61,495 nt of DNA from Basidioascus undulatus (Eukaryota). The stretch's first letter is position 1, and every line of letters starts with the position of its first letter. The position numbers were made by a program, and so were the translations under genes. This document shows positions 1-61,495 of this stretch, piece by piece. The notes below the pieces were generated by a model. The model saw only the letters and a list, made by a program, of their open reading frames with translations. It ran no database searches and was not told where the DNA came from. The DNA lies in assembly GCA_000826855.1 (NCBI GenBank), contig JTLS01000005.1, forward strand, positions 1 to 61,495, in the 5' to 3' direction.

Positions 1-1656
1 CCCCCCGACGCCAAATTGACCCAGCTCCTCATGTTGTACCGCACATTGCGAGCCATGGTGGTGCCACTGGCGGAGAGGTTGCATGCCTAAAAGAATGGGT
101 TGTACAACGTAGTCATTGCTGCTGGCGAAACCGATGAACGCTAGACGGGCACTTTCTGATCGCTAGCGTGGGTCTTACGCTTCACGGCGGCGCCGTTGCT
201 GACGGGAAGACGCAAATATGTACTGAAATTTGATACCTGCAACAGCTTCCCTTTGATCGGCTTCGGCCTTGTCTAATAAGTACTTGTACACCGTTTCAGC
301 AGAGCGCCTGCCAGCGCATCATGTTCACTGAGGAGCGAAGATCAGGCCTGAAGAACGAGAGAGCCAATTTCATATAAAGATCGCAATAATTGTCGGTTGC
401 GGCGCTCACTGATGGCGTCGGTGCCTGAGGAACTGAAGAGGTTGAGATGAGCAGCGCCTGCGAGAGCGTGGCGGACCTGCGATTCGGGCGTTCCTTGTGC
501 CTGGGCAAAAGGTCTCCGACGATGCGGCGGGTGCGGCTCTTCATTGGAGAGAGTGTGGCGCCGACGGCTGACAGACCCGGGGTGCAGGAAATGACCAGGA
601 GGTTGTGCCGCCTTGTCAAGAGGATCTGCGAGGGGTGTGCGCCGGTACAGGAAGAAGGCGATGGTGGGTATCGAAGAAAGTACATGCGAAGAAAAGGGAA
701 ATTAGGGTCCGTTTTCAAGGCAGATTGCGGTGCAAATTAGTGCGCATTACTAGCGCGCAAGTGCCGGAGGGTGCTGCGTGCGTCGGGCCTGCCCTTGTTG
801 GTCTTCCCCCTGTGCCTACGAGGTGCCTAACTAGCTCAAACCCGCGCCTTCCTCCTTGACCATCATCATCCTCATCCACTCCGCCGTCGCCACCGCCGCC
901 GCCGTCCCCCGCCGCGGCCGCTGTTGGCACGCCCATCAAAACTGCCGCCGTCGCTCTGGCACCAGAGCTCTGTACGCCGCCGCCGCCCTCGCCGGGCCGC
1001 AGCAGCTTCCCGCCGCGAGTCTCCTGTCAACCAAGATTGACCGGCCGCCCCCTCCGCTTCTGCTGCGCACACAGACTCACTCACTCCTCGGCTCTACTCC
1101 GCCCGTCGCCCCTCGCGGAGGCTACCCCCTGCTCGTGCCCGCGTTCGCGCTCGTCGGCAGGTTCACCTTCAATCGGCATCCGCCACGCTCCAGTTCGAAC
1201 TTTGACTGGGGATACGCCCAAGCAGCAGCGGGACCGACAATAGCGGACTGCTCTGGCTTCGCAACTGCCCGCCGCAGCTGGACGACCTAAAAACCGCGGC
1301 ACTCTCCGTCGAAGAGCTCCTGGATAGCTTCTCGCTTGCCGCAGCCGGCGACTTGGTCTGGTGCGTCCTCTCCTCCTCCTTCCCATACCTCCACGCAGAT
1401 CTCATCAAGATTGGTTTTGTCCCTGACATCGGTGGCTCAGGACCGACCGTTCATTGCGGAACCCCTCCCGCCCTTCATTTAAACCGCGCGGCTTCGCTCA
1501 CGGTACGTCCGGTGCGGACGTGTGGCTTCCGTTTCTCCTCACGGGCTGAACGGTTGGGGTTCTGGGGTGTCCACGCGATACAGGAACGAGCCGTCGCCCT
1601 TGGGTCCTGGCGATATCGTACCAGCGCGGTCAACTTCTCTGGCGACTAGTAAGACC

Positions 1657-4501
1657 ATGAGAGTACAACGCGGCTTGACACCCGCCTCCAGTCAGCTCGC
1701 CTCTCTGCACCCGCCTCATCCGCTCGCACCGCCACCCCATCACGCCCCTTATCCCTACCACAACCAACCCCCGCATCACCATCTGCCCCCGCCACCGCAG
1801 CAGCAGCCCTACCCTCCCTCTCATCCTCACCCTCTCCCTCCCCCCCCCCCCTCCGTCGCCGCCGCGCTCCCCGTCTCGCCAGCGCGCTCCCTCTCCAACG
1901 GCTCGACGGCCTCCGTCTCCCATCCTCCCACGCCGCTCAGCCACGGCGGGCCCCCCCCGTACCAGTCTTACGCCTCGCCGCAGCCCGAGATGAGCCGCGC
2001 CGACGAGGGCGCGCAGCACGGCAAGAAGCCTAAGCCTCAGCCGGCAAAGGTCTTCCAATGCACCGGCTACGGCAACTGCAAAATGGTCTTTACGCGCAGC
2101 GAGCATCTCGCTCGACATGTTCGGTGAGTCTATATCTCCCTTCTGGGGCAAGGATACGTGAGCGGGGATTGGAATATACGGTGTTGCCTGGCCTGGATGG
2201 GGTGGCTCACGGCGATCCTCCACCCCACGGAATCTATTCTGTTGTATGATGGATATACGTTGTTGACACCCGCGCTTCGTGCCTTCAGCAAACACACTGG
2301 CGAGCGACCTTTCGTACGTTTTCATTTCACCAGTTGAGCATTGGGCTGCGTTCTTAAACTTGGATCTCAGAAATGCCACTGCGGCAAGTCCTTCTCTCGG
2401 CTGGACAACCTGCGACAACATGCGAGCACCGTATGTCGCTCAAGCCATCTCCCACCCAACTCACCTGCTGAACCCGGTTTGTTTGCAGGTCCACGCCGAC
2501 CAGCCATCGGCCAACGACGCGCTGCTGAAGGGCATGTCGAGCCTTCACACCGCGCTCGCTGCATCCGCGAGTCAAAAGCAGTACGCGGAGGCGCAGGTGG
2601 TGAAGCGCGCCGAACCCGCGGGACGGGAGCCGGCGGGCGAAGTTCGCTTTCACCAGGGCGTCTCTGCTCCGCCTGTAGGGCCCCCTCCCGGCGCGCCCGC
2701 GCATCAGGCAGTCGCACCCATACCGCCGTACGAGCAGCACCCCACCGCGTACGGATGGGCCGAGTACGCCCCCCCGCAAGCGCATCTGCATCCACAGCCG
2801 CCGCCGCCGGGGGCGTACCCGTCCGTTATGGGCCAGCACCACCTTCAGCCTCCCGGCTACCCGCTGCATCCCTCTCACCCGCATCACCCGCATCACCCAC
2901 ATCTCCTTCCCCCATCGCACCTGTCCCAACCACCGCCGCTCCACCACGCCCCTCCTCATCGTCCCTCACAACCTCTCCCGCATCACATCCCTCCGCCGCC
3001 GCCCATGCACCACCCTCAACAACCGCCGCCGCACCACCCAGTTGAGGACTGGTCCCAGCACTCCTCCCCTCTGCACGAAGCCGCCGTCCCCGCGCCGCGA
3101 CCGAGCACCGCCGACGGCCCTCGTCCACTACTCCCACCTCTGGCAGCCATCGTTCCGCCGTCGCAGCCGCAGTCTTCGCTCGTGAACGGCTACGAGCAAA
3201 GACCGCCAACCAAGGGCGGCAGCGGCTCCTTTTCGCGGCCGGGCACGTCAGGTAACGGGGACGGCGGTGTGGCCGGACTGCCCCCGCCGTCCTTCTCGCG
3301 TCCAGGGACCGCCGGGGAGTACGGGCCGCCCTCGGGGCAATTCGCGGCCGGGGGGGGCGGGTACTACGATTCTTCGTACACGTTCCCACCCGCTCCGCCT
3401 GGCCAGGGCTATGCGAGCGCGTCGCAGATGCAGCCGTCGCAGCTCGAGCAGCCGTGGTACCGCCGACCGTCGATGGCGAACTTGTTTGGGTCGCGCGGGT
3501 CGCTCGACGCCTCGCCGTTCGGGTTCAGCCTTCCACCAGAGGCGCCCTCATGGGGCCCCGGCGGCTCGACCGACGACTTCTTCACCGGTCGCAAGCGCTC
3601 GCTCGCGTTCGGCTTCGATGAGGCTGGCCCGCTCCTCCCTCCCGGCTCGTCCAGCGGTCTCCCTCCACTCTCCTCATCCGGCAACGCCCGCCCCTTCTCG
3701 TCCGGCAACAACCTTCCCCGCCCGCTCTCTTCCTCAGGCCCCTTCCGCCCGCTCTCCTCGTCGGGCGGCGGGCTCTTCCGCTTCGAGGCGCCTGGACAAA
3801 GCGATCGTTCCTCCAGCGAGCAGGAGGGCATGGCCGAGGAGGAGCGCGCGCCTACGGCGACGAGTCGACGGCAGAGCATCCTCGATCTCTGCGGCGGCGC
3901 GCCCGGCCCGCGGGACGGCGAGCGACCACGCACGTCGACGGGCGTTCCGGAGGATGGCGGCTCGGCAGAGTCTTCCTACTCCGTGCTGCCGAGCGTGGCT
4001 GCGCTCGGCGGTGCGAAGCGCATGTATAGCGACGCTGACGCGCACCGCCCGACGTCGAGCAGCGGGCGCCTCGGGCTCGAGAGCCTCGTGCACTCGGGGC
4101 CAAAGCCCGACCCGGAGGGCGCGTGGGAGCGGTACGAGCAGGAGGACGAGGAGGACTTGCGCCCTGCCGACGACCACGAGCCGCACGCGAAGCGCGTCAA
4201 GCTCGAGCCGTCGTCGCCGCCCGCGCTCGCGGCGGACAACGGTTTGAGCGAGGACCGGTCGACGAGCGGCTCGCCCCAGACGCCGTACGGCCACGTCGGC
4301 GTCCGCCACGGCTCGGCCCTCGCGGGCGTGATGGACGGTGCACCGAATGCGGGAGCGCACCACGCCGCGGGCGCCAACGCGCACCAACATCATCACCACC
4401 ACCACCACCCGCATCATCACCCGCATCACCACCACCATTCCGCGCACGAGCAGGCGCAGTACACGCCGTCCGCGTACGAGCGCAAAGTCGGCGTCCTCTA
4501 G
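1657..4501 (+). CDS. C2H2 zinc-finger transcription factor (Usv1/Rgm1/NsdC-like) with Pro/His-rich low-complexity regions
   Basis: Spliced exons 1657-2123, 2289-2313, 2371-2430 and 2489-4501 give [54 protein letters not shown]: two C2H2 fingers with a canonical TGERPF linker. All introns are GT-AG. Confidence 0.9.
4383..4438 (+). repeat. (CAC/CAT)n poly-His tract in the transcription factor C-terminus
   Basis: catcatcaccaccaccaccacccgcatcatcacccgcatcaccaccaccat encodes HHHHHHHPHHHPHHHHH. Confidence 0.8.
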
Positions 4502-5334
4502 ACGTGACGCGATGTCGGATTAGTTCTCTTACTTTCGCCTTCCTCTGTTCTTGTTATCTTCATTCATTTTTTTCCCTTCCATTTTTCTTTTCTTCGTCTG
4601 TTAACTCTGTTGCACTACTCCCGCAGTTTCTCTTCTCTCCACTATCTCGGCATCATCGCAACTCGCATCCACTTTTCGTATCTTGACTCCCCAGTTCCGC
4701 GCACGCCTGGCATATCTTGATTCGCCCTTTATCTCCACACATGTCCCTCCGAAATCACCTCCATTTGGTAGTGCTCTTCCCTTCCCTGGCACCCTCTCAT
4801 TGTTCAGCATCACCCTTACCGCACAAGCCGCTTCTTTAACCCTGTCCCGCGTCGCAACCTATTGCCTTTTACTCTTGTTTTCTGTGATTTGGTATTATCA
4901 TACGCACAACATGATCAACGTGTTAAACCATGCGTCCGTGGCTTTGGTGTCATACCTGTTCTCTGCCGTGCGTTGTGGGCCGCACCTGGACACGCACCCG
5001 CAGCCCTTCTGGATGCCGTAGCGGGCAGGCGGCTTGGAAGTGTGTCGTCAACCGCGCGCCCACGAACGGTCAATCGGATGCTCATTCCCATCGATCCCCA
5101 TATACGTAGACGATGTGCGACACCACGATTCTGACTTCAGACAGATGCTGTCTGAGACCTGAAGCCGACGCTTTCCTGCATATGGTCCTCGCACCAATCA
5201 ACAGCACACGCAAGCAGTCAGTCAACAAGCGATCATGCGAATGCTCATCGATGCGCGCACGAACACCGTCGCAGGAAAAAAGGGGTACTCGTCGTACAAC
5301 ACATCCTCCATCTCTCCTCTCCGTCACCCCTCCC

Positions 5335-8192
5335 CTACTTCTTCTTCGCGTCCCTGACGCTCAAGTTGACCTGGTCGCCGTCCTCAAAGTTGTAGCTGGC
5401 GAGCGTCTTACTGTTGGTGAGCGTGGTCGAGCCCGCGTTGAGGCGAATGCGCGCCGCGGGCGGGCCGCGGCCGTCGTTGGCGGCGAGGATGCGCTCGCGC
5501 AGAGTCGCGACGATGTGATCGAGCCGGAGGCCAGGGATAGTGAGCGTCTGCCCCGTGCAGCCCCACTCGGGCTTGTCGGGCATGGAGGGCATCTGGATCG
5601 AGAGCGTGATGGAGTTCTCCTGCGTAGCGGGGAAGGACGAGAGGTTAGAAGGCTTGATGAGGCTGGGGAACGGGAAGGGGAAGACGCACGGGGTGGAACT
5701 TCATCCATCTGCGGAAGGGAAAGGAACAATGTAAGTGAAATGTCGGGGGGATGTGAGAGCTGAAAAAAAAAGACGACGCACTCTTCCTCGGGGTAGAACT
5801 GCCCCTCCGGCAGCTTAGCGACCCTCGGTCTCTTCGCAGCGTGCTCGTCCTCTCCAGGGGCACCACCCATCATCTCGTCCGCGGACCTGACCAAGCCCGC
5901 ATTGAACGGCGAGCCCGCGTCCGCGCGCGGCCCACTGGGGGGCATCGGACTGCCGGGAGCGGCGGGGCTATCGCCGCCGGCAGCCATCGCGGCGAGGCGG
6001 TCGGGATGGATGCCGGGCGCGGTGGGCGCCGCGGGATAGTGGATGACGGGGAGCGTCGCGGGCGGGATGTACTGCTGCGCGGACGGCGGGGCGGGGCCCG
6101 CGGAGAAGGTCGAGGCGGAGGGGTCGCGCGGGGCGGGCGCAGCAGGCAAGCTGGACAGCGCGGTGGGCGGGACGACGGCGGGGCCGACGCGAGGACCCGC
6201 ACCGGGCTCTTCCCTGTTTCACAGCGCACATAAACTCAATCAGTATCTCAACTTTGTGGTAGGGAAAAGGAAACCAACGCACGGGACCAGCCCCCTCCTC
6301 GCATGAATCGCCTCGATCTGGCTCTCCAGGTTCGCCGCCGCTTGATAGCGGTTTGTAACCACCTCGGCAGTACCCGTATGACCGTCCCACACGCCAGTCT
6401 CCCTGGCCCTCCTCGCGCGCTGCGCCTCCTCTTCCGCCGCGCGGCGCTTCGCGCGCGCTTCCTCGTCGTCCTGCCCGAAGATGTCGTCGCGCTGGCGCGA
6501 GAGGCTCTTGAGCGACCCGGCAACGTCCGCGCCCTGCTGGAGCATCTGCGACGCCGCCCGCCGCGCCTCCGCGAGCTCCCGCCGCTCTTGCCACTTCGGG
6601 TCGAGCAGCTCGATGCGCAGGTGGTTCGCGAACTCTTCGTTCGGCACGAGCTGGCCGGAGATTGGGGATTTCGAGTAGCCCGGCGGGACGTCCGGTGCCT
6701 TTTTGGCTGTGGATAGGTAGCTCATGTCAGTGTGTGCCGTGAGGAGAGATGAGAAGGAAATAAGCACGCACATTTGGGAACGTAATCGGTCTTGATCTTC
6801 ATCCCCTCTGGCGCAGCCATCATGCTGGCCTGGACCTCCCTCGCTCTCCTTTCCTCCTCCTCACGCTTGCGGCCCTCCGCTTTCTTCTTGCGCTCCTCCT
6901 CGTCCTCCTCCTCGTCGCTGACGTCCATCTCGACGTCGCTGTCCTCGCCGCCCGCGCCGCCCTTGACCTGGATCTCGGGCACGGGCTCCTCCTCCTGGAT
7001 GAGGGACGCCATGCGCTTCTGAGCGAGCGTCATCGACTCGATCTCCTTGATCGACATCGGCGCGGGGAGGTCGATCGACGAGTCCGACTCGGTGAACTCG
7101 ATCGTCTCGACCACGACGAAGTCTTGCCAGTCGATGGAGGCGAAGGCGACTGTTCGTCCCAGACACCATTTTCCGTCAGCCACCAGCTGCTCCCAGAATA
7201 GATGGAAAGTGGACGCACTCCTCTCCTTCTCGCTCTCCTCCTCCTTCTTCCTCGCCCTCTCGCGCCGGTAATTCTCCCACTCCGCGCGCTGCCCCGCGCG
7301 CTCAACGATCGCCTTCTTGCGCGCCATCACGCTTCCCTGCAGCTCGTCCCCGCGCCACGCCGAGCCCGTAAGAACCTTGGTGTACTGCTCGACGAGACGG
7401 TTGAAGAAGCCGAAGAGGGAGTGGTTTGGGCGGAGAAAGTCGAACTGCGGGTTGCGCGTCTCCTTTGCGGTGAGCGTCGAGATGAAGGGGCGCGAGCGCC
7501 GCGCAGTGAAGAGCGCGGTGAGGCGGATGATGTCCCTGTGGGCAAAGAAGCATGAGCCTTGGGGGGGTGGGGGAGGGGGAAGATGATAGGGAGACAACGC
7601 ACAGGTCCACCCCGCTGATGTTCGGCATGTCCGTCTCGAACTCGTGCGGTGGGGGCTCAACAGGCGCAGCCTTCACAGGCGCAGCCGGAGCCGCGTGCGT
7701 AGGGGTCGCCGCGCTCGGTTTCACATCTGGATCACCCCCAATCAGCCACGCCTCCTTCCAACCACAACAGCAAGGCAAGGACGCACCAACAACATCGCCC
7801 GCCTTGATGCGCTCGATCTTCCAACGGTAGTACGGGTGGTACGCGTCCGCGCTGTTGAGGAACGCGAACTTTGCGTTCGCGCGCTCGCGCTCGCGAATCT
7901 TCTCCTCGAACGCGAGGCCGTGCTCCGAGTTGGCGACAAAGTTGGCCGTCTTGTCGACAATGCCTGGTCACCCGCACATTTCAGTATCTCCTTCTCAACG
8001 AGATTGAGGGCAAAGTGAGGGTGGAGACGCACTGCGAATGTCGGGCGGAGGGAGGACCATGCCCGTCGGGAACTTTGCGCCCTCGGGCGCTAGAGACGCG
8101 GACCCGCCAGCACCGCCGCTGATGCCGTTCGCGGCAGAGGCGGGCAATGGCGAGCCGAGTCCATCAGGGAGGGGCGAGGCGACTGCGGCCAT
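5335..8192 (-). CDS. PRP21: Splicing factor SF3A1/Prp21 (two SURP domains, PRP21-like region, C-terminal ubiquitin-like domain)
   Basis: LPPPDIR..IVDKTANFV; DIIRLTALFTARR..FDFLRPNHSLFGFF; FASIDWQDFVVVETIEF; HLRIELLDPKW; C-terminal LASYNFEDGDQVNLSVR. Multi-exon. Confidence 0.93.
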
Positions 8193-8409
8193 CGTGTGAG
8201 CTGCAAGAGATGAGATGGTGGCGGCGGGCAGGCAGGCGAGCGAGCCTTGAACCACTGGGCAAGGCAAGACCCGTTTCGGATATTGCTGAATTTACTTCAG
8301 CTTAGTGCCGACGATAAGCGTGGCATGTGATTGCAGCGTCATTCCATCTCGATATTCTCCTTCCTCTCACCACCATCTTACCTACGAAGGCCATTGTACT
8401 CCATCCAAG

Positions 8410-9336
8410 ATGCTGAAATCCCTAGCAGACGCATTCCAGTCACTCTGGTCTGGGGAGGATGCTGCTCAGGATGCCACAGACCCGTACGCAGGCAAGTCCA
8501 TGCGCGATGGCATCCCATATCCCCGTAGGCTTACCGCTCCACCCGCAGTCCCAGCCCGCCTGAAGAAGTACGAGCGCCTAGGCCATCTGAACCCCTTCCT
8601 CCTCGAGGGACTCTTCCGCTCCCTCCTCCGGGGCTACACTCCCCCCTCACCTGCCGAGCTCCCTCCCCCTCCTCCCACCACCATTACCACCGCTCCGCGC
8701 TCCCCAACCTCCGACCCCCCAACGCCCCCTCTTCCTCCCTCCATCGCACCCAACACCACCCCTGGCCCACCTCTCCCCCCCGAAATTGTCCTCCTCATCT
8801 TCCGACACGCCTCCTTCCTCCGGCCCGCGCGGCCCCTCCCGCTCTCCCTCCCCCCCAACCAAGCCATCGCCGTCCTCTCCCGCGGTCCAAAAGCAACGCA
8901 CACGATCCTCAGCACCCCCCCTCTCACGGCCCCGCAGCTCGCGCGAGTGCACTCCATCCAGCTCTTCACCGACTCGCACGACCAAGGCTACGTCTCGGAC
9001 CGCGGCGCGGGCTCGTATTCGTGGTTCGAGATCGGGCTCGTTGCCGGGCCCGAGGACGACCCGCAGGTCCGCACACGGATGGTCGAGCACCCGGAGGACG
9101 GGACGGTGCGGAAGGAGGAGCTGGTGTGGAGGAGCCATGAGAACCGCCTGGGCGACAACCGGTGGGATACGCGCGTAGGGAAGACGTTCGGGCCGGAGGA
9201 TGAACTTTGGAGGGAGGCGAGGGAGGGCGACAGGCTCGTCGTGAGGGCCTGCGCGCAGTTCCCGATGTGGCAGAATTTCGTTAGAAGCGGCCGGCTCGAG
9301 TGGGCCGAGTGGTGGGAGCCGGCGCTGAGGTACTGA
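8410..9336 (+). CDS. Conserved fungal protein with an F-box-like motif and an SHDQG...SWFE C-terminal domain
   Basis: Uninterrupted ORF containing LPPEIVLLIFRHA (F-box-like), then TDSHDQGY..SYSWFEIGL..GDRLVVRACAQFPMWQNFV, a pattern recalled from uncharacterised fungal proteins. Confidence 0.7.
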   Translation: MLKSLADAFQSLWSGEDAAQDATDPYAGKSMRDGIPYPRRLTAPPAVPARLKKYERLGHLNPFLLEGLFRSLLRGYTPPSPAELPPPPPTTITTAPRSPTSDPPTPPLPPSIAPNTTPGPPLPPEIVLLIFRHASFLRPARPLPLSLPPNQAIAVLSRGPKATHTILSTPPLTAPQLARVHSIQLFTDSHDQGYVSDRGAGSYSWFEIGLVAGPEDDPQVRTRMVEHPEDGTVRKEELVWRSHENRLGDNRWDTRVGKTFGPEDELWREAREGDRLVVRACAQFPMWQNFVRSGRLEWAEWWEPALRY

Positions 9337-10330
9337 GTGCGTGGGAGATGGGTCATGTGTGGCTTGGGATTTCAGGAGGAGGAAAGATAGGATGCGAACA
9401 ATGCGATAAGAAGTTTACGACATGAATCCCAATTTTGGGGTTTTTTTTAATCACTGCATGCCTGCACATTGCGTGCGTCGTATGCTGCACGCTCCAGTGA
9501 CATTGCTCTTCACACTTTCAGCGCACGCCGCTGAAGACGCGTACTTGCTCGTGAAACCAGCAATGCTTGCTTATCAGAGCCTTATAGCTTCACCAGAGCG
9601 TAATAATTCCCGTGGCCGCCCAGGAGGGCTGCGATGCAGGCAGGCAGACGCATCGTCAAACCAGATTCAAGTCACCTGCACCTGGACGTGTTGAGCCTCG
9701 CCACCAGCGTGTGACAGACGTTGCCTGAAACAATTCACTCAAATTTTTTGATGCACGACGAAACGGCCAAAGCAAGCTTGAGGACTCTGTGGGTCAGCGA
9801 AGTCGAAGAGTTCTAAACCGGGGGTGTCATCTACGAAGCCCACAGGACCCTCGAAGCGCTGAAGCGTAGTTGGATTTCCTTTTATTTCATACTCCAATAA
9901 TTAATTTTGGCCCAACTTCCGCAACTACCCCAATAAGGGGTGCACGGACGGCCAGCGGATTTCTGCCTCGCAATTGCTTGCAGACTCACGACCGTCGGTC
10001 AGAGCCCACAAACTCAGTACCTTCTGTGGCGAGCGTTCCAATTAAACTGTAGAACTTTCTGCTCGCTTCTTCTTGCGCGCAGCTCGTCAAACTCATCCGG
10101 GCGGCTGATGACCATACGGATGACCATACAGCAGGGTCAGGTATTGGTCGTGAGACCTCGCGGCTGAGAGGTGTGTTCTTCAATGGACACACGCAAACGC
10201 CATTCCAAGTGTATGTTCCAATGCAGCGAGTGGAAGCGAATGCCGCGTTCAACCCGATAAAACAAGAGAGATTACAGGGGTAAGGGGGACGGATGGAGGA
10301 GAGGAGAGGCGGAATGCAAAACCCGACAAA

Positions 10331-12859
10331 TCAAACGTGCTCAACCTCGGCCTTCTTCTCCTCAGCGGCACTACCATACACACGCGAGATGCTGCGCTTG
10401 ATCGCCTTGGGGTCTGCGGCGTGGACGTCCTCGGCGAGGAGGGCCTTGCGGTACTCGTTCGAGCGGATGACGGACGAGTTGCGGTACAGGAGGTCGACCT
10501 GCTCGAGCGAGAGGCCCTTGGTCTCGGGGATGCTGGCAATCATAAGGGATGAGTGTCAGCGTCTTGTGGCGCACGATGTGGAAAGCGGGGGGAGAAGAAC
10601 CACGAACAAGAAGTAGGTGAAGAGCAGGCAGCCGACACAGGTCGAGCCCCAGATGAAGAAGACCTCTGCAAGAATTGGAAGTGCGGCGTAAGTGACTACT
10701 CTCTCAAGTAGAAAGAAGACACTCGAGACGTACTTGAACCAAGGTTGACCTTGTCCTTGTCGACGAGGTAAGGAGTCGCGTAGCCGATGCCGAAGTTCCA
10801 GAGCCAGTTGGACGCAGTCGACAGAGACATGGCCTTGGCGCGGATGGCGAGAGGGAAGATCTCGCCGGTGACGACCCAGGCTATGGGACCCCAGGTGGCA
10901 GCGAAGAACGCGATGTAGATGCAGACGAACGCGACGAGGACCTTCTGCGCGGCGCTGTTGTTTATGGTGACCGTGACACCGACTGGAAGACGTGGCGAAA
11001 GGCCGAGATCAGCAAACTGGGCTCGGCAGCAACGCTCGCTGTATGGGCAGACGGTAATAAGGTAGACTCACCGATGGCAACGATGAACTCGCAGATCAGC
11101 ATACCGAGAGCACCGACGAGCAGGAGACGGCGACGGCCGAACTTGTCAATGCCCCAGATACCAGGAATGGTCATGCCGACATTGACAACGTTGGTAGCGA
11201 TACTGAAACCGCATCGTCAGGTTCGACAGTCACGCCACAAAGCATCCTTGGCAAAGCCGTACGAGATCAAGAAGGGGCTTGCGATACCCGAGGCCTCGAA
11301 GAAAGTAGTGCCGTAGTAGCTGTAAGGGAAACCAGCCATTAGTCTGAGAAAAGTCCCCAGTGGTTGCGAGTATTCCAACTAACAAGATGAAGTTGATGCC
11401 TGCACGCATCAAGGGAGTAGTCGTCAGTTTGTGCCACGGAACGAGCTCCACTTTCAAGGTCAACGCACCGGTGAGCTGCTGCCATGCCTGAAGAAAGACG
11501 CCGGTGAGGGTGCGCTGGAGGTTCTTGCCAGAGTTGTTGCGGAAACAGTCGAGGTAGCTGCCGGAGCTGAGCTCGAGCTCCTGCGCGAGGTTGGCCTGGA
11601 TGTCGGCAACTGATGGTGGCAACACACTGTCAGATAATGTCCAATGAAATTGGCCAGAATTCGCAGCGTACCCTCCTGTTCGAGCTCAGGGTCGTTGGGA
11701 CCGCACGTCAGAAGACGCTGGAGTGAAGCGCGAGCTTGCTCCACGCGGCCCTTTTTGATCAAGTATCGGGGAGACTAGAAAGCAACCCGAGTTCAGTCAA
11801 GTACAATGCGCTGTAAGCTGTCGTCTGGCGCACCTCCGGGAGGAAGAACATGCCGCTGGCGAGAATGATAGCCCAGCCGAACTGAACAATGGGGCGGTGG
11901 TGAGCAATGATGCCGCGGTGCGCACGGTCATCAGCAACGCACCTGGATGCAGGTGGGGATCAGCCACGAGCCGCTGTCGTTGCGGTCCTTCGTGAAGTTG
12001 TTGACGATGGAGGCAAGGAGGAGACCGATGGTAATGGCCCATTGGTAGCAGGCAACGATGCCACCACGAATCCACTTGGGCGCGCACTCCGACTGGTACA
12101 TGGGAACCTGTTTATCGAAAGGTCAGAATTCGCCCAAATATTCCGTAAATAACACAAATGAACTGACCAGGCAAGAGACGAGACCGACACCCAGACCCGC
12201 AATGACACGGCCAACTGCGTAAAGGGGAATGGAGGTCGAGGCAGCTTGCAGAATGATGCCGACGCTTTGGTGACAATTCTCTCAGACCATGCAAATATAC
12301 GGATAAACAAGAGGGGAGAGGGCCCACCTGAACACAAGGCAAGAGAGCATCAGGCCGTACTTGCGGCCGAAGATGTCACTCATCGGGTAGGCCAGGAGTG
12401 CACCGAAAAAGGTACTGATATTTCCGCGCGACGTGAGTTTGATTACGGGAGCAAAATATCTATACACTTACCCAGCGGAGAGAATGGACACTGCAAGTGG
12501 TGGAATGTCGTCAGTGCTGGCTTTCTCGGCGAAGCAAACAAGCAGTCACTTACCGACAAGAGACCGCTCAGAAGTCTCGATCCTGCAGCCGGGTCCGTCA
12601 GGCTTGGGCGATCCGAATTGGCACAACCAGTAGTCCATCGCAATGATTCCGTTGATGCTACCAGTGTCGTAGCCGAAAAGGATACCACCGAAGGCCTGCA
12701 CGGGGAAAACGCAACTGAGCCCACCGCCTTCTCTTTTCCGACACTTCTGGCAACACGTACAGCGAAGGCGGACATCAGGATGGCGGGAAGCTTGGACTTC
12801 CCAGCGAGAGCGGCACGGTCAATCTTGACCGCGCCGAGGTCAGCGGCGCCACCAGGCAT
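10331..12859 (-). CDS. MFS sugar porter (hexose/monosaccharide transporter)
   Basis: FGGILFGYDTG, SDIFGRK, VPMYQSECAPKWIRG, PESPRYLI, QAWQQLTGINFI.YYG, IDKFGRRRLLL, WGPIAWVVTGEIFPL and IPETKGLSLEQVD, spread over many exons. Confidence 0.95.
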
Positions 12860-13002
12860 GTTGACTGTCGGTGGAGGGTAGAGAGCAGGGACGGGGAGGG
12901 GTGTCGGGAGAGGAGTGTAGGTGAGGGGTGGAAAGGGGACACGGTCTTGAAGCCTGGAACGAGGGGATAGAGAAAAAAGCTCGTGTGAAGCTGTCCTCGA
13001 TG

Positions 13003-13010
13003 CTTTTATA
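13003..13010 (-). promoter_or_regulatory. Putative TATA box of the sugar transporter
   Basis: TATAAAAG on the minus strand about 145 nt upstream of the ATG at 12859, followed by a pyrimidine-rich leader. Confidence 0.5.
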
Positions 13011-15439
13011 CGGAAAGGCCCACAGCCAGGAAACAGAGGCTGCCTGTCGAACAACGTTGAGCCCCCCGGGGCCAGGGCAGCAATCTCGACAAATTTGTGG
13101 GGCCAAGCGCGGAGACTCGAGACAGTCCAGAAGCCCCATGTGATGTGAAATCGGTCACATGGGCTTTCTCGAGCAAAGAGATCGCATGCAAAGACCGCAA
13201 AAGCACGTCGAAAGCTGGCCGGCCTGGGCAGCCGGCGATCCCTCGCGTGGCTGCAGGTTGGCTTTCGTTGCAACGCCGCGCCGGCCAAACCTCGGAGTGC
13301 CGGGCACTGGCGATGGAATGTACTTTATTCAAGAATTATTGTCAGAGCTCGTCTTTCTGAGGTAGGGTGAGCTGAATGCTTCACGAAAAGTTTTAAGAAG
13401 AGCTCTCTGCAAGCCAGCCGACGAGAAACGAGTCTTTCAGAAAGCAAAGTCTGCAGGGCTGCATTTCATGCAGAGAAGCTGCGGGGACACGAGTGTTAGC
13501 CGATCCCCAGCGTGGACCCCCAGGAACGCCGATGAGGGGCAAGGTACGTGGCCAGCCACAGTGTGGGGTCTCCGGCGGCTCAGCTTGCGCTTCCGGCTTC
13601 CTGCCAACGGAGTCAACGCCTCCTCGCAGCTTCTTGCTTCCTCGCGATTGAACGAAATCTCTCCGCTGGTCGCCTCCGCGCGGAGCAACACACTGACTGT
13701 TTGGAAAGTCCCGCGGAGACCCCGTCCTCTACGCCACACCTGTCCACAACCCGCAACAGGGTCACCACCAGCGGCAGCGGCTTTCAACGGCCGACTGCAC
13801 ACGGCATCCCTCACTGCCGGACAATGCCATTGAAAGCCGGGCCGGATCCTCCGTAAACAACTTATAAGGGGCAATAGGAACAGTGTTGTCAAAGGCTGCG
13901 ATTGAAAGAGGCCGGAGCGGCGCAGAAGCAGCACCTTCCAAGCGCGAAAGTAGTGCAGCGCTTTTCGGGCTCTCCAGCTCTCCAAAGTCCCTCCCTGGTC
14001 ATTGGTAGCTGCATTGCCCCTAAATCCTATACATGGTATGCTGACGTCTGGGTCTGGAAATCCAATGGAAAAGTATGGTCAATTCTCGCGCTCGTCCCTG
14101 CTAACAGGTTCCTCCGCGAGAGCGTCACTGCAACAGTGGGCGTTCACTGAGCGTTCACATGGGCGGCCGAATGCTTTGCCGGACGCTCAGCAAACAACAG
14201 TTCCCGTCCGTGCCCCTTTGTTGGTAAATATAGAGGCGACTCTGGGCACCGGTCGAAGTTGTGGTCTGCAGGGCGACATCAGGTTCTTGAAACGCCTGCC
14301 CACACTTTCAATGTCCATGGACTGGCCGTCCCGGTTGAGAAGAAGGAAATTCAGCGCGGTGAATTGCTTTGGGTGGTATTGGGCCTCTGTGTGCCACTGA
14401 CCAGAGGCAACATGAGTCACAATTGTTGACAAGAGTTCGATCTTGCGGTCATTTGTCTTTATGACATGCGACGTATCCTTGACAGGACCAATCATTGACT
14501 CAACCGATCAAAGAAACCGAAGATATCGCATCAGAGAAAGTCTACCCATGTCAGTCAGACCATCAACGCCGGTGCGTGTGATCGTTGCTGCGAGAACCTC
14601 AAAGAACCTCCCATGCAATTTGTCAGTGCAGATACGGTTCTGTTGGCCTGCTTCGTTTTCAAAACAACCTGTCAAGGTGAGCGCATCTGATTAATGTAGA
14701 GCATAGGAGAGATCATACAGAACTTGATCACCAATAATCTAGGCAGAGCGGGGACCTACGATATTACCGCAATAGATGGCAATGCTGCCCCGTCTGGTGG
14801 CAGCTCTTTTGAAAGTGAATATTCAACAAGTGGAAAACTTGAATGTCCGACACTGCCGAAGCAGAGCCCAGAATAATGCGATTGCCGACGAACAACGTCG
14901 AGGGAGGACAGGCTGCAGCATGCAGCCAGAGGAAGAAGGCGGCCACAATTTCGAGAAAGGGCATACAAAAACTGGTCAGACGGATAGTACTCTCTGCTAT
15001 TAGAAGCTGCTCAAGCTGGTATGCGCTGGCGACGAATAAACTTCCCTTCAAAAAGTGTCGAAGAATAATTTCAAGCCCGCCCTAGCTCTGTAAAGATGCA
15101 AAGGTTAAACGCGTCTCCTTCTAGCGCATATTCACCGTGGACGCGTTATGTAAGAACCGACGGCGTTCTCATATGTTCGCTGTGACCAAGCAACTCAGTG
15201 AATTCTTTTGTCTGTGCATGCCTTCGTGGCTGGGCCGCGGTGAAGGCTCACAGAAGCAAGAAGGACACGACAGAGTAAATCGCGTCGGGCAACGAGAGCC
15301 AGTAAATGCATGGCTCTCCCAGAGTGCAGTACTCTCAGCAAAACCGTACGGCATCGTGCGCACGCGATGGGGATTGAGGTTCGCAGGCGGAAGGAGCGGA
15401 TCTCACTTGACCATCATTCCGTCAAACTCAACTGTCCTT

Positions 15440-16677
15440 CCTTCGCTCCCAACCAACTCTCAGGCTTGCCTACTCAACCTCTCAACCTCCCAAACGCTTC
15501 CGACGGTCATCAGGCTGTGATCTTTGAGCTCGCCACCATAGGCACGGACGTGGAGGTCGCCACCACGCGGACGTCGCTCACTTTGGTCTGTCGGGCCCTT
15601 GCGGTGAGCCCTTGATTAAGCATGAGGATCTAAGTCCTCGAACTGATAGAATTTGTGTACAGCGTCTCGGGAGGGAAGCTTTCCTCAGGGTCGTCGGTCT
15701 CAACAACCTCCTCGCCGTCGACCGCTTTTACGGCGCCCTGCTCACCGCTCGCCGTCTCGGGCTTGCAGGAAGCCAGCACGTCCGTACTCTGTCAGTAGCT
15801 TTTCCTGCGGGCGCAGTTTACGCAAACTGCGTTGCAGCAGGCCAAGTTCTGCTTGCTACATTGCTGTTCACGCCCAAGCTCGCCCGCTTCTCGTTTGCTG
15901 GATCGCCCTCGTCTGGGCGTACTTGCCTCCAAGGAGCCCGCACACTTCACGTCCTATCGGCCAGCTGCCCGGAACTACAGGACTCTATATCGACGTCGAC
16001 CTTTGAGGTCGGGGTGCCTCGCGTGGTCTACCGTGCCTGAATGCTTTACTTGACGTCCATTCGCTTTCCTTGACTGCAGCGACACTGCCCGTCGAGTACG
16101 CCTCGAGCCTACCTTGCCTTCATCTCCCCCTCCTTCGACGGCTTTGTTTGGATCCCTGCTTCACTTCCCCGACGGCCGAGCATTGGTTTACGGCAAGCGA
16201 GTTGCCCCGCCTTCAGACTCTGGCCTTCGAAGTTCATGGGAACTCCCTCAGTCCAGCGCTCAATGAATTTCTTAAGCGTCATAAATATGTCCTCGTGAAG
16301 CTCCGCATAGGCGCGAAGAGTAATGAGCAGGAAGCCGTTGTCCTTGAAGCCCTTCAAATCTGCAACTCGCTCGGTGACCTCGAGCTCTACGGGTCGTATC
16401 TTACTGGAGCGCCTGCTGGAGCCCTTCCGTGGTCTCTGTTGTCTCTAAACCTTCGCGCGTTTTAACCGTGGCGGCAGTAGTCCTGCTCACGGTGGCAACC
16501 AGCGCAGCTCCGCCTCCAACTTCTTACGAGCTCTGCCTTTCGCACCCGCCTCGGTTGAGAACTGTCGAATTAAGCTGCTTGAAGGGCAAGGTCTCCTGGA
16601 CTTCGAAAAGTCAAACTGATCACTTAATGAAAGGGTGGGCAATACAGCACAGCATCATTGGTGGAACAAGGCATTGA
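15440..16677 (+). pseudogene. Decayed F-box/LRR(RNI)-like gene
   Basis: TLPTVIRL/IFELA..SLTLVCRAL (F-box-like), then LRR-like segments (CPELQ, LPLLRRLCL, LPRLQTLAF, LGDLELYG, PPRLRTVEL) split across frames near 15518, 15983-16040 and 16463, with no intron signals at the breaks. Confidence 0.55.
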
Positions 16678-17120
16678 TGTCTGCTACCGGGATGGATACA
16701 TCCTTTACGTTTCCGTCGAGCGCTCCGCCACCTTCTCCTGAGCGGGCCAGGACATTCTGTGAGCATGTAGTCTAAAATGTGCATATTACAGTCAAAGGGG
16801 CGGGAATGCGAGAGTGCGTATACGGTGTTGACCAAACAGCCCTTTCATTGTACGCCTTGGTATGGCAGGCAAGCCGGCCGACTCAAAGTCGATCGAGGGA
16901 AGCTATCGTGTCGGGGGTTGCAAACCATTTAATGAGACAACAGACCCCAGGCTTGCCGCTGCGTTACGAGTACAATCGCGAGTTGTATCTTTCGCGGATC
17001 GTCTCCCAAAGGACTGCACAGGCGCATCCGAAGCTCGTCGTCAGAGGTATGTTGTTAAGCATGAAAAGTCCAAAACAAGCCGCCCCCATACATCAAAACC
17101 CGTCTCCCCTGACTCCTCCC

Positions 17121-19644
17121 TCAGTGGAATGTCGGCATGTTCACGCTGGCACGGGTGGCGATCGCGTCCTCGGCCTTCCAGAGCGCAGTCGTGGTCTGAG
17201 CGGTAAGACAACTGCGCATCAGCCACATTCAATCGGCACAACCCGGAATGAATTCACCACGGACCTTGTTCTGAGTGTAGAAGTTGAGACCGTGGCTGCC
17301 GTAGAACGGCACAGAGCCGAGGAAGGAGCCCTTGTTCCCAGACCACGAGAACATGGGGAGAGGGACGGGGCTGCGGAGGATAGAAACTGTCAGTGAAAAA
17401 ACATGGGATGAAAAGCGATACGTACACAGGCACGTTGATTCCGATCTGGCCGACCTCGACGTCCTTCTCGAACCGGCGGGCAGTCGCGCCGGACTGCGTG
17501 AAGATGGCAGTGCCGTTGCCGTACCTGGGGGAGACACATCAGCATCAGCACACGCGGAGTCTCAAGTAGCGGAAGCGAAGCCAACACGCACTTGCTAGCG
17601 TTGATAATGTCGAGGGCCTCATCCAGCGTGTCCGCCTTCAAGCAGACCAAAGCCGGACCGAAGATCTCCTCCCTATCCACCATGCATTCGCATACGTCAG
17701 CTAATCCTTTTCGCATCAACACGATCACGTATACGCACTTGTAAGCAGTCAGGGACGTGTTAGGGGCCTCGATAACAGTCGGGCCGACGAAGTTGCCATG
17801 CGGGTAGTCGGGCACGCTATAGCCGCGGCCGTCAAGGAGGAGCTTGCCGCCCTCGCTCTCGACTGTGCCGATGATGCGCTCGATGCGCTCCTTCGCGACA
17901 GGGGAGATAACAGGACCGCTGTGTCCAGAGCATCAGCAACAAGCTGAAGAAAAATGTCGAATGAGACATACAGGTCAGTGCCGTCCTCGATGCCCGCATT
18001 GACCTTGAGCTTCTTCGCGCGCTCGACAAGCTCCGGAATCCAAGCTTGAGACTCGCCAACAAAGACGGCTGAAATAAGTCGGTATTCCTCAGTCAGTGTT
18101 CTGATACCGGCATGTGGATAACCGAACGAGCAGCTCACCAACAGAAAGAGCCATGCAACGCTGGCCCGCGGCTCCGAACGCAGCGCCGACGATCGAGTTG
18201 AGCGCAAGGTTCTTGTTGGCTGTGACAGACACGCACAATCATCAGTTCTGTCTTCCTGTCATAGTTCTCAACGCGGAATGGACGGTTGAGCGCACCATCA
18301 GGCATGATAGCAGCGTGGTTCTTCGCGCCCAGGTTCGCCTGCACGCGCTTGCCGTTGAGCGTGCCGCGGTCGTGGATGTGCTTGCCCGCACGATCACCGC
18401 CAACAAAACTGATCGCCTTGATGGCGGGGTGGTCGCAGATGGCGTTGACTGTTGGGACCGTGCCGTGCACAATGTTGACAACACCTTCCGGCATGCCTGA
18501 AGAGTGTGCGACGCCGATCAGTTTCAGAAGGTGAAAAAATGTTGATATGACAGTGAGAGCTGGAGACGCACCGGCACGCTCGCAAAGCTCAGCGATGATC
18601 ATCGCTGCGCCCGGGTCGCGCTCGGACGGCTTGAGGATGAGCGTGTTGCCAGTGACGGTAGCGAGAGGACTTCGTTTCAGAAGGTCAGATGTCAGAAGCC
18701 GCAGCGGACACAACATGGCCTGTCGGACTTACATAGTCCAGAGGGGAATCATCGCGGGGAAGTTGAAAGGTGCGATGGATGCGGTGACGCCCAGTGGCAA
18801 CCGACGGGTCTCGGTGTCCATGTCCTTAGAAACCTATTCCAAACATATCCATAGGACTGTCAGCCAATATTCTCAACAGGCAGCCCTTCTCGGAGCGATA
18901 AACGGAACGAACCTCCAGCTTCTCGCCCTTCAGGTTGCTCGTGATTGCGCACGCAGTCTCAACGATCTGCAGCCCGCGAAGGACATCACCGTGCGCATCG
19001 GGGACGGTCTTGCCCTGCTCGAGCGTAATGCTCAACGCCAGCGCGTCGCCGTGCTCGCGGAGCAGAGCTTGCAGGCTGCGGGTGTGACGGGATGTTCGGT
19101 CAGTGTCAGCTGCAAGGGAGAATGTCAAGGGGGACAGACTTCATGGCTACACGTTGACGAGTGAGGCTGGAACAATCGGACATTTTAGTTTTTCTGCGAT
19201 GGCTGTTTCGCGAGATTGGTGGCAAAGACGTACATGGACGTATCACGCCAGGACTTGAAAGCATGGCTGGCTGCGTCCACAGCCTGCTCAAACTCCGCGC
19301 TGGTCGTTTCGGGCACCCTCGAGAGCACCGTTTGAGTAGCCTGTGCACCCAAGAGCCTTATCATATGAGCCAATCTTGCTCCCTTCCGCTCATCACAAGG
19401 GCCGAGCGTCTCCATGGCAGCAAGCACTCACCGGGTCGTGCACATCAATCCACCTGTCCGCCTTGCTCTCCACGAACTGTCCCCCAATGTAGTTCTTCAC
19501 CTTGCCTCCCGTTGCGCTCGTCCCCTTCCAGTCACGCGAGAGCTTCTCAGCGGCGGCGAGGGCTTTGGGGGAGAGGCGAGAGGAGGCGGAGGCGCTGGAG
19601 GCTGCGGCGGCGGCAGTTGCGTACGAACGGAGATTACGCAGCAT
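17121..19644 (-). CDS. Methylmalonate-semialdehyde dehydrogenase (ALDH6), mitochondrial
   Basis: Arg/Ser/Ala-rich presequence; [48 protein letters not shown] (catalytic Cys), [24 protein letters not shown]. Confidence 0.95.
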
Positions 19645-20799
19645 GATGGGGATGGCCGATGGTGTTGGGGGAATTCAGAGGGTGTTCTTAGCGTCCAGAG
19701 ATGCGAATCTCCTTGACGAAGGTGGGTTCAAGAGGAGAAGAGCACGCCGGTGCGGGAGATATGGGCAGCCAGCTGATCGACTCCGGACCGGAAGTAGCGG
19801 GCCCGCTTTAGCCGAGGCGAGCCGAGCTGGAATGACGCTTCTGCCTCGGGTAGGATTGTCAAGCAACGATATTGCAAGCGCAAGGGACAATGCGGCAACA
19901 GCCTGAATATTACAGGCAAAGAAAGTCTAGGGTTAAGAAAATACAGGTAAGTTCAACTGGTTGGGCGGCGGCGTGGCAATCAGAATGCGGAGGGCCAGCG
20001 GTAAGTGATCACTAAGCGCGCAAGGGACTCGAAGCGCCGAGGACACCAGCTCACCTTTGTAGCCACCCGCCATATCGCGGCCTGTATTAAACTGCGCGGT
20101 TCAGGGGGCAACATTGGTGTGGATCCAAGGGGGAAGAAGATGCACGAGAAGGCAGCGAGCGAGCCTTGAAACTCAATCGCAGACTGTCGATCAATTCCTG
20201 CCACGTAGGCTGCAGGCCCACCCACTGTCAGGCATTCTGTGCTACCTTAACGGTTGGACTCCAGGTGGATGTTCCTTCGAGGAACCTCTCTTTGGTGTTA
20301 TAGATTCCTCTTTCAATGATGCCAATGAAAGCTCCAACGACAGGTTTGTTCGACTAAGTCCCAAAGGAATTGAAAGGAACAAGCACGTGTCCCGCTTTCT
20401 TGTCCACATCCGGCCAGCAAGCCACCTCGCTCTGTACAATCAGCAAGTCATGCAACACAAATGACAATTCGCCTATTCAAACTACCACATCAGGCTGTAT
20501 AGGGCAACGTAGTTTGACACCAACGACTGCGTTTCTAGTGCACCAGACAACTCCCGCACATTCAGCCCGCCCTGACCGGGTGTCTCGTTAGCCATGTCTT
20601 GTCGCAGCCCGCTGCGGAGGCTTGCACAATGACGGCACTAGGTCTGCACAGGAATCGTCAGGAAGCTTGTGTTCAAGAAGCATCCAAGGATCGTTACTGA
20701 TCCCCACCTTCCTTCAAGTATCCGCCGCACCCGCACTCAGCCAATACCCCGCACTGCGCTGCACGACCAAATAGTCTTCGACAAGTCCCTGAACATACG

Positions 20800-21648
20800 A
20801 TGGGAAACGAAACAGCTACACGTCCGCCTCGGCGATCGTTCTCGCAGCCTCACACCAGCCGCAGTCAAGCATCGATACGGCCGTTGCACAGCCGCACCCC
20901 GTCGTCCTCCACGAACTCTTCGCTCTGCTTCATGCTCTCGTCCACAGCCACCTCTCCGACCTCCAACGGCTCCTACCCCCTCCCCATTCCCCCTCCGGGC
21001 GCAACTCCAGGAGTCTACAACTCCAGCGGGCCCCCAAAGTCCTTTCTCGAAGGGCAGCTGCTCCACACGCGTCTTCAGACGTCCGCGCTCGAGCGAGCCG
21101 CCGCGGCGCTGCAGCTGCAGCTGGCGGCGTACCAGCGGTATTCGCGGACGCTCGCGCAGGCGCAGTCGCTGCACGGCCGCAAGTCGGCGCTGTGCGATAA
21201 GGCGCAGGAGCTGCTCTTGAGGGCCGAGCGTGAGAGCGGTGCGGAGGGCGCGCGCGTAGAGGAATGGCTCAAGCGCGCGAGAGGTTACAGGGAGGAGGCG
21301 CGCGCGGTGGAGGGGCAAGAACGCGAGGTCGTGGATGAGTGCGAGGGGTGGAGGAGGGAGTGCGAGCGGTGCGCGAGTCGGGTTCGGGAGGCCCGCTGCG
21401 TCGCCGAGGAGCACGGGAGGGAGGCGGTCAGGCTCCTTTGGCTCGGTGGGATGCCTGGGTGGGGACATGGCGGGGTTCCGAATCGGTCGAGTGGAGGTGG
21501 GAGTGGGGGGCGCAGGGAAGCGCAGGAGCCGGGCGGCACACGCGATGGGGGCAAGCTGGGAGCGGTAAATGGCAAGGGCAAAGGGAAAGAGAAGGCGGAG
21601 ACGCCGCGGAGGAGATCGGTCATGTTCGAGGATGAAACGGACGAGTGA
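20800..21648 (+). CDS. Hypothetical coiled-coil protein
   Basis: 282-aa ORF with GC3-biased codons and a long E/R/A-rich helical segment. Start uncertain; family not recognised. Confidence 0.55.
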   Translation: MGNETATRPPRRSFSQPHTSRSQASIRPLHSRTPSSSTNSSLCFMLSSTATSPTSNGSYPLPIPPPGATPGVYNSSGPPKSFLEGQLLHTRLQTSALERAAAALQLQLAAYQRYSRTLAQAQSLHGRKSALCDKAQELLLRAERESGAEGARVEEWLKRARGYREEARAVEGQEREVVDECEGWRRECERCASRVREARCVAEEHGREAVRLLWLGGMPGWGHGGVPNRSSGGGSGGRREAQEPGGTRDGGKLGAVNGKGKGKEKAETPRRRSVMFEDETDE

Positions 21649-21808
21649 ACAGGCGATACACATGACGATTTGAATTTGTGTATGAATGAGTTTTTCATGA
21701 TTGAGGAAGGATGAGCAGTGGTCAGAAGGCCTGTTAGCCGAGCTCGATAAGCGTTGCCGTGAGCGTACAGAGCAGTACCGCCCTTAAAAGAAACCAGCAA
21801 ACAATCGA

Positions 21809-22931
21809 TCAGTCCTTGAGTCTCCCACCCGCCTCTCCACCTACCCTTCGCTCCACCTCTATCCACCTCTCCTCCCACTCCACATCCTTCCGCAGGAACC
21901 CGTACCACAGCCAAATGATCGGGATAGTCGCCGCATGCCACAGCGCATGCGCATCGATCATCCTCCGCCACGCCGGAAAGTCAAAGACCTCGAGCAGCAT
22001 GGCGGCGGTCGTGAGCACGACGATGGCAATGGGCTGTGCCGGCGCCGGATGCGGCGGAGGCTGAGCGGACGAGAGCGGCCAACGGCGCAGCGCGGCGTTT
22101 CGGCGGAGATGGTGTACGGCGTGGTAGATCCAGAGCGCGTTATGGATCATGCCGATGGCGATGTTAGCCGCCATGTTGTAGCCGTAGTCGAAGCGCCCTC
22201 GACTGAGGTATGTGACGTGCGCGACGAATGCGAGGGCGCACGCGAGGGCTAGCGGGGCGCGAGCGCGGGCCGGCGGGGCGAGGACGCGGATGACGACGAG
22301 ATAGAAGGAGTAGAGGACGGTCGCCCCGGCGGAGAAATAGTCGGCCTTCTCCGTCCAAGGCAGATCGCGAGTATGGAAGACGGAGGACCACAGCCACGCG
22401 TTCATGTTGACCCACGCCCAGAGCGCGCAGAGCTGCCGGAGCGGGGAAGCGGCGAGCACGGATCGCAGCGAGAGGAGCCCTCGACGATGTGCGAGGAGGT
22501 TCCCGAGTGAGAACAGGACCGAAAAGGGCTCCTGCATGCCGAGGAAGCGATAGAACGGCCACTTGCCGACTGCGGGAATCCCCTGCCTAGTCAGTCATAT
22601 CCCGAACTGCCTGGATAGCAATCGACTCACAAAACTGATGGACCACCCTGCCGCCATTCCACCTTCCTTCCCGAACGGCTAGCTCCGCGGCGTCCGTCAG
22701 GCGGTGCATGCACTCGTACTTGCAGTCCGCATCAGCACTCCATCGCGTCAGCCGGAGCGGCAGGCTCAGCGGCGACGCGCGGGCTGTGGACGTGCAGGCC
22801 TCAACGCATTGCTTGAATTTGGGGTGTTTATCGCCCGAAGATGCGGAAGCTGCTGTTATAAGAAGCAGAGAGATGAACAGGAGCGCGAATGGCCTCGACC
22901 GCAGGCGTGAAGGTGAGCGAGAGATCGTCAT
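21809..22931 (-). CDS. PER1: Per1/PGAP3 GPI lipid-remodelling protein
   Basis: Signal peptide + ASSGD..C..C; CKYECMH; HQFFGKWPFYRFLGMQEPFSVLFS; WSSVFHTRD; EKADYFSA; LEVFDFP..IDAHALWHAAT. One intron. Confidence 0.94.
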
Positions 22932-23018
22932 GACGGCAGGAGATAAGAGGAGGGCCGTGCGCCGAATTTCAGAAGTTGCCCTTGACCATTGCCCTGGTTG
23001 GCCGCATCCATCACCGCT

Positions 23019-24041
23019 ATGTCCATGCTCGAATCTTTTGGTTACGCTCGTAGCATCCTCGATCATCTCGAAATCATTGACAACCTTCGACTCGAGCTCG
23101 CTCACGCGCCGGACACTGGCGCGGAAGCGGACCGCCTCAGCAGGCTCATCACGGATGAGGAGATCGAGGTGGAGAGGCTGAAGGGGGAGCTATTGGGAGC
23201 ATTGAAGGCGGCGGACCCTGTTGAGGCGGAGAGGGAGGAAGCATTGACGGAGGGTTCGAAGGAGAAAGGGGATGATGGCCAATTGGAAGAGGTGCGTCCC
23301 GTTCATGCTTCCTTGGTCGGATCCAAGGCAAGCGCTCAACCTGACTATGGCCGCCAGTAGGCGTTTACTGCGTTACGTGGTGGATCGTTTCCCGCCCCCT
23401 CCTCACCCGAACTCCTCCCTCCGCGTCAGGAGGTCGTTCCGCAAGCTCAGGAGCAGTCGACTTCCGACGCTGTGAGTCCTCACGACCCCTCACCTTACTT
23501 CCAGTTCTCGCTCATATCTTTTCTGAAGGTGTCTGTTGAACGCCCGAGTAGAACCTCGAATGACGCCTCTGGTCAGCTTGCTCCGTCCTGCGCGCCTGCG
23601 CTGGAAGGCACGGACACGTCCTCCGCATCTGCCGTCAGTTTCTCTCTGCCCTGGACTCTACGTCGGTGTTTCTGATGAGGCCTCAATCACACATCAGTAT
23701 GCTCGAGAAACTGCCTCAGACGAGTCATCCTCCACGCGCGATGTCCCGCTGCTCGTACGTCCGTCTTGCAGCCTGCCTCCAGAATCCCCGCTCACTGACC
23801 ATTCCGTTCCACAGCCGTGCTCGCCCTTAAACCGATTCACCTCGTCCACCAAGCTCTCCCTGCCCACGCCAGAGCCTTCACCGCCCCCCCAGTACCTCGA
23901 GCGAATCGGGCATCCCGTTCGTTACTATCGTTTCCTTACGCCTCAGCGTATGGAGCTAACGGCCCGGCTTTCCTCCAATCTAGCCTTCTATTTCCGGCAT
24001 TCGCGAGACGCGCAATTCTTCGCCTAGTCGGGGACTCGTAA
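23019..24041 (+). CDS. Hypothetical multi-exon gene, possibly CENP-K/Sim4-like; reading frame not fully resolved
   Basis: Coiled-coil first exon ending at a GTGCGT donor, then LLRYVVDRFPPP and C-terminal RHSRDA/LRLV segments. Joining these requires frame changes I could not explain by splicing. Confidence 0.3.
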
Positions 24042-24499
24042 ACCGCGCTCGCTCACCTGTAAGCAACCGAGCTACTGGTCCCGTCGGGCGCTTCAACTAA
24101 GAGCGGACGTTCCTATCACCAGTCTCTGACCCCCACGCCTGCGGCAACGGAAGATGCTACACAGCAGATACGCAGTGTCAGTTGCACCGAGTCTGTACGC
24201 CTAAATTTGAAGCTAGGAGTGCACGGAATGCTTGGAGACTCACAGTCGTATGACCAGCAGTCTTCTCAATCGTCCGCCACTTTGAAACGCAGACGATGCT
24301 CATCTGTGCAGTCCTTGAAGGTCTGTTGTCTGTTCTAATTCTCCTTCTATGCTCTCTCCCGTGCTGACCTGCTTATCCGACGTAGGATGAGTCCGAGCCG
24401 GAGAGCAAACGCCCACGTAGCGAGGCAACGAAGGCGGTTGACCGACGAGTCTCGTGGGTGCGTCGACAATCCTTGCACCGACTACTTCTCGAACCGAAG

Positions 24500-25272
24500 T
24501 ACTCACGACTTGACTCCAGGACTATGCGGCTGCTCAGCGCAAGCTATCCGCATCCATCTCGTCCGCCTCCCTGACCCACTCATCCTACTTCTCGTCCCTC
24601 GGCCCCTCATCCTCATTCACATCCGTCGCATCCTCCACCGTGCGTACTCTCACAATTCGACCTCTCTCGCCTCCCAAGGTGCTGATTCCCACCCCACAGG
24701 CCTCCGACATCTCCTCCGTCCTCTCCGCGCAAACCGTCCTCTCCTCGCGGGTCGACTTCCTCTTCGGGCAGAGCGTAACCTCCTCGTCCGGCCTGCGTCG
24801 CATCGACCCGACCTACCTGCGGTTCTCCATCTCCGAGTCCCATTCCCACCTGCTCCTGCCCACCCCGCCCAAATGCTGCTTCGTCATCGCCGCGCCGCGG
24901 CAGCCGCACCTCCCGCGCGGGCGCATCGCGCCGGGGCAGGACCTCGAGCTGCTTGTCGAGCCTGAGCTGGACCTCCCGTGGGGAGAGCCGATGCCTGTGT
25001 TTTTGCCTAGGCCGCAGAGCAGGTGGACTTACCTCGGGACGTATGGGTTTGAGAGGAAAGGGGACGTGCAGGAGGGGTGGTTCGAAGGTCTCGGACAGAG
25101 GGTGAGTCGTGCGGCTTGCTTGGGCTTGTAATGGCGGAGGAGCGCGCACGCTGACCCTGTTGGCGTCCCACAGTCGAAAGATGTCTGGAAGGGCAAGACG
25201 CCTTGCATGGCGCTCGCGAGACTTGTGGATTGGGACGATACGCTCTTGAAGATCTTGCAGGACAAGGCTTAG
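24500..25272 (+). CDS. Hypothetical protein with a DUF6697-like (WxYLGxY) domain; 5' exons unresolved
   Basis: QPHLP..PGQ..PVFL..RWTYLGTY, then a GTGAGT..CAG intron and a last exon SKDVWKGK..LVDWDDTLLKILQDKA*. Confidence 0.55.
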
Positions 25273-25624
25273 TTTCATGCATTGCCATTGCTGCCTTGTC
25301 CCGACTGCGTGACAGCAGTGCAGTGTCTACATGTGAACCTGCGACTTGAACATGCCATGCGGCACAGAACAGAGTTGCGGATGCTTTAAAGGTCCAGCGA
25401 AAGCAGCAACCAGACGGGAAACGTCCTGGCCCATGCGCATTAAGTACGGACGCTGCCCGACTGTCTGTCTTTTCGTGGCTCCCGGGCACCCCATCCATCT
25501 AGCTCGCACACATCCAGACAGGCGATTAGACGATGTGTAGATGCAATTGCGCAAGTGTACAACGGCCTGGGACCCAGAATAGCAGAGAAAGCGAGAGTGA
25601 AAGGTAACCAGGAAAGCGTCCACT

Positions 25625-26939
25625 TCATGCCTTCCTCCTCTTCTTCCGCCCTTCTGCCGCCTCCACCGCCGCCTGTACCTCCCCCACGCCATCCGGGCCC
25701 TCGGGTACGTACTCCTCCTCCTCCTCCGCGCCCGCCCGCGCGCCCTCCTCCTCCGCGTCCAAGTCCATCGCGCCCTCCCCGCGCTTCAAGCCCTTCATCT
25801 TGCGCGTCTGGAGCTGGCCGAGGTCCTGGCGCTCCATGTGAATGCGGCCGACCTTGTCGCCCATCTCATCCACCTCGACGTTCTTGACCTTCTTCCCCTG
25901 GCCCCTGCTCGGATCCTTCGCGCGCTTGAGCGCCGCCTTCATCCGCCCCTCGTCCGCGTCGACGTGCCGCCGAAGCTTGAAGTCAAGCGCGGGCCCGCAC
26001 TCGGTCAGCTCCACGCGCGGCGTGCGCTGCCCCGACTTGAGGAGCGAGATCGTGTAGACGCGGAAGTGGATGGCGGGGAGGGAGGACGTGGGCAGCTCGG
26101 TCGAGAGGAGGGTGGAGGATGTGGCCGGGAGCGGGGAGGTCGTGAGCGCAATGACGTGCGAGCACCCGTGCAGGGAGAAGGAGGCGAGGGGCGCGCCGAC
26201 GAAGAAGTCGAGGATCGTCGACTTGAATTGTTGATAGAGAGTGTGCGTGTCGAAGAGGTCGCCAGTGAACGTGAAGAACGGCTTCATCGCGACCGCCGGC
26301 TTCCCCGTCTGTCCCACCACCACCATCCATCCTTCGCCCCGATCAGCTCCTCATCCACCTATCCCTCCCTCCGCGCTAAACGAGCAGACGCACCGAGAAC
26401 TCCGTCATGCTCTTGGCGGACTCGATGCCTACCTCGAGCATGTCGAGAAGCTGACCGTCGAACATGCGGGCAAACACGAGGTCGTGCGGGCGCTTCTTGG
26501 AGTGGAGGCCGACGCAGAAGAGGGAGGCGTCGTTCTTGTCGGCCCAGAACTCGAGCGACGAGTGGTCCTCGAACGGATGGATGTCGTTCTTCTTGCTGAA
26601 CGCGATCCCGTCCGGCTTCTTGAGGGCGAGCTGGGGGAGGGGAGGTTTGGATTGGGGATAAGGGTATGGGGAATGGGGAGAGGGGAAGAAGGTGATTGAC
26701 GGGGACGCACAAGCTCAGCCAGGGCGGTCTGCACGACCTGGCTGGTCTGGTTGCCGCGGACAAAGATTGCCGTCTTTGGATTCTCGACAATCTTTGCCTC
26801 GCGCTCCTTGAGCGCGCGCTTCGACCGCGCGTTCTTGGGCTTCCTGCAGCCGCACCGCCACCGGACTGTCAGCGATCTTGCCTCTCCCCCCCCGCAGATA
26901 TCCAGCATTCGAATTCAGTACGGACACGGTGCGAAGCAT
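25625..26939 (-). CDS. RPF2: Ribosome biogenesis Brix-domain protein Rpf2
   Basis: MLRT|KPKNARSKRAL..ENPKTAIF; KKNDIHPFED..LEF..KNDASLF..HSKKRPH; PRVELTECGPALDF; LQTRKMKGLKR. Confidence 0.95.
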
Positions 26940-27330
26940 GATGAGCGGTTAGTGCAGCGGGGAGAGTGAGACGGGAGAAGGCAGTCGGCTCCTCGACCGC
27001 CTGGAGGTTCGCCGCCCAAATTCCTAGCGGCGTGGGAAACTTGGACCGTAACCTCGGCCAAGGGGAAGGTCGCGAGAAGACGCCCTCCGGCCCTGCTTGG
27101 CCATTTCCGACTCGCTCGCTGCAGCTGCTTTCGGTTGACATTCGTTTGGGAGCGCTGGAACAGTGTAAACAGGTGCGCATCTCATTCAGAGTTTTCAGAG
27201 GCAGGAGGAGGCGCGGGCTGACACGGCGCGGGTCGGGCAAGCAGTCTTCTCCCTCCCTGCTCGTCCGAGTGCCTTCTCTCTCCGACTTGCACAATCCCGG
27301 CGCTACTCCTCCTCCGACCATACTTGCGCC

Positions 27331-28069
27331 ATGTCGTTCCTCCCTTCCACCTCCCGCGCCGCCCTGCGCGCGCCCCTCACCCGCTCTTTCTCCTCCTCCC
27401 CCGCCTCGGCCTCCCAAATCGGCCGCGCCGCCATCGCCCTCCCCTCCTCCGTCACGCTCTCCCACCCGCCCACCACCCTCTCAGGGCCCTCCATCCCCGC
27501 CGGCCACCGCAACAACACCATCCTGACCGTCTCCGGCCCGCTGGGGGCACAGACGATCCCGATCAAGCCGTTCGTGCAGCTCGCGCACACGTCCGATGAG
27601 TTGCGCGTGACCATCGCGGACGCGGCGGTCAAGGCCCAGCGCGCGATGTGGGGGCTCACGCGCGCCCTCATCGCCAACGCCGTCGTGGGCGTCACGGAGG
27701 GGTACCGCCTCCCGCTGAGGCTCGTCGGCGTCGGGTACAGGGCCGCCGTAGAGGACGACGGCGCGGGCGGGAAGCGCATCAACCTCAAGGTCGGGAAGAG
27801 CCACCCCGTGCTCATCGCTATTCCGGAGGGCATCAAGGTCGAGACGCCCCTGCCGACGAGGATCGTGCTCAGCGGGGTGGACAAGGCGGCCATTGGCGGG
27901 TTCGCAGCGAAGATTCGGGCCGAGCGGAAACCCGAGCCGTACAACGGCAAGGTGCGTCGGGTGGGTTGGCTTGTCTGGCTGGATAAGCGCTGACTGGGCG
28001 TCACACCACGCACAGGGCATCTTTGTTGGGGATGAGACGATCAAGCGGAAGGATGTGAGGAAGAAGTAG
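27331..28069 (+). CDS. MRPL6: Mitochondrial ribosomal protein uL6m
   Basis: Presequence; SQIGR; RAMWGLTRALIANAVVGVTEGY..LVGVGYRA; RKPEPYNGK|GIFVGDETIKRK. Confidence 0.95.
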
Positions 28070-28214
28070 AGTGGAAGCGCAGGGCTGTATTTCGGGGTTT
28101 CTCGTTCATCGCATCGCATCGCAACACATCCTGTCGAGCTCGCATGTTTGCCTGCCTTAACACCCGCGCGTCCTCACTCCCTGCAACAAACATCTCACTC
28201 CCCAAAGCATTGCA

Positions 28215-29047
28215 TCACCCGCCCTTCTCCTTCACATTCTCCTCCTTCGCGCCCTCCTCAACGCCCATCAAGTGCACCGCCCACATCTGGCCCCTCCTCT
28301 CCGTATCCTTCCACCTCTTCGCCCTGCCCTCCGGCAATCCCAACTCCTGCTCCACCAATCCCACCAGCCGCTCCTGCGTCTCCACGGGCACCTTCCCCTT
28401 CCCCTTGCTGCCCGCGCTTGCCGTGAACACCACGCTCACGCGCCCGTGCCCTCCCCCGTTCTCCAGGACCTGCCGCGCCTTCTTGAGCTTGTGCGCAAGG
28501 TCGTGCGGCGCCACAGCCCACGTGAGTTGGATCTCCTTCTCCACGACTTTCGGCTTCGCGCTCGCCTTCGCCTTGCTCGCCTTTGCCTTGGCGAAGACGG
28601 CCGCCTTCGAGATGAGCTTCACGATCGGGTAGGGCTGCGCATCGGGCGCGACGAGCTGCAGGTAGTGCGTTGACCGGTCCACCTGCCGCAGGACGTCCCG
28701 CGGCGCGAAGGGGCCCGTGAGCGCGTTCGTCTGCGTGTCCACGAGCGAGACGAGAGGGAAGAGGGGGATGATGGCTGGCCGACCATCACCATCACCACAT
28801 CAGACATCCCAGTCCTTGGATTTCAGAAAGAAATACACAACACACCTTCATCTTTAGCGACCTTAGGCCCCCCCACATCCTTCTCCTTCCCAGCCCATCT
28901 CGGTGCGGCGCTCGCGAAGCTGCGCTGCGCGCCGGGGCCGGGGAAGACCGCGACCGCGGCTCGGCAGGCCGCGGCGGGAACGAGCGTTGGGGTCGCGGCG
29001 CGGAGGACGACGGAGCGTAGGATGCGCGTAGATAGGGATATGGACAT
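28215..29047 (-). CDS. Mitochondrial translation initiation factor 3 (IF3-like)
   Basis: Mitochondrial presequence; LQLVAP..PIVKL, Lys/Ala linker, KEIQLTWAVAPHDLAHKLKKARQVL..RVSV (IF3 C-domain pattern). Confidence 0.8.
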
Positions 29048-29191
29048 CAGAGGAGTGGGATGAGGTCAACTGGCGAAGCGAGAAGGCGGTTCGTTCGGCG
29101 TTGAGCCAGGCAGGGGCAGGGCTTTCGGGGAGAGTGAAATGACGAGTCAGCGTTGCAGGGTGTGTGCAGCTGCAGCGCCAATGTGTGTGTT

Positions 29192-29868
29192 TTATATCCT
29201 CGGAGCTACCGAACCTGCACGGTCAATGGGTAATATTGCTTTTAAATTGGGGTCGTTCAGAAAATATCTCAATTGGGCAAGGGTGGTGCTGAAGCGAAGG
29301 CCGGTACAACAGCCGTCCACAGCAGGCGAGTGTGCAGTTGCTTTCACCTCAACTCCACAGCTAGAGTTTTCACATAGAAGAAAAGCCTTAGAAGGGCAGC
29401 AGAAAGCATGCCAGTCCCATATCAATCTATGCAATCACATACATTCCACAGCTCCTGCAGCTCCCACAACACTCACCACAGCCATCGCAGCAACCGCTCA
29501 AGCAACTGCCACAGGCCTCACAGCACCTGTTCCAATCTGATCCCCCGTTACACCATACCCCATTTCCATCCCACCCCCGGGCGCATAGTAGCTGCTGGTG
29601 GCTATAGGCTGGTATATGCAGCCAGGGCAGTTCCACGCACTCCGCCTTCGCCGCAATGCCGGATCGCCACCAGCTATCGGCGGGTAGCCGCTGGTCACAA
29701 TTGCGAAGATGAGTAGGTGATGCCAGTTCGATGCACACCTCACTGCACGAGCGGGGCGGCACAGCGTTAGTGAAGGATTGAGAGGACGACGATGTAGATG
29801 GATATGGAAGTGACGTACCGGAAGGCATATGGTAGGTGTTGCTCTGGCAACTTCGTAATGGCTGACAT
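29192..29868 (-). other. Candidate small spliced gene or gene relic
   Basis: ATG at 29868 is in frame to a GTACGT donor; the intron has a CTAAC branch point and TGCAG acceptor; a second GTATGT donor lies near 29442. Product is ambiguous (Cys-rich versus Ala/Val-rich frame). Confidence 0.3.
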
Positions 29869-31134
29869 GATTCAGAGAAAGAGAAGGGTGAGGCAGATCA
29901 GGGCTGTTGGTCTAGGACAGTGTAAGTGTAGTGTGTTGAAGTGGTGGGTGTAGACGAGGATGAAGCAATCGGGGATGAGGCAGTGGTGAGAAAAGGAGAA
30001 CCGAAGTCTGCACATTTACCTGCTGAATGTTGTATCTTGGCAGACGCGCCACTGGAAAATGCCATCAGGAACGGCGAGATTTCAATGCAGCACAGCTCTC
30101 AGCTTTGGTAGGCACAGCTTTAACGCTTCCTTCCAGTGTGCAGTATTAGACTCGAGACTGCCATGCGCTGAGTGCTCAACGCTTGATCCCAAGTTCTTTT
30201 GAAAAGAGTATAATGTTCTTCCAGACAGTCGAGGCACAGGACAGAAGAAGGTGAAGGGAAGTGATTCGGAACACCTGCAGTGCATCGCGATCGGCTCAGG
30301 GCGGCGGCACAGATGCACTTTTGGGAACCAGAGCCCTTTCCACTCCCACTGCTGAACCATAGCCGTATTTGAAACGGCCTACGAGAGCCTGGGGGGTGCA
30401 GATCCTCAGTTGTCGAAGCCGATGCAGACTGTGACTCCAGGGCTGTCAGTCCTGGCAGAGCGCATCCCTCCGAATCGGAGGTCAAGCAGGCTCTGAAGCC
30501 CCTGACTGTTTCTGATTAACATTATCTCAGTTAAATGCTCATCTTTCTAAAGGCTGACAGCACACTCGACTTGCAGCACAGCCAAGGAGGGTGAACATTG
30601 GTGGACTCGGCACCTCAGCTCGTAGGGTCACAGACTTACCCGTTCTTCCTTGTTCATGGGGGGATTCGGTGCCCCAAGTTTTCTTTCGCTGAATGCTCAG
30701 AGTACAGAGTTCCATCCGTGGCATGGTACAGACCAGTCGCAAATGTTGGCTGGGCTGGGAGAAGTTTGCAGCCCAATAATTGCAGCAGTCATTTCTCTTA
30801 GTCTTCGCCGAAGTCCACCTAACGCTTCAGGTGCTTTCTACCCTCTGGACTCCATATTTTCTGAAATTACTCTCCGGATGACGGTTGCATTTCTCACTGT
30901 GGTGAGATTCAGCTGGGAGTGAAGTGAATGAAATCTCTGTGCCGAAAGATGTGGCCCCGATAGTCAAGCCATAGCAGCCTCGGCTACACGGCAACACGTC
31001 GCTCTTGACTGCCTTCTCCCTTTCCCATTCACCCTCCGCAGCTGCCAGCTCGGCCTCCTCCTTGTACATCCTACACAGTCTCCATATAACCCTCCGGACA
31101 GCAGATCTTACCACGCTGCTCTTTCCCACAGAAA

Positions 31135-32953
31135 ATGCGGCTCATCCCCTTCCTCGCCGCCCTCGCCTTACCGCTCCTCACGCTGGCTGCGGCTGCGCCA
31201 GGGCCAGAGGGGAACCGGGTGCTTGTCGTCCTGGACGAGGGCCAGGACGCTTTAGAGTTCTCAGAATTCTACGATTCCTTGAAAGGTCTGTTTAGTTCAC
31301 GCTTGGTGGGATTGGAGGTGCAGGCGAGATGAGGAGACTGATGCTGGGGCTGGGGGTCTACAGCTCGCGGATACAACATCACCGAGCGCAGACCTAAAGA
31401 GTCTTCACCCGAAATCTTCTCCTACGACGAACGCAAGTTCGACCACATCGTCTTCCTTTCCCCCTCCGCCAAATGTGGGCTACCCCTTCCCATCTCCACA
31501 CCCCGCCCGAAGCTGACCCCACGAGCCCCCACAACCAGCCTTCGCCCCCGACCTCTCCCCCCAATCGCTAGTCGAGCACCTCCGAAAGTCCGGCAACCTC
31601 CTTCTCACCTTCTCCCCGTATGTCTCCGAGCACTGGCGCGACTTCGCGCGCGAGTTCTCGCTCGAGCTCGAGCCGCGCGGGACGTCCCTCCTCTCCTCCT
31701 TCGACTCCGTCCCCTCCCTCTCCTCCCCCGCGCCGCACCAGGTGCTCGCGATCCCCCCTCCTGCGGGCCTGACGCGCACTCCCATCCTCTCCAACGTAAC
31801 GCTCAACAGCCCGCATCCGATCCTCTTCCGCGGCCAGGCGCATGCGGCAGAGACGCACCCGCTCCTCGTGCCCGTCCTGCATGCGCCCCGCGGCGCGTGG
31901 AGCTTCGAGCCCGAGAGCAAGGAGGGCGTGTCGGAGGCGGAGGACGCCGGGGACGAGGTCCTCAAGGGTTCGAGGGCCAAGCTCATCAGCGCGTTCCAGA
32001 CGCGCAACAACGCCCGGGTTGTCTTCGTTGGGAGCACGGACCTGTTCGGGGATGAGCTCACGAAGGCTGAGGGGATTGAGACGCTTTCGGGCAAGAAGTG
32101 AGTGCGCTGAGTCCAATATTTGAGGTGGAAGCTTGGAAGAGCGGGAAGGAGGCTCATGCTGGTTCTGCGGAGGGCAGGCACGACCGCAGCAGCAATGCCC
32201 TCCTTCGGGACGACCTCACCAAGTGGGCGTTCCAGGAGTCCGGCGTCGTTAAGGTCACGGACGTTAAGCACCACAAGGAGGGCGCGACGGAGGTGCTGGA
32301 CCGCTACCGGATCAAGGATGACATCGTGCGTCTTCGCTCTCTGCCCTTCACCTTCCTCCCTTCTCCCTGTCCTCATTCTCCAAACGAAACACTCAATCCC
32401 CCCCCCTTCCCTTGCCCTTTCCAACTCACTTTTCTTCGCCCGCCCGCAAACACAGGTGTACGAGATTGCGCTGTCCACGCGCGAAGGCGACAAGTGGGTG
32501 CCCTTCGTCGCGCACGACGTCCAGCTCGAGTTCACGATGCTCGACCCGCACGTGCGCACCACGCTCGTCCCCGCGCGGATCTCCGAGGACGGCACGAGCC
32601 AGGTGTACGAGGCGCACTTCCGCGTGCCCGACCGCCATGGCGTGTTCACTTTCCGCGTCAACTACAAGCGCGACGGGTGCGTTTGCCCTCAATCTCCCAT
32701 TCACCTTCTCTTTGAATGCACGCTGACTTTTACCGGCGTGTGGGAGGACAGCTTGACTTTCGTCGAAGAGAAGTCGCAAGTGTCCGTGACGCCGTTCCGT
32801 CACGACGAGTACCCCCGCTTCATTTCCGCTGCGTGGCCGTACTACGGCGGCGCGCTGAGCACCATCGCCGGGTTCTTGGTGTTTTCGGCGCTGTGGCTGG
32901 GGTCTCGGTTTGGGGACGAGGGGGCGAAGAAGAAGTGGAAGAAGGCCGAGTAA
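31135..32953 (+). CDS. WBP1: Oligosaccharyltransferase subunit Wbp1/OST48
   Basis: Signal peptide; RVLVVLD; FQTRNNARVVFVGSTDLF; WAFQESGV; DVQLEFTMLDPHVR; PDRHGVFTFRVNYKR; RHDEYPRFISAAWPYY; TM helix + KKAE ER-retrieval tail. Confidence 0.95.
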
Positions 32954-33075
32954 AGTGTGTGTTGCTGGATCATGGGGCCCACGTAGAAAAAGACATGCAC
33001 AGGTCCTACGGAGGATCACACACAGTCTTTGCGCTTGAATATGGCAAGCGGCAGGCGACATCGGGGCAGAGCGCT

Positions 33076-33972
33076 TCATACCCTGAACAAAGACAGCGTG
33101 CGAAAGACAGCATCGAACCTGGCCGCCAAGAACGCCGGCACTCCTCCGCTAGCTGACGCAGTCTGGACGATGCGCGCCAGCCCAGCAAGAACAACAGCGC
33201 TGAGCACGCCCGCGCCGACGCGCCAGACCCGCACGTCCCTCGCCTTCCCCGCAATGTCCCTCCGGCGCACGAGCACGCGCCGCCAACCCTCCGCGGCGTG
33301 CCACGCGCCGAGGCCCACCACGCCCGCATAGAGGAGCCAGTTTCGGACCGGCCATCGCGCTAGGCCATGCGCGACGAAGGTCGAGTAGTCCAGCTCGGAG
33401 GGTGAGAGCGCGCGGATGGGCGGGGCGCCCGAGGCGGGGATGAGCCGGTGCAGGAGGACGTGGGGCAGCGCGAAGGGCAGGAGGAGGTAGCCGGAGAGGG
33501 TGTGCGGGGAGGGGAGCTTGAATGAGAGGGTCTGGTGCGTGCGTCGCGAGGAGAGGAGGAGCGCGCGCTTTGCTAGGCCTGAGATGAGGTGTACGCCGAG
33601 CGAGCCGAACACTAGGACAGACTCGACGTAGGGCGCATGGTAGTATGCTCGCCCGACCAACTGCAGCGTTGCCCCGCGACCCCACGTCAGCTGTACTGCC
33701 CCACCCAGACCCGCAAGAGAGAGATCAGGACGCACCATCGCAGCGTCCGCGCCCTCTGCACCCGCCAGCGCACCCACAACCGGCGCAGCGAGGTGCACGG
33801 CGACGAAGGTCGAGAACGCCGCGCCGCTCGCGTCCTGTGCCCACCCGAGCCTGCGCACCCACGGTCCGATCGGGCGCCTCTGGCTCGCGGGCACGCGCCA
33901 GTCGAGCAACTCGGGGGTTGGCTCGGACGACGCGGACGTTGGCGAGCTCGGTCGGGAAGAGGAGGAGGACAT
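33076..33972 (-). CDS. Mitochondrial outer-membrane protein Mcp1 (DUF1691)-like
   Basis: QDASGAAFSTFVAVHLAAP; GRAYY..ESVLVFGSLGVH; SGYLLLP..HVLLHRLIP; one in-frame intron. Confidence 0.8.
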   Translation of the reverse strand: MSSSSSRPSSPTSASSEPTPELLDWRVPASQRRPIGPWVRRLGWAQDASGAAFSTFVAVHLAAPVVGALAGAEGADAAMVRPDLSLAGLGGAVQLTWGRGATLQLVGRAYYHAPYVESVLVFGSLGVHLISGLAKRALLLSSRRTHQTLSFKLPSPHTLSGYLLLPFALPHVLLHRLIPASGAPPIRALSPSELDYSTFVAHGLARWPVRNWLLYAGVVGLGAWHAAEGWRRVLVRRRDIAGKARDVRVWRVGAGVLSAVVLAGLARIVQTASASGGVPAFLAARFDAVFRTLSLFRV

Positions 33973-36140
33973 TATTGGGCGTGGCTGACTGGCTGACTGG
34001 CAGGCTGAGTCGGAAGCGGGGAGCGGGGGGGGAGGGGGGAAGGTGAGCTCAAGAAGCGAGCGTGTATTCGTAAGAGTGTGGGTTGTATAATCCAGTTTGT
34101 GTGTGGTAGAATGGAGGGACCCGAAGGGCCCTGGGGCGGGGGGTGAGTGGGAGCAAGCCAAGGTGTTCGCAGACTGGCGCACGCCCGTTTTCCCAGTTCC
34201 CGGGGGCGGGCGAAGCTGAGCGATCAAGCGGGAGGCGGGTCTGCTCGTTCCTGCAGTCTTGTCGATCACTTTTGTCGTTGCCCACACCCGCCGTCCTATT
34301 GTAGGGAACATTGTCTACAAATGACGGCAGTTAAAGTTGCCGTACTGTTTGCCTGGACAAGCAAACAACAGTCACTCAGCTCTCGCTGACAGACGTCTGA
34401 AACAGCTGACACTCCGACTCCCCGCATCTTCAACAAGGGGACCTTGCTTTCTCTTCCTACCGATTCCTGCCAAATCAAGTGCATTCTCTCTGCCCCATTT
34501 GATCCCATCAGAACATCTCCGCCGGATTGCGTCAATGCGGACACTAAACAGCCGGCCGTGGCAGTCCCCGTACTCACAGTACGTCTTCCCACTTTCCCAT
34601 TCGCGCTTTTCGCTCGGTAGAAACAGCTGATCGACTGACTGCACGAGCGATTCCTAAAAATCTTTATGAACCTATGTGTTTGGTGCCAAAGGTTCGACGA
34701 GGCCTCTGCTCTAAATACAGTTCTTTGCAGAGGATGGAGGATGGCTGCAAGCCTGCATTTCCTGCCATCGGTCTAGCCAAAGACTGTATACCACCACACT
34801 GCTATGTTAAAGAGCAGTATATGCCACAAGTAGATTCCCGAGAATCCTGCGCGCGCTGTTCACAGCGGACAAGATGTCACAGCCGGTGGACCTACAAATC
34901 GCCAACGCGGACCGACTCTTTCTAATGGTCTCAAGCAGGATTACCAGTTCTTCTTTGAGGAAAACTCATATTAACATATCAGAGTCTCTATTACATTCTG
35001 ATTTGGGACCCAGGGGGTGGGTGATATCGCAACGTTCGTGATGCGAGTTGTCTCACCGTGCACCGCGATGCGGTTCATGGTTTATTGTCGCCCTTTATTG
35101 ACCAGGAGGGGATTTGTACAGTGTTAAGCCGTTTAAGCGATGTAATTCACCTTCGCTCCTGCCATCTTCCTCCTGTGCTTCCCCCATTCCCTATGTCTGA
35201 TGGCAGACCGGGCTGTCGCTGCACCCTTCGAAAGACTGCTTGTGCTTGGAGGTAGGTGCCAAGTCCTACCTAATAAATCTGAATTTTGGCTTTGAAAAGC
35301 TTGGTTGAAGTAGCGAGCAGGTCAGCGGGTGGAAACTCGTGCTTTACAGTCGGCCAGCTGATTTACGATTGCGACGGGTTTTGTGTTTATCATGTGCAGG
35401 TTCGAGGGTCGAGTCTTTCTGGATTGAAATTTGATATACGTACATGCTTGAGGGCGGTCATTAAGCAGGCACCTATCGCCGTGCACAAGCAGTCAAGTGA
35501 AAAAAGGACCTGGCCCACGGGTTTACGGAGTGCCGAACGAACACTGCATGGACAGCTTTTGGGACAATTTGTGTGACATGATAAGCGTTAGAAAATACAC
35601 ATATGAAACGAGACATAACCCACGCTGGCATATGGTCACAGGAATTTCATCGTATGAACGTGTTGCCAGTCCAATTCTTACGGACTCATCAGCTGCAAGG
35701 CAACCTCTCATAGACCATTTAGCCTTCGGTGCTGAATTTTTATCGAAATATCATTAAGTAGGCACAGTGGCCCTGTGCTAGTTGGCCCCGGTCCAGCATG
35801 TACGAGAGCTTGGACCCAGCCTCAGACGGAGCCCGTGCCACTGAAGTCCCACTCCCCAAGCACCTGAATGCACTAGAAGCGAGCTGCTAAAGCAATGCAA
35901 TACAACGAGACGGGGTAAAGTACATTGGTGCAGTTGTATAATGCCTCGAAGGCAAGAATGCAAGAAAGTATACAGCGATGCGAATGTCGTATTAAAGGGT
36001 AATCGTTGTGTGTGAGTGGGGAATCAAGCAAGCGTTTGTCCAAGAAGTTCAGTGAAGCTAGACTACAAACCGTAGAAACGGCGCAGGGAAACATAAACAA
36101 AGTAGGGTCAGAAAGCATAGCGTTCGTCGTGCAGGATCCC

Positions 36141-39100
36141 TCAACGCCCCCCGCGCGACTTTGTCTTGCGCCCGCGGGCCTTGCCCAGCTCCTGCTTCTT
36201 GAGCTCCTGGAGGTTGTCCATGTTGAGGTCCGCACCGAGCCACTTGACGAACACGTTCGAGTGGCAGCTGCACCCGCCCTTGCCGCATGGCACGACCTCG
36301 GCCATCCGACACGGGAAGCTCGCGCCTGTACAGTAGCGACGCGTGTCATCAGAGAGGGGAGCGCGACGGGAGCTGCGAGGGAATACGAACGGGCTTCGAA
36401 GATCCTGCGGTCGACGTGTGGGTGGCGGAGGATGTACCTGAGACGGAGAGCGGGTCAGCTCCGGTGCAGGGAACGCTTGAACGTTGAGCTCACTCGTCAA
36501 GAGGCAGGAAGCCGCGTCGGCGGATGAGGAAGTCTGCGGGCAAGGCGACAGTCAGTCTTTGCGACATCCCATCGCATCTAAAAAGGTGGCTTACCGCTCA
36601 AGCGATACGTTTCCGGGCTCAGCCCCTGGGGCGTGACGACGAACAGATGCTGCAGGGGCGGGAGCATCGGCCCCAGCGACGGGTTCGCCTGGTGCTCCAC
36701 ATTGACCTGCGACCACTCAAAGCATTCGTCAGTAGCCGAAAGGTCGACGACGGACAAGGTCGGCGCACCTGCGTCCGCTCCTGGATGACCTTGGTCGCGA
36801 TCTTGCCGATGCAGAACGCCGCGCGGTCGTCCCCCTCCTGGCCCTCCTGCGGCATGCTGCACTCGATGAGCAGCGTGCCATTCTCCATGTCCCACTCGGC
36901 GAGCGCTGCGCCCCCTCTCAAGTCAATACGCATGCGCTCGGATTGCAGATGAAGGCGGGGAACACGCACTGAGGCCGACAAGCTCGCTTTGTGCTGGGAT
37001 GAGGACAGGTGTGACGCTGTCGATGGTCGGGAGGATAAGCAGCTGCCTGAGCAGGAAATATCAAGGTCGCATACCTGAGGTTCGGGAACAGCCGGTCTGA
37101 AGCCTCCTCCGCCGCGGGCGGGCTGCTCGGATGTGCAGCCGAATGCGAGCCCCTCTCCCTTCTACTCCGTACTCTCGCCCACGTCTTCGTCCGATCCAGC
37201 CAACCCCTCCTCAAGCATCAGTCTCCCTTCTCCGTTCCCCCGCTTCCCACTGCCGCGACTCACAAAGCACGCATACCGCCTCATCTTCCCCCCCGGCCGC
37301 TCCTCCCGCAGCATCTGCTCGCGCGTCGGCCAGGACGCGTCGAGCAGGTCGACGACGTCGGACCACTCGCGCAGGGGCATCAGGCCGGAGTCGTTCTCCA
37401 TGTTCTGGTTGGCGGAAGGCGGATAAGTTCACGTTTCCCTTGGGGTAGTGAGGGACGAGGAGAGCGCACGTACGTCCGGCACCGCGAGACGCGATAGCAG
37501 CCGCTGTGTCCAGTACGTCTTGCATAGCGCGAGGATAGCGGTCTGCTCCTTCTCTGAGCCGAGCTCCTGCAGGACACGCACCCACCAGCTACATCAGCCT
37601 TGCCCGGCGCCCCAGCGCAGCGCTACCACTCTATCGCCTACATGCGGTACCCGCTTGACGCCAAGCTCCATCTCCGTGCTCCCGATACTGCATCCCAGTG
37701 TAAGCTGTGTATCAGTACTCCTACTCAACGATACGTTCAGAAGCCAGACGCACCGGACATGCGACAAGCTGCACGTCTTCCGCCCGTCCACGAACAGCTG
37801 TTTTGCGCGCCACTTTCCGATTCCGATGCGCCCGCCACCACCGCCGCCACAGTCCGAGCAGCGCTGATACCGTCCCCAGCACTTGAGGCAGATGTACTGG
37901 TCCCCGTTCCCACCATGCCCCTCGCCATGTTAGCCCGCACAGGGACGGGGTTGGGTGCGAAAAGGGGTACGCACCTCGATCTGGAACGTGATCGGACTCC
38001 GCCCATCGAGCGAAACTGCCCCGCCGGAGCCCTGCTCCCGCCCGCACACGTCGCAGCAGACAAAGTCCGAGTCGTCCCCCCGCCCGCGTTTGCGAGTCCC
38101 GGACGGCGCGGCGTGCAGCTGGGCTGGTGCGCAGTCATTGCAGAGATAGTGTATCTGTGATGAGATCAATTCGAAGCGTCAGTCAGTGATTCTCGCAGCC
38201 AAGGAAATGGACCCCGGTACGCACCTTGTACTCGATGTTAAAGTCGTCCGGCTCGCCGCGGAGAAAGAGCTTGGCCATTGCCTTCCCGCAGTTCGCGCAC
38301 GCGCAGTCCACCTCGACCGCCTGCTTCTTGGCCTTCTTCTTCACAACAGCCGCCCCAGCCCCGGCGCTCGCCCCCGCCGCGGGACCGCCCGCAGCGACCG
38401 TGGAGTGCTCGCTCGGCTGCGGGCTGGGTGGGTTGTGCTGCGACGGGAACGGGCCGTCGATGTGGTAGTTGTTGTACATCGAGTCCGTCAAGGGCGGGCG
38501 GCCGGGCTGGGTAAAGTCGAACTGCTCGAGGAGGGAATCGAGGTTGGAGAAGTCAGGTGGAGCGGGGGTAGCGTCGGATGGAGCGGGGGCGTAGGGCGAG
38601 GCGGAGGATTTGGAAGGGTCGAGGACGGCGCGGGCGGCGGGCCCGATGACGTTGGAGAGGGGCGAGGAGGGTAGGTAGCTCTGCGCGAGGACGGGGGAGG
38701 TCGACACGGGTTGGGTGTATGGTGTCGGGTAGGCGCCTTGTACAGCGCCTTGCGGCTGAGCGAACTGCGATTGTTGCGCCTGCTGCTGCTGCTGATGTTG
38801 TTGCCCATTCGTTGGCGGTCCCTCCGGCCCTGGACCACCGCTCCATCTCCTCTCCGCGGCCGCGGCCGCGTCGAGCCTCGCAAGCTCGAGCGCGGCCTCC
38901 CTCTCCCTCCTATGCTCCTCGGCGATGCGCAGATCAAGCGTCTTGGCCTGTGCCGCCTCGCGCATGATCTGGAGGATCATCGCGAGCTGCTCAGTCGACG
39001 CGCCTGCCGGCCCGCCGGGGGGCTGGAGCATCTGCGCGAGCTGCACATGGGGCACGATCTGCGAGGGGATGCCGAGTGCATCGAAGTCGACGTTGAACGC

Positions 39101-39232
39101 GCTTGTTGACGGCTGGGCGGGAGAGACGCCATGAATGTTGGACAGCGACAGATTGGTTCCGGTGCCGTATGGAGGGTGCTGCTGCTGTTGCTGCTGTCCC
39201 GAGAGGCGTGGGTCGTGGGCGTGGTCGCCCAT
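36141..39232 (-). CDS. Conserved uncharacterised fungal protein: Q/P-rich N-terminus, multiple CxxC zinc ligands and a CSDCGGGGG motif
   Basis: CACANC, YLCNDC, CCDVC and QRCSDCGGGGGRIGIGKWRAKQLFVDGRKTCSLSHVR, followed by a globular C-terminal region over several exons. Confidence 0.8.
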
Positions 39233-39850
39233 GGGTCGAGGACGGGCGTCGCCAAGCGGGAGCGGGGCAAGGGGCGCCTAGGGGAAAAATACGGCCGGAT
39301 CGCGGATTGATACCACCGCCAGAAGAGTCGAAATTTCGATGGCTGTTGCGAAGATGAGCGAGGAGGCGCGAATGGCGGTCGTGAACGATGAAATGGGACG
39401 CGGAGGAGTTGCCTCGGGCGAGGCGCTCGCAAGCTCGCCGAGCGCAGCTGTTCGGCTCCCGGTCTTCCTGAACACCGACGACTCGCTGTGTTCGACAAAA
39501 ATATGGTTGCTACCAATTGCTGCTTTGCGGTAGGCACAACCGTAGAGCCCCATGACCTCTTTCTTGGTAGACGCATGACTATGCATCAGGGAGCGAGGCA
39601 ACGGACGCCCAGATGCAGCATAAGCGTCGGATGCTGTGTCTTCCTTCGTCACTGGCCCGCACTTTCTCAACCACGTCTGAGGGCGAACCCGCCACCACCA
39701 TTCACCCGTGGCCTGAAGCCGCAAAGAACACTCGGCACACCATTCAGCAGACGAGCGAGTCTGCCGACTCCTGGCGCTCTATCGCATGCATCTGGTATTC
39801 CTAGGATCCACATCCGTCTTCCTCAACCCGTATCACCTTTCAACTCGACC

Positions 39851-40722
39851 TCAAAGGTTGAGCACCTTCTTGATCGCATCGACAGCGAGCTATAAGCATA
39901 ACAAAAGGGGATTTCAGGGACGCGCTCATCGAGGGGCTGAGTACGAAAAGGAGACGATGCAGACGTTACCTCGTGGTCCTCCTCCTGCGTCAGGCCCGAC
40001 ACGATAATAGCCGCCACAGGCGCGACCGTCACGCCCTGCGTCCCAAACACGCAAGCGCTCAAAGCGGTCAGCCACCGTCCCCATCATGTGCGCGATCCCT
40101 CCCAAGTGCCCCGTCCGTCCTCGTATCCCCAGCGCTCACCTTGACCCAGATCGGCACCGCCCCGCCGAACGGCGCGTACTCAGGGAAAGTCAGTCCCCGA
40201 TCCGCAAGGACCTTGCCCTTCTCGGCGAGCGTGCGGCCGAAGCGGAAGCTGCCTTGGTTGAACCGGCGGACGACGGCGAGCTTGCCTGCGACCCAGTGCC
40301 TATTGGGCGTGCGCACCAAGAGAAGGGAAAATGAAAGCGGATGAAATTGAGTGCTTTGGAGAATTGGGATGGTAGAGAAGCAGGAAGGAAACGCACCAGT
40401 TGTCCGGCCCCCTTCAACCCGCATACCCACATCGATCCACATCAGCGTCATCCTCATCCTACCATATATCCATCCAGCTCCAGCCTTCCTTCCATCACAC
40501 GCACACTTTGCCCTCATCCCCCACCGCAACGCGGAAGAGGCTGTGGCCCGTAAGCGACTCAATGGCGATGACCGCGCCGCGCCCGGACGCCGGCGGGAAG
40601 CGCTCCAGGAAGATCTCGCGCGCGGCGGTGCCGAGCGCCCAGGCGTCCTCGGCCGTGAAGGAGGGCAAGACGAGTTGCGCCTCCTCGGCGGCGAGGGTGG
40701 AGGAGCTGGGCTGGGCGGACAT
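39851..40722 (-). CDS. UPF0303/DUF336 (GlcG/HbpS-like, YBR137W-like) protein
   Basis: LVLPSFTAEDAWALG; GPDNWHWVAGK..VRRF; YAPFGGAVPIWVK; IIVSGLTQEEDH. Includes a 15-nt exon at 40397-40411. Confidence 0.85.
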
Positions 40723-41223
40723 GCTTCGGAGGTGGTGGTGGTTAGAGCTGAAGGTGGAAGACATTCACGTTGAGGCCCTGAAGGCAAGGCGAGATGACGC
40801 AAGGACGCTGAGATGTTCGCAAGCTCGAACGGCGCTCACAGCCCTTTCGATTTTTTCGACCAGTGCACCGGCCACCGAATGAACGAAAGCTGAAAATAAT
40901 GTGGGCAGTTGCTGCGAGTAAACCCCGTATGAACCTCTACACCGGAGCAGAACCTGCGAACCCTCAACAAGCTTCCTCCCCCGCCGAACCCCTTTTGGCA
41001 CAGACTCAAACATCGCCCAAACTAATAACACACCATCCAAGCACAGATTACGCGATGATTTTAGTCGATTAATTACGGAGGAGTCACACGCGGGCGCGTA
41101 GGGTGGGTATGTGCGTGTGTCAGATCGTCGCGGAATCGTTCACGCTTGTCATGAAGCTACGGGGAGTGGGTCGCTCGAATTCCTTCATAACCCCTCGTCG
41201 TCCGTAGCATTGGAAGGCGCTAC

Positions 41224-41799
41224 CTAGTATTTCAAGATGATATAGAGTGCGTGGATGATGCCAGGCAGGTAGCCGAGCAGGGTCTGTCCAAAGTCGATTC
41301 ACGGTGTCAATTTAGGCCGACGGGGCTTCCTGGACCCGGAGTGCCCTTCACAAGTTAAGAAAGAGTAGCGCACGAGGAGGATATTAATCCAGAAGTCGGC
41401 AGCGCAGCCTGAGGTAGTGGGGGAATGGCATGAGTCTATAGGAGGCGGGCGAGGAGGGACTGCGAGGAAGGGGGCGCCTACCGCGCTCGAGGAACACGCC
41501 CAATGGGGGGAGGATGACGGCGAAGCTATTGAACGGATGAAATGCATTGTCAGCGACCGAGAGCCACCCCGCAATTGTCAACGACGTACATGATCTTCAG
41601 AATGTCCTGCACCGCGACACCGCGCGACCATGCACCCGCGTCAGTCCACCTGGATCCCCGGCCTCAATCCAACACGCCCGCTGGAAAACAAGGCTTACTC
41701 TGCGGGGAAGGGACAGAGTGGCGTACGAAGTCCATCAGCGGGCACTCTTAAAATGCAGCATATGGACCGGAAGAGGACATACGAGCAAGTGAAAGGCAT
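41224..41799 (-). CDS. PMP3: Pmp3/UPF0057 plasma-membrane proteolipid, copy A (57 aa, 6 exons including a 1-nt exon at 41699)
   Basis: Spliced product [57 protein letters not shown]. Confidence 0.92.
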
Positions 41800-42065
41800 A
41801 TTGTTTTGCAGAGGAGGGTTTCAATGAAAGAGACGGGTGTTCGAGTATGGTACGTTCGAGCAGGCTGTTGTGCGTTACGGTGAGTGGCAAGAGGGAGAGC
41901 ACCAACGAGCGAGAGCGTCAGCGCTTTAGTCGAGGGAAATGCTTCAACTTGGAGTCAGCTGGGAGTAAGCGGGAGTATAGCGGGCCGTCCATTTGCGGTG
42001 CAAGCTTCGCTGCGCAATGCGCAGCGAACGCTGTCGTCGACGTCGCTCAGCCCTTGGTGCTATGC

Positions 42066-43390
42066 TGAACCGGCTCACGAAACCGGCGCACTGACGTACC
42101 TGAAGGCTGAGTTGCAGAAGATGTCGACGAAGATGAACCCATGGTCCTTCGACCGCTGATGTTGTTTCTTCGACAAAAAGGTTGCGACGCCGCTTGACCG
42201 CAGAGGGGATGAAACGTTAATCGACAAGGCTTGATTTCGTTTCACAGTTATCCTAACAGGCACGTGCACTTGGCCTTGCACGAGGCGACCCTACACATGG
42301 TCTTTGAATGTCGTGCACTACTCGCAGTCTCTCGCATTGGTTGGCCACGCAATGGAACTGCAACTCAAGGTACCATTTGATGAGCACAGAGCCGGAGCCA
42401 ACCAGCTCGTTTCTTGTGGAGACTTTCAGAAACAGTCTTTGGATGGCCCAAGATAGCACTTCGATTCGCACAAGGCGGCGCACTCCTGCGGAGCATACGT
42501 CAAGAGAAGGGACCTTCAAGCAGCAGCCTCAAAAGCACTTGGTATGACCCTCTGATGAATCATTCGTACAACCAGAAGGAATTTTCTTGGTCACACCAGG
42601 TCTACTGAAGGACCGAGCGTTTGGCAAAGTACTGTCGCCCCTTCTCGTCAACGCTCGCTGAACTTGGTTGAGAATGTGCTAATTTAGTACTCTTCGTAAC
42701 AGTGGTAATACGAAATCTGGGATTGACCATGCCAGGGACGAGATGGAGCCTCGCGAAAGCCTCACGAAAATGTCGGCTTTCGAAGTGGTCCGGGCCCACC
42801 CCCCTTTCGACCACCTGTGCCTGTACTGCAACCGAATGTCACATCGCACTATCCTGTACAACCATGTATGCTGGTAAGGTTAATACAGCAGTGTCGAAAG
42901 GTGACGTCGAACGGGCGGCCAGGTCATGAGCCGCTCTGATCCACACTAGCCTCTGAACAGGTGAGTTGTGAGAAGCTTCGCGGCTACGATGCATGTGTTC
43001 AGACCAGTTCTTTGCTCATGTCTAAGCAGATCCACCAGAGAAAGTGGGCTCTATGCCGACGACACAGCCAAAAGCTTCCCCGTGATGGCATCGGCCAATC
43101 GCCGCCGCAGCGTGTTGTCGCACGTCACCGCCACCAATCGCACAAACCAAAGCGCAGATTACGCGGCGTGTATGGCTCAAAAATATGCCCACCCTTGGTC
43201 TCCTGGACCGGCTGAACCGGGTCACTGGCGTACCTGAAGGCTGAGCTGTAGAAAATGTCGAGGATGACCCATGGTTGCTCGTCAGATGTCAGGGAAGAAG
43301 AAAGTCGTGACACCGCTTAACTGCAGAGTGATGAAACGTTGACTGACATTGCTTGCAGTGCTTTACAGAGTATAATATGTTTCCTTAAAG
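42066..43390 (+). repeat. Diverged direct repeat pair (about 42066-42260 and 43210-43390), probably relic 3' ends of BTB-type genes
   Basis: cactgacgtacctgaaggctgagttgcagaagatgtcga..cccatggt..ccgcttgaccgcagag..gatgaaacgtt versus cactggcgtacctgaaggctgagctgtagaaaatgtcga..cccatggt..ccgcttaactgcagag.gatgaaacgtt. Confidence 0.75.
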
Positions 43391-43512
43391 GTATGATGCT
43401 TGCTAGTAGTGAAAAACACCCCATGCCTCTTGAACGTATGTCCCTCTACCACCACCATCACCCGCCTGCTCGTATCACTCACTCACCCGAGCGCTCGCTG
43501 CCCCACACCAGC

Positions 43513-44030
43513 ATGCCTCCCTCTGTGCAATCGAGTTCTCCAACGCGGACGGCGGTGTTGCGTTTCTGTCGTCCGACGAGGTCATGTTCAACGTTCCAGC
43601 GGACACGCTCATTTACAACTCGCCCGTCTTCCGGGACATGCTGTCCCTCCTCCAAGGCGGCGGAGGGGCCCCCGAGTCCATCCACCTGTCGGAGAAGTCC
43701 GCCGTGCTCAGGAGGTTCTTCCCCCTGCTCGACCCAGAGAGGGCCGACGGGCGCTGTGCAAGAACGTGCAGAGTTGCCTTGGGGTCCTCGAGGTTGCGGA
43801 TAAGTACTCGACGCGGCTTGTGGGGCTGCTCATCGCCAACCATCTGCTCTTTCTGATTCACGTCTCCCAATACCGGTCGATCGAGGTTTATGCCAAACTC
43901 CCGCACGCAAGATTCGAGAACGCGGCTCGCATGGCATCGACTAACTGTTACATCAGCGCGTAGTCGCGCGTTGCCGCCGCCGACTCGCACACAATGAAGC
44001 ACAGATTACCCGGCGTATATGGCTCAAATA
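43513..44030 (+). pseudogene. BTB/POZ-domain pseudogene
   Basis: FSNADGGVAFLSSDEVMFNV..L..NSPVFRDML..IHLSEKSAVL..LD and VLEVADKY are typical of fungal BTB proteins. Frameshifts near 43531 and about 43750, with an early stop at 43963. Confidence 0.75.
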
Positions 44031-44207
44031 GATACAGTAGAATCACAGGCGGGTGCGTAAGTGTGGGGTGTGCGTGGGCGTCGGGTGGTCGTGGTATCGT
44101 GAAGGCTCGTGAGGAAGGTGAGGGTGGATGCGCCGTCGGACGATGTCGCTAGAAAATATTCTCCGGGATGATCGATTGTTGTCCTTTGCGTCCGCAATTG
44201 TAATCAT

Positions 44208-44802
44208 CTAGTATTTCAAGATGATGTACAGTGCGTGGATGATTCCGGGGATATAGCCGAGAATGGTCTGATTCGGATCGAATCGCGGGGTCAATTTCGG
44301 CCCAATTGACGTCCTGGGCCCGCTACGCGCGTCTCAAGTCAAAACAGAGAAACGTACGAGGAGGATGTTGATCAGGAAGTCGGCGTTGCAGCCTGTAATC
44401 ATGGGGGACTGTCCGTAAGACAACTGCTTGCTTAGGCGAGGGCGTGGCGTGAAGTCGGGGCGTGGGAGGTGGCGGCAGTGCTTACCGCGCTCGAGGAAGA
44501 CGCCCAACGGGGGAAGGACGATGGCGAGGCTGTTTGGCGAAGAATGTGTCAGTCATAAGGGACCCGGGGACAGTGCGAGCCATCGCCGACTTACATGATC
44601 TTCAGGATGTCCTACATCACGACATCGCCAGCAATACGAACATCCGTCAGTCCATCAGGTTCTCCAAGCCTCACAACCGCTGTCGAGGGGTGTGGATCCA
44701 TAGCTTACCCTGCGAGGAAGGACGAAGGGATAGTCAGTCGCTTGTCCCTGTCCGCCCATGAGAGCCCCAGCAGTAGAAGACGTACGAGCAAGTGAAAGGC
44801 AT
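44208..44802 (-). CDS. PMP3: Pmp3/UPF0057 plasma-membrane proteolipid, copy B (57 aa, 6 exons including a 1-nt exon at 44709)
   Basis: Spliced product [57 protein letters not shown]; same intron positions as copy A. Confidence 0.92.
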
Positions 44803-45675
44803 TTTTGATTCCTTGACGAAGATTGACGGGATGTTATGGTCTGAACGGTTGTGATGGATAACGCTGTGCTGAAGGGGGTGATTGGTGATGGATGATCAGG
44901 AAGGTCAAGGGGCAAGGGGGCAGGAAGACGCTTTTAGAGGGGAAGTTGGGGTGGAGCGTGCCGCGACCGAGGCGCGAACTGACGTCATTTGCCAGCTAAG
45001 AATTACAGCCAACTGAATATGCGAGCAGCCTTTTCCTCCGTTGACGAGACCTCGGCGGGCTTGCTTTCATGATACAAGAGCTAACCATGAGCGAGCCTGC
45101 ATTTGACTCAAGAGGAAATGGCGTACAAGCAGCGAGATTGCGCAGAATGGAAGGGGAACGCGACTGGCAGGGGCAATCAGAGGCCGCCCAACGCCGCCTT
45201 CAGTAGTGCCGCCGCCAAGTTCTTGTTCCGCACAGCCACGTTTTCCGACCGCCGGCTCGCGTGCAGAGAAAGCACAGCCGCTCATCATCGTGCATCACTG
45301 ATATCCGAAGAGGATCATCAAAGGGTCATATGCAGGTGCAGCTACGAATGTTGAAGAAGACTTTCGCATTGAAGTTCGTCAATCACTGAGCCTTGTTGAG
45401 CCAGCTGCAGCTGGCCCGGGCCGAGCGAGCCGTGTCAATGTTTGCCGTATGGCGCACGAACCCAGATGTCAGGCCTTGTCGAGCGAGCGACGTCTGGCGC
45501 TACATTAGCCCCACACTGCCAGTACTGCACACCTGTTATTCCTTGCCTACACCCCCCCCCTCCTCTTTGATATCCGCTATGAAATAAACGAGCGGGTGGG
45601 GCAGTCGACTTTATGTGATTACATCGGCTAGATGGACGCCCCGTTGATGGTACACCCGGGGAGACATCTCGACGT

Positions 45676-48600
45676 CTAGGCGATCTCCTCCGGGTCGACC
45701 TCCTCGAACTTGAGTGGCGTGAAGGCATAGCCACTGCGAAGACGAATACAACCAAGTCAGTCCAGGGGAAGGAGGAAGAAAAGAGACAAGGACGCACCCA
45801 GCCTGGTAATGCTTGCCGTTCGCCTCGACCCAGTGAAGACGGAGCGCGTGCAGGAATGCCGACAAGCCCTCCATGATACACAGGATCTGTTCGCGCGTCC
45901 CGTTGAGTTAGAGTCACCCTCTCATGCGCGGTGCCAGCCGAGGGAGAATCTGTGTAAGCAACGCACCGCCAGCGTAAGGATGAACCAGAACGCGAACATG
46001 ATGACGAGGAAGACGACGCCTCCGACGCCCGTTCCGCTGAGCGCGGGCTCGAGCGTCATGGTCCACAACTATCCCAAGGACCGACGTGGTTAGCTTAAGC
46101 GCGCACATGAAGTAAAGAACGCGTGGACGCACCACTTCAGAAAGCTGCGCGTGCGCAAGCGAGAGCGCCCAGAGACGAAGGTAGGATGCTGTATTGGAGA
46201 TAGCGCCAAGGCAGAACTCGATGGTGTGGATGACCTGGTGGATGGCCTCCTCGCCGAGATCGAACTCCTACACGCGCGAATGAGGGCATCAGGCAAGATA
46301 TCCACAAAAGAAGGCGAAGAAAAATCGGACGCACATGGCTGGCATGCAGCTCCTCGGTCATCCCCTCGCTGACGGATGCGCCCGGGCCCATCTCAGTGGT
46401 GTGCTCGTCCGCGTGACTGTGGCCGTTGCCCTCCTCGGCGTCGGCGATCGAGTCCGAGCTGAGGCGCGAGCCGACATCCTCGACGTTGCCGATACGGTCG
46501 TAGCCCTGCGCCTTGGTGCGCTGGTGCTCCTTCCACGCGAGGTACGGCTTGGTGATGAGCATCCAGGGCACGCAGACTAGCGCGAGGAGCAAGAGGACGA
46601 CTTGGAGCACGCCCTGGCCCCAGAAGAGCTGCTCGTCGGCGTTGATGCTCCCCGGGCTGAGGAACATGTAGATCTGTCCGTGCCGGAAATAGTGCCGATT
46701 AGCCCAGGGCACAGGTAGGAGTAGGAATATGGAGAAGTTGCGACGCACGAGCATGTTGAGCAGGCCAGGCGGCGAGGTCGACGCGCGGCTCCAGTCGGTC
46801 GCCCACTTGATGATGATCGTGACGACGAGGTAGCCGAAGATGGAGTGGAGGAAGAGGATCTGGGGGAGCCACTCCGCCCAAATGTTCTGCGGCTTCTTCC
46901 AGTACAGGTAGTTCGGGATGTTGAGGCAGATGGCAAAGGTCATCTGCAATCCCGGCCAGGCCACATCAGTTTCGTTGTCGCTCACGATGCGAGAACAGCG
47001 CCGAACGTACGTGGGTGACACCGAGGATGATCGACATCTTCATCTTGTACGAGTTGGTGAAGACGAGCGCGTTGTCGGCACCGTGCCACGCCGGGTCGAG
47101 ACCGAGCGCGTACGGGTTGGAGACTTGGTGAGCCTCGACGACGCCCGACTCGGCCTCGGGCCACTCGTACGCCGAGCTGAAGATCGAGAGCGACTTGCTG
47201 AAAATGTCGTTGTATATGAAGCCCGTGTAGATCGAGAACAAGCCCATGAGCAGAATGATGTAGCGGCCGAAGAAGAACGTCTCGAAGATCTGCATGGGTG
47301 CGCGGAGTCAGTGCGGGTGCAGAATGCAATCGAATGCCAGTCACACGAACCTCGCCGAGCTTCGCCCTGGCCAGCTTCTTCTCCCAGATGCACATGGCTG
47401 CAGCAGCGCAGGCGGTGATGAACCCGTGCCCGATATCGCCGAACATAACGGCGAAGAGGAAGGGGAACGTGATGACGGTGTACTGCAAGGGGCACAGAAG
47501 TCAGCGGTCGCGGCGTGTCACTACGGAACGACCACGCACCAAGCCGGGGTTGACCTCGCGGTACGTGGCAATACCGTACGCGTCGACGATCGTCTGGAAT
47601 GCCTCGGTGAACTTGTTGGTGCGGTGGAACGTCGGCGGCATCGCATTCGTCTTGACCTCGTGCAAGATGGGCGGGACGCTCGTCCCCGCGTTCTCGGTCG
47701 CCCTGCGCAGCGCGAGCTGGACGGCCGTGATGTCGCGGGTGGGGACCCAGCCCTCGGCAACGAGCGTCTTGCGGCGCGGGTCATAGTTGAAGAGGTTGAG
47801 CGTCGCGTAGATCGACTTCTCCTTGCGGACGATCGTCGCCCACGCCGCGAGAGCCTCGGCGATCTTAACGAGCTCGGCGCGACGCGTCTGCGCCGTGTTA
47901 TAGAGCACGGTGTTGAGGTCCTCGATCCGCGCGGACACGTCGCGCAGCGCCTCGGCGCGACGCTCGGGGTTCGCGTCGATCGGGTACACGGTGCCGCCCA
48001 TGCTGTCCGCGACCTTGTGGATCTTCTGCAGAAGCTCTTGGCCGTGGGCGAAGATGATGAATACCGACTTGCGGATGGGCTCGGCGTCCGGCGAAGCGCC
48101 GTAGGCAGGGCGGACGTCCTCCCTGAAGGTCGAGATACGTCAGTAGAAGTACACGAAATGGGGATCACATAAACGCGACGCACAAGTCGACGTAGTTCAT
48201 GTAGAGGTTACCGCGGAGGACGCGCCAGAGGATGCGCTCGAAGGTCGGCATGCGCGCACGGTCGATCGTGCCAGCGATGAACCTGAGCAACCGGCATGTC
48301 AGCTCATGGCCCAACTCAAGCAGCAAGATTAGACGCACTCAAGCTCGAAGCCGCCAATGCCAGCGTCACCCCCTTGCTCCTCGTCGCCAGCACCGTGCAG
48401 AAGCGGGCGGCTGTCGCTGTCCTCGAACGAGGTCCGGATCTCCTCGCGGTGGCCGGCAGCCTTTCAACCCCAGCATCAGTCCCGCCGCAACCCCAAACCC
48501 CCTCGGAATGCGCTCACCTGCTGGAAGAAGATAGCCGTCTCGCGGAGGACATGGCGAGCCTCCTCGAGCTCGATGCTCTTCTTGGCGAGGGTCTCATAGC

Positions 48601-49091
48601 TCTGGTTCATCTGGACGAGTCGCGCCTCATGCTCGGCGAGCTTGACGTCGAGCTCGTCTACGACCTGCGGCCCACGGTTGCCCTGCGCGAGCTGCGGGCT
48701 GTCATCGAGCGGGCGAACGGGGATCTGCTCGGCCTTGATCTGCTCGGCGAAGAAGCGCACGCGGCGGTCCATCTCATCGATGCGGCGGATCTCGCCCACA
48801 AAGGAGCGTTGGAAGGGGTTGACACTGGGGTTGAGCTGTACAACCCTCGTGATGAGTCGCTTTGTATTCCATTATCGGAAAGGAGGCTTGTAACCCACGT
48901 CGCGGAACTGGATCCTGCCGAGCTGGCCGACTTCGAGGACGGTGTCATGCGCGACTTCGGTGGGGACGTAAAGCTGGACGAGGCTCATCTCCTCCGAGCC
49001 TGGTGTACAGCTCATTCAGCATGCCATGTCCTGGGTCCTCCCATTTAAGAGACGGCTACGCACGGAAGAGACTAGGGTACTCGCTGCTCAT
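45676..49091 (-). CDS. VPH1: V-type ATPase V0 subunit a (Vph1/Stv1)
   Basis: [111 protein letters not shown]. Confidence 0.96.
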
Positions 49092-49429
49092 GCTGGGCGA
49101 GCCTCACTGGGAGCGGCGCAGCAGGAGTGAAGCGGGAGGGGTCGGGGTGAAAGGAAGGGTAGTATGGAGTCTGGAGACTGCAATCGTCAGCGTTAGAAAT
49201 GATCCTGCAGTCGTATCTGTTGAACGTACTGGAAACAGAAGACCGCAAGGCGCTGATGCGCTGATGATGATGGCGAGAAGGTCGGCCCCTGAGCCTCGCC
49301 CACAGTGCGCTCGAGCACCGGCTTGTTCCGCGGATAGCACCACCCTTGTCTGCGCGGACGCCTGCTTCCGACGGTCTCAGCACGCGATTGCAGCACGCGG
49401 TTGCCGTCGCATGCTGCACCTCAACGTCC

Positions 49430-50463
49430 ATGTTCAACCTCGTCGCAGCAGCAGCAACTTGCATCGCGGGCAAAGATTCGAGCATGTCATCCACCGCGGC
49501 ACCAGTGCCAGAGCCAGCCATGACTGTCATAGACGACGCGGCGCCCAGCCAGGGCAAGTTCCGGGAGAACGCCGTGCCTGCTGAAGCGAAGAGCGTGGAA
49601 GGTCCCGCCCAAGCGGAGAGCAACGAGAGGCTGAAGGATGGGCAGTGGGTTGTGAAGAACGAAGTCAAGGAATGGTATGTCCCATGCCTGGAGTGCGTCC
49701 AAGCTGTCTCTTACTGAGACTGCGTACAGGCACTTTCACATTTACTTCCTCCTCAACGATCCGGTGTTCGTAATGTTTCTTTTTGTCCGTGAAATAACTG
49801 TACCCAGTCTCACTCTTTTCAATACCGCAGGTACGAGGCGAAGGCGCGGACCCTGCGCGATGCTGTCCTTGCACTGCGGAAACAAGGTCTTGCATTGCCT
49901 TCAACTGCGGTTGAGGACGTCCGCTGATATGTGCCGTCCACACAGGGGTATTTGTCGCTGTTCCTCTCTGGCGGGTCAACACTGCCCCTATCGGTCCCCA
50001 CCCAGTTGGTACGCCGGTCGTTCTTCTACCCGTCCGCCTCAGGCTCTCACATCGCCTCGCGACGTTGCAGGCAGCTATGAGATCTGGGTCCCTCGCGAGT
50101 CCTTCTCCTCGGTGTTCTCTTTCCTGGCACTCAACCATGGCGATCTCTCGATCCTGATTCACCCGCTCACGCGAAACGAGCGGGCTGACCATGACTCGCG
50201 CAAGGCGTGGATCGGCCAGCCGTTCCCGATCCACCTCGGGGCGCTGCCAGTGGAGAGCGAGCAGGTCCCGCTGCAGTACCCTTCGATTGGTACGTGGAAT
50301 AACGGTGTTTCAGATGCCTGCTGTTCCGCTGATGCATTAGAACGCGACAGGATATGGGTATTCGAGCAAGGTGCCCGAGCTGAGCATGGAGGAGAGGGAG
50401 AAGAGGGGTAGGGAACTCGAGGAAAAGCTGAAGGACGAGCCGGAGGCTGCACTTACCCCGTGA
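49430..50463 (+). CDS. DOPA 4,5-dioxygenase family protein (fungal DodA-like); start uncertain
   Basis: KEW|HFHIYF; VNTAPIGPHPV|GSYEIWVP; LSILIHPLTRNERADHDSRKAWIG: the conserved His motifs of the DOPA_dioxygen family. Confidence 0.88.
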
Positions 50464-50886
50464 ATGTACCAGAGCTGGGAGCAAGGTAGCAGCCGGCTCG
50501 TCGAGACTATCCATGCAGTTTCAGCAGCGATTTGAAAGGCCAAGTCGGCGACTGCGTCTGTCCCCGTGCCTGTCGCGTTGGGCTTTTTGACCTTGGACCG
50601 AATTTAAAGGCAGCCAAACTTCGTATTCAAGTGCTCTTGTCGTTAATTCCCCTGTTCTTGGTCGAGAAGGCATCTCACGAGTTATGTTTGGGGATCTGAT
50701 CAACATGGCGAGCTTTCGGGTCACGTGTCCGCAATCACATGGAAGCGGCACCCCTCGCCTGGAACTGAACTCGGTGCGCTCACTCTTGCCTTCCAACCTC
50801 AACGAACCCAGCACCAGCGCACACATCCAACGCTCTATTTTTTTAACCCTCATACCAGTCAGGCTCCCCGAAGAAAGCGGCCCATC

Positions 50887-52921
50887 ATGACTGTTCGGTG
50901 CGTCTCAACACGCGTCCATCCCAACCGTTGATAACGGCACTCACGGAGCCACTCGCGTGCCAGCGCGTCCGCCGCGTTTCTGGTCGGCGGCATGCTCCTC
51001 ACGGGGTGCATGAACAGCTTGCTGAACAAGTATCAGGTGTGTTAATTTCTCTGTATGGTTGTGGAGCGGGAGATTGAGCGTGTGGGATGGGGCAGGACAT
51101 GCAATGCGTCGAGAACTGCGACGATCCCGACCCCTCGAAGAGGGAGTACTTTGAGCAGTACGTCCTCACTCGCGCCGGCAGCTGTGCGTTAACTCACAGG
51201 GGCTTCTCTTTCAGGCCGGTCTACCAGACCGTCAACATGTTCATCGGCGAGATGGGCTGTTCGTCCTCTTCTCGTCCAGCGTGTCCCCACAGGGGCTGAC
51301 ACGCGTTTCACTAGGCCTGATACCCATCTACCTCACGATGCTACTTTCTTCCCCGCTGAATCCACTTCGCGCTAAGGGGAAGGCTCCACAACTTCCCACA
51401 GCGACGACAGACGAGGAGGAGGAGGATCTCATTGAGCGGGAGGACGGGGCAGGGAAGGCGGCGGCGGAGGGCGCGAAGGAGATGAAGGATTGGAGTCTGA
51501 TGTGGTTTTGGGTCCCGGCACTGTTCGACATCTGGTGAGTCTCAGGTCTTTCGGATTGGATTGAAGGGTGGTGGCTGATGGTGCGATCTGGGCAGCGGGA
51601 CGACTCTGATGAACATCGGCCTGATCTACTGCGAGGTGTCGGTGTACCAGGTTTGTCTTTCCTCATCAGTACCGAAGTGAGCAGTATGCTTATATTGACC
51701 ACCAGATGATCCGTGGAGCGCTCGTACTCTGGGTCGCCCTTCTCTCGGTCATCTTCCTCCGGCGGCGCGTGCACGCCTTCCAGTGCGTGTCTGCATCTCC
51801 CATTCTCCACAACCCGCGCCGACACACAACATCACTTGCAGATGGGCCGCGCTTCTCCTTGTCATGCTCGGCGTGTGCCTCGTCGGTCTCTCCGGCGCCT
51901 TGTACAAGCGCACCATTGGTATCGAGGAGGTCGACCCTGAGACGGTCGTGAAGGGCAAGATGAACCCCGCCTTGAAGACGGTCGTCGGTGAGCATTACGC
52001 AGAGTGCGAATGGCATGCATGGGAAGATGGCTGACGTTTGCGCGTTGTAGGTGTTCTGCTTGTGCTCTTTGCTCAGGTCTTGTGAGTTCAGCAGTTGTGC
52101 CCTGACGGGCCGAAGCAGGCTAACATGTCATGTGTCTGCCAGCACCGCGTCCCAGTTCGTTGTTGAGGAGAAGATCATGGTGCACTACGCTACTGTCGAC
52201 CCTCTCGTAGGTCACCGTTCCTCCTCCCTGTACCTTCCTTCCCTTACCCGCCTCGCCGCTCGTAGCTTGCTGTCGGCTACGAGGGGTTCTTCGGCCTTCT
52301 CACCTTGGGACTCGTCACGCCTTTCCTCTACCTCCGCTACGGTTCCTCGGGCGAGCGGAGCTTCTTCAACCTTCCTCAAGGGTGGCACGAGATCACCTCG
52401 AACAACCAGCTGATCTGGTCGAGCTTCGCGATCTGCTTCTGTGCGCACAGTCTACAATCCAGGCGAGCGAGTGGTTAGCTGACAAGGTGTTTAATTAGCC
52501 ATCGCGTTCTTCAACTATTTCGGTCTCTCGGTGACCAGGACGATCAGCTCGACCGCGCGCTCGCTCATCGACACCTGCCGTACCATCGGCATCTGGATGG
52601 CTTCCCTTGCTCTCGGGTCTGTCATCCCACACCGCGCGCTCTTCCTTTTCCGATCTGACATAGCGGTCATTCTACAGATGGGAGACTTGGCGCGGTGTAT
52701 TCTCCCTCGCCCAGCTCGCCGGATTCGGCCTCCTCGTCTGGGGCACCTTTATCTTCAACGAGCTCGTCACGCCTCCGCCCTTCTTCCCGCCAGTTCCCGC
52801 ATCGCTCGACCCCGCGCTGCCGCCTATCTTTGTCCCGGACGACGAGGAGCGCCATCTTGCTGCGGGGGCTGAGACGGACCCGTTGCTCGGAGAGGATGAG
52901 GAGCAGGAGCGGCAGACGTAG
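50887..52921 (+). CDS. SLC35F6-like DMT-superfamily (nucleotide-sugar transporter-like) membrane protein
   Basis: MLLTGCMNSLLNKYQDMQCV; FEQPVYQT..MFIGEMGC; PALFDI.GTTLMNIGL; YQMIRGALVLWV; QFVVEEKI; VGYEGFFG; FNYFGLSVTR..STARSLIDTCRT. Confidence 0.9.
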
Positions 52922-53425
52922 GGGATAGGGCGTGTGAGACGATGTTTCGAGAGGATGTGGAGGTTCTTCGTTTCTTAGTTCAGAGATCACGGGTACGCGT
53001 TCTAGGAGGTATACCTGTTATTCTCCAAATTCTACGATGTACTACTATTTTTCGAAAGCACTTCAACTTCCGGAAAGAAGGCCCGGAAAGTCAGAGTGGC
53101 GTACATGATGTAACTCAGTGATCAATTCCCTACACAAGATCCAGTGCATTAAAGATGCAACAATGACATGAATATGTTCTGTCTCGATGTTCAGACTTGC
53201 AAGGTGCAGGCAGGGTGTAAATACAGATCTGGATGTACAGATCTGGACTGGTCTGGACGATGCGTCTCTACGCAAGTTGCTGGCCGGCGCTCGGCCGCCC
53301 TGTTGCCGAAGAAAGCTCTCGCGGGGAAACTGCTCGCACGCCAACGTGTACCTTGTTCTAGCATTGCTACCTTCTCCTCGCGAACTGACGAATACCTACT
53401 TGGTTCCTCTGTCAAAACTCACGGG

Positions 53426-55693
53426 ATGAATATCGAAGAGTCCGTAGACATCGCTCACCTTCATCAGTCCTGACCGACACTGATCTGGATTCGAACCCGC
53501 TCTCGTCCATTCGATTGCGGTGTCCGTAGGTTCCGCAAAGCGGGCTACGCGGCTATAGACGCCATTTGCGATTATTACAGCTCTCTCGATGAGGTCCATG
53601 TAACTGCTCAGGTCGAGCCTGGCTATCTCGCGAAGCTGATCCCAGGTGCGGGTCAAGCCTTTCAGTGGTCGAGTGTCTCGAGCTGAACCTCTTCCCCTCA
53701 GACCACGCGCCGGATCAGGGCGAGAAATGGGAGGACATCGCTAAGGATTTCCAGAGGGTCATCATGCCAGGTACGCCCGTGTGCGTGCGTGAGATCGATC
53801 AGATTTGGCGGCTTACGACGACTACTCGTCCCCGTGGGGCAGGCATCACGCATTGGCAGCACCCGAACACGTACTTCTACTTCCCGGCCAATGTAACGTA
53901 CGAGAGCATTCTGGGAGAGCTCATGGCGACGAGCGTGTCAAACCCGGGCTTCAACGTCAGTTCATGGCCCCTTCAAGCGCCGCCGATGTGTCTGACAACG
54001 TGTTCTGTGCAGTGGGCATGCAGCCCAGCCTGCACCGAGCTCGAGAACGTCGTGATGGACTGGGCGGCTAAACTGTTCGGCCTCGACGAAACTTTCCTTT
54101 CCGTCTCACGTGTCGGAGGCGGAATCATCCAGGTGCTTATCACTCAGCATGTGTTCTGCGCCCTCCACTAACGTCTTCTCCCGACCCCAGGGTTCCGCCT
54201 CAGAAGCGGCCATCGTCGCCGTTATCGCCGCGCGGGAGAGGGCGCTCCGCCTGCTCGCTACCGCTCTTCCCGACACGCCCGCGACGACGCCCGGCGAGCT
54301 CGCTGCACACACCCGCGCGGCTCTGACCGGAAAGCTCGTCCTCTATGCCACGACGCAGACGCACTCGCTCGCTGCTAAAGCCGCGCTCATCCTTGGTCTT
54401 GAGTTCAGGGCGCTCGAGGTCTCGAAGGAGGATGGGTTCGCCCTTCGAGGCGAGACGCTGCGCAGCGCGCTGGAGGAGGACAAGAGGAAGGGCAAGGTCA
54501 CGTTCTGCCTTAGTGAGTGTCCTGTGGTGTGGTCGTATGCGACGTTGCTGACGAGCGTTGTGCAGTTGCTACCGTTGGCACAACCTCTAGCGGCGCGGTA
54601 GATAGGCTGGACGAAGTAGGCGAAGTTGGTGCGTGTACACGTTGACACTTCAGCGAGCGCAAGCACTGATAGTTCGTCCCAGCGCGCGACTACCCTCACT
54701 TGTACATCCACGTGGACGCTGCATGGGCTGGCGTAACCCTCTCATGGTATCTTTTTCAGTTACTATCGCTTCAACAACGCTGACCCGCTGTCATTCTCTC
54801 CTGCAGCCCAGAGTACCGTGAGAGGGCTCAGCTGGATTCGATTAACAAGTACGCGCACTCGTTCTCCACGAACTTGCACAAGTGGGGGCTTGTCAACTTC
54901 GAGTTAGTCGGAAACTGCCAACTTCCGCGCCCCTTGTATTAAATTCTCTTTCTTGCGCAGCGCCGCCTTGCTCTGGGTCCGCGACCGCCGGCTCCTGACG
55001 GACGCGCTGGACGTGACTCCCGAGTTCTTGCGGACGAAGCACGGCGATGCTGGGTGAGTCCCGAAGCTTTTGCTTCCCATGCAGCCGAAGCTGAAGACGT
55101 TTCATTCAGAACGGTCATCGATGTATGTCGTATTTTGATCTCCCAAGATGTCCAGGTGCGGCGATGCTAATCCATAGTTTACGTTTTGCAGTACCGCAAC
55201 TGGCAGCTTTCCCTCGGTCGCCGCTTCCGTTCGCTCAAGGTCTGGTTCGTTCTGCGCAGCTTCGGGGTCACCGGTTTCCAAGCACACATCCGGAAGGTGA
55301 GCGTCCTCCGTGACGCCGTTCACGGTACTGCCAGCTGACGAGCTCCATAACAAGGGCGTCGCACTCGGCCAAGTCTTCCTCTCCTGCGTGCAGCAAGACC
55401 CGCGCTTCGAGATCTGCGCGCCCCCGTCCTGGGCGTTAACCGTCGTGCGGCTCAACCCGGACCCCGCAGCCAAGCGCTCGGCCGACGACCTCAACAAGCT
55501 CAACCAGCACTTCTACGCGCTCCTCACCGCGCGACACGACATGGCGCTCACCCAGACCAAGCTGCACGATACCTTCTGCATTCGCTTTGTCGTTGGCGCG
55601 CCGCGCACGCAGGAGAGGCATGTGCGCCAGACGTGGGAGCGGATCCGTGAGACGGCGGATCGGGCGATTGCAGACTGGGAGAAGGGACTTTGA
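53426..55693 (+). CDS. Group II PLP-dependent aromatic L-amino acid decarboxylase family enzyme; probably an aromatic acetaldehyde synthase (Phe in the catalytic loop)
   Basis: [53 protein letters not shown] (PLP Lys); [30 protein letters not shown]. Confidence 0.93.
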
Positions 55694-55993
55694 TGAGTAG
55701 ATGAGACGGGACCATTGACGTCGGATTAGAATGAACACGGCGGATCGATCGGATAGACATTGGCGAAGGCATGGGGTGGACCATCCGATCGAGCATCTCC
55801 GCGCTTTTAGACGAGCAAGAGTGAGCACGATGAGCCCCGAGAAACGTCGTATCCCCCTTGGTGGTGTCGCCGCGCATACAAGCGCCGATCGAGCGACGTC
55901 AAGCCGGAGGATGAGAAAGTAATGTCCGTTGAAGTAGAAGGCCAGCAGCAGTTCGAGAAATGCGGGTTCGAGATGCATGCAAAGCCCCCATCC

Positions 55994-56402
55994 TCATCGC
56001 TTCTTCCCCATCTGTGACCGACGGCCCTGGCCTGAAATAGTCCACTCCTCTCATCAGCGCCCTGCCCATGTACCGCTTTCCTCCGCTCCGCCGTGTGCGC
56101 GACTCACCCTTCTTCGGCGGCCCCTTGCCTCTCCGCTTCTTCGCCTCCACGTCCGCCAAGCGCTGCGCCTCCTTCGGCGTCACCCAGCTCTTCGGCAGTC
56201 CGAGGTCGCGCTTGATCTGGCCGATGTTGGGGAGGGGCGGGTAGTAGCGCAGCATCGAGGGCCCGACGAGGCGCTGCTTGAGGTACTTGGCGCCAGTGCG
56301 GACGTTCTCGGGGTTGAACGTCGTGCCGAAGATGGTGGAGCGCGTGCGCAGGACTTCAAGCGTCCGCTTAATGGACGGCACGGCTGGCGGCCGGAGAGGC
56401 AT
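55994..56402 (-). CDS. RSM27: Mitochondrial ribosomal protein mS33 (Rsm27)
   Basis: IFGTTFNPENVRTGAKYLKQRLVGPSMLRYYP..KRRGKGPPKKG|QGRRS. Confidence 0.92.
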
Positions 56403-56644
56403 GGCGAGGATAGGCGCTGGGATGTGGTGATGGTACGAGGACGAGATGAAGGGAGAAGACGCCGGTTGACCTGAGCTGCTGAGTCAGCATCGCCTGGACG
56501 AGCGAGATACAGCGACATTCGCCGTCCTTTCGTACCATCACCAGCATCCGGTTTTTATCTCTGTGCGGCTAACATTCAACCGCCGAAATCCTCCTTATTT
56601 TAACTGACTATTTACTCACACGCTCCGAAGGACTCGCCCTGTGC

Positions 56645-57831
56645 ATGCGCCGGCTCTTTTCGCGTCTCCCTCTTCGTCGACTCACCTATTGCACTGTCTC
56701 GACCGCGATCGCATCCGCCTCAGTAGTCTACGCTCTTGAAAAGCCCGTTCGGACGATGACCGTCGAAGCCCCTCCCCAAGTCTCTGCGGCCGAGGCGAAC
56801 CGGGAGCACTATGACGCTACGGCGAAGGAGTATGACCACAAGCACTTCGCGCTCGAGGGCGCGGCGAAGGCTGCGCAGAGCATCTTGTCCCGAAGCGATC
56901 ATTTTGTCCTGGGAGAGAGTACGTAAAGTTTTGAAACATCACCTGCATATGGCGTGAAAGCTGATTGTGCTATGTTGACGGGCAGAGATCGACGTGATGG
57001 ACTACGCATGCGGCACTGGCGCAATCTCGGAGAGCCTGCAATTCAACGCTCACTCCATTCTTGGTCAGTTATCTGCAGACTTTAATAAATTGTTCTACGT
57101 TAGTCATTGACTGTATCCCGCATCAACCGACAGGCGTTGACATCTGCAAGTCCGCTGCTCTTTGTCCTCACAATCGTTAGTCGAGCTCGCTGGCTAACCT
57201 ATCTCTCTTCCCCTTATTTACTCCAGCTCAGAAGATGGTCGATGAGTACAACTCGAAGTTCCAGTCGCGCGGCGTCAACCCATCTCGATTGCGCGCGGTC
57301 GCAGCGGACCTCCAGCGGGATCCTTCACCTCTGGAGGGGCGAACGTTCGACGTGATCGTTGTGCGTCTCCTGCACTAGTTCACGGTTCCTGGCGTCTGAA
57401 AGCTCACCCTTTCGACGCCGGTACAGTGCGCGCAAGCTTATCACCATTTCGACTCGATCGAGCAGACGACCCAGACGTTGGCGAAGTTCCTGAAACCGTG
57501 CGTATTCTCGAGGATCTGTCCGCCCAGTGTCAAGCTCATGGATGCGCAAGCTTGGCGCTCTAGTGAAGGCGAGCTTCTCGTCGTCGACTTTGCCTCCGTC
57601 CCCTTCTCCACGTCCGAGCACCTGGCAGCATCCCAAGCTGCCGCAGCGGGCCTTCCACGCGCACCGCCGGAGCACACCGTGCCGCACCAGCATGGCTTCG
57701 ACCAATCGACCATGCGCAATGCGTTCGAGGGTGCTGGCCTTGGCGACTTCTCGTACCGGCACGCGTTCACGCAGGAGATCGGCGGGAAAGAGCTGCCCTA
57801 CTTCATCGCATTGGGGGTGAAGGGGGCGTGA
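56645..57831 (+). CDS. Class I SAM-dependent methyltransferase
   Basis: NREHYD..A..YD; VMDYACGTG (motif I); GVDISQKMV; FDVIV|CAQAYHHF; LKP.GELLVVDF; HQHGF. Confidence 0.9.
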
Positions 57832-57985
57832 TTTGAAGGAGGAGCATAAAACATGCAAATGACAGCCCGACGCGGCAAATGATGATGATGAATGCGGATG
57901 CGTTGCGATATGCTAGTGATACATGAGATAAAGCACAAATATGCAGAGCAGGGAAACCAAGATCGTCTCGAGTCGTTAATAGTCG

Positions 57986-60900
57986 TCAGCCCAGCGAAAG
58001 CGCCCCTCCGTACTCTTTCTTCACCACTTCGTCCACGTCCCCCTTAACGCCCACAAACGCAGCCCACCACTCCGCCCCCGCGCCCGCTGCCTTATCCTGC
58101 TGTCCAAACCGCTCCAAGCACGTCCTCCGCCACAGCTTGAGCACGCTCGTCGCGTTCTCGAGCCCCATCACGCCGCCCCTGCTGCGGTCCACGCACGCAA
58201 GTACGTAGCCCGCGACCTTCTGCAGGTCCTTCTGCGCCGGACCGGTCTCCGCGTGCGCCTCGATCCACGCGCCCACGAGATCCAGGATGTCCGACAGCGC
58301 CTCACGCTTGTAGAGCTTGAGCGGTGGGTGGACTCGGACGACGGGGCGAGGACCTAGGTCGGGCTCAGCGGAGCGCGACTTGCCTCGCTTGCCTCCGGTC
58401 GGCGAGCGAGGGCCGGCGTTCGGACGCAGCCTGCGCTGCTCCTGCAGAACCTGCCGCCGGTCGGCCAACGGGATCGCCTCGAACACTTCGGGGTCTATGT
58501 TGAGGCGCGCAAGCTCTTCCCGAGACGCCAGCCCGCCAACGAGCTCGGCGCGAGTCGGTGAGAGCTCCCTCGTCCTAGAGCGAGAGCGCGACCGCGACCG
58601 GTCGCTTTCGCGGTCGGCCGGCTTGACGGGGCGAAGCATGGCTTGAATGCCGCCCTGCCTCGCCCTCGGCTGATTGGACGGCTTTGTTGCCTTCGTGGCA
58701 GTCTTGGCGGTGGCCGCCTTCTTGCGCGATGCCTCCGCCTCGCGCTCCCGCTTCTCCTGAGCGAGCTGCGTCCGAAGTTCGGCACGAAGCTCCGGCGGAA
58801 GCTCCTTCCAGACGGACGCGTCCACCTGGGACGGCAGAGGCTCATCGTCGTCCGACGAGCTCGACAGTCCGACAGGCACCGGCGGCGATGGTGCTCGAGT
58901 AGAAGGACCGGCCGCGACGACGGGGCCGGGTGGCGGGGGAGTTGAGACGCGCTTGCGCGCGGCGAGGATCTTGGTGCGGATGTTATCGGGCAGACCCTCG
59001 AGCGCGGCTGGGTCGAGCTGAGTCGGAATGACGATGTCGGACAGGGAAAAGTCCGAGGTGAGGGACGGCTCGACATCGGCCTCTGCCCCCTTGGCCTCCT
59101 CCGGCTCGAGGGCAGGTACCGGCGCATCGGGGCGCGCGTCGGGGCTCGGCTGATCCCCCGCCTTCAACGGCTTCTTGACGACAGGCTTGAAAGAGAGCGT
59201 TCCCTGGCCGGGTGAGGCAGCCCCGCTGTCCGCGTCGCCGCCCTCGAGCTTCGTGACCTGGAGGCCGAGGCCGCGGAGCTGTGTCGGGTCGAAGCCGAAG
59301 CTCTTGAGCGTTCGCCAGGCGGCCTCGAAGATGTACTGCGCGTCGCTAGTTGGCCCGCCACCTTTGGGCGTCAGCGGCGCGCTCCGGTTGTGCACGTCCA
59401 CGATGCCGTGGCCTGTCCCAACCGGCCCAAGAACAGTCAGCATTATGCAGGACATTCATTGCAACCAAAGAGCCCGATAGAGCGTACCGAGGAACTACGC
59501 GGGGGCATCCCCATGTCAGATGAACATCCGAGGAGGATTAGGAAAAGAATCACACACCTTGGCAGCTTCCACAGGAGCGTCCGCGTGGCGGGTCATGACC
59601 TTGAGCGTGATCGCGCGGCCCCGACACCCAATAGCCTTCATGCGCTTCGCGACTTCTCCCGCCAAGTTGCGCATAAACTTCTCCGAGTCCTCCAGACTCT
59701 CAAAGCGGATCCCATACTGCACCGCCTCCGGACACAGTCAGCTCCCAGCCCCTTCATCGTTTTCTCCAATCCCCACGCAAGACGCGGGAAACACGTACAT
59801 TAACCTCAGCGCTCACGCTTTGCCTTGCCTTCGCGACCTCCACGGCTCTCTCGTCCACTCCGCCGGCGGTATCCCAGACCGTTGCGCCGAGCTTCTGGCC
59901 CAGCACGCGCTGGACGTCCGCGCGGCGCTTCGTGGCGCGAAGCTCACCGACCGTGCGCACGCCGAGGCCGTCCTCGAGCTTGCGGCGCATCTCGCGCCCG
60001 ACGCCGGGAAGCGCGTCGAACGCGAGCGGCGCGAGAAACGTCTGCACGTCTGCCAGGCACAGCCGGAACGAACCCGCCGGCTTGGCGTGCCGCGTCGCGA
60101 GGCGCGCGAGGAGGACATTGTGCGAGATCCCGACGGAGGCTAGCCAGAGGCGGGATAAGTCAACAGTCCAAGGTCAATACGCAAGACCCGGAACGCACCT
60201 TCGCATCCGCCCGTCTCAGTGCGGATCTCCGCGCGTATCTTCTCCGCGAGCTCCTTGGCCGGGTCGCGATCCTCCCCCTCCCCGAGCGCGACCGCTGGCG
60301 GGGCCTGGGCGACGCGGCGTACGCGCTCGGTGACGTCGAGGAGAGCCTCGTCGACGGACACGGCCTGGAGGCGGTCCGAGTTGGCGAGAAGGACCTTGTA
60401 GAGCGTGACGGTGAGCGCGCGGTAGTGCTCGAACTCGTACGGCACCGTCTGGACGCTCGCGCAGAGTTGGCGCGCTTGGCCGAGGCTGCGAGGTGGAGTG
60501 GCAGGATGGTCAGTGTGGAACGTTGTCAGAGGGGTCGGGGTATGAGGGACGAGCGCATGCGCACCTCATTCCGTTCTTGATCCCGAACGAACGCGCGAGG
60601 TAGTTGCACGACGCGATCTCGGATGTGCTGCTCGCGCCGCCGCGGGAGTGGCAGACGACGACCGGCTTGTCCCGCAAGTGGGCGTGCTCGGGCAGGGACA
60701 AGCTTGCCGAGGCGAAGAAGCAGTCCCTGTGCAAAGTCATGGAAGCGTCAATTTCAACAGGTCAGTTTGACAGGGTGGTGGATCAATAATACACGCACAT
60801 GTCAACGTGCAGGATCACCCTCTCCTCACCCTTCTTCTTCTGTCCGAGGGCCACCTTCTTCTGCACGCCTCCAGGCGTGGTCGAGTCGAGCTTCTCTTGC

Positions 60901-61495
60901 GCCGCAGCAACGAGGAGCTTAAGCTCCTCCTTGGACGTCGAGAGGTAATGCAGCCTGTGCGCCCCACCTATCAGAATTAATTGCGCTTGTTTTCTTTGGG
61001 TATCCTGTGTAAAACGCACCTCGAGTTGGCGTAGTACCCATCCAGAAAGTCAGCCGATCTGGCCGTATGCTGCGCCCGCCAAGCAGCGTCCTGCATCAGC
61101 CGGCGCGCATCGGCGTTCGAGTCCTGCTGCGCGTAGCGCGCCCTGGACGGCGAGCCGCGGGCGAGAGGATCCAGTGTGACGGCGGCAGGCGACGTGGGCT
61201 TTGATGGCGGGGTGCCGGGGCGGAGAGGAGACGGTGCGGGCGAGCTGGGCGGGCGCTGGCGAGACGGGACGGGGGACCACGTCGGGGGTGTGGAAGTCGG
61301 GGCGGTGGTGGCTAGTGTTGGGGGGTCGGGCGCATGTTGGGTGGAAGGCGGGGGCGAGGTCGGCGGGCCGAAGGAGGAGGTGCTTTGCAGGGGAGGCGGG
61401 CGCGCGGATGGTTGTGTGGAGGGCGGGGCAGGAGCGGAGGGGAACGATGACGAAGAGGAGGATGGCGGAGACGCGTTTAGGGCGGTTAGGGAACG
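57986..61495 (-). CDS. REV1: Rev1 Y-family translesion DNA polymerase (5' part lies outside the window)
   Basis: SRLHYLST; ILHVDM|DCFFAS; SEIASCNYLARSFGIKNGM; VSVDEAL; SVSAEVN|YGIRF; KFLGHG; LRGLGLQVTKL; UBM-like SQVD..ELPPELR; REV1 C-terminal domain. Confidence 0.96.

Follow-up and report, generated by a model that had tools for sequence, protein, structure and literature searches.

Exons of a single nucleotide have been described in a plant and in fungi. In Arabidopsis thaliana the gene APC11 contains a constitutive 1-nt exon, A333, which was demonstrated experimentally in Arabidopsis and in rice by means of GFP fusions (Guo and Liu 2015, PMC4674806). The CYP621A P450 genes of Fusarium have a one-nucleotide exon that is always G (AGGGT), that supplies the middle of a Gly codon and that is seen in SRA reads (Nelson and Syed 2026, PMC12940212), and its authors propose that a 1-nt deletion was rescued by a cryptic exon (PMC12940212). 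A long-read annotation of Coprinopsis cinerea, built from full-length transcripts, reports 13 1-nt exons in 13 genes (PMC12230235), a count that predates the claim of a first fungal case made in the Fusarium paper (PMC12940212).

Here we describe two paralogous genes, copies A and B, and a reading of them that we consider very probable. Both would encode a functional Pmp3 proteolipid (PF01679) in an intron-rich fungus, probably a basidiomycete, and in each a true 1-nt exon would complete the Ser6 codon with its third base, which is A for copy A but G for copy B. Two other arrangements of closely spaced splice sites are known. At recursive splice sites (ratchet points) an acceptor abuts a donor, the intron is removed stepwise and nothing stays in the mRNA; in stwintrons one intron interrupts the splice signal of the other. 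Stepwise removal is what the Pmp3 genes would have in common with both, but in these genes the primary transcript has two complete introns, and one base between them would be kept in the mRNA. The genes differ from a recursive site with its zero-length exon in that one base parts the AG from the GT and must be retained for the frame, and from a stwintron in that the DNA itself has both donors, both acceptors and both branch motifs uninterrupted.

As in APC11, the base lies between two GT-AG introns, keeps the frame and is missed by annotation, and the APC11 base is an A as in copy A (PMC4674806). APC11 is however a different gene, in a plant, and its case is experimental (PMC4674806), whereas Pmp3 splicing is read from the sequence; the Pmp3 genes moreover form a paralogous pair with different bases, and their first intron is demonstrably ancient. 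The likeness to CYP621A is a fungal AG-N-GT inside an apparent intron of about double length, together with a conserved protein that needs one extra base (PMC12940212). The Fusarium genes are those of an ascomycete, with G only and as the middle base of Gly (PMC12940212), whereas in Pmp3 either A or G occupies a fourfold-degenerate third position, and a comparison with orthologues suggests intron gain. The exons reported for Coprinopsis cinerea are those of a basidiomycete, as the Pmp3 case probably is, and show that 1-nt exons are not exceptional in intron-rich basidiomycetes (PMC12230235); the terms Pmp3, 'proteolipid' and PF01679 are absent from five of its supplement files. Literature searches on 1-nt exon, microexon, stwintron, Cryptococcus and basidiomycete topics returned no paper on a Pmp3 microexon: PMC7394265 mentions Pmp3 only as a small ORF, and two Cryptococcus annotation papers mention microexons only as a mapping option.

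The window – the whole stretch of DNA analysed, 61,495 nt – carries the two Pmp3-type genes on its minus strand about 3 kb apart, copy A with its ATG at 41799 and stop at 41224, and copy B with its ATG at 44802 and stop at 44208; a motif scan of all six frames found no third Pmp3 copy in the window. Two other ORFs point to a fungus, probably a basidiomycete: an MCP1-like ORF matches only proteins of Steccherinum and Tilletiaria, at 33% identity, and a REV1-like ORF falls closest to clusters in which the few members with names are mostly Basidiomycota. Each gene has six exons of 17, 1, 17, 44, 35 and 60 nt, single base included (Table 1), and with that base the predicted product of each copy is a 57-aa Pmp3 protein. 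All ten introns of the two copies are 64–97 nt long, and the eight other than the intron 2 pair are 64–93 nt; intron 1, the single base (N) and intron 2 read together as one intron would span 174–176 nt, about twice the local norm. The initial annotation of this DNA had laid out copy B as exon 1, a 76-nt intron, a G at 44709, a 97-nt intron and then GACATC, and every one of these coordinates is exact; it had also stated that the two copies share this architecture, and copy A does have the matching layout, with an A at 41699.

Table 1. Predicted exons and introns of the two Pmp3 copies, with positions in the window; sequences are given in the sense of the genes.
Feature	Positions	Strand	Description	Remarks
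Copy B exon 1	44786..44802	-	17 nt, ATG to first two bases of Ser6 codon, ends TGCTC	17/17 identical to copy A exon 1
Copy B intron 1	44710..44785	-	76 nt, GTACGT...CCTCGCAG, ends CGCAG; inside Ser6 codon, phase 2	donor 8.9 bits; CTGAC with branch A 24 nt from 3' end, then pyrimidine tract (fraction 0.88)
Copy B exon 2	44709..44709	-	single G, predicted third base of Ser6 (TCG)	frame-keeping; omission gives a stop at codon 9
Copy B intron 2	44612..44708	-	97 nt, GTAAGC...GGACTGACG...GATGTAG; before Asp7, phase 0	donor 6.9 bits; branch A 35 nt from 3' end
Copy B exon 3	44595..44611	-	17 nt (GACATCCTGAAGATCAT), starts GACATC	
Copy B intron 3	44530..44594	-	65 nt	
Copy B exon 4	44486..44529	-		
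Copy B intron 4	44393..44485	-	93 nt	
Copy B exon 5	44358..44392	-		
Copy B intron 5	44268..44357	-	90 nt	
Copy B exon 6	44208..44267	-	includes stop	
Copy A exon 1	41783..41799	-	17 nt	identical to copy B exon 1
Copy A intron 1	41700..41782	-	83 nt, GTATGT...CTGAT...CCTTCCCCGCAG	donor 9.5 bits; branch A 35 nt from 3' end; pyrimidine fraction 0.82
Copy A exon 2	41699..41699	-	single A, predicted third base of Ser6 (TCA)	
Copy A intron 2	41607..41698	-	92 nt, GTAAGC...GGACTGACG...GTGCAG	donor 4.8 bits; branch A 34 nt from 3' end
Copy A exon 3	41590..41606	-	starts GACATT	followed by intron 3, 64 nt
Copy A exon 4	41482..41525	-		followed by intron 4, 73 nt
Copy A exon 5	41374..41408	-		followed by intron 5, 90 nt, 41284-41373
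Copy A exon 6	41224..41283	-	includes stop	

Homologues were collected with the unspliced read-through of copy B from exon 4 through intron 4 into exon 5 (P0001), in which intron 4 is open and in frame; this query matches Pfam PF01679 in two stretches at 36.2 bits (cut-off 22.9). All 22 matches of the first homologue search carry PF01679, and a second protein search, started from one of them, contributed 120 of its 212 proteins. Fungal Pmp3 proteins are 57 aa long and begin M-[PA]-F-T-x-S-D-I-x-K; [ST] and D are adjacent in 130 of the 133 Pmp3-like proteins retrieved, and in none of the 133 is a residue inserted between Ser6 and Asp7. Because the N-terminus of the family has Ser6 and Asp7 side by side, the mRNA must read TC-N-GAC. 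The spliced models are identical to named fungal Pmp3 proteins at 50 of 57 residues (A) and 53 of 57 (B), and no public protein equal to either product is present among the 136 proteins retrieved. The two copies have what places a gene in Pmp3 / UPF0057 (PF01679), namely a profile match above the cut-off, obtained with the read-through of copy B, and a product of about 55–57 aa that is colinear with fungal Pmp3. Over 171 coding nucleotides, the base differences between the copies fall in synonymous codons (12) and in codons with a conservative replacement (12), and since the changes are synonymous and conservative only, both copies look functional.

A number of public basidiomycete Pmp3 models (P0002, P0004, P0026, P0027, P0040, P0067, P0091 and P0125) contain spurious sequence within them or at their ends, or have surrogate N-termini. 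Their sources are Trametes, Dioszegia, Saitozyma, Cryptococcus, Cutaneotrichosporon and Vanrija, and short exons have evidently been missed in them; two differing Pmp3 models of Cutaneotrichosporon oleaginosum are present in public data.

Possible routes from a start codon into the conserved protein were enumerated with an exhaustive solver anchored on the exon that encodes a conserved 10-residue motif, taking every ATG up to 900 nt upstream of the anchor, GT/GC...AG introns of 35–350 nt, at most three introns and at most two mismatches to the position-wise consensus. Two paths were returned for copy B and six for copy A, and none does without a microexon, whose length is 1, 5 or 6 nt. Only the path with the 1-nt exon combines, in both copies, an absence of mismatches with a good donor for intron 2 (GTAAGC); the two other zero-mismatch paths of copy A use first introns of 36–38 nt and second donors GTGCCC or GCCCGC. 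When exon 1 is joined straight to exon 3 the frame shifts and a stop follows at codon 9 in both copies. The base is therefore needed for the conserved frame, and no ordinary splice path suffices.

Donors were scored with a position weight matrix made from 79 distinct fungal Pmp3 introns, whose columns on the exon side carry a homology bias; scores within the reference set go down to 1.1 bits, with the 5th percentile at 3.3 and the median at 10.0. Across intron 1, N and intron 2, the two assigned donors of copy B (8.9 and 6.9 bits) are the top two GT sites and those of copy A (9.5 and 4.8 bits) are the first and third best, the intron 2 donor of copy A lying below the reference median. Each half-intron of either copy has one CTGAY branch-like motif 24–35 nt from its own 3' end, and a pyrimidine tract (fraction 0.82–0.88) stands upstream of the internal acceptor of intron 1. 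Both copies thus have the makeup of a 1-nt spliceosomal exon, a single base between two complete GT-AG introns that each possess donor, branch site and acceptor.

The string GCAG-N-GTAAGC occurs twice in the 61.5-kb window, exactly at the two Pmp3 sites, and the initial annotation was right that it is kept in the two copies with N as A or G at the fourfold-degenerate position of Ser. Shuffled versions of the window have a mean of 0.12 matches, and one shuffle in 100 gave two or more. A looser form, YAG-N-GTRNGY, is not enriched (12 matches in the window against 11.4 expected), and it is consequently the context that carries the argument; the motif by itself proves nothing. Two more AG-N-GTAAG sites are present on the plus strand at 29918–29927 and 37696–37705 (CAGTGTAAGT and CAGTGTAAGC). 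Searching bacterial and archaeal genome contigs for exon 1 followed by its donor gave two matches, about the chance estimate, both in bacterial DNA without Pmp3 motifs.

The two copies were then compared with each other. Exons 1 and 3–6 are 80–100% identical, with exon 1 matching at 17 of 17 positions and the exon 2 base differing, and the introns are 51–66% identical over aligned non-gap columns (51% for intron 1 and 66% for intron 2); the flanks are at 46–47%, the 5' flank at 46%. Within intron 1, CCTTCCNCGCAG at the 3' end is identical at 11 of 12 positions, followed by N and then by GTAAGC at six of six, and it ranks with the branch regions of introns 5 and 2 as one of the three best-conserved 12-mers within the introns; the branch block of intron 2 is also identical at 11 of 12 positions. 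Once splice signals are removed, similarity is no longer detectable between the intron 1 cores (p=0.25), and those of introns 2 and 5 retain some (p=0.003). The initial annotation had described the flanking introns as largely diverged, which is correct for intron 1 but uneven overall, intron 2 being still similar. At the internal site 17 of 19 columns match against a background of about 55% (p ~0.002), a binomial estimate of our own from two sequences that holds for a pre-specified site and would fail correction if taken as a scan of the whole intron. That a block of acceptor plus donor is kept in the middle of what could be read as one intron is suggestive, as it is what a real exon boundary would predict.

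Intron 5 (41284–41373 and 44268–44357) is the best-conserved intron, with 66% identity and no gaps over 90 nt in each copy. Its conserved blocks include AAATTGACNCCG and GGGYCCAGGA, and the conservation exceeds the need of a branch site alone.

Orthologues were obtained by scanning metagenome contigs for the back-translated 10-residue motif, which gave at least 116 matches in at least 115 loci, with full flanks for 80 loci. The solver resolved the N-terminus in 102 of the 116 matches listed: 60 show a single, phase-2 intron within the Ser6 codon, 17 have no intron ahead of the anchor motif, 17 have an intron before codon 11, five have introns both before codon 11 and in codon 12, with a 5-nt microexon between them, and three have other single intron positions. 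The remaining 14 comprise six with too little upstream DNA and eight that were read by eye, among which one (L037) has a further Ser6 phase-2 intron, for a total of 61 of the 116 matches listed, three have an intron in codon 4, three have a contiguous N-terminus through Ser-Asp, and one (L033) was rejected as a spurious match that is not Pmp3. The exact layout TC/GT...AG/N-GAY (slashes mark splice boundaries), with a 17-nt exon 1 ending in TC, is found at 17 of the 52 distinct loci with the Ser6 intron, N being C in 14 and A in three. The other 35 have an AGY serine split as AG/.../Y, so that the same old intron is seen in both serine codon families; the AGY form of the split gives the consensus exon end AG/GT.

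An intron before Asp7 is present in none of the 102 solved matches and seven Pmp3 loci read by eye, among the matches listed, and N is followed by GT at none of the 52 distinct loci with the Ser6 phase-2 intron. The 1-nt arrangement is kept in both paralogues and is absent from the metagenome matches solved or read, none of which is from a close relative; the best coding-sequence nucleotide identity to any of the loci listed is 80–87%. The initial annotation had proposed looking for AG-N-GT in orthologues to date its origin, and the two halves of the site fare differently: the Ser6 phase-2 intron is in 61 of the 116 matches listed, but AG-N-GT is in none. As for the other introns of the window genes, the one in codon 12 (phase 2) is common to six loci, the one in codon 27 (phase 1) to L016, L069 and L071, and the one in codon 39 (phase 0) to L029.

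The 5-nt Pmp3 microexon (L029, L053, L070, L078 and L102) is a related case in this family: it too lies in the N-terminal helix, where it separates two short introns by a few bases, and the codon-12 phase-2 intron is common to these loci and the window genes. It differs in size and place, and both microexons are predictions from sequence. The two introns at these loci are about 56–73 nt long, and the N-terminal helix of Pmp3 seems prone to closely spaced introns.

Three other accounts of the 5' part of these genes were weighed against the 1-nt exon. One GT-AG intron could run from the second GT of GTAYGT to the AG before GAC, giving a 58-aa protein with Tyr between Ser6 and Asp7, a legitimate canonical alternative that the initial annotation had itself raised. 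This needs no microexon, is in frame in both copies, makes the C/T difference between the copies in GTAYGT synonymous for Tyr, and leaves a respectable score against an HMM built from 41 full-length homologues (122.7 and 120.5 bits, thus still 120–123). Those scores are however about 7 bits below the 129.5 and 127.4 of the models with the 1-nt exon, the intron would measure 170–172 nt against 64–97 nt for the others, and the donors required, TAC/GTCTTC in copy B and TAT/GTCCTC in copy A, score -0.5 and -1.7 bits, against 8.9 and 9.5 for the ancestral donors that they overlap and 1.1 for the weakest of the 79 reference donors. The conserved internal pyrimidine tract, AG, GTAAGC and second branch site would also go unexplained. 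No insertion between Ser6 and Asp7 occurs in the 133 homologous proteins or in about 109 orthologue loci read, and we consider a Tyr-containing product very unlikely. It is also hard to credit that the conserved N-terminus is not made at all, whether because translation starts elsewhere, as at the in-frame ATG at 44759 in intron 1 of copy B, or because one or both copies are decaying. That ATG does read in frame to the GTAAGC donor, and surrogate N-termini do exist in public basidiomycete Pmp3 models such as P0125. Copy A, however, offers no such start, as its two intronic ATGs are 64 and 38 nt away from the donor, distances not divisible by 3. The HMM score of the model with the alternative ATG is 17 bits lower, at 112.4. 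Exon 1, moreover, is identical in the two copies at 17 of 17 positions, against 46% for the 5' flank and 51% for intron 1, and it also matches orthologous exon 1. Decay is contradicted by two intact coding sequences with conservative changes only.

The remaining account keeps the protein and moves the splice sites: a single non-canonical intron shifted by one base (TA...AG, or GT...TA / GT...CA) would leave a boundary G in the mRNA and give TCG GAC in both copies. The same conserved protein results, and for copy B the mRNA sequence would be indistinguishable from that made with a 1-nt exon. There N is G, and so are the base with which intron 1 opens and the one with which intron 2 closes, so that the predicted mRNA TGCTCGGACATC also fits a single shifted non-canonical intron; this ambiguity was overlooked in the initial annotation. 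In copy A, N is A and cannot stem from an intron-boundary G, and only copy A therefore discriminates. Against a shifted intron, all 79 reference introns begin with GT (the solver admitted GT or GC donors only), a strong canonical donor stands one base away, the conservation of the internal signals is unexplained, and the objection from length is the same as for the Tyr intron. TA-AG and GT-NA introns are, to our knowledge, extremely rare, and we regard a shifted intron as highly improbable. The 1-nt exon is thus the reading that we retain. The initial annotation had taken the conserved signals with differing N as the pattern expected of a real 1-nt coding exon under selection. The exon part is supported by the Ser6-Asp7 constraint and the splice search; the single synonymous A/G difference is consistent with selection and is not a test of it.

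Since the Ser6 phase-2 intron is in 61 of the 116 matches listed, intron 1 is old and widespread, and since the position of intron 2 is absent from the orthologue loci and present in both A and B, intron 2 appears to be a lineage-specific addition that predates the A/B duplication. The simplest reading would be that a second intron was gained in this lineage one base downstream of the ancient one, before the duplication. The two paralogues share ancestry, and the 1-nt exon seen in them is one evolutionary event, not two. An alternative origin is the one put forward for Fusarium, in which an exon base was lost and a cryptic AG-N-GT within a long intron made good the loss (PMC12940212). For Pmp3 this would need an ancestral intron of about 175 nt; the longest orthologous Ser6 intron among the loci listed has 170 nt, and the other eight introns of A and B have 64–93 nt.

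Two candidate sources of intron 2 were examined and rejected. For a duplicate of intron 1 there is a single 10-nt cross-match, between intron 1 of copy A and intron 2 of copy B (p=0.027, uncorrected over 45 pairs). As for a multi-copy introner-like element, the window has no other copies beyond chance matches of 11–21 nt.

The stretch between the genes at 43138–43355 consists of two joined pieces that resemble the region upstream of copy A and the 3'-UTR of copy B. The first is similar to 42064–42233, about 270–430 nt upstream of copy A (81–93% over blocks of 15–53 nt), and the second to a block of the copy B 3'-UTR at 43985–44033 (82% over 49 nt). AAGCRCAGATTAC occurs three times in the window, at 41039, 43150 and 43997. 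No conserved ORF was seen in 43138–43355, which looks like a third duplication unit minus the Pmp3 gene body.

With a 1-nt exon, splicing of these transcripts might proceed as follows. In the ancestor of the paralogues the old phase-2 Ser6 intron would have been joined, before the tandem duplication, by a new and independent GT-AG intron one base downstream, and each short intron would be recognised singly (intron definition) by signals of its own, namely donor, CTGAY branch site and acceptor. Because a single base parts the intron 1 acceptor from the intron 2 donor, two spliceosomes cannot sit there together, and the introns would have to be removed in succession, in either order. Were intron 2 removed first, the pre-mRNA would take the ancestral single-intron form of the orthologues; were intron 1 removed first, exon 1 plus N would recreate a donor context (TCN/GTAAGC), as at a recursive splice site. 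This two-step removal would resemble that at a recursive splice site, but with one base staying in the mRNA. Omission of the base would break the frame between exons 1 and 3 and bring a stop at codon 9, and the protein would come from the two-step product only.

These elements can be assembled into a fuller scheme, which we think unlikely to hold as a whole. It would combine a base that has no exonic information (A and G both work), a new intron beside one that predates the split of ascomycetes and basidiomycetes, an obligatory two-step removal, a splicing efficiency that acts as an on/off gate for a stress-related proteolipid, with translation ending after 8 codons when the base is missed, and paralogues tuned by donor strength (6.9 versus 4.8 bits).

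One-base exons are already known from Arabidopsis, Fusarium and Coprinopsis, and the Pmp3 case is a further example that leaves the general knowledge of splicing unchanged. It has two features that the Fusarium case lacks. With an A/G pair of paralogues, in place of G only, one cDNA read of copy A would separate a 1-nt exon from a shifted splice, and the history is clear: an ancient intron has, at a distance of one base, a neighbour specific to this lineage. Subject to confirmation, the Pmp3 case would add to the fungal 1-nt exons and be the first found in its family. For that family the exon would also be an annotation trap, as a 1-nt exon is beyond standard gene finders, and several public basidiomycete Pmp3 models already look mis-spliced.
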